Both the position numbers and the translations under genes were made by a program. The notes beneath the pieces were generated by a model that was given only the letters and a program-made list of their open reading frames with translations, did no database searches and was not told the DNA's origin. DNA of 56,316 bases from Octopus bimaculoides (Eukaryota), in the NCBI RefSeq assembly GCF_001194135.2, contig NC_068983.1, positions 165,971,878 to 166,028,193 on the forward strand, given 5' to 3'. Within the stretch, counting starts at the first letter, position 1. Each line of letters opens with the position of its first letter. Of this stretch, positions 1 to 56,316 are shown one piece after another.

Positions 1-121
1 AAATGAAGAAAATAATATATAAAACAATAATATATAAAAAAAAATAAATATACCCATACATTATATTGTCTTTGAGCTTTTGTAGTTCAATAGTAGTTAA
101 CACAACCCCACTATTTACTGA

Positions 122-159
<38 letters not shown>

Positions 160-467
160 TACATACATACACATGTGTGAATAGTATATATATACATATA
201 TATATATATATGTATGTGTGTAAATGTTAATGTTAGCCAGGATAATAATTATGAAATTATTGTGTCTAGTGCTCAGATGCTCAGTAATAAGCTTTTACCA
301 GTTATACTAATTCAGCTGAAACTTCTAAATATTCGTTAACCAAGTGACCACATATACATACATTAGACTCTATACACTAATGTATGTGTATGTATAATAC
401 AAGAATGTATAATACACTTGCATGTGTTTGTACAATGAAACAGAAAACAATTGTATGTAAATGTATG

Positions 468-560
468 GATGTATGTATGGATGGATGGATGGATGGACGG
501 ATAGGTGGATGGATGAACAGATGGGTGGATGGATGGATGGATGGATGGATGGATGGGTGG
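468..560 (+). repeat. (GGAT)n microsatellite
   Basis: Direct inspection; one of many (TA)n, (CA)n, (CAT)n and (AAT)n tracts in the window. Confidence 0.95.
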
Positions 561-673
561 GTGGTCCTTTGGGGTTTAAATCAAAGTTGGTTCTTTGCAG
601 AATCACAAAGTGGTAAGGCACTTTTGTTTCAATCAAGATAACTTTGGGAGGTTTCTGGTTATCTCAATTGATT

Positions 674-747
<74 letters not shown>

Positions 748-750
<3 letters not shown>

Positions 751-1289
751 ACAATAATTAATAATATATTTTGCTTAAGACAGGTATAATTACCAGCACA
801 GGAACATATATCATACATCAAAATGAAGCTGGTCCTCTGTGGATCACATCCTTACTTCTCAACATAGTCACCATTTCTCTCAATAGCAATGTTCCACTTT
901 CGAATGAGACCATGTATCCCTGCCCCGTAAAATTCTGTTGACTGTTCTTTGAGCCACTTCTTCAATACCTCCACCCTCACCAGATTTAGCACCTTCAGAC
1001 TATCATCTCTTTGGCGCCATGAAAAAGGGTTTGAGAGGCAAACATTATTCCAGTGATAAGGAAATGAAAACTGTAGTGAAGAAGTCTCAAAGAACAGTCA
1101 ACAGAATTTTACGGGGGAAGAGATACATGCTCTCATTCGAAGGTGGAACATTGCAATTGATAGAAACGGTGACTATGTTGAGAAGTAAGGATGTGATCCA
1201 CAGAGGACCAGCTTCATTTTGATGTATGATACATGTTCTTGCGTTGGTAATTATACCTGTCCTAAACAAAATATATTATTAATTATTGT

Positions 1290-1292
<3 letters not shown>
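748..1292. mobile_element. Fold-back derivative of a mariner transposon 3' end (~220 bp inverted arms)
   Basis: 977-1188 encodes SPDLAPSDYHLFGAMKKGLRG...RWNIAIDRNGDYVEK* (mariner third-Asp motif, one frameshift). 748-~967 is the reverse complement of ~1072-1292. (TA)n on both sides. Confidence 0.85.
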
Positions 1293-1329
<37 letters not shown>

Positions 1330-1811
1330 ATGTATATAAATTTGTATTCGTGCGTGTACATGTCATGACAAAACATGTTTGTAATTTCATTACTGTGTGT
1401 GTGTGTGTGAATATGTATTCCATATGTATATGCAATTATGTGCACATGTTCATCTCATAAACCTCAAATGGAGAATTCCTGAAATGTTTTACAAATTTTT
1501 ACTGTTCTGATTGTATCCAGAAAATGTGGGAATATATATATATATATATACATACATAGATAAATGTGTGCGTGTGTGTATGTGTAAAAATACCATACAA
1601 GACAAATGTGTATATAGGTATGTATGTAAACATGCATGTGTGTATGTGTTTATGTGCATGCAAAAACAAGGATCAGCTCTCTTTTCGCAAATATTTATAA
1701 GCATAACTTTTAACAACACACACACACACATTTTTAAGTTTATATCTGGTCAATTTATGTTAAACCTCAAATATAAAATGCTTTCAATCCAATACAAAAT
1801 GTGAGACTCAC

Positions 1812-1860
1812 CTTTGAGAAAACTTAAACAAAATAGAGAAAAAAGGAGAAAATAATCCAT
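1812..1860 (-). CDS. Candidate signal-peptide exon of a minus-strand gene extending left of the window
   Basis: Minus strand reads ctag|AT ATG...: MDYFLLFSLFCLSFLK followed by AAAG|gtgagt, a strong phase-1 donor. No homology evidence. Confidence 0.25.
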
Positions 1861-2263
1861 ATCTAGACAATTACTGATTAATTTTTTGGTTAAAAATAAA
1901 TAAATGATTAAAAAATTATTTTCTCTAAGAAATTTGAGAGTTCTTTTGTTGATTAGATAAATCCTGGATTTCCTTTTTGTCTTGAATATTTTACCGACAT
2001 TAAATCCTTATGTAAAGATGAGCAGGGATGTATTTGCATCTGTTATTTCAATGACAAATATTTAATTTGTTTTCTAAAAGAACATCATACATTCTTCTTT
2101 GAAACTTTATACACACACATATACACACATACATATATGTTATATATATATGTATGTATGTATGTATGTATGAACATATATGCACTCACAGGCATATACA
2201 CACATATATCCCTATTCACATATATATATACACATACATACAAACACACACATACACACACAC

Positions 2264-2294
<31 letters not shown>

Positions 2295-4342
2295 TGCACA
2301 CAAAGGAAACAGTGAAACATTGAATGGATTTTGTCAGTGAAATCACTTGATTCGTAGTCTTTCTCACATGACTAAACACACCACTTGTGATACCCGTGTT
2401 TCGTTTTTGATTCAAGTATTAGGTTACCACCATGTCAGCCTTCTACGTTCAAAACTGACTGAAAGGAAAACCTTCTTGAAACCTAATAACCTCAATACAA
2501 TTGATACTTTTCTCTTTTTTTCTTTAACTCATTATCAATGCCTTTGTTTTGCTTTTTCTTTTGTCTTGTTTTTTTTTTTCTTTGTAATAAATTCCAGAAC
2601 AAAACAGACTTTGTATTCAGCTTCAACAAAGTTGATTTGATATTTTATTTGATTATTTATTACATTATTTTCAAACTGAATTGTTTTATTATCCTCTCTG
2701 TTCTATTTGAAGATAATAATAGCTGGCTCCTTGTCCCAGAATTGTTAGATTTCTGATTTACTTCACACCTTTTGATCCTTTTGACACCAAACCATCTAGA
2801 AGCACTCTTAGTTCTACAATACAAATGCAGTGTTGAAAAAAAGCTAACTTAAAACCTTCCATCAAAATTTCATGTTAATTTATCTTCGGAACATCAGCTT
2901 AACAGTGACAACATCATTCTACTAAATTCTTCAGTATTTTCAAACTTAACTGAAATAAAGTCTGTCTATTTCACCTGGAATATGGTAACAGAATAGTTAA
3001 AGCAGAGCAAGATAGCACTGAAGGCTTAGGAAATATTGAAATCCATTTTGCAGTCTATGGTAAATTTACACGTGCGAAAGAACTGCTATTCCTGCCCCCC
3101 CCCCCCCCCCCATCAACATGTCTACCGTGTCAACATTATTGTCCTGCTGCTCTTCACCCCCACAGGCATCATTAGATACCCCTTCCACCCTTATCCACCA
3201 TCCACTCCATCCATTCCCATCATTCATTATATTCTTACACACACACACAGCAGTCCAACACATGCCAGCATGGAAAATGGACATTAAATGATGACATATT
3301 CATCCGTTAACACAATTCCCATACATTCATGTAACCTCGATCCACCCACACTCCTAGTTCCTCTGTCCCCACTTATTTCTACTCACCAGAGGTGAATAGG
3401 ACTAGGGACAGGAGAACCATTGAGGGTCCTTCTAGACACCTCATCACCACTAATTTTACTCCTTCCTAACTTCACCCAATCACACCCACCCATCTTCTCT
3501 TCTAAAATGTGAGCAGACATGTAGCTCCCTCTACAGTAAGAAACTTGATCTCTTCTGGCCCCTTCCTTCATTTCCTAGCATACAGCAAAACTCTCTCAGG
3601 GTTTGTAGTCTTACAAGCTGCATTGTTACCCCCACCAGTGCTGGGGGCACAAAAAGAAGCCCCTAGTCGATGCTGTAGAGTGGTTGATGTTAGGAAGAGC
3701 ATCCAGCTGTAAAAACCATACCAAAGAAGGCATTGGAGCCCAATGCAGTTCTTGGACACATTGAATCCTATAAAAGCATCTAACACTTGCTTGCATGGAC
3801 CATGGGCATCAAAAGATGATGGTGATGATGATGACATTGGGACTGAACCTGGGACAAACCCCTCAAATAGATTTGAGTCTGGTTATTTATATGTGAATTT
3901 ATTACAATCTGTGGTACTAATATTGTTTTGCTTTAACATTCTCGCCTTGAAGACGAGCTGTCCATGGAAACACCTGTATCCCAGTGACTTAGTTCATTGA
4001 TGGGGCTGAACAGAAGAAAACTTCCATACATGAAGGGTCGAGAATTGATTTAGTGAAAATGAGTCTCAGCTGAATAGAAACTAAAACACAACTACTTAAT
4101 AGCGAACGACCATATTTGATATACAGAAAGGGAATGGATGTACTGTGTACTAATTATAACCATGGGTATGTAAAGAGTACCGTGAGATTACTGGTAGCCA
4201 AAAGAGAAGGATTTCATATTCACTAGAAAAGTTAGCTGCAAGAGGACCCAAGATTGCAAACGCTTAATTGACCGGTAGACTCGTTAGACTCATTAGAACA
4301 ATGGTTGTAAACATGTACACTAGAATGGGTACTGAGATCCAA

Positions 4343-4541
4343 CTCTTTTACTCTTTTACTTGTTTCAGTCATTTGACTGCAGCCATGCTGGGGCACCGCC
4401 TTTAGTTGAGCAAATCGACCCCAGAACTTATTCTTTGTAAGCCTAGTACTTATTCTATCAGACTCTTTTTGCTGAACCGCTAGATTATGGGGACGTAAAC
4501 ACACCAGCATTGGTTGTCAAGCGATGCTGGGGGGACAATAC

Positions 4542-4596
<55 letters not shown>

Positions 4597-4685
4597 CCCG
4601 AGGCTATAGTAGAAGACACTTGCCCAAAGTGCCATGCAGTGGGACTGAACCCGGAACCATGTGGTTGATAAGCAAGTTACTTACC
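4343..4685 (-). mobile_element. tRNA-derived SINE, family A
   Basis: Matches the copies at 6998-7344 and 20085-20458 (GGTTCAGTCC B-box; gtcgatttgctcgactaaaggcggtg body). Confidence 0.85.
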
Positions 4686-5155
4686 TGTGGATTTTTAAAA
4701 CTACAAAGGCTTAAGAAAAATCTCTCAATATACTTGGAAGGCTTGAAAATTTGTTATTCCTAATTTCATGCTAGCAAGGAAGACGGACATTATACGATGA
4801 TGATGATGATGACTGTTATTCCTAATTTCATAATTGATAAGGTTAGAATTAATTGTAGTTTGTTACTCTGATGAGTTAATGAGCTGTAAAGGTGGATATT
4901 GTGAGGGCATGGAGTATGGAGGGAACAGAAAAATTTCAGGGAGCCATTTCTGTGAGTAACGATATCTGTCTACAGGAGTGAAATGTGTGTTATGAATGTA
5001 GAGGAAAAAACAGGGAAAGATTGGTAAGAATGTGGCAAACGTTCTCTGCTGGATGTTTAATGCCAAATTGCTTGAAATATAGAACACAACTGTGGTGAGA
5101 GAACAGGGTCTCAGCAGTATAAGATGGAGGAATACAAGACCTTAGATGAAAGGGG

Positions 5156-5338
5156 GGTAAATTTTCAGATTAACACCCGCAAGATTTTCACTAAGGTGTT
5201 AGGGTCAGGGCTAGGGTTTTAGGCTTAGGTTTACGGTTACGGTTAGGGTTAGGGTTTTAGGGTTAGGGGATTCCGTCCCTAACCCTAAACCCTAAAACCC
5301 TAGTGAAAATCGTGCGGGTGTTAATCTGAAAATTTACC
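5156..5338. mobile_element. MITE with 41-bp TIRs, 8-bp TSD and internal head-to-head telomere-like repeats
   Basis: TIR GGTAAATTTTCAGATTAACACCCGCA(A/C)GATTTTCACTA(A/G)GG at both ends; flanks GAAAGGGG (5148-5155) and GAAAGGAG (5339-5346); degenerate TTAGGG repeats then CCCTAA repeats inside. Confidence 0.85.
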
Positions 5339-6997
5339 GAAAGGAGTACTGGATGGGCGAGGATGAGGAAGACCGAAGAAGACGTAGGCAGGATTGATGA
5401 GGATGACGTTAGGATGATGAGCCTCACTAACAAACAAGATGAAAGTGAGCTGCAGCAGGCATGGCCGCAGAGGAAAGTGGACGTAAATCGATGAAATATT
5501 GTTTTTTAATTGGTAGGTCTAGGGATTGGATAATTGCCTTAATCTTTATCCTTTGTTATCTAAATGCTTTTTAAAAAATAAAAATTAGAAAAACAAATAA
5601 AAACATTTAAAGTGCATTTAATGTTGAAAGAGACGAATTTAGTAAAAGGAACGTATAAAAACTGAAATTGTTACATGAAAAACGAAACTAATTTATTGTC
5701 AAACGAGTTACAAGCAACTGTATTTTCTTTTCTATTGCTAAATTGAGTAAAATGAAAGAGGAAGGAGAAAGATGGTTTTTCTATATTAATGTAACATAAT
5801 ATATACTCTCACATAATTATATATTTAAAATTATCGAGAAAGATAATCTGTGTTCAAGACACTAAATTTAAAAGGAGGGGGGGGATAATCCTTTCGAAGA
5901 GTTCTATTTCCGTTTCCCATAATTCTACATCCGGTACAGGAACACCCGGTTTTGTTTAGAATTTTTTTTTCCTTAAACGTGTTCCTCTAATTCATACTTT
6001 TCACATATTCCGATTTGTAAGTATCTTTTGATCCTCACTTTAATTGTTTTTCATTTTAAAAGTGTTAATCATTTCCTGTAAATTAATAAACTTATATAAT
6101 TAACCACAGTTCTGTTAATTTGGATGTTTAAAAAACTTTACGGAGTTTGTCATAAAGAAACCCGCTTTTTTGGTGTTAATAAGTTAAATATTTATAATTA
6201 TTAGTTTTAAAAGGAATCAGAGCTTCCCATGCGGTTATAATTATTATATCTGTGACCTGAGTATGGTGTATTAATTCTTGTTAAATAATGTTATAGTAAT
6301 TCGATCGTTCTTAAAGCGATCGGAAACCGTTTGTAATAACATTTTAGTATCCTTGCTACCAACTTTATGTCTTTCCATCTTGACTTCTATTATATTTCTG
6401 TACATCTATCTTGACGGACCCTTATCTGTATTACAGTCTTTCTATTGTGACCGATTAAAATGTCTTGTTATAATTCTGCGATTTGTTTTTACATAATTCC
6501 ATCTCTGATCTGCTACTGTTAACGCAAAAGGAAATCCAGCCAGAACACTGCTAGGCAAACATGAACAGCATTAAGTTTTCTAAACAAACCAGGAAAACTG
6601 TCTTTTAAATATTTAAAATATAAACTGAGTGGCATAATTACAGATGTGTACCCCTTCTGACTTTGTTGCCTCATAACATCCAGAAAGATGGATATAAGTT
6701 ATGAGGCAAAAAATTGTATCGTGTGAATTTTCCGAAAGTCCTCCCGGTTCCTTGGCGCAGATTTTTGTTTTCATATTTGTTTTATAAACATTCTTTTACA
6801 CCTGTTACACTTTCTTTGTTTGTTTTGGTGGCCAGGTGTTAAAGTAGTAATTAAGTGAAGAGAAAGGAGTTTCAGACAATTCATACGATCCGACTTTTCC
6901 CCCCTCATAACTTTTAGGGAAATGAATATCTTTTAATGAAATTTTATACAAATATCTTGATTATAAAGAAAATCGTTTGCAAAAAAATGTTTTCACC

Positions 6998-7344
6998 ACC
7001 ACACGGTTCTGGGTTCAGTCCCACTGCGTGGCACCTTGGGTAAGTGTCTTCTACTATAGCCTCGGGCCGACCAAAGCCTTGTTAGAGGATTTGATAGACG
7101 GAAACTGAAAGAAGCCCGCCGTATATATGTATGTGTGTGTCTGTGTTTGTCCCCCAACATCGCTTGACAACCGATGCTGGTGTGTTTACGTCTCTGTTAC
7201 TGAGCGGTTTGGCAAAGAGACCGATAGAATTAGTACTAGGCTTACAAAGAATAAGTCCTGGGGGTCGATTTGCGCTCGACTAAAGGCGGTGCTCCAGCAT
7301 GGCCGCAGTCAAAATGACTGAAACAAGTAAAAGAGTAAAGAGTA
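6998..7344 (+). mobile_element. tRNA-derived SINE, family A (A-box missing)
   Basis: GGGTTCAGTCCCACTGCGTGGCACCTTGGG head and AAAGAGT-type tail; inverted relative to 4343-4685. Confidence 0.85.
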
Positions 7345-7535
7345 TACCACTCTGGACTGATTTTGGGAGGAACCTCTGACTTTCGTTGTTGATCGAGGAA
7401 AACGTGCTTTGCTGCAGTAATCCAAGAGTTTTATATCTAACGTCGCAATACGAGAGAGACAGGAACAGGAGCAATGGCAGAAAAAGAGTCTATGCTATTA
7501 AAATGAATTATTGCTTACATTAATTAACAACTGGA

Positions 7536-7986
7536 AGATTTAACGATTGTCGTGCAATTTTAGGACAATCTGCCTTTAACTCGGCTCAGCGCGACATGAC
7601 GGGAAGAAGAAGTTTTTAACAAACTGCCTTAACTTGACGGGAAGAGATTGTTGTTGTTCCATAATGGGTGCGAGTTCAATCTCTGGGTCAATCACACTGA
7701 ATGCAAAAATAGTGTGATTGAACTCTGTGGGAAAAGTTAGGTTTTTGAGTTTTAATTTTCAGTTGCCATTGTCATACAGGTCAATGGATCAGTGGGTATA
7801 AGTTCAATCTCCGGCTCAATCACAAAAATAGTTTGATTGAGCTGGAGATTGAACCCATCCATTAACCCATACGAAAATAAAGACTGTTATATCTAACTTT
7901 TCCCATTGATTTAATTCCGTTTACGTCGGACTATTTGTTAAAACTTATCCTTCCCGCCTTAGAATTGCACGACAATTGTTAAATCT
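7536..7986. mobile_element. Degraded MITE-like element with ~30-bp TIRs and two internal hairpins
   Basis: agatttaacgattgtcgtgcaattttagg (7536-7564) pairs with 7957-7986; hairpins at ~7672-7724 and 7802-7854. Confidence 0.6.
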
Positions 7987-8767
7987 CTGTCATCCACCTC
8001 TTCTGGCATCACTTAATTAGCCATGATATAATACAATGTAAATGTTTAGTAAGTGCTGAATGGAATTTAAGGTCGTCTTCTACCTTTCTCCAATTTCACA
8101 GCAATGAACGAAACACAATGCTGTTTTACTGACAGACTCTAATATCACCGAAAACGGTGTTTTTAGCACTACACTCTCACCTGAACTATCACCACTTTTG
8201 ATTCCATTTGTTCTTAACTCGTTGCCTTTGCTTAATTTTGTTAATCATTGTCTATAGATTTAGTCTTAATTAAAATTATCGTCTGTGATCGCCGCATTAA
8301 TTTTGTTAACCTTTCTAGGCTGCAGTCCAATGACTGAAACAAGTAGAAAGTAAAGCTATTATCTTATATCGTTTGCTTGTTTCAGTTACTTGACTGCGGC
8401 CATACTGGGGATCCACATCAAAAGTTTTGGTCGAATAAATCGACTGCAGTAGTTATTTTTTTGAGCCTGACAGTTATTCTATCAGTCTTTTAGCCGAAGC
8501 GACTTCACAAGCCCTTTTCCAATGTACCCTACCCTTTTTTTTTTTTTTGTTACTATAGCCTTCGAAATGATATGTGAGGTGGGGTATCTTTTTGTGAAAA
8601 AAAGTTTAGAAAATTTTTTTTGTACACCCACCTCCCTCTCTTCCCTCCTCCCTGCCATTTTTCTACCCTAATATTGTATACAATTTTGTTACTGTTTTTT
8701 ATTGTTGCTTTATCTTTTGATCAATTTGATTGATTTTTTTTTTCTTTTTCAGACACATTGAATAATT

Positions 8768-8893
8768 ATGGATTTGCAACACCGACCTGGTGGTAAGACC
8801 GGTTCGGGGGGGTTGGCATCTGCTTCAGAAACCAACCTCGACCGGCGAGAGCGAATGCGACAGTTGGCCTTGGAGACCATTAATTTAAATAAG
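8768..8893 (+). CDS. SF3A2: SF3A2 (splicing factor 3A subunit 2, SF3a66) coding exon 1
   Basis: Encodes MDLQHRPGGKTGSGGLASASETNLDRRERMRQLALETINLNK, the conserved SF3A2 N-terminus. Acceptor ttttcag ends 8752; donor AAG|gtaag at 8894; phase 0. Confidence 0.97.
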
Positions 8894-10080
8894 GTAAGAA
8901 AATATCCCACAGAAATCTGTTTTTTCTCTTCATTGGCTCTGCCAGAATTTGGTATAGCACTACAATAGAAAGGAGTTGAAGATTTTGAACTTCAGATTGT
9001 GCAACTCGGTTTTATTCTAGCAAAAATTGGTTCCTTCCTATTCCATAGTGAAATAATTAACATCACAAAAGTCATTTCGTGACCACCACCATTGTTTCAA
9101 TCTCTATTTTCCCATACTTGTATGAATCAAATGGAATTTGTTGGGGCAATTGTTCTATGACTGGATGATGCCCTTTCTTTCACCAGCTTTCAGCTGTTTC
9201 TGTGCAAGATAATATTCCCCACAGCCAGACATGTTTCCATGAAAGATTGGAAGTGAAGAACACTGCTTGTAAGATGACGTTTATGTACAGCTATCACCCA
9301 ATGTCAAACACACACACATACACACACTCTCTCTCATATATACAATGGACTTCTTTCAGTTTCTGTCCCCTAAATCCACTTCTAAGGCTTTGCTCAGCCC
9401 AAAGTTGTTTCCCTGATATACGCTTCTTGTTTTAAACCAATCTACATTAAAAGTTTCCAACAAAATTTCGAGTTAATTTATCATGAAACTCCAGCTTGAT
9501 AACGAGAGTTATTTAATAAGTTCTTTACTTCCACAATTAATTGAAAGCACAACTGTATTTCAACAAAAATATGGTAACAAAAAGGGTTAAATGCGGTCAA
9601 ATTCTCATCTCTTATTACTTAATCTTTTTCTGAACAATAGGAATATAAAATAAATGACATTTTTATATGTCTTCTATGTAGGTTTACAGCTATGATACCA
9701 TATGTTGATCCTGTGTGGACTGGGTTGCCTGTTGCTAGACCTTCGATATTAGGAGTTAAACATATTAATAGCTTCAGTTCTCTGGAGTTTCTGGATTTGA
9801 TGTGTATTCAAGCAGAATGGCTACTTCTTTCTCTGGGATTCATCAAATGGTGTAGACGCTTCTGATATGACCCCCAATAAGGGTAAAAAATTAAGGTCGT
9901 TCATAGTATTCTTCAATCTACACAAAGACAGGTAAAAGAGACATGTTTGTTTGTCTACCTATAACGGTTTATGTATTTATTCCAGACTTTAAAAACAATT
10001 CAACTTTAAGATTTTTTTACTTTTTCTTGAATGTATTTAAATGGGAAAACTAATTTTTGTTTCTTTTTGTTTCTTTTCAG

Positions 10081-10152
10081 GACCCTTATTTTATGAAAAA
10101 TCATTTGGGATCTTATGAATGTAAATTATGTTTGACATTACACAACAATGAG
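10081..10152 (+). CDS. SF3A2: SF3A2 coding exon 2 (matrin-type zinc finger, first half)
   Basis: DPYFMKNHLGSYECKLCLTLHNNE; ttttcag| acceptor, |gtaaat donor; 72 nt, phase 0-0. Confidence 0.97.
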
Positions 10153-11051
10153 GTAAATATTTTCAGCTCTTTCTCTCGCCATCTCTATTATATGTTACTG
10201 AAAAACATTGGATGAAGCTGTTGTCAAGTGCTTCACTTGGCTCTTTAACATGTCGATTTAGAATCTAAAAGCCTTCGTGCAACCTTTCGGTTGATCTACA
10301 AAGTCAGAGGCTTTAGGTACCTTTTGTTTCTTATCTCCTGGGGGGTTATTTATTGCTGTATTTTTGTTAGGTTTCTGACCCAAATACTACATTCTGCTGT
10401 TTACATGTGGTGGCAGGGCTTTTTTTTTTTTTTTTTTGGAAGACAGTTCTTAAAAGAGGACTAAATGTTCAACATAAGAAATGGTTTGCATCCAACCCTT
10501 ATGGAATGAAAGAAAATATCAATACATTATCTATGGAAAGTATTTTATAAGTTTGGCTTTGCTGCTGCTACTACTACTACTATAACTAGTAGGAAGGAGT
10601 ATTACTGTTGCTACTGCTTTTGCCCTGGAGTAAAATATTAGTTTCAAATATTGACACAAGGCCAGCAATTTCAGAAGAGAGGTGAGGTCAATTACATTGA
10701 GCCCGGTGTTCAACTGGTACCTATTTTATTGACCCCAAAAAGCTAAAAGGCAAGTCGACCTCAACAGGATTTGATCTCAGAACATAAAAACAGATGAAAT
10801 GCCGCTAAGCATTTCTACCAGCTTGCCATTGCCACCTTCCCAGATGGGGACCCAATTATCAATGATGATGTAATTAAAACAATCTCAGTGATGTAAACAT
10901 TGAAACTCATCTGTTCGTTCCAAGCCTGTTAATGGTCGATGATGTAGAATTAAAAACTGATAATCATCGTATATTAATTACTACTTTGTTTTAAACTCTC
11001 TCCGCAATTTCTTTGTATCTTTGAATGACGACGGTTTCTGTTTCTCTTCAG

Positions 11052-11098
11052 GGTAGCTACTTAGCCCATACCCAAGGGAAAAAGCACCAGGCCAATTT
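11052..11098 (+). CDS. SF3A2: SF3A2 coding exon 3
   Basis: GSYLAHTQGKKHQAN(L); cttcag| acceptor, |gtgagt donor; 47 nt, phase 0-2. Confidence 0.97.
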
Positions 11099-12670
11099 GT
11101 GAGTATCTTTATATTTTTATTGGTTTTCTTAATCATCTCTATTGAAGTTATTATTTTTTAATTAATGCTTTAATAGACTGATGCATAAAAACTTGTCCGA
11201 CATCTCTTGTGTTTAGTTGATGTCCCTAAACTTTCTCATTTTGACAGAACATTTTTAATGGCTAAATCAGGGGAGATAATCGGTGCCCAGTGACCCTTTT
11301 CAGGGATTCTAAGACCTTTGGGTGAAAATGGAAGAAGGTGGAGACCCCACCCAAATACTTGGAACAGATTAGACTCCACTAAAGACATTCAAGGGTCAGA
11401 TGGTGATGGTTTAACCGTGCCATCCAAGAATACGAACATTCCCAAATTTCTTTTATTAGTCACTGGTTAATGCCAAAGAAGACACCTTTCGAGTTTTATC
11501 AACATTAAATAAAAAAAAAAAAGAAAAACGATATTACAATCTGCATTTCATTTAGTTTGTTGTAATCTATGACTAAAGAATCACCAAATTAAAGAAACTA
11601 TGAGTTTGTATTATGTAACCTTACTATCTGACTCGTCATCATCATTTAACGTCCTTTTCCCATGCTGGCATGGGTTGGACGGTTTGACAGAAGCTGATAA
11701 GGCTGGGAGCTGTCCAGGCTCCATTCTCTATTCCGGCAGGGTTTCTATGGTTGGATGCCCCTTCTAATGCCAACCACTTTACAGAGTGGATTGGGTGCTT
11801 TTTATGTGGGACCAGCTCTTGGTCTTTTACATGATGCTGGCATGAGTGTTTTATTTGTGGCACCGTCTTTTATATTTTATTGCGCACATCATCATCATCA
11901 TCATACATCTGTTTTCCATGCTGGCATGGGTTGGACAGTTTGACAGAATCCAGTGTACTCCAGGGCTTCTCTCCCTTTAACCACAAAACAGGATAGCACT
12001 TGAAAACTGAATTAGTGTTTGCTGTTATGTTGTCCCTAGTTACAAAAAAAAAAAAAAACTACTTTTGTGTTAATTTAGAAACAGTAANNNNNNNNNNCCA
12101 GTTGATTACAATGTTTGAATTTTCATTCAATGAATTTTTTTTTTTTTTTTTTTTTTTTTCAAACCATTTAGTAATCCTTATTCCTCTCTCAACCCCTTTA
12201 CTTAGCTTTTGTGGACTTGGGGAAAGCCTTTGACAGGGTCCCCCGATCCCTTATCTGGTGGGCGATCTTCCGTTCTGGGTTGAATGGTTTAACGGGCTGG
12301 CAAGCCAAAGGATTGCACCAAGCTCAACTGTCTGTTTTTATGGTTGATTCCTTCCTAACAACAAACTACTTTGGACTTGGTGCTTTTTATGTGGCACCAG
12401 CAATGGCAAGGTCTGTCTTGGCATAGTTTTTACAGCTGGATGCCCTTCCTAATGCCACCCACCCCACAGAGTGGACTGGAAACTGAAAGCTTCCATAGGT
12501 TGTTACAGTTTTTCTCTCTCCTGAGATTTTATATTATTTTCCATTGAAGTGTCAGATGATAACCAGAATCCTCATTAAACAAAACTGGGTTCCATGAAAC
12601 CATTTCCAAATGGTAATTCTTCAGAAATTCTTATTTAGTTTTCATGATTAGTTTTTCTTTGTTTTCTTAG

Positions 12671-25354: not shown

Positions 25355-26200
25355 ATGATTATTTGGCTACTTTGGAAGTCAAACATTTCCGTCATGAGAA
25401 TCTTACTTTCATAAAGACTTACCTTGATCTGAAAAAATGGGAAAATAAGAAGAATTTTTCAATAAGCTTACGTGTAGCTGAAAAATACCCCGTTATTATT
25501 CCTGGTCAGCCTGTCTTTGAAGTCCTTGAAATACCGCAGGAAGAAAAGGCAAATAGTTTAAGTGTTTGTTCTCACACTGGGACCCTTGCTGTTGCTTGTC
25601 ACAAAAAAGTTAACCTTTATATGGTCCAAGAAAAATATTCTGCTGAATGTTCACGCTCTTACAAAGACATTGTTCATATTTTAATTATCAACTGGGGACA
25701 CTTCGTTAGCAAAGTGGTCATCAATGAAAGTTTCATAGCCTTAATGTCCAACCGCTACGCTCATGTTCTCAAGTTGAATTTTTATAATGGCTTTCGAAAA
25801 GTGGGCCTTCATATGAGTAATCCAGCTTCACAGGCAAGCTCAGATGCGAACCAACCGAAGGCTTCAAGTTCCTGCTTTGAGTCAACAGAATTAATTGCAG
25901 GCGATTTCGAAAATACTTCCTCACCCCCATCTTTGTCGTCTAATGAATTACTCTTGCCCTCTGATAGCAGTTCTATTGTGAATATCAAAAACGATGAATC
26001 ATATACCCAATGGGTTTTCAGCTCAGATCAACGTGGAAGTAGAAAGAAACGTAGGAGCTTTGGACAAGGAACTCGTAATATCGCTGAAATAGCTAATGTT
26101 GCAATAACTCCAGACACAATTTATCTTCCCAAACTCCATGGAAATAGTGGAATTAATGGCTCAACCAAATCGTTGCCTAAAGTTATGGTTCAAGTCAAAG
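25355..26200 (+). CDS. HPS3: HPS3 exon 2 (846 nt, includes a Ser-rich segment)
   Basis: DDYLATLEVKH...VLEIPQEEKANSLSVCSHTGTLAVAC... matches HPS3 motifs ([35 protein letters not shown]). ttccag| acceptor, AAAG|gtaac donor; phase 1-1; longest real ORF in the window. Confidence 0.92.
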
Positions 26201-26947
26201 GTAACTATTGTTTCTTCTTTCATAATTTTTACCATTAATAATTCTATATGAACATAATTATATTTTGTAAGATTCTTTTTCTAGTTTATCAAGAAGTTGA
26301 TTCTGTTTTCTAGATTTTCTTCTTGAATCCAGAATGGTCTTAGTTACAAGCCCCATGACTAAGTTTATAAGGTATCCGTCCTCTTTCTGATCAATCAAGA
26401 ATTCAAACCAGCAATGGGTTCCTTGGTATTTCTGGCAGGAACACTTTATTTCCCATTGTCTTACTTCATCTATTTGTCAGGAATAGTTCCCAGATTTATC
26501 ATGGAATGTTATTGTGATAGACTGGAATGCTATCCAGGGGCAGATTTATCTCTCATTTTCTTCTTGCCATAAAATTAGAGCTGAACCTCAATCCTTGCAA
26601 ACTGTTCAGCTTGTCAAGGGCTCTTCCATTCCCCTTTTACAAAATTTAATCCTTTTCTGTCAAGTAGCTCAGTTTTTGTATTTCTCATCTTTTAGAATCA
26701 TTTCCACTCTCTCTCTCCTCTTTTACTCAAATTTCTCTAATTTCTTTTTAGATTTTTATCTCTTATTTTCCATTTTTCTATTTTTCCAGTTTTTTGGATT
26801 CTTCTGTTTCTAATGTTCTAAATTTATTTTTGTCCTTTATGTTCATTTCTGCTTTTTTATGTCTATCTATTCATTCCAGCAGATTCAAATGTAATCCTAT
26901 TGTTTACCCTCAGAAAACACTGCCTCCCATTGTCTCCTTACGCTGGG

Positions 26948-27307
26948 GAATCTTGTGTGTTATGAACACACATCATACAAAGGGAGGAGATGTTCTGATG
27001 GCGAAAACCAACATTAATCAGATATTCATGTTTGAATTTTTACCAGGATGTTCTAAGAATGAATAGAAACATCATTGTTTGGATTCTCACTGTTCTGTGT
27101 GTACCCCATGAATTATTATGTTTGGCAGAGATCAACAAATAATTTGTTTGCTGAATTCTATGAACAAGACCTTGTCCTTTTGTGTTAGATTCATTTGCCT
27201 GGGAGGATAACTTTGACTGAGGAGACGTACAATAAGGTTGAAACACTAGGGAATTGCATGTTATTTAAAGAGAAGAAATGTTCTCTGATGACAAAAATCA
27301 ACATTAA
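26948..27307 (+). ncRNA. Second retrozyme-like copy (hammerhead 3' half deleted)
   Basis: actttga-CTGAGGA-gac-gtacaataag-gtt-GAAA-cac at 27210-27246; aligns with the reverse complement of 49130-49450; terminal repeats 290 nt apart. Confidence 0.65.
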
Positions 27308-27439
27308 ATAATAATAATAATAATAATAATGGTGCTCAGGTGCACAATAACTTACCAAAGGTACATATACAGTACATAGAATTATGTACAAAAGTCAGGA
27401 GAGTGAACTGTGCACGAGTCATGATATACATGTGTGCAT

Positions 27440-27765
27440 GGAGGTGGGTGGATATCAGGTGTAGTGTTGGTGAATATCAGGGAGCATGGAGGTTTTAAAG
27501 GATGCAATGTCTTGGCAACTAACAACTGATGCAGGTAGTTTGTTCCATGCTTCAGCAACTCTGAGTGTGAAAAAATGTTTCTGAAAGTCATGGGAGCTGT
27601 GCTGTTTCCTGACTTTGTAGGCATGCCCACATGTGTTAGAGACACATGGAGCTCAAAAAGGTGCTCAAGGTGATTGTTGGCACGATGGTTAATAATTTTG
27701 TGGGTGTTTACCAAGTCAGTTGCCAGGCGTTGGAGCTTCAATGTATCCATGCCCAGAGTATGGTA
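27440..27765 (-). mobile_element. CR1-clade LINE 3' end
   Basis: With one frameshift: LQRLATDLVNTHKII...RGHAYKVRKQHS...HFFTLRVAEAWNKLPASVV..SFK, the classic CR1 C-terminal motif. Confidence 0.8.
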
Positions 27766-29008
27766 GATGCCTAATGGAAGGTATTTGTTTGAATTGGCCA
27801 GGATGTGTTAAGAATAAGTTGATACATCATTGTTTGGATTCTTACTGTATCAGGTGCACCTCATGAATTATCAGGTATTAACTTATAATGTATAATGATA
27901 ATCTACTTGCTGTGATATGTGTTTTAGTGTTAAGCTTTCAGCAAACTTGATAATCGATCAGAATCAAAGACCTGGCCAAAACCTCATGAAACAGGGTCCT
28001 GAATGTCTTAACGTTCCTTAAAAATAGTTTTTCTAAAATTATACAAAACAAATAAAATGTGTACAAAATGGTGAAACACCAGCTTCTGGGTGTGGGTGAC
28101 ACCTCACTGCTAGCCTTTCATGGAATCTCTTCTTGCTTGCAGTTATTATTTAACCCCAGGTCAGTTTACTTCCTTCTCTACTTAACTGCGGTATGGGTAT
28201 TAATGTTTTTTTTTTGACACTTTTACTTGTTTCAGTCACTGGTATGTGACCATACTGGAGCACCACCTTGTAGGATTTAGTCAAACAAATTGACCTTGCT
28301 ACTTCCTTTTTTAAATCAAGTATTTTAGTTTGTCAATCTCTTTTGCCAAGCCATTAGGTTAAGAAGATGTAAACAAACCAATGTTGGTTTGTTTACATCT
28401 AAAGTGGTAAGGGGACTAGGACAATCTCTCTCTCTCTCTCTCTGTCACATATGCATGTCTCACAGTTTCTGTCTACCAAATTCACTGATAAAGCACTGGT
28501 TGACCCTGAGCTCTAAAAAATACTTCTCTATGGTGCAGTGGGACTGAACCAAAACCATCTGGATATAAAGTAAGCCTCTTAACCACACAGCCATGGCCCT
28601 GCCTCCGCTATTGAAATTCTCGTCATATCCAGGGCAGATATTTATATCTTATCTCTTCAATTCCTCAGAAATTGAACTTTAGCATGCTAATTATTGGTCT
28701 TTCTCGTTATAGATAAACTTTTAATTAAACAGCTTTGATGTGAGTAAACAACAGCACAAACAGGACAGGGAAACAAATTATTCTTTTATTAATTAAAGAG
28801 GAAGTGAATAATTTTTGAATTTGAAACAATTAATTGGTGCATGCATGGCTGTGTAGTTAAGCAGTTTGCTTTCCAACCATATGGTTTAAGGTTCAGTCCT
28901 ACTGTGTGGCACCTTGGGCTAGTCTTCTGCTGTACCCCTGGGCTGACGAAGCCTTGTCAATAGATTTGGTAGACAGAAACTGAAAGGAGCCTGTTATGTG
29001 TGTATGAA

Positions 29009-29342
29009 GGCGCATGGCTCAGTTGTTAGGGCGTTGAGCTTACAATTGTGAGGTTGTGAGTTCAATACCCGGACTGGACTGTGTGTTGTGTTCTTAAGCA
29101 AGACACTTTATTTCACGTTGCTCCAGTTCACTCAACTGTAGAAATCAGTTGTGACATAACAGGTGCCAAGCTGTATCGGGCCCCTTTGCCTTTCCGTTGG
29201 ATAACACTGGTGGTGTGAAGAGGGGAGGCTGGTTTGCATGGGCAACTGCTGGCCTTCTATAAACAACCTTGCCTGGACTTGTACCTGGGAGGATAACTTT
29301 CTAGGTGCAACCCCACGGTCAGGCATGACTGAAGGGGGTCTC
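29009..29342 (+). mobile_element. tRNA-derived SINE, family C
   Basis: GGCGCATGGCTCAGTTGTTAG...GAGTTCAATACCC tRNA-like head, then gcaagacactttatttcacgttgctccag; related copy at 33968-34215. Confidence 0.8.
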
Positions 29343-29343
29343 A

Positions 29344-29378
<35 letters not shown>

Positions 29379-29384
29379 CATACA

Positions 29385-29575
29385 TACAAGGGGGTGTTGA
29401 AAAGTTCCTGGCTTTGGGTAACAGAAAATACAGGAGGATCAGTTAATTATGATTTTATTCAATATATTCCCCTCTCAGATTCACACACTTATTGCAACGG
29501 TACTTAAGTTTTTCCAAGTCCTGTAAAAGAACATGGAAGGTTGGGCCTCCAACCAGGACTTTCATAATACCCTTA
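29385..29575. mobile_element. Mariner-type MITE
   Basis: TACAAGGGGGTGTTGAAAAGTTCCTGG... start and ...AACCAGGACTTTCATAATACCCTTA end form imperfect mariner-like TIRs. Confidence 0.65.
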
Positions 29576-29615
29576 AAGCCAGGAATGTGTGTGTGTGTGT
29601 ATATATATATACATA

Positions 29616-30000
29616 TTGGGCCTCACGGAAGCAAAGTGGCTGAGTTCCTTTTGAGCATTGAGTCTCATGGAAGCAAAGTGACTGAGTTACTTTTGAATGT
29701 TGGGCCTCATGGAAGCAATGACCAAGACCTTTGGCATTATGTCATGCTTGAGAAGAAGACCCATCAAGCCAAGTGAAATTGTAGTCTTTGCAGATACTGG
29801 TGTCATGCAAATGGCACCCATGCCAGTGGCACATAAAAGCACCCATTACACTCTCAAAGTGGTTGGCATTAGGAAGGGCATCCAGCCATAGAAATCATGC
29901 CAAATCAGTGGAGTCTGTTGCAGCTCCCCAGTTTACCAGCCCTGGTCAAACTGGCCAACCCATGCCAGTATGGACAATGGACGTTAAATGATGATGATTG
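29616..30000 (+). mobile_element. RTE-clade LINE 3' end (ORF tail, 3'UTR, GAT tail)
   Basis: GLMEAMT..DLWHYVMLEKKTHQAK* ORF end joined to the ccaacccatgccag...gacgttaaatgatgatg tail seen many times in the window. Confidence 0.75.
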
Positions 30001-31725
30001 ATGTGTGTGTGTGTGTGTGTTAATGTCCCTGTATCTCAGCATTGCATGATAATTGTAAATGAGCATCTTCAATAGAAACACGTTTGACTATGGGTAAATA
30101 TTAGCTTCCTTGAAAACAGTTACGGGTTGGTGATGGGAAGAGCATCCAGATGTGGAATATAAACTCTGACTACTTCAATAAACTCTGTCTGACTCATGCA
30201 AACATTGAAAAGTGGTCATTAAAATGATGATGATGATGAAGTAAAGTATTTCTGTATGAAAGTGTCACTGTCTTTTTTTCACTTGTAATAATAAATTAAG
30301 ATTTTATTATAAATCAATTATGAATTATCATATTTTTAACTCATAATAATCAATAGCCTAATTATTTATTATTAGGAAAGTAAAGTTAAATCTAGAATTT
30401 CACAGATTGTTCAAGGGATAAACAAGGACAGAAAGCAAAAATTAAGAAGGAAAAAAACCAAAGATTCTTCCTTCTTTTTTGTTCATTTTTTTATGTGTAT
30501 TTTATTTTGTGTTTCATGCCAGCATGAGTGCATCATCATCATCATCATCATCATCGTTATTTAATGTCTGCTTTAGATGCTGGCATGGGTTGGATGGTTT
30601 GACTGAGGACTAGCAAGCCAGGAGGCTGCAGCAGGGTCCAATCTGATCTGGCAAAATGTCTACAGTTGGATGCCCTTCCTAACGCCAACCACTCAGCAGA
30701 GTGCCGTGGGTGCTTCAAGAATATATTATTGAAGTATTGTTCCCTAACCAGATCCTCTTCCTGTCACTAAACTTTACTGATTTTTCAAGTCAAGGGATCT
30801 CTCATTTGACAGGGCTTTAAAGAAATGGAATGAGTGGACGATTTGTTGATGAAAGAAATGGCAACATTTGACATTCTTCCTAGTTTGTCACTTTGAAAGA
30901 GTGCAGATATAAACAGACACATGAACATGCATATATACATATATAAACATATGTGTGTGTGTATGTATGTATATATATATATATAAATATCATCATTGAC
31001 ATTTAATGTTCGTTTTCCATGCTGGCATGGGTTGGCTGGCTTGGCAGGAACTGGGGTTGCACCAGGTTCCATAGTCTGTTTTGGCTTCATATCTATAACT
31101 GGGTGCCTTTCTTAATGCCAACCACTCCACAGAATGGTTTTTACCTGGCATTGGCATCCACACCAATTCTTTTTATATAGCATCTTGGTTTGAGGATATC
31201 AATTCTGTTGTGGTGAGCAGGTCTTCTTGGGTACAGCAATGCACCACATATCTCAATGTTTTGTCATCTCCTTCGAAAGGCTCAGCATTTTGAGATCGGC
31301 CTTCAGTACTTTGTTCCATGTCTTCCTGGGTCTCCCCCTTCCACGGCTCCCTCCATCTCAAGTGATTGGCACTTCTTTATGCAAATGTTCCCATTCACCC
31401 ATATCACATGACCAAACCAACCCAGTCTCCTCTCTTGCACACTGCATATAATTCCTCTTATGCTCAACTTTCAGTGCACCAATACTCTGTTGCACATGCA
31501 CATTAACAGTGCACATCCGGTGGAGCATACCAGCTTCATTCCTCTCCAGCCTTTACATGTCCTCCACGTTCTGGGTTCATGTCTCACTACCATGCAGCAT
31601 CACAGTTCATATACATACATCTTGTAAAAGTCAAAGACTTCTCCATTTTACCGAAACATTAAACTTATGCACCTGCTTGTTGTTCCTACACCTGTCTTCG
31701 TCTTTTGCTTTCTGTAAATTTTAAC

Positions 31726-31769
<44 letters not shown>

Positions 31770-32400
31770 GAGCAGAACCCTTCATTTCACATTGCGCTCT
31801 AGTCCACTTCGCTGGTGAAAATGAGTAACCCTGTGAGGGACTGGTGTCCCATCCAGGGAGGAATATATTCACACCAGAGAAACTGAGGAAACTGGCCCTG
31901 TGCTCCTTACAGAATAATGTGGATTAACCAAAATCAATTATACTATTAATTCCATTACATGACTGACACCTCATGTTATTGACCTTGGTGGGATATGAAC
32001 TCAGAATGGAAAAAACTATAACCAAATACCACAAGGTATTTGCTTTAATGCTGTAATAATTCTGTCACTCCAACAATGACAGAGTTATGATAATGGTTTC
32101 AAATCTAGGCTTTGATCATATTGGGGCTATGCCACACTAGGACTGACCCCAAGACCACATGCTCAGGAAGCAAGCTTCTTAATGGTTTCTAATTTAGATC
32201 CCAGACCTAAATTAGTTTTGAAGGAAGAGCTCATCATTACCCCATTGACCCCAGCACTTGACTGGTACTTTATTTTATCAACCCCCATCCTTCACAGAGA
32301 GATGAAAGGCAAAATGTTGGATTTGAACACAGAATATAGAACCAGAAGAAATGCAACATTTCTTTGTTCTGCACTCTAACAATTCTGCCAGCTCACCACC

Positions 32401-32441
<41 letters not shown>

Positions 32442-32442
<1 letters not shown>

Positions 32443-33075
32443 GCTGCCCAGTCCTGGCTAAGAAGGAATATATTCACAGACACGACAGAGTTGGGACCTA
32501 TATACATTGGGAGCTATGCCAACACTATGGAATAGCAACAGAAAAAAGATGGTATAGGTACATGCCAGAAAAGGTCACAGAAAACGAGAAAGCAACCATA
32601 CTCTGGGATATGCCAATACACACAGATAGAGAAATTAAGGCCAATATGCCAGATATAGTTATCAGAGATCATCAAGAAAAAAATTGCTTTCTAATTGCTG
32701 TATCAATACCAACAGATGACAACATTTCTCTAAAAAAAATGGAGAAACTTTCAAAATACAAAGACCTGGAAATAGAGGTAACTTGAATGTCGAGTCTAAA
32801 ACTAGAAACAATTCCTATCATAGCCACATTAGGTACGGTAAAAAAATATTCAAACAAATACATAAGAAAAACACCAGGACTAACAAGTATATATAACGTA
32901 CAAAAAATAACACTACTAGGCACTGCACACATCCAACAAAAAACGCTTTCAATACAGTAACCATAAGAGCACCACAGCAAACCACAGCACATACCCAAGG
33001 CACACAGAGCTGTGCTCGGTAGTGAAGTGAAAGCATGTGATAAAAATAAGACTTCTGAATGATAATAATAATAAT
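32442..33075 (+). mobile_element. 5'-truncated Dong/R4-type non-LTR retrotransposon (restriction-like endonuclease)
   Basis: CPVLAKKEYIHRHDRVG..IHWELC..YG...ILWDMPIHTDREIKAN.PDIVIRD...KLSKYKDL, one internal stop (32784-32786), ORF end 32960; (AAT)n on both sides. Confidence 0.88.
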
Positions 33076-33360
33076 AATTTGTTGTCACCAAACCTCAAGA
33101 TAAAATGCCTGCTAACTAAATGATCGTGTAATAGGTAATAATAACAAAAATGCAAATTATTTCAAGTGTAGGTACGAGACTGAAATTTGGTGGAAGGGTT
33201 CTTAAAATAGAAATATTTGAGACTTTGATCTTCTGATTCATTTGTATGACTTATCACCTGTTAATCATCTGGAGTTAATTNNNNNNNNNNNNNNNNNTGT
33301 TCACTGACTAATCAATAAAAGGTTTAATATTTATTTATTCAATCTTTTCTTCTTTTGCAG

Positions 33361-33468
33361 ATCAAAGTGTTTTTGTAAATGGAAAAATTAAAGCTGACAC
33401 ATTACTTTATAAGATTGGTTTACCTGATATTTCATGGAGACATATGCAGTTGCTATGTATATACTCAG
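33361..33468 (+). CDS. HPS3: HPS3 exon 3
   Basis: DQSVFVNGKIKADTLLYKIGLPDISWRHMQLLCIYS (cf. LLYRRFAPD...SLQLLPIY); ttgcag| and |gtaagt; phase 1-1. Confidence 0.85.
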
Positions 33469-33494
33469 GTAAGTATCAATAATTACGTTGGTCA

Positions 33495-33710
33495 GGTGGT
33501 GGTGAGCTGGCAGAGAACGTTAGCAGGCCGGGCGAAATGCTTAGCAGTATTTCTTCTGCCGTTACGTTCTGAGTTCAAATTCTGCCAAGGTTGACTTTGC
33601 CTTTCATTCTTTTGGGGACGATAAATTAAGTACCAGTCATGTACTGGGGTCGATCTAATCGACTGGCCCCCTCCCCCAAAATTTCGTGCCTTGTGCCTAG
33701 AGTAGAAAAC
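33495..33710 (+). mobile_element. SINE family B (GGTGAGCTGGCAGAA head)
   Basis: Head GGTGGTGAGCTGGCAGA, B-box-like GAGTTCAAATTC, body gactttgcctttcat. Copies near 10635-10840(-), 14775-14950(+), 16416-16632(+), 32185-32402(-), 40455-40680(-), 54408-54622(+), 54770-54966(-). Confidence 0.85.
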
Positions 33711-34810
33711 AATAATTATGTTGCTTGGGCACTTTCCCGTCTCCCTGATTATCTCCCTTTGTTTATGAAATGCAAAATCCTGATACACCACCAAAACACC
33801 AAACAAAAAACAACAACATGCAGACATAGCACTGCTGTTTAGAAGCTTGCTTCCTGACCGTGTGGTCTTCGGATCAGTCCTACTGCATGCCATTTTGTGC
33901 ACGGGTCATTCTTGCATAGAACCAATACGATCAAAGCCTTGTCGTGATTTTGGTATATATAAAAAGTGGGGGCATGTGGTTGAGTGGTTAGGAGCGTTGG
34001 ACTCATGATTGTAAGATTATGGTTTCGATTCCTGGACCAGGCGATGCATTGTATCCTTGAGCAAAACACTTCATTTCACGTTGCTCCAGTCTACTCAACT
34101 GGCAAAAATGAGTAATTCTGCAATGGACCTGTGTCCCATCCAGGTGCGGAAGATATATGCCATGGGAACCGGGAAACTGGCCCTTATGAGCCTGGCATGG
34201 CTCGAGAAGTGGACATCTTTTTAATATAAAAGTAGATAAGAAGGAAAACAAAGAATTTGAACCTTCAGACTTTCTTCTTTAGAAGTGTGTGTGTGTGTGT
34301 GTGCAGCCTCCACAGTCTCTCTCCTGCACAAATTCATGTAGTTCCTCCCCTCAACCATTCTCATTGAATAAGACCCACTTACACCTCTTCTAATCTTCAT
34401 AATCCCATTCTCAATACGCCTAATTTTTAGGAATGTCCAGAAAGCTCTTGCATCTTTCCTAATGAGATGCCTGCTAATAAACTTGATACTGAATTGGCTA
34501 ATGAGGACAAATTCAAACATTTAGTCAGTTGGGGTGTGCTTGGACCCCACCACCTGAAACCCTAAATCCAGCACCTCTTCATGGATGAGTAGGAATGCTA
34601 CACAAAGGCAGGTAATCTGGTTCCATCCATTTGTTTCCCCCAGTCTTTTCAAAGTAGGTGACCAAAATTATTGGCAGTTACACACACTTTTCTCTCTCTC
34701 TCTCTCTCTATTTCTCTCCCTTTCTCTCGTGTATATATATATATACATGGTTAAAAAAGTTTGCTTTCCTACCATATGTGTTATGTGTGTGTGTGTATAT
34801 GTATGCATAC

Positions 34811-34892
<82 letters not shown>

Positions 34893-34946
34893 NNNNNNNN
34901 NNNNNNNNNNNNNNNNNNNNNNNNNNNNNNNNNNNNNNNNNNGAGA

Positions 34947-35070
34947 TAGTCAGGATTTGGATAAAAACTATTTGCTAACTGCTTTTGTCCCTTTTAAGGA
35001 TTCATTATGAATGATGATGACTCCCTAAGAGGGACAAAAATGAATAGATTTTTAATCCGAATCCTGACTA
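34947..35070. repeat. 124-nt near-perfect palindrome (mini-MITE or hairpin)
   Basis: tagtcaggatttggataaaaa...ttttgtccc pairs with gggacaaaa...tttttaatccgaatcctgacta. Confidence 0.75.
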
Positions 35071-35565
35071 CTTCCTTTTTCTTAATATATAAAATCTATA
35101 TAACACTTCAAGCAAGATATATATATATATATATCATCACCATTGTCATTTAACGTCCGCTTTCCATGCTGGCATGGGTTGGACAGTTTGACTGAGGACT
35201 GGTGAAACCAAATGGCTGTACCAGGCTCCAGTCTGATCCGGCAAAGTTTCTACAGCTGGATGCCCTTCCGAGAGTGTAGTAGGTGCTTTTTATGCTCGAA
35301 TGGTGCCTTTTATGTGCCTCAGGTGGCACTAGCATTGGTCACGCTTGAATATATAAAGCATAAAGTCAGGCGATATGAGAGATGAAGACTTATTTATTTC
35401 ACCATGTGACTTCCAGAGAATTACAGCCATTTCACAACCATCTTCATGTAGCATTTATTTCAGTTTACAAAGAATTCTGCATCCCTTCTAATGTAAAGTC
35501 TTTCTATAATGAACTGTAAAAATTATCTTTGCAATGCTAGTTCTTTTTTTTTTTCTGCCCCCCAG

Positions 35566-35747
35566 CATCAGGACAAGGAACACCAAGTCAGTGTGACTCA
35601 GATTTTCCCCTACAATCCATTAAATGTGACCCCAAAATGGAAATGTTCTGTTACCTTGGTAATTCTCACGAAGGTCAGCTTTATTCTTTGTCTCCGCCCG
35701 CAGTTCAGATGCTTTCCTCCTACAAATATTCTTCTCCTGCTCTTCAG
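35566..35747 (+). CDS. HPS3: HPS3 exon 4
   Basis: ...KMEMFCYLGNSHEGQLYSLSPPAVQMLSSYKYSSPALQ (cf. LFCFFSLPHVGYLY...ELMSVYQYPEKSQQ); CAG|gtaag donor; phase 1-0. The acceptor could also be 35572. Confidence 0.85.
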
Positions 35748-37194
35748 GTAAGCCAAAATTCTTTGCATTTCAAACTTTGTTTTAACAATTTCTTTTGGCT
35801 GTGCGGTTAGGAAGCTTGCTTCCTAATCATGTGGTTTGGGTTCAGTTCCACTGCACAACATCTTGGACAAATGTCTTCTGTCCTGAGTCTTTTGAATGGA
35901 TTTTTTTTTAATGGAAATTGAAAGATGTCTATTGTATGTGTTGTATCATCATCATCATCATCATTTAATGTCTCTTTTCCATGCTGGCATGGGTTGGATG
36001 GTTTGACAGGAGGTGATAAGCTGGAGGGCTGCACCAGTTATCTGTTTTGGCATGGTTTCTACAACTGGATTCTCTTCCTAATGCCAACCACTTTACAGAG
36101 TGTATTGAGTGCTTTTAACATGGTGCTGGCTGAGGTGCTTTATATGTGGTGCTGGCACCATGTTTTTTTTATTTACATGGATTCAGCATGGGTACTTTTT
36201 TCTTTTATACGGCACTGATATATATAGATATAAACTGTGTGTTCATGCACAGCCTTGTCTTCACATCACGTGATGGTTGTACAGAAGCATCACACCAGCA
36301 TACAAGTAACGTTGCTCATTCCCAGTTCTCTGTGGAAAACATGCAATTCCACGAGGAAATATTACCTTGATTAGAAATATTGCATTTCTTGGTTGAAGGC
36401 TGGAGATAAGAAGAGCATCCTGCTGTAGAAATTCTTCAATGAATTCCATCTAGTCTATGCAATCATGAGAAAGTGAACATTAAAATTACAGTGAAAAATG
36501 CAATGGTGATTTCTCATGGTTTGGAAAGATCCAAGAATTGATATTCACCTGGAATCTCTTAACAGAGTTTAACTGTTTTCTTTCTAAGCAGACGAGAATA
36601 AATGAAAATAATTTTTCTCAGTGTAATCTTGTGTGTTTCCACATTTTCTCAGTTCTCAATCTGCAGCCATAGATTAGAAAGAGTTAACTAATCTAGATAA
36701 TCCACATAGGGGCTGGCTTGACTATGTGGTTAAGAAGCTCTCTTTGCAATCAAATAGTTTTGGGTTCAGTCCCACTGTGTGACACCTTCCACACAGGATT
36801 GAAAAATACAAACTAATTCAGTAAACTTCATCTCTAGAAAATGATACAGTTAAATATTTTTAACCCTTTCCATACCAACACCTTGTTCTGTTTACAGATG
36901 ACCCCTTGTTCACAGCATTTCCTCTAAGCTGTATGGTTGTGCTGGTTACTACACTTGCTGTTAAGATATAAACTTTCTAGTTTAGAGTAATCTAAAAACT
37001 TTCCATTAAAATTTGATGTTGATTCTTGTTCTAAACACCAGCTTAATTAATACTGACAAAGTTATTTCATTAAATTCTTCATTATTTTTGAAATTATTTG
37101 AAAGAAAGGCTGTGTATTTCCCCAGAAATTCTGTATCCCTGGGCCGACTAAAGGCTTTGTTAGTGAATCTGTTAGATAGAAGCCTATTATATAC

Positions 37195-37241
<47 letters not shown>

Positions 37242-37387
37242 TCTTACAAGTATTAAATCTGCCTATGCAATAAATAACAAACCTTAGGATATTTCACAAG
37301 TAATCTTTAAACTCGTTATTGTGTCCACAATAATTGAATAATGGAACTAAGAGGAGGAGATTGTTCATTTTGTTTTCTCTTTGACAG

Positions 37388-37504
37388 GCAGTCACAAGTC
37401 CGACAATGTTGTTTGTTGTCACAGACACAGGAGTAGAGACCTACACCTCTAGAGGAGCAGCTTTTTCTCTCTACCGAAGAAACCACTATGATAATATCCA
37501 GAAG
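37388..37504 (+). CDS. HPS3: HPS3 exon 5
   Basis: AVTSPTMLFVVTDTGVETYTSRGAAFSLYRRNHYDNIQK (cf. [22 protein letters not shown]); tgacag| and |gtaatt; phase 0-0. Confidence 0.88.
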
Positions 37505-38316
37505 GTAATTTTAGCAAAAGTACTTCACTCTGCTGCTTTGTCCCTTTTTTCCAAACGTTTCCTTTCTGTCTGTTTGAATCAAATTATTTCCTCATTTGTT
37601 CTTCTGAATCTTTCTAAGTTAATTGCAAAATAACTTTGACCTTCATAAATATCCACATTAATGTGCCAAAAAACACTGATATTATTTATCATTTGAGACC
37701 AGGAAATTTAATCAAACTGGTTGGTGCTTGGAAGGGCATCAGACCATGCCAAGAGTGGCACTGGAGCTTGACACTGTCCTGCAGCTCAAACATCCTGTCA
37801 AACCATCCAACCCATGCCAGCAGGGAAATGATGATGATGACGACTACGACAGCGCGCGCGTCTGGCCCCTGATCATTGTCTTATCTATCTCTCCCCTTCA
37901 CAACTCTACCCACCCATATATAAAATGGGGGGGAGGGGTAGCACTGCATCTCCTACTTAACCCCTCCTCCTCCTCCTCATCCCTCCTCACTATCCTTGAC
38001 TCTCTCTCTCACTAATCCCCTGCCACTACCTCTCCTTTCCCTTCCTATTACCCTCTTCCATCTTGCCCTTTCACATACTTTAGTCCCCACCCCATATATA
38101 ACCCTCCCCACTGCCTTGTTCCTTTCTGACCCTCACTAACATTACTTTTCCCTTTCTTCTCCATTCCCCATTTCCCTCAAAGTGTCCCTACCCTTTCTCA
38201 ACAAGAAACTTATAAGAACTGTCTTTGACCCTAACAAATGGATCACCCATACTGACATAGCAAACAGGCTGATTTGTCCCATCACTGGGTCCAGTTACTC
38301 ATCCCGTTATTAGGAC

Positions 38317-38347
<31 letters not shown>

Positions 38348-38549
38348 TTTGTATGTGTAATGTAATAGTTTAGAAGAAAACGCCATTGGTTTCATATATA
38401 GTGTGAACTTGACGTCTCTTCAGCTTCTCTAAACGATAACCGTTCTCTGCAAGGAATGTTTTTTTAAACACAAGAACGCTGGTGATAGTTCAAGAAATAT
38501 TCCTCTTAAAAAATTATGGCCGGACGAGTTGTCTTCCTTTGCTTGATAG

Positions 38550-39134
38550 CTAGGTTTTCCAATTTTGAAGTAAAAATTTCTGAAAATGTGGCCAACTCCC
38601 CACAGCTTCCAGCCTGGTGTTCAGGTCGCCTCCTCCTGGCTCATGTGAGTTCATGAGGATTATATATCTTTCTGCCATACACAATTTACACAGTCTTGTT
38701 CCATTGTGATAGAGTCCACAAGCTTCCAGTAATTTCCACCTGATGCTAAAGGGGATATGATCGTCCTTTAGGCACCATACGTATGCTGTCAGTGTCATTG
38801 TGTTGTGTCTCTGCAGGACCCTGAAAGAAGACCTGTGGTTGTTCAGGCGAATTTTAAATTTAGATTCACAAAATCTGACATAAATTTTAATGTGTGTCCC
38901 TGTGTTGGCATTGATGTTACTGATATTTGTGCTGCTTCTATTTGAGGCTACATTTGCTTGGGACACTGTAGCCTTGGTGTTACATCGGATATCCACTGGG
39001 CATTCATTTCTAATCCTGCATGAACAACCTGCCTCTGCCTGTGGTTCAGGAGTGCTAAGTAATGTTTTCTTAACATTGGCTGCACAACTGAAAGAGATTC
39101 TTAAATTATGTCTGTTAAAGATCTTTCTATATTC
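38550..39134 (-). mobile_element. Penelope-like element: Cys-rich linker and GIY-YIG endonuclease
   Basis: Open frame KIFNRHNLRISFSC...CSCRIRNECP...KIYVRFCESKFKIRLNNHRSSF...IRWKLL...CKLCMAERYII...LNTRLE..SWPHFQKFLL*, the PLE endonuclease C-terminus pattern. Confidence 0.85.
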
Positions 39135-39169
39135 TTATTTTTAATTGTATTTTAATAATTAATTACATA

Positions 39170-39735
39170 ATTTGGGCCTCAAAGAGGCAATGACAAAAGA
39201 CCAAGATCTCTGGAGATATGTTGTGATTGAGAAGACCAGGCAAGGAAAGTGAGATCACAGCCGTAGCCTACACCAGTGTCACATAACCAGTCCATTAAAA
39301 AAAGTACCTTTGAATCATCGGGTAACATTCCATGATTGAGGGGACCTATTGAGCCAAGTATATCAAAATTTAAATCAAATGGAAATTGTAGTTGTAGCTG
39401 TTACCAGTGCTGGTGGCACATGGTAAGCACCATTCATTCATGCATCGGTTGCTGCCAGAGCCACCTGACTGGCTCCCCCATGATGGTGGCACGTAAAAAG
39501 CACCATCCAAATGTGGCTGATGCCAGTACTGCCTGACTGGCTCCCATGCAAGTGGCATGTAAAAATCCCCCACTACACTCTCAGAGTGGCTGGCGTTGGG
39601 AAGGGTGTCCATCTGTAGAAACCTTGCCAGATCAGATTGGAGCCTGGTGCAGCCTTCTGGTTTGCCAGCCCTCAGTCAAACTGTCCAACCCATGCCAGCA
39701 TGGAAAATGGATATTAAAAATTGATGATGATGATG
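39170..39735 (+). mobile_element. RTE-clade LINE 3' end
   Basis: LGLKEAMTKDQDLWRYVVIEKTRQGK* followed by the shared 3'UTR and (GAT)n tail. Confidence 0.75.
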
Positions 39736-39767
39736 ATTGTTGACAAAAATATCGTTTCTTTTTCTAG

Positions 39768-39910
39768 GCCATTCCTCCAGTTGACTTAGAACCTTGTCTC
39801 TGTGGAATACAACCGTTTTTTAATGCTTCTGAAATCTCTGTAATAAGTTCTCCCAAAGGCACCATGATGGATTCTCATGTTATTCTTTTATCAAAAGTAA
39901 CAGAACTGAA
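39768..39910 (+). CDS. HPS3: HPS3 exon 6
   Basis: AIPPVDLEPCLCGIQPFFNASEISV...SHVILLSKVTEL (cf. ACPPVSMDVCALRIQLF...HIILLTK); ttctag| and AA|gtaagt; phase 0-2. Confidence 0.87.
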
Positions 39911-40153
39911 GTAAGTGTCTCGTTTCTCATTTCTTTTCTTCTCTTTAACTCCTTACTTACCAGATTTCTGTTGAGATATTCTAACTTTGTTGTGATTGAT
40001 TTTTCAAATAATGAAGAATTTAATTCAATAGTTTTCTCATTATTAAGCTGGAGTTTGAAACAGAAATCAACATAAAATTTCAATGGAAGTTTTTAGTTTA
40101 CTTCTCTTTAAAAACTGAGCTTTGTATCAAAGAACCTGAAGTGGCATCAAAAG

Positions 40154-40264
40154 GATTAAAGTACATCATATAAACAACTTGATTAAAGTACATCATATAA
40201 ACAATTTGATTAAAGTACATCATATAAACAATTTGATTAAAGTACATCATATAAACAATTTGAT
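40154..40264 (+). repeat. 27-bp minisatellite, 4 copies
   Basis: GATTAAAGTACATCATATAAACAATTT x4, one substitution, no spacers. Confidence 0.95.
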
Positions 40265-40680
40265 GACCAATTTTAAAGAAATTTTTATCAAATTATTGAA
40301 TATTTGTTATAAAAAAAAACATTTCCACCACTTTACTCTGCTGGGATGTTTTAATGATTTTTTTTTTTTTTGCTCAAATTTGAAAATTTGGATATTTTTG
40401 GAACAAGTGGTTCTACAACTTGTATGCCTTTACTACCACCACTACTACTACTAATAATAATAATGGGGTTTCAAGTTTTGCCACAAGGGCAGCCATTTTT
40501 AGGGAGGGGATGAGTCGATTACATCAACCCCAGTATTCATCTGGTACTTGTTTTATCAACCCTGAAAGGATGAGAGGCAAAGTCGACCTTGGTGGAATTT
40601 GAACTCGGATCAGAGTGATGGGCGAAATACCACTGAGCATTTCGTCTAGCGTGCTAATGATTCTGCCTGCTCGTCACCTT

Positions 40681-40713
<33 letters not shown>

Positions 40714-41554
40714 CACTCAATCTGTGCCTTGGTTAGCTCTGACTAAACGGAACCCCCCTCCTCCCAAGTGGATGTTAATCATTGACGATGAGTCTACCCC
40801 AAAGGGTCTTATCAATTGGGTCATTATTTTAAAGACAGTTGGGTGTAGTTTAGAAAGAATATGGCTGCTATTTTTAGCAAATCAAAAACCATGTAAAGTT
40901 CCTACAACTGTGTAAGTAAGAAAGGCCCCTATTTTCAGTGCAACAATTTACAGCAAACAGAGGAATGTACCTTGCTTTGCACTCCACTAGATGGCTATAG
41001 TTGTCCAGTATTTAAGAAATCATTTGATTTTTATAATCTTATAACTACAAGTTTAAAGTGCAATGCATTATTGTAATGTATCATTGTATTACAGTTCTAT
41101 ATTTAAGAGAACCCCGGTTCGAAATTTCCCCAAGACACCCGATGAAGGCTGGAGGGTATTAGCCAAAACGTGTTAACAACAAACAAGATGAGGACAAATA
41201 TCTGTCAAATGTAAATAATGTATAATTGTATTGTTATTAATTCAAATAGCCAATATTGAATATTGGTGTTGAGAAAAGGGTCTGTAATGTCTTCTTCGTT
41301 TCTCAACCGACTTCTAAAATCTAATGTTTTCAATTCTAAAATAACTTCTTCCCAGGTCATCCTTGGTCAATTTCTTCAGCTATATGATTTCCCCCCCATA
41401 CTGCTGACCCCTACAACTGACATTTTCCCACACTGCAAACCCCTGTAGCTTACCCTATAAATCCATGCCCTCTGGCTCAGTTTTCATCAAATCAGTTGGA
41501 CAATTTTTTCCTCATTTTCTGTTCCTAAATCTGTTTTTTTTTCCCCTTCTCCAG

Positions 41555-41618
41555 TGACACAATGTGGAGTTTGTATGCTCTGGAACCATATAGTGCAATG
41601 GATACTTACAAAGATTTG
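41555..41618 (+). CDS. HPS3: HPS3 exon 7
   Basis: DTMWSLYALEPYSAMDTYKDL (cf. GWNLYIVNTISPVQLYKEM); ctccag| and |gtaagt; phase 2-0. Confidence 0.87.
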
Positions 41619-43582
41619 GTAAGTGACTTTTGAGAATTTTTGCTTAAGATTGAAGCTCAATGCAAGGAAATAAAAGAGAAAATTAAACAGTATTAACCCT
41701 ACTAACCACTAGTTTTAATCCTTTCCGTTTAGATTATTTGAAAATATCATAAGTACACCTTATTCAATGATTGGTGCTTGAGGATGTTGGATAGAATAAG
41801 AAAAAATTGAAAGAAGAGGTTTAAAAAATGTAATGTAAAAGGGGGAATTTTAGTGTTGAAGGGGTTTTAGTCTTGTGAACAGCATATTGACCTCACTTGT
41901 GCCATGGAAAATAGCACCAAATACACTTTGTAAAGTGGTTGGTTTTAGGAAACTGTACTTTCTTCAGATTCATGTATTCTAAGCATTGTAGACTACAATT
42001 TTGCCAAATAAATAAATAGAAGGGACAGACCTTCCTCCACTTTCCAAAAGTTTTCAGTTTTGACTTGACTTTGTTTCAGATTCGTCTGAGATTGTGATTC
42101 TTCAAAAAACATGCATATTTGTTTGAAAACCATTTTGATATAACCTCTCCCGAGACCATCCTTTGGTTCTATGATACAATCTTCCTGTTTGAAAGTAATC
42201 TAAATTAAATTAAAAGTTAATTTAGGAAGGGCATCCAGCTGTAGAAACAGATTGGAGCTTGGTGCAGTCTTCTGGCTCACCAGTCCTCAGTCAAACCGTC
42301 CAATTCATGCCAGCATGCAAAGCGGACGTTAAACGACGACGATAATGATCCCAAGCACTAGCTTAATTATGGTAAACTTATTTTACTAATTTCTTTGTCA
42401 TTTTCAAAATTAATTGGAATAAAGGCAATGGATTTCAACAGAAATATAGTACCAAAAGGGGTTAATAAGTATTCCTTCAATTCCTTGAGGCAACCACCGC
42501 TTTGAACTATGTCTTTTATTGAAAGAATGAATAACCTACACCATATTATTCCTTTCAATCTTTTTTCTGATCATTTCCAGGATTATTTGAACTTCTTCAA
42601 CAAAACCAATTGCTAAAGTGGCTGATATGAAAATATAATACAGTATTTTTATCAATAATAATGATAATAATGAGTTTTACTTTTATTATTATAATTATTA
42701 TTAATTGTTATTTTTGATTAACTGTAATTCCTTGCAGAATGTCATTTGATGATTTGAAAATCTTATCCCCACCCAAAAATTATTCTTTTTTGTTTGTTTT
42801 TCTATGATTTATCAGATGTGGGTAAGTAAATTCATTTGACAGACATTTCCTCTGTTGTCACCTTGCTCAGCATGTAACATGTGCTTGACTTATTATTTCT
42901 TTTGTGTTTCCGTCTGGTTTTTCTTGCTGTGTCTCTTTTCGTGTTTCTTTTTTCAAGCAATGCCGTAGTCAGTCCAGTTTCTTCTTGTAAGTCATTGCAT
43001 TTTGACTTGTTATCATGTTTTTATTTCCATTACTTGGCTTGATGATCACTATCCCACCTCCGGGTCCTTGGGTACCCTCTCTTGCAAGCATTCAGGCCAA
43101 GACACTTCACCTCCTCCTACTTCTTACAAATGCCCTGAAAAGGATCCTCCTCATCAGAGTCATTAATTAGAAATTTCTTTATTAGTCTCCCCCCCCCCAT
43201 CCCACTTAATAAAATACTGAACTTCCATAAAATTTATCTTTCTATATCATAGTAACCCAAGAACATGAAACATTTTTTAAGCATTCAAATATAAGACAAA
43301 TCCTCTTTATGTCAAGAAGTAAAACAAAAAAAGAAATAAACAAAGTAAATCACAGATTTTGTTGATATTTCCATAAATTGCTTCTCATTTCAATCATTGG
43401 TAATTTCAAAGAAAGAAGCAAATCAAAAGGCCAATTGGAATTGAGTAAGAAAGTTTTGAAGAATCCAGTCAATAATTACATCATCCTCTACCTTCGATTA
43501 ACTGGGTTCATACCACTGGCCCCCTTGCACTTATTTCTATTTGCACATTTCTTGCATGTAGGCATGTCATTTTATCTACCTA

Positions 43583-43705
43583 ATGTGTGAATGTAATGTA
43601 TGTGTGTGTGTTTATGTAATGTGTGTTTGTGTCATGTGTGAATGTAATACGTATGTGTGTGTGTGTGTTTGTGTCATGTGTGAATGTAATACGTGTGTGT
43701 TTGTG
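43583..43705 (+). repeat. GT-rich minisatellite (~3 units containing gtgtcatgtgtgaatgtaat-like sequence)
   Basis: Direct inspection. Confidence 0.8.
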
Positions 43706-46619
43706 CATTGTGGTTGCATGCATAAAATGCATTCCCCTAATCATTCTCCCTGTCCATCCTTCATCTTCACCCACATTTCACCACTTCCACCCCTCACCTC
43801 CCAAATTCTCTCTCCTTCTCCACCACCATACACCTGTTCCTCCCACACTCATGCAACACCTACACACCCAAACGCCCCTTTTTTCCTATCCACACTTCCT
43901 TCTCACATCATACCTTCAGCCCTGACAATCACCCAAACCCCTCATCACCAATATTTTTATCTCTTCCCAGTTCTGCCCCTATCACTCTCACCTTTTCTTT
44001 CAAAATTTAAGTGTCATGTAGATCTTCTGCAGCAAAAAAAACCTGTTCTGCTCTGGCCCCTTCCTTCATTTCCTTGCATAAAGCCCCTCCCCTCATTGCT
44101 TTGCATAAAGCCCCTCCCCTCGTCAAGGTATGTGTAGCTAAGGAGCACTCAGCCACTTGCACGTTAATTTCATGGATNNNNNNNNNNNNNNNNNNNNNNN
44201 NNNNNNNNNNNNNNNNNNNNNNNNNNNNNNNNNNNNNNNNNNNNNNNNNNNNNNNNNNNNNNNNNNNNNNNNNNNNNNNNNNNNNNNNNNNNNNNNNNNN
44301 NNNNNNNNNNNNNNNNNNNNNNNNNNNNNNNNNNNNNNNNNNNNNNNNNNNNNNNNNNNNNNNNNNNNNNNNNNNNNNNNNNNNNNNNNNNNNNNNNNNN
44401 NNNNNNNNNNNNNNNNNNNNNNNNNNNNNNNNNNNNNNNNNNNNNNNNNNNNNNNNNNNNNNNNNNNNNNNNNNNNNNNNNNNNNNNNNNNNNNNNNNNN
44501 NNNNNNNNNNNNNNNNNNNNNNNNNNNNNNNNNNNNNNNNNNNNNNNNNNNNNNNNNNNNNNNNNNNNNNNNNNNNNNNNNNNNNNNNNNNNNNNNNNNN
44601 NNNNNNNNNNNNNNNNNNNNNNNNNNNNNNNNNNNNNNNNNNNNNNNNNNNNNNNNNNNNNNNNNNNNNNNNNNNNNNNNNNNNNNNNNNNNNNNNNNNN
44701 NNNNNNNNNNNNNNNNNNNNNNNNNNNNNNNNNNNNNNNNNNNNNNNNNNNNNNNNNNNNNNNNNNNNNNNNNNNNNNNNNNNNNNNNNNNNNNNNNNNN
44801 NNNNNNNNNNNNNNNNNNNNNNNNNNNNNNNNNNNNNNNNNNNNNNNNNNNNNNNNNNNNNNNNNNNNNNNNNNNNNNNNNNNNNNNNNNNNNNNNNNNN
44901 NNNNNNNNNNNNNNNNNNNNNNNNNNNNNNNNNNNNNNNNNNNNNNNNNNNNNNNNNNNNNNNNNNNNNNNNNNNNNNNNNNNNNNNNNNNNNNNNNNNN
45001 NNNNNNNNNNNNNNNNNNNNNNNNNNNNNNNNNNNNNNNNNNNNNNNNNNNNNNNNNNNNNNNNNNNNNNNNNNNNNNNNNNNNNNNNNNNNNNNNNNNN
45101 NNNNNNNCATTCATGCCAGCATGGATGACAGATGTTAAATGATGATGATGATGATGATGATGTCACATTAGACATCAGGAAGCTAAAAATACTGTGACAC
45201 TCACCACCATCATTATTCAATATCCCTTTTTCCATGCTGGCATGGGTTGGATGAATTAAAAGCAACCAACGCGCCAATGGAGGAATAGGAGAGAGAAGAG
45301 TGTGACAGGTGATTTGAAATGGGGATTGAGGGGTTGAAGAAGAAACTAGGAGTGAGTCTGGAAGGAGGTGATAAGGAACAGTAATAGGGGAAACCTTGTG
45401 AAATGTAGGGGTGGAAATAAGGGGTATTGTTATAGCAGCTGAATGAGTTTGGGAGTGGATGTTATGAATTTGATTGGAAGACTAGATATTTAATTTAAAA
45501 TTTCAAAAAGCAAGTTCAAATTTTTTTAACGTAGCAATTAAACTTTTGTTAGAGAATTATATCATGCACTAATTTATCTAATTATGGTCTTTAAATATTA
45601 TTTTACTTATAAATTAATTAGGAAGAGCATGAGGGACGTCATTGCTTGCAATTTAACGAACCTTGTGTTACATTATTAAGTCTTGGTGTATCTCATTGTA
45701 ACAGTATTAAATAAAAATAGCCATCTTTATATCATAATGTATATACACCATAATGTATATATACCACCTATGTATCATAATTTAGTGTATATATGCACCG
45801 TTGAAAGAGAGGATGTTGTGGTTCTTTTGTCTGAGATCAGTTCCAAGAAGGCCAAAAAGTGTCTGATGCTCTCACGAGTCATTGCTGAGACAATATTTGC
45901 CTTGCTCTAATATTGTTTTTTACTTGACATATCCCTGTAAAGATTTTCTTTCAGACAAAAACCACAGCGCCATTGCCTCTCGATGTTGTATCTATTAATA
46001 TGGTTCCCAGTTGGCCATTTTATTATCAAGTCTGTTCTATAAAAATGTATTTCCTCACCAGATTATCTGAATGTTCACTGATCTTTTGCTGAATCTGTTG
46101 CACTTTCTTACAATTTCTTTTCTTACTAACAGAAATGTAATGAAAGTGTTTTTACATTTTAAATGTTTTTTGCCTCTGAATCTTGATGGGTTGGTGGTTT
46201 CTTCAAATCTATAAATCAACAAAAGGTTGTTGGAGCCTGTATCTTGACTGTTGGATTCTAATTACTTTATGAAGCAATGGAAATATATGATATCTGGATA
46301 ATCTATAAAACTAGAGAAATCAATTTTGTTTAGGCAAAGATCTTGACAATTCTAGTTTTCTGAAGTTTTTAATCTTACTTAATGATTCTTGATTTAATTT
46401 GGATTAATTGACTTGTCTTATGGAATTCTTTGTTTCAGTTCTAAACATTAATTCTACACTCACACGCACACACTTACTTTTCTGAATTGACTCTTTTTCG
46501 GCAACCAGTAAATAGTTAATAACTAGTAGTCATAGTAACCATTAAAAAAAAACATGTATTGAGAAACAGTTTGTGTTAACTGGAGCAGATGGGTTCAGTT
46601 CATCCCTGTGTGTGTGTGG

Positions 46620-47006
46620 GGGGGAGCACTGCCGGGATCATTATCGTTACAAGGGCCTTTCTCGTTTGTGGCTGGCAGCTTCTGGTAGAGGAAGGTTGTT
46701 TGATATTATTGCTCTTGTTTGAGTTTCTTGTTGCCATGTTCATTCATCTGGGATCTTGGAGTGCAGGAGGTCAAGGTGCTTCTTGGAATCATCTCTCCCC
46801 ACCTCATGGAGATTTTTCAGGGTTTTTGGCAAGACATTAAATAGCTGTTGACCTTTGAATTGCTGTACCTGGTTCTTAGTTGGGTGGGACCTTTGGAACA
46901 GTGGATTGGCACCCTGTTCAGGGGCTGGTATAACTCTCTTTGCCAAAGTTTGGTACTGTCTTCCATACTCTGCGTCTTTACAATATCGCATTCCATTTAG
47001 TGTCAC
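46620..47006 (-). mobile_element. CR1/L2-group LINE 3' end
   Basis: GQQLFNVLPKTLKNLHEVGRDDSKKHLDLLHSKIPDE resembles the LFN.LP...FK..LD..L..IPD(EP) LINE terminus. Confidence 0.7.
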
Positions 47007-48078
47007 TTTTAATGTTCCTTAATAAATGTGATGAAACCATCAGATTTTAGTGGCTTCAGCTTTGCTTTTTCCTTTGTGAAATCAAGTTTTATTTGGTTTG
47101 TTGTGTTGCCTTTTTTTTCCTCTCAGTGACCTTATTTCTATGTTTTTCTCCCCCCCCCCGCCAGCTGTTATCAGGCATTGATGTATGGTGTTTCATACAG
47201 ACCTATACATTTGCATACATTTGAGCTTCCATATAAAACCAATGAGAGCTTTGTATGTCTAGCTGCTTTCTCAGCTTATTTGTCTCCAACAGTTGGCCCC
47301 GGTCACCTTTATTCCCTTCTCTCTTCTGGACTTTCTCGCTGCTGCTGCTGCTTTCTATTCTGCACCTCATCATCACTCTCTACAATCAGTTCATTCTCAA
47401 TGCTGTACACTCGACCAGTTATTAGCAAATATTTTGCTTTTATTTTTTCCCCTCTTTCACAACTCTCTCTCTGTCTTTGTGAGAGAGAGTGAGTGCATTG
47501 TTTTATTCCTATAATAATTATTACAGGGGAACTGAGTCACAGCAGAGTCAACTCATAGTTGAAGGTTTGTAGTTTGAAGATGAAGAAAGACCGTTTTTCT
47601 TAGCATCTTCTTTCAATGCTCCAGTCTGTTTGGCTGTAAATGGATACCACACTAGCTGCCACCATTTGTGAACCTAATTATGTAGCATACCTTATTAAGC
47701 AAATTCTCCAAGTACAAAATACCCTGACTAACCTCAGTTAGTCAGGGTATTAGAGATAGATATAGAAATGGTTGAAAGAATTCTTGATCATAAATCTCTT
47801 TCCAATACAATTTTATGATTGATCACACTATGGCATCAGATTTGCAGCTAAAAATTAACCAAGAAGTCAGGATAAATCTCTAGTTTTAATTTGTCATTGT
47901 CTCCATCGATATCTACTGATCCTGAACTATCTGGGTCCTACTTTAGTCAAAGAAGTCATTGGTTTATGTTTCTCCTTCCAACAAGGTGCACACCTGGACA
48001 TAGTTGTTTGTAGAAGACTAGCAGATGGCCATACGTGATAGACGAAGACAGTATCAATATTATCATATTGGAGAGAAT

Positions 48079-48692
48079 ATGTAAAGTGTAGATATTGATG
48101 AGTTAATAACAAACAATCATAAAATATAATTGATACATAAATCTCTCCACACTGCATAACTATTACATTAATCTATTTATTAAAAACTGTTCAGCTGCTC
48201 TATAACTATAAATAGTTCAACTGTTATCATTAAGTCTCTCTCTCTGTCTTCAGCTACCAGGCACCAGTGCCATCATTGCCATTACAACAACAAACACCAG
48301 AAAACATCTGATCCTTAAACAGTGTCACCAATCAATCATCCAAGATTGGTAGTTTTGTTGTTTTTTTTGGTCTAGAAAGGTTGGAAGGCAAAATGAACCT
48401 TGGCAGAATTTGAACTCAAAGCTCGGAAACTCAGAACAAATACTGTGAAGCAATCCAATGACTCTGACAATTAATTACTTTTATTACAATTATCAATATC
48501 TGATTTGTGATAGAAGCTATTGAAAATATAATGGATTAATGATAACAGTTGAACTATCCAGAGTTATAGAGTAGCTAAACGGTTTTTAATAAATAGAGTA
48601 AATGTAATAGTTAACCAGTATAGAGAGATTTATGTATCCGTTATATTTTATGATTGTTTTGTTATTAACTCATCAATATCTACACTTTACAT
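48079..48692. repeat. Inverted repeat (~155-bp arms) flanked by a 29-bp direct repeat
   Basis: 48079-48233 is the near-exact reverse complement of 48536-48692; 48050-48078 matches 48693-48721 at 27/29. Confidence 0.85.
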
Positions 48693-49112
48693 AGTATCAA
48701 TATTATCATATTGTAAAGAATGTCTTCATCTATGGCTGCTGTCAAGTGAAGATGAAAATGGATTTTAGTTATCCTGAAAACAATTACCCCAGTATTAGTA
48801 TTATTATTTCCATTTTTAGTGTCAATGCATTTTTATCTTTAATTTTGACAATCATCATCATCATCATCATCGTTTAACGTCCGCTTTCCATGCTAGCATG
48901 GGTTGGACGATTTGACTGAGGACTGGTGAAACCGGATGGCAACACCAGGCTCCAGTCTGATTTGGCAGAGTTTCTACAGCTGGATGCCCTTCCTAACGCC
49001 AACCACTATTAATAATAATAATAATAAAAACTGAAATTATATAATTTTTTATAATAACATACCTATTTATTCTCATAATATTCTGGTCAACTCAAGTGTG
49101 AATATGTTGATG

Positions 49113-49470
49113 GTTGTTGTTTTTTGTTGTCAGAGAATGTCTCTTCTCTTTAAATGATGTGTATTCATAACACATGTGATTTATCAATGTTAGGGGACTT
49201 TCAGACACTGTCGTGTTTCAACCTTATTGTGTGTCTCCTCAGTCTAAACTATACCTCCAGACCAATGAATCTACCAACCTCTTGTTTATAGAAATCAGCA
49301 GCCAAATTATCTGCTGATGTCTGCCAACAGGTAATAATTGATGGGGTACACACAGAACAGGGAGAATCCAAACAATAACATATCTATTCATTCTTAGTAC
49401 ATACTGGCAAATTCAAACCTGAATATCTGATTGTTGTTGTTTTTTCATCAGAGCATCATCTCCCTTAATT
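49113..49470 (-). ncRNA. Retrozyme-like element (~318-nt unit) with a type I hammerhead ribozyme at 49197-49248
   Basis: Minus strand gtttaga-CTGAGGA-gac-acacaataag-gtt-GAAA-cac-gaca-gtg-TC-tgaaagt; ~40-nt terminal direct repeats 318 nt apart. Confidence 0.72.
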
Positions 49471-49684
49471 TATTTTTTCAATTCCACTGAAGTAAAATTT
49501 ATCCAGGTAAAAATTGGGGACAATAATCCCTCATTAAACCTGGTTTAAATTTTATTTATCTTTTACTACTTTTAACAGTTTATGATATTTAGTCACAAAC
49601 AAGATCTGCAATCCTCTTGGAGATTCTTTCCCTTTTTTTGTTGATGAAAGTTTCAATGCCTTTTTTCTTTGGAATTCCTTTTAG

Positions 49685-49857
49685 ATTGTATTCTCTACGA
49701 AATATCAAGACAGTGTTCAAGAAGCATACCTTCATGTGCTCCAAGAAGCCAACCTGATTCTGAGGGGTCCAGTCGTAGACTCTGAGATCGAATATTTAGA
49801 AGAATATCAAAATTTATTTGCCGAATCCTGCCAGAAACTCGGAGATTTCTATGCCTG
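49685..49857 (+). CDS. HPS3: HPS3 exon 8
   Basis: IVFSTKYQDSVQEAYLHVLQEANLILRG...FAESCQKLGDFYA (cf. HLLSEAHLLVRA...FKESCGHLGDCYS); ttttag| and |gtagtt; phase 0-2. Confidence 0.92.
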
Positions 49858-49980
49858 GTAGTTTAATTATATTTTTATTTAAATTATTAATTTCATGTGA
49901 GATTAAATGATGCCTTAACATAAAAGATGTAATTATTCTCTGTGCAGCAAAATTGAAATGTTCTGTTTTAATTTGATCAG

Positions 49981-50086
49981 GCACCCTTGTTCAGACTGGA
50001 AACTTTGTCTACCATATTACAACATGGCTGGGATCACCCTAAAAGATGCTTTACAGAAAGCCTCTAACATTAATGAAAAAGATCAG
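49981..50086 (+). CDS. HPS3: HPS3 exon 9
   Basis: HPCSDWKLCLPYYNMAGITLKDALQKASNINEKDQ (cf. HLTLPYYKMSGLSMAEVL); gatcag| and CAG|gtctgt; phase 2-0. Confidence 0.9.
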
Positions 50087-51066
50087 GTCTGTATGCAACA
50101 TGTTCCAGAGATTTTGATAAATAAATTGACTGAGTGTGGAACTTTAGCTTCCTAAGTTTAAGACAATAGAATTCAGGCTTTGTTTTCATTCTTTAGTAAC
50201 TGTGAACAGTGTAAGGGAACTTCTTCAAAAGTCTTTCTTTAATTACTCCTGGTTTCAAATTGTTAGATGGGAATATAAATATCACCATATATATGTTAAT
50301 ACTTACAGTATGAGGTGAAGAATTCACATAAATGGTATATTACATGATGATGTTGCTTATAGAATAAAGAATCAATGATACCTAATTGATGACTCAATAC
50401 AAATGATTGATTTTATTGAGATATCAAACTTTCATCTTAATATTTGAATTATAAGATTCAGCAACACTTGAGTATATTTAAATTGATGTTATACATTTTA
50501 AATTGAAGGAAGTGTGTCCTTGTCTTGTGTAAATCACAGACATTTCACAGACAGAACTCAATTTGGTTCACACATTCCACACTTTTCTGCAAACACATTG
50601 AATTTGGTTCTTTTTGCATATTTTTCCAAATACAAGAACAAACCTTTCTCTTTTAACAAAACTTTGTTCATAACCACAAAGTTTTCACTTAAATACATCA
50701 TTTTGGTTCTAAGAAACAGATTTAGAATCTACAAGAAACCTAGACTCTGTTGCAGTTTAAAATCCTCTCCTGTCGTTTACATCACGTGACATATTTCTGA
50801 TCTATGAAGGATATTGTTCCACCATCTTTGAATTGTGGGATGTCTATCAAACGTCTTTGATGCAGTCAGTCAAATGCTATAAACTGTCTGATTTCAATAA
50901 AGCTGGAAATTAGGAGAATGCTTGGCCTTTCAGAAGCTACAAGTCAGATAATAAGCATTTTTGTCAAAGGAAACATTAATCCTGAGTGAAATCCCTTAGG
51001 AGATTATCCAAAGCTTCAACAGTGTTTATTATTTCTCTATTTAATCTGTTTTATTTTATATTTCAG

Positions 51067-51153
51067 GGCATCTTCTTTAAACATGGAAAAGGGTTTCTCC
51101 ATTATCTAAAAAGGAAAATTTTTGGAAATTCTGAACCTTTAAATCTAAGCACT
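51067..51153 (+). CDS. HPS3: HPS3 exon 10 (last in window; gene continues)
   Basis: GIFFKHGKGFLHYLKRKIFGNSEPLNLST (cf. YERGLIFYINHSL); tttcag| and |gtaagt; phase 0-0. The ten exons total 2043 nt with no stop. Confidence 0.82.
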
Positions 51154-53436
51154 GTAAGTATAATATATTTTATATATGTGGCTGTGTGGTAAGCAGTTTG
51201 CTTCCCAACTACACAGTTCTGGGGTCAGTCCCACTGCATGGCACCTTGGGTACATGTCTTCCATTCTAAACCCAGACTGACCAAAGCCTTGTGAGTGATC
51301 CAGTGACTGAAACAAGTAAAAGATAAAATACGTCTGTCTGTATGTCTGTGTTCTTTGTAGAATGTTTACATGAAGGGTTTTATGGTTTCTTTTGCAAAAT
51401 ATATTTTGTGATAACATCTGGGGAAGGAAAAACATCGAATGGATTGTTAAATGGGATCCCCACCCCCAAAACTGGAATCGGTTACAGTGGAGGTGGGGGG
51501 TCAGGTCAAAGAATATGATTGGTAAATATTGAAACTTCATTAAATTCAAAATGTTTAATGAAGAGAAAATCGGTTGAGAATGAATTTCTATTTACAGGTC
51601 ATGCCAACCTAATTGTAGAAATATTTAACCTTCATAGGAATCAATTATATATTAATTATTATTTTATGAAACAAATAGATGAGTTTATATTTCAATGGTC
51701 TAATTATACCTAGCTATCTTCTTTACCTGTCTATCTTTCTATTTGCGTACATGCATGTCTGTATCAACCTACCTACCCACCTCCCTATCCATCCCCCCTC
51801 TCCTTCCTTCCCTCCATTCTCTTTCTATTTACTCTTCCAGCCACCCATCCTATCCCCTCTCCATCATCAATAATCTAAGCCATAATTACCAAACATCCTT
51901 CCTCAAGTCGGTAAATTCTAAAGGAATAAACCACACCTCTGTTTGCAACACAAAAAGCAGCATTTATTCCGTCATAAATAAATTATTGACCTTCCATTTA
52001 CGACGGAGATGTCAACTTGACTTGTTTATTCTATATTTGGTTGCAATGTTTATTTGTTATCATGTGACATGTTAATTAATGTCTCAGTTAATTTGCATAC
52101 ACCATGAGAAGGCATAAATATAATGGATGAGTTTCAATTAGTCAGAGTAATTAACATATTAAATTTTCAGCATTTTTTTCTGTTCACATGACAATATATG
52201 ATGTTGTTGACCTTCACCCATACTTCTGCATGTGTGTGTGTGTGTGTGTGCATTCATGCATGCACATGTACATATATGCATATAAAATGCACTCATACAC
52301 AATATGAAAAACTTATTTTTTGTGCATATTAACTGAGTCTAATAGTTATCCTTGTACAAAATATATCATCATTATCATTTGATGTCTGTTTTCTATGCTG
52401 GCATGGGTTGGAGAGGTCAAGAAGATATGAAGAATCACAGAATTGTATTCTCTTCTAATGTCTGCTTTGGCCTGCTTTGACGTGGATGTTGTTCCTGATG
52501 CCAACCACTATGGCACCAGCACTAGTGATGTCTTCTTGAACCTTGTGAGACTAACAGCCTAAAGGGAGGCCCCTATAACTGATGGAGAATAGAGGAAGGG
52601 ATACCCCTGAAGTTTGCTAGATCCTGTCGAACTGTCCAGGCCAATTTCAGCATGGAAAACAATGATGATATATTTATCATCACCATTTAATACTCATCTT
52701 CCATGCCAACATATGCTGGATGGTTTGACAGGATCCAGTGTTCCCAAGGGTTGCAGAGCACTCCAATCTCTGTTTTCACATGGTTTCTGCAGCTGGATTC
52801 CCTTCCTAATGCCAACCACTCGACATGTGTGCAGATTGCATTTTTTGTGCCAGCAGCCCTAATGAGCTCACCTTATAGCTTCCGAGTCTACAAAATCCAA
52901 TCGGTTGTGCACCAATGTCTGTGAATGCTGTTGTTCCACATTTGTCACCAGTTGAGTAAAGTGGTGATGATGTTGACATTCCTCATGGACATTACGTCTG
53001 GTTACTTTGCACTTTCTAAGAACTGTGGAGTAAAAATATAACTCGGTTGAAATCAAGTAAGCCTGGTAACAGGAAGAGTATCGAGTCATAAAAATTTGTC
53101 TCAAGTAAAACCCTGTTCAAATCCACCATCATCATCATCATTTAACATCCATCATCCATGATAGCATGGGTTGGACACTTTGACAGGAACTGGTAAGCTT
53201 GAGGACTGTCCCAAGCTCCACTGTCTTGGCATGGTTTCTATGGCTGGGTGCCCTTCCTAACAGAAACCACTTTACAGAGTGCTCCACTGGGTGCCTTTTA
53301 TGTGGCACCAACAATGCTGAGGTCACCAAATAGCTTGCAAGACAAAGATCCTTCAACTGAGAGGGGAATAATATTGAGGGAGGACAGAAACAGGGGTCTT
53401 GTAGTGGAGGAAATACATGGTTACCTCTGTCAGAAG

Positions 53437-53470
<34 letters not shown>

Positions 53471-53929
53471 ACACACAATAAAGATGTTGACATGTCAAGG
53501 AGGGGGATACTCTCAAGTGAGTGGGGGGAGTGTAAAAGTAGGGAGTTTGAGAAAGTTCAAGAGGGAGAAAGGAGGGAAGGGGGAATTTGGTCAGGGTGGG
53601 GGCGGCAACAGAATAGCAATGATACAGTTAACAGGAAGAGATGAGAGCAGTGTTGGGCTGCTGGAGTGAGGAGGCATGAAGGAATGATGTAGCTTGGTTC
53701 ATTGGGGTAAGGTGTGGGGTAGGGTGTGTGAATTAATGTTACCTTTTGGTGGAATACACAGTGCTTCCAGAATTTAGTTTTGCTAAGGTGGGTGGGCCTT
53801 TTTAAGAACTTCATAGCACCAGGCATCTTAGTCCATTCTCATCTCTTCGGTGAGGCCCAACATCTTCAGATTGGTCTTCACTACTTCATCCCATGTCTTC
53901 CTGGCTCTTCCACTTCCACAAATGCCATC

Positions 53930-53949
53930 ACACGCACACACACGCACAC

Positions 53950-54030
<81 letters not shown>
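53930..54030 (+). repeat. (CA)n microsatellite
   Basis: Direct inspection. Confidence 0.95.
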
Positions 54031-54035
<5 letters not shown>

Positions 54036-54361
54036 ATGACGAACACAGTATTGTAACATAAGCAGCTGATATCTCTTCATTGGGTTGAATGTTATAAATA
54101 AATCAGGTTCTTTGTTACTTGAAGTAAGCTGTTGAGGTTTTCAAACTGAAATAACTTTCTCTCTCTCTCTCTCTCTCTGTTTGTCTGTCTGTCTCTTTCT
54201 CTCTCATCTCTGTCTGTCTCTCTCTCTCAATCTTTCTCATCTGTCTCTCTCTTTATTTCTGTCTCGTTATTACATGAATTGTGCATGAAGATTCATTATT
54301 TTGTTGTAATATGTTTGATAAAAGTTTGAACTCATCATCATCATCATTATTATTATTATTA

Positions 54362-54399
<38 letters not shown>

Positions 54400-55014
54400 G
54401 TCAGGGCAGTGGGCTGGCAGAATGGTCACAGCTCAGGACAAAATGCTTAGTGGCACTTCTTCCAGTTTCATGTTCTGAGTTCAAATTCCACGAAGTTCCA
54501 CTTTGTTTTTCATCCTTTTGAGGTCATTGAAAATCATTACCACTCAGGTACCAGGTTCGATGTAACCGACTCCCTCCTCCCCCTCAGAATTACTGGCCTT
54601 GTGCCTAAACTTAGAAAGAATTACCATTTTGGTCTTCTTGCCATAGAATATATTTAGATCTCAACAAGGCCGTATAAAGGAATTGGTTTCTGGGAAGGAT
54701 GAGACTAATCCATGACATGTTCCGACATGCTACCTACTCTGTCTCAACAACAATAATCCTTTCTACTATAGGCACAAGGCCTGAAAGTTTGAGGGGAGGG
54801 GCTAGTTGATCACATCGACCTCACTACTCAATTAGTACTTATTCTATCAGCTGTGAAAAGATGAAAGGCAAAGATGACTGTGGCAGAATTTGAATTCAGA
54901 ACATAAAGATGAGCAAAATGCTTCATTCTGCCCAACAGGCTAACAATTCTGTCAGCTTGTCACCTTAATAACAATAACAATAATAATAATAATATTAATA
55001 ATAATAATAATAAT

Positions 55015-55545
55015 GAGTGGTACAGGTGACATCCAGAGGATGTCGTAAATAGCAAGGGTTTCACCATCCTTTGGAACTTCTCAATACAAACTGACTCCAA
55101 TTGACCAGACATTGTGATCAAGGACTACAACAGAGGAACTTGTCTGTTAATAGATATGTCTGTCTCATGAGATCAAAATGTTTCAAGAAAGGAATACGAG
55201 AAGCTTTCTCACTCTAAAGATCTGCAAATTGAAATCACAAAAATGTGGAAGCTTAGTAGTGCGATAATATCAGTAGTAATTGGTGCATTGGGATTGATAA
55301 AGAAGGGAGCTGAGAAGTATATTAAGCAACTCCCTGGTAGCTCCAATCTCCGGGAACTACAAAAGATATCCTTGATGGGTACAGTCCATGTACTATGGAA
55401 AGCACTCTCCATCTAAAATGGAATAAATGTGGTTATAATTTTCGCATGCATAGCAAAACAAAAGTGCCCTTGCTACTCATGGCTTCTGGAGGATGCCCGG
55501 TACTAAGGCAGCTGAAATAAAGTTATAATGAAAAGAAACCATAAA
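55015..55545 (+). mobile_element. Second, divergent Dong/R4-type endonuclease fragment
   Basis: Degraded ILWNFSIQTD..PDIVIKD...LLIDMSV..EKLS..KDLQIEITKMW..VVIGALGLIKK..LQKISLMGTVHVL..ALSI* (stop 55414-55416); (AAT)n flanks. Confidence 0.85.
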
Positions 55546-56316
55546 TAATAATAATGATAATAATGATAATAATAACGATGATGATGATGATAATGATAAT
55601 AATAATAATAATAATAATTACAGATGCCTCTCTACTTTCCTTTCTTCGATTTATCTTTTACTTATTTCTGTCATTTGACTATGGCCATGCTGGGGCACCA
55701 CCTAGCTGAATAAATTAATCCCAATATGTATTTATTAAATGCTGTTACTTTTTCTGTTGGTTTCTTTTGCTGAACTGCTAAGCTATGAGGACATAAACCA
55801 ACCAATAGCACTTGTCAAGAAATGCAGGGAGGACAACACAAAACATGCACATTCATTGATGCATGTGTGTATGTATGTATGTATGTATGCAGTGGGCTTC
55901 CACACAGTTTCCATCTACCAAATTCACTTACAAGGCATTAGTTATCCCAGGGCTGTCCAAGATGCTGGGCAGTGGGACAGAACCTGAACCCACTTGATTG
56001 CAAACTGAGTTTCTTAACCACACAGTCATGCCTGCACCCCTTTTTCTTATACATTGTTTATATATATATATGTATGTATATATGTATGTAAAAGCACCAT
56101 TCAGGTGTGGTCGATGTCTGTGCCACCCGACTGGCTCCTGTGCCAGTGGCACGTAAAATGCACTCACTACACTCTCAGAATGTTTGGCATTAGGAAGGGC
56201 ATCCAGCTGTAGAAACCTTGCCAGATCAGATTGGAGCCTGGTGCAGCCTCAGTCCTCAGTCAAACCGTCCAACCCATGCCAGCATGGAAAGCAGATATTA
56301 AATGATGATGATATAT

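What the first reader, a model, noticed from the sequence alone, without database searches (positions are those of the whole stretch)
49113..49470. Retrozyme-like element with an intact type I hammerhead core, antisense in an HPS3 intron
Seen: the minus strand of 49197-49248 reads gtttaga CUGAGGA gac[acacaauaag]guu GAAA cac[gaca]gug UC|ugaaagu. This gives a complete CUGANGA core, a 3-bp stem II, GAAA, a perfect stem III hairpin ending in a GUC cleavage triplet, and a partly paired stem I. It sits in a non-coding unit whose ~40-nt ends are direct repeats 318 nt apart (cagag at 49131 and 49449), i.e. one monomer plus a partial repeat. Known: metazoan non-LTR retrozymes are ~170-400 nt type I hammerhead repeats that yield circular RNAs and are thought to be mobilised by Penelope-like elements; a PLE endonuclease fragment is present at 38550-39134. 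Inference: this is a cephalopod retrozyme family. I cannot tell whether it is already described.
Basis: partly seen in the sequence, partly recalled or inferred. Interest (0 to 1): 0.85.

Follow-up and report, generated by a model that had tools for sequence, protein, structure and literature searches.

The report
Decayed hammerhead-ribozyme repeat in HPS3 intron
This is a worn-out copy of a ~320-base non-coding tandem repeat whose family consensus carries a well-formed self-cleaving hammerhead ribozyme, so it adds a new lineage-restricted family to the already known animal "retrozyme" elements, but this copy is a neutral relic with no sign of circular RNA.

Summary
The motif is real. It sits in a ~425-nt AT-rich non-coding element (about 49050-49475) made of 1.3 copies of a ~320-nt unit, antisense in an intron of a confirmed HPS3 gene.

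It is a repeat family, not a chance motif. A second array lies at 26790-27303 and 27787-27871. Genomic contigs of the same species hold about 60 copy-equivalents of the hammerhead block and about 225 of a neighbouring block. Other copies are tandem, with periods of about 290-330 nt.

The family majority repairs this copy's defects, giving a canonical type I hammerhead: helix I of 7 bp, a UA bulge and 4 bp; a G10.1-C11.1 pair; helix III kept while its loop varies.

The window copy has four stem-weakening substitutions. Its ortholog in a sister species drifts at the flank rate. RNA coverage is at intron level, with no cleavage-site pile-up and no circle-specific joint. Rfam models do not detect it, and the hammerhead fold is not the minimum-energy fold even for the consensus.

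Verdict: a new member of a known kind (non-LTR retrozyme or PLE-associated hammerhead repeat). Activity, circular RNA and mobilisation by Penelope-like elements (PLEs) are not shown.

The parts
49050..49475 (-). Copy A of the repeat family: about 1.3 tandem units, non-coding, 34% GC. The boundaries are approximate.
   Evidence: Self-BLAST and alignment with copy B; GC content; no ORF longer than 50 aa.
49131..49450 (-).
   Evidence: Direct-repeat spacing of 318-321 nt. Other loci show go-back joints that sum to 320 nt, e.g. 49444 -> 16 nt -> 49141.
49374..49456 (-). Upstream arm of the direct repeat, i.e. the start of unit 1.
   Evidence: 86-nt match at 76% identity to 49053-49138, E = 3e-11.
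49053..49138 (-). Downstream arm of the direct repeat, i.e. the start of the truncated unit 2.
   Evidence: the 18-nt core 49108-49125 is 94% identical to 49428-49445.
49193..49258 (-). Type I hammerhead motif including the distal helix I (GGAGG...CCCC). The core and helix III are intact; helices I and II are weakened.
   Evidence: Sequence; descriptor scan; family majority variants at 49202, 49245, 49248 and 49220 restore pairing.
49236..49242 (-). CUGAGGA core box (C3-A9, with N7 = G).
   Evidence: the identical box is present in copy B at 27217-27223.
49216..49219 (-). GAAA core box (G12-A15.1).
49204..49215 (-). Helix III hairpin CAC-GACA-GUG followed by U16.1-C17. The predicted cleavage is 3' of C49204.
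   Evidence: In about 40 other contigs the CAC/GUG stem is kept while the loop varies (UGUG, CACG, UGCA).
26790..27303 (+). Copy B: a tandem array of at least 2 units of the same family. One hammerhead at 27210-27246 has an intact core but helix III and the cleavage site are deleted. An older remnant lies at about 26905-26940, roughly 305 nt upstream.
   Evidence: 80% identity over 268 nt; alignments; coordinates.
27787..27871 (+). Continuation of array B after a ~480-nt foreign insertion at an (AAT)n run.
   Evidence: 79% identity to unit positions 49418-49334; sequence.
49684..49856 (+). Context: the downstream HPS3 exon, which fixes the host gene's strand.
   Evidence: RNA contigs splice 49856 -> 49980 with GT..AG; Pfam HPS3_C, E = 1.1e-15.

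Best explanation
The element at about 49050-49475 (minus strand) is an old, decaying insertion of a ~320-nt non-coding, AT-rich, tandem-forming retroelement family of the non-LTR retrozyme / PLE-associated kind.

Inferred life cycle of the family's founders (from the known families, not shown here): they were transcribed as multimers. The type I hammerhead in each unit cut after GUC, releasing ~320-nt monomers with 5'-OH and 2',3'-cyclic phosphate ends. These could be ligated into circles. A reverse transcriptase supplied in trans, presumably from a Penelope-like element, copied them by rolling circle into partial or multiple tandem units inserted at AT-rich or microsatellite sites.

Shown here: the family exists; it is tandem; its majority sequence folds into a canonical type I hammerhead; and this copy has lost helix I and helix II pairing, has only one cleavage site, drifts neutrally, and is seen in RNA only at intron-background level.

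This locus therefore does nothing today beyond being intronic filler antisense to HPS3.
For: 1. Family. A second array lies in the window. Genomic contigs of organism A at >=80% likeness give about 2,600 k-mer depth over the hammerhead block against about 40 for single-copy sequence, i.e. about 60 copy-equivalents. The 49366-49397 block reaches about 9,500, i.e. about 225.

2. Tandem organisation. Copy A is 1.3 units. Copy B is at least 2 units, with two hammerhead remnants about 305 nt apart. Contigs from other loci go back with periods of 291-330 nt, e.g. 49444 + 16 nt -> 49141 = 320, seen in both DNA and RNA.

3. The consensus repairs the ribozyme. Majority states, on the minus strand:
- C at 49202 (87%), pairing with G2.2
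- U at 49245 (77%), pairing with A1.3
- C at 49248 (66%), pairing with G1.6
- C at 49220 (47-53%), giving the canonical G10.1-C11.1 pair
Copy B independently carries ACUUUGA as its helix I 5' strand.

4. Loose-end consensus sequences from two different anchors agree. They read ...GGUGGGGUAACUUUGA-CUGAGGA... and GAAACAC-N4-GUGUC-UCAAAGUCCCCUUAC in about 40 contigs. Helix III is kept while its tetraloop varies: UGUG, CACG, UGCA, GACA.

5. Retrozyme-like composition: 34-36% GC, no ORF over 50 aa.

6. Relic status. The hammerhead fold of copy A scores +4.3 kcal/mol. The ortholog in organism D is 93-94% identical overall and has 3 changes in the 53-nt ribozyme, one of which breaks helix III.
Against: - No Rfam hammerhead model matches this copy, even at E<=10.
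- Even for the family consensus, the hammerhead fold (-15.0 kcal/mol) loses to a competing GGAGACAC/GUGUCUC helix (MFE -18.8). Helices II and III have about zero ensemble probability.
- Helix II is only 3 bp, capped by a 10-nt loop.
- RNA evidence is weak: 21-34 family reads per ~12 million raw reads, no read-end pile-up at the GUC site, and no joint absent from DNA.
- The monomer is not rod-like (z = -0.72).
- Other blocks of the unit are as conserved as the ribozyme block or more abundant.
- The consensus was inferred from variant tables and loose-end consensus sequences of short unitigs, not from aligned full copies. Linked covariation between the two strands of a helix could therefore not be tested, and variants lying near unitig ends are under-reported.
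- No autonomous PLE with a matching terminal region was identified.
Confidence: 0.7

Rival explanations
1. This is an ordinary interspersed or tandem repeat that merely contains a hammerhead-like string. No member ever self-cleaved, and the conserved 30-nt block is kept for another reason or simply by recent common ancestry.
For: - Rfam models are silent.
- The hammerhead fold is not the MFE, even in the consensus.
- Helix II is weak.
- Descriptor hits arise by chance at 0.135 per 56-kb window, which means thousands genome-wide.
- There is no RNA evidence of cleavage or circles.
- Neighbouring blocks at 49286-49317 and 49350-49413 are equally or more abundant.
Against: - At all four stem positions where copy A differs from the family majority, the majority base restores a Watson-Crick pair with an unchanged partner. 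The chance of this is roughly 0.375^4, about 0.02.
- Helix III is preserved while its loop varies among about 40 contigs.
- A distal 4-bp GGGG/CCCC extension with a 2-nt bulge, typical of type I helix I, appears in the consensus.
- The ~320-nt AT-rich tandem organisation matches the known hammerhead-bearing repeats (PMC7229834).
Confidence: 0.13
2. The unit is not a free-standing retrozyme. It is either the terminal pseudo-LTR of an autonomous Penelope-like element, or a Sm-alpha-like SINE carrying a hammerhead, and copies A and B are solo or partial-tandem remnants of it.
For: - PLE insertions typically form partial tandems and favour microsatellites (PMC8557442). Copy A ends next to an (ATT)n/(TAA)n run, and copy B is interrupted at (AAT)n.
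- Retrozymes and PLE pseudo-LTRs are reported to be phylogenetically intermingled (Li et al. 2026, bioRxiv 10.64898/2026.07.22.740005).
- The 49334-49445 module occurs on its own in many more loci and inside mRNA-sized contigs, so the unit is modular.
Against: - No reverse-transcriptase ORF adjoins either copy.
- The only nuclease-like ORF in the window is 10 kb away, and no reverse-transcriptase family matched the 22 relatives scanned.
- PLE hammerheads are usually minimal, lacking helix III (PMC6155905). This one has a 4-bp helix III with a tetraloop and an extended, bulged helix I.
- Arrays of 1.3 to at least 2 short units fit the retrozyme description.
Confidence: 0.15

Closest known systems
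Metazoan non-LTR retrozymes (Cervera & de la Pena 2020, NAR; PMC7229834), e.g. the Mytilus galloprovincialis 350-390-bp repeats
   Same: - A type I hammerhead inside short (150-450 bp), AT-rich, non-coding tandem repeats, from dimers to multimers.
- No LTR, PBS or PPT.
- Species-specific sequence.
- A mollusc host has been reported.
- Unit length of ~320 nt, against averages of 313-342 bp in insects and corals (Li et al. 2026).
[quoted passage not shown]
   Different: - No abundant linear or circular RNA in the available RNA-seq.
- Modest copy number (tens to a few hundred, against thousands in mussel or axolotl).
- An old family, with copies about 20% apart.
- The monomer of this copy is not highly self-paired.
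- N7 = G, a 3-bp helix II with a conserved 10-nt loop, and a competing helix.
- Not detected by Rfam models.
Hammerheads in the pseudo-LTRs of Penelope-like elements (Cervera & de la Pena 2014; reviewed in PMC6155905, PMC8557442)
   Same: - Type I topology.
- Located in partial-tandem terminal repeats.
- Insertions near microsatellites.
- PLEs are reported in cephalopod genomes (PMC8557442, PMC6962438).
   Different: - PLE motifs are minimal, with little or no helix III and no loop-loop contacts, and act as dimers. This one has a stable helix III and a long bulged helix I.
- No RT-EN ORF is attached.
Sm-alpha of Schistosoma mansoni and newt satellite 2 (classical type I hammerhead repeats, ~330 nt)
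   Same: - A unit of about 330 nt.
- A type I hammerhead with a bulged helix I.
- Dispersed and tandem genomic copies.
- From memory, not tested: the UA bulge in helix I and the A/U-rich loop 2 (..CAAUAA..) resemble the Schistosoma bulge and loop 2 pair.
   Different: - Helix II here is 3 bp, against 4 bp there.
- The loop is longer and the core has G7.
- No sequence homology was tested, and no Rfam Hammerhead_1 hit was found.
Rfam Hammerhead_1 (RF00163); 235 hits were reported in the giant squid genome (PMC6962438)
   Same: The same ribozyme class and topology.
   Different: This copy does not reach even E<=10 against any Rfam hammerhead model. The family would therefore be missed by standard Rfam annotation, at least for decayed copies.

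Membership tests
Non-LTR retrozyme | Type I hammerhead with the conserved core (CUGANGA, GAAA, UH cleavage triplet) and three helices | tested here: met
   The core and helix III are intact in copy A. The family majority restores helix I (7 bp + UA bulge + 4 bp) and the G10.1-C11.1 pair. Caveat: this copy's own helices I and II are defective.
Non-LTR retrozyme | Ribozyme embedded in short tandem repeats (about 150-450 bp; dimers to multimers) | tested here: met
   The unit is about 320 nt. Copy A is 1.3 units. Copy B is at least 2 units with two hammerhead remnants about 305 nt apart. Go-back joints with periods of 291-330 nt occur in other loci.
Non-LTR retrozyme | Low GC (<45-50%), non-coding, no LTR/PBS/PPT | tested here: met
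   GC is 34-36% and the longest ORF is 50 aa. PBS and PPT were not searched for specifically.
Non-LTR retrozyme | Transcribed and processed into abundant linear and circular monomer RNAs | tested here: not met
   There were 21-34 family reads per ~12 million raw RNA reads, with no joints and no end pile-up. Contig depth over the hammerhead block is 5-40, against 25 for the HPS3 exon. The only go-back joints also exist in DNA. The library types are unknown, so circles could have been excluded by poly(A) selection.
Non-LTR retrozyme | Self-cleavage at the predicted site | not testable with these tools
   This needs in vitro transcription or end-specific RNA sequencing.
Non-LTR retrozyme | Highly self-paired monomer RNA | tested here: not met
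   The 320-nt unit of copy A has an MFE of -74.4 against a shuffle mean of -70.4, z = -0.72. This was tested only on the decayed copy, folded as a linear molecule.
Non-LTR retrozyme | Co-occurrence with autonomous Penelope-like elements | tested here: inconclusive
   The literature reports PLEs in cephalopods. In the window there is only a GIY-YIG-like ORF remnant, and no reverse-transcriptase family matched the 22 relatives scanned.
PLE pseudo-LTR minimal hammerhead | Minimal motif lacking a stable helix III, flanking an RT-EN ORF | tested here: not met
   Helix III is 4 bp plus a tetraloop. No RT ORF lies near either copy.
Rfam Hammerhead_1 / HH9 / HH10 / II / 3 | Score at or above the family gathering threshold | tested here: not met
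   There were no hits at the gathering threshold, nor at E<=10 on 1.2 kb or on 111 nt. The family consensus itself could not be submitted to the tool.

The most novel reading that the evidence does not exclude
An octopod-lineage retrozyme family could carry an atypical type I hammerhead: G at N7, a 3-bp helix II capped by a conserved 10-nt loop, and a built-in competing GGAGACAC/GUGUCUC helix acting as a cleavage/ligation switch. Such a motif escapes Rfam models. Younger members more than 20% different from this copy might still be active and yield ~320-nt circular RNAs in tissues or library types not sampled here.
Probability: 0.1. Interest if true: 0.5.

Novelty: new member of a known kind. 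Interest (0 to 1): 0.3.

Why it matters
Hammerhead-bearing tandem retroelements are already known from cnidarians to amphibians, including a bivalve mollusc. A family in this lineage extends the catalogue rather than the concept.

Its practical value is threefold:
- It shows that standard Rfam annotation misses such families once copies decay or when helix II and loop 2 are unusual.
- It gives a concrete consensus ribozyme that can be tested in vitro.
- It offers a dated relic, because the insertion is shared by two species. That could help time retrozyme/PLE activity in this lineage.

For the HPS3 gene itself there is no indication of any effect.

Tried and rejected
- Rfam scans: the whole window at the gathering threshold, 1.2 kb at E<=10 and 111 nt at E<=10. 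No hammerhead hit. The other weak hits (SNORA63, MIR1520 and others) are far below their thresholds and were ignored.
- Tandem Repeats Finder did not report the 320-nt period, because there are too few and too diverged copies.
- Raw RNA reads of three 2026 runs: too few family reads to map ends or joints.
- Using 'goes back' joints as evidence for circles: rejected. The same joints are present in DNA contigs and do not lie at the cleavage site.
- Fishing for full family copies through predicted proteins of Logan contigs, using the 50-aa ORF of the unit: no candidate.
- Fold statistics of the monomer and of the 70-nt ribozyme: not better than shuffles.
- Confirming the 'PLE endonuclease': Pfam gave no hit for the window ORF and the word-index search gave one unannotated Logan protein. 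The exhaustive search gave 2,487 relatives, mostly 110-320 aa among the 150 listed. Of 22 scanned, 4 had weak GIY-YIG matches and none matched a reverse-transcriptase family. The ORF is GIY-YIG-like, but PLE membership is unproven.
- Two other species from one of the RNA studies (organisms B and C): no match at >=80%.
- 'No variants in the core' as proof of selection: I first read this way. I now discount it, because variants near the ends of short unitigs are not listed. For example, the known A/B difference in loop 2 is not reported in either.

Full report
**1. What is in the sequence**

On the minus strand, 49249-49197 reads GTTTAGA-CTGAGGA-GAC-ACACAATAAG-GTT-GAAA-CAC-GACA-GTG-TC-TGAAAGT. 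This has the order of a type I hammerhead:
- helix I 5' strand
- CUGANGA box
- helix II hairpin
- GAAA
- helix III hairpin closed by A15.1-U16.1
- C17, then helix I 3' strand

Otherwise the description is accurate. All 11 invariant core nucleotides are present, and helix III (A-U, C-G, A-U, C-G with a GACA loop) is sound.

The other two helices are weak. Helix I has G.G and A.A mismatches at positions 1.2/2.2 and 1.3/2.3, directly next to the core. Helix II is only three pairs, starts with G10.1.U11.1 and is capped by a 10-nt loop.

A simple descriptor finds this as the only such site on either strand of the window. Shuffled windows give 0.135 hits, or 0.01 when at least 5 of 7 helix I pairs are required. 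The motif alone would therefore be unremarkable on a genome scale.

No Rfam hammerhead model reports it, either at the gathering threshold or at E<=10 on stretches of 1.2 kb and 111 nt.

**2. Context**

The flanking exon 49684-49856 is spliced to 49980 across a GT..AG intron in RNA contigs. Its translation matches Pfam HPS3_C with E = 1.1e-15.

The element spans about 49050-49475. It is 34% GC and has no ORF above 50 aa. Its two ends are direct repeats of 86 nt (76% identity, E = 3e-11), 318-321 nt apart. That amounts to 1.3 copies of a ~320-nt unit with a single hammerhead.

A very abundant SINE-like repeat (48835-49022) and a (TAA)n run adjoin its downstream end.

**3. It is a repeat family, and the family is tandem**

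The window holds a second member on the + strand:
- 26932-27246 is 80% identical over 268 nt.
- The array continues upstream to about 26790 as a more decayed unit.
- It continues downstream at 27787-27871, after a ~480-nt foreign insertion at an (AAT)n run.

This array has two hammerhead remnants about 305 nt apart. One, at 27210-27246, has an intact core but a 41-nt deletion that removes helix III and the cleavage site. An older one lies at about 26905-26940.

Laying genomic contigs of the same organism on the element at >=80% likeness gives k-mer depths far above the single-copy level of about 40:
- about 2,600 over the hammerhead block, i.e. about 60 copy-equivalents
- about 9,500 over 49366-49397, i.e. 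about 225 copy-equivalents

The unit is therefore modular, and the hammerhead module is its rarer part.

Contigs from other loci 'go back' with periods that sum to 291-330 nt. An example is 49444 + 16 nt -> 49141 = 320. These joints occur in DNA and in RNA, and in organism A as well as a sister species. Tandem organisation is thus a family property.

**4. The family majority encodes a better ribozyme than this copy**

At four stem positions the majority of family contigs differ from copy A, and each majority base restores a pair with an unchanged partner. On the minus strand:

| Position | Copy A -> majority | Share | Pair restored |
|---|---|---|---|
| 49202 | G -> C | 87% | C1.2-G2.2 |
| 49245 | A -> U | 77% | U2.3-A1.3 |
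| 49248 | U -> C | 66% | C2.6-G1.6 |
| 49220 | U -> C | 47-53% | canonical G10.1-C11.1 |

Copy B independently carries the majority helix I strand ACUUUGA.

Loose-end consensus sequences obtained from two different anchors (copy A; copy B) agree. Upstream they read ...GGUGGGGUAACUUUGA-CUGAGGA. Downstream they read GAAACAC-N4-GUG-UC-UCAAAGUCCCCUUAC, in about 40 contigs.

The implied consensus hammerhead has:
- a helix I of 7 bp, a 2-nt UA bulge and a distal GGGG/CCCC stem
- a helix II of GAC/GUC
- a helix III of (A)CAC/GUG(U), whose tetraloop varies (UGUG, CACG, UGCA, GACA) while the stem is kept

Restoration of pairing in the consensus, and loop variation over a constant stem, are what descent from a functional ribozyme predicts. 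A chance string would not be expected to show them.

**5. Cautions**

- The contigs are short de Bruijn unitigs. The two strands of a helix could not be linked within single copies, so true covariation was not tested.
- The apparent absence of variants in the core is partly an artefact of how variants near unitig ends are listed. The known A/B difference in loop 2 is not listed in either direction.
- Thermodynamically, the hammerhead fold of the consensus (-15.0 kcal/mol) is beaten by a competing helix between GGAGACAC (core and helix II 5' strand) and GUGUCUC (helix III 3' strand and cleavage site). The MFE is -18.8, and helices II and III have about zero ensemble probability. Natural hammerheads often have such alternatives and rely on tertiary contacts that these energy models ignore, but this leaves room for doubt.
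- For copy A itself the hammerhead fold scores +4.3 kcal/mol against an MFE of -12.1. This copy is almost certainly inactive.

**6. This locus is a neutral relic**

RNA contigs of a related species (organism D) contain the orthologous stretch 49125-49434 at 93-94% identity. There are three changes within the 53-nt ribozyme (5.7%), one of which breaks a helix III pair. That is the same rate as the flanks. The insertion therefore predates the split of the two species and is not under selection. Two further species from one of the studies show no match at >=80%, so the family, at this level of similarity, is lineage-restricted.

**7. RNA evidence**

- Across four older RNA runs, the locus is covered by low-depth contigs (about 3-5) that are continuous with the intron, against about 25 for the exon.
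- At 80% likeness, the hammerhead module reaches depth 5-40.
- In three deeply sequenced 2026 runs, only 21-34 of about 12 million sampled reads hit the family. There were no joints and no pile-up of ends at the GUC site.
- The go-back joints seen in RNA are also present in DNA and lie away from the cleavage site, so they reflect genomic tandems and not circles.
- The 320-nt unit of copy A is not unusually self-paired (z = -0.72).

The hallmark of retrozymes, abundant monomeric linear and circular RNA, is therefore not seen. The library types are unknown, however, and poly(A) selection would hide circles.

**8. The Penelope link**

The ORF at 38550-38996 (minus strand) has no Pfam hit and a single unannotated close relative. 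An exhaustive search finds 2,487 relatives, mostly 110-320 aa among the 150 listed. Their consensus is ...VVYQATV...YIGLTE..FK.RY.NH..SF...C.LC..EK...LNKR.EL...CRH..KFLL. Of 22 scanned, four match Pfam GIY-YIG weakly and none matches a reverse-transcriptase family. It is a GIY-YIG-like nuclease remnant. Calling it a PLE endonuclease is not supported by these data, and no RT ORF lies beside it. That PLEs exist in cephalopod genomes rests on the literature (PMC8557442, PMC6962438).

**9. Comparison with what is known**

The anatomy matches the non-LTR retrozymes of Cervera & de la Pena 2020: type I hammerheads in AT-rich, non-coding tandem repeats of 150-450 bp, from dimers to multimers, including 350-390-bp repeats in a mussel (PMC7229834). 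It also matches Li et al. 2026 (bioRxiv 10.64898/2026.07.22.740005), who find that monomers and short arrays are common, that about 43% of Xenopus copies are intronic, and that retrozymes are related to PLE pseudo-LTRs.

It differs from PLE hammerheads, which are minimal and lack helix III (PMC6155905).

I found no paper describing a hammerhead repeat or retrozyme in octopus or any other cephalopod. The nearest is a count of 235 Rfam Hammerhead_1 hits in the giant squid genome (PMC6962438).

The membership features stand as follows:
- Met: ribozyme, tandem short unit, and composition / non-coding nature.
- Not met in the available data: RNA abundance and circles; self-paired monomer.
- Untestable here: self-cleavage.
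- Inconclusive: PLE partnership.

**10. Verdict**

The locus is a decayed, single-ribozyme, 1.3-unit relic of a lineage-restricted, hammerhead-bearing tandem retroelement family. It is a new member of a known kind and of modest interest. Activity, circular RNA and the mobilising element remain to be shown.

Noticed in passing
window 26790-27303 and 27787-27871 (+): A second, longer array of the same family, with at least 2 units. It has two hammerhead remnants about 305 nt apart and is split by a ~480-nt foreign insertion at an (AAT)n run.
   Followed up: yes
window 49334-49445: This module of the unit is about 4 times more abundant in genomic contigs than the hammerhead module. It also occurs inside abundant 1.4-2.5-kb RNA contigs (depth 100-240), so it is shared with other, expressed loci or elements.
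   Followed up: partly
window 48835-49022: A SINE-like repeat directly downstream of the element, flanked by (ATC)7 and (TAA)6 runs. RNA contig depths reach about 9e5, and thousands of diverged contigs were laid on it.
   Followed up: no
window 48643, 48645, 48650: Three clustered A>G differences in the RNA contigs laid here: 48645 and 48650 in two runs, 48643 in one. They lie on the host-gene sense strand, within or just beside the right arm of the 14-nt inverted repeat 48523-48536 / 48636-48649. This may be A-to-I editing or a polymorphism.
   Followed up: no
window 38550-38996 (-): A GIY-YIG-like nuclease ORF remnant that belongs to a very large family: 2,487 relatives at E<=1e-3, mostly 110-320 aa among the 150 listed, with a conserved CxLCxxEK...CRHxxKFLL tail. 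No reverse-transcriptase family matched the 22 relatives scanned, so it is not demonstrably a Penelope-like element.
   Followed up: partly
window 49204-49238 (-), and the family consensus: GGAGACAC (core and helix II strand) is complementary to GUGUCUC (helix III strand and cleavage site). This competing helix wins the MFE fold. It could be a cleavage/ligation switch, or an argument against ribozyme function.
   Followed up: partly
window 49283-49329: A 19-nt imperfect inverted repeat (hairpin) inside the unit coincides with a second conserved, high-depth block of the family (49286-49317).
   Followed up: no
window 12088-12097, 14997-15006, 16728-17568, 21321-21683, 33281-33297, 34893-34942, 44178-45107: Assembly gaps (runs of N, 2,221 bases in total). 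Further family copies in the window could be hidden in them.
   Followed up: no
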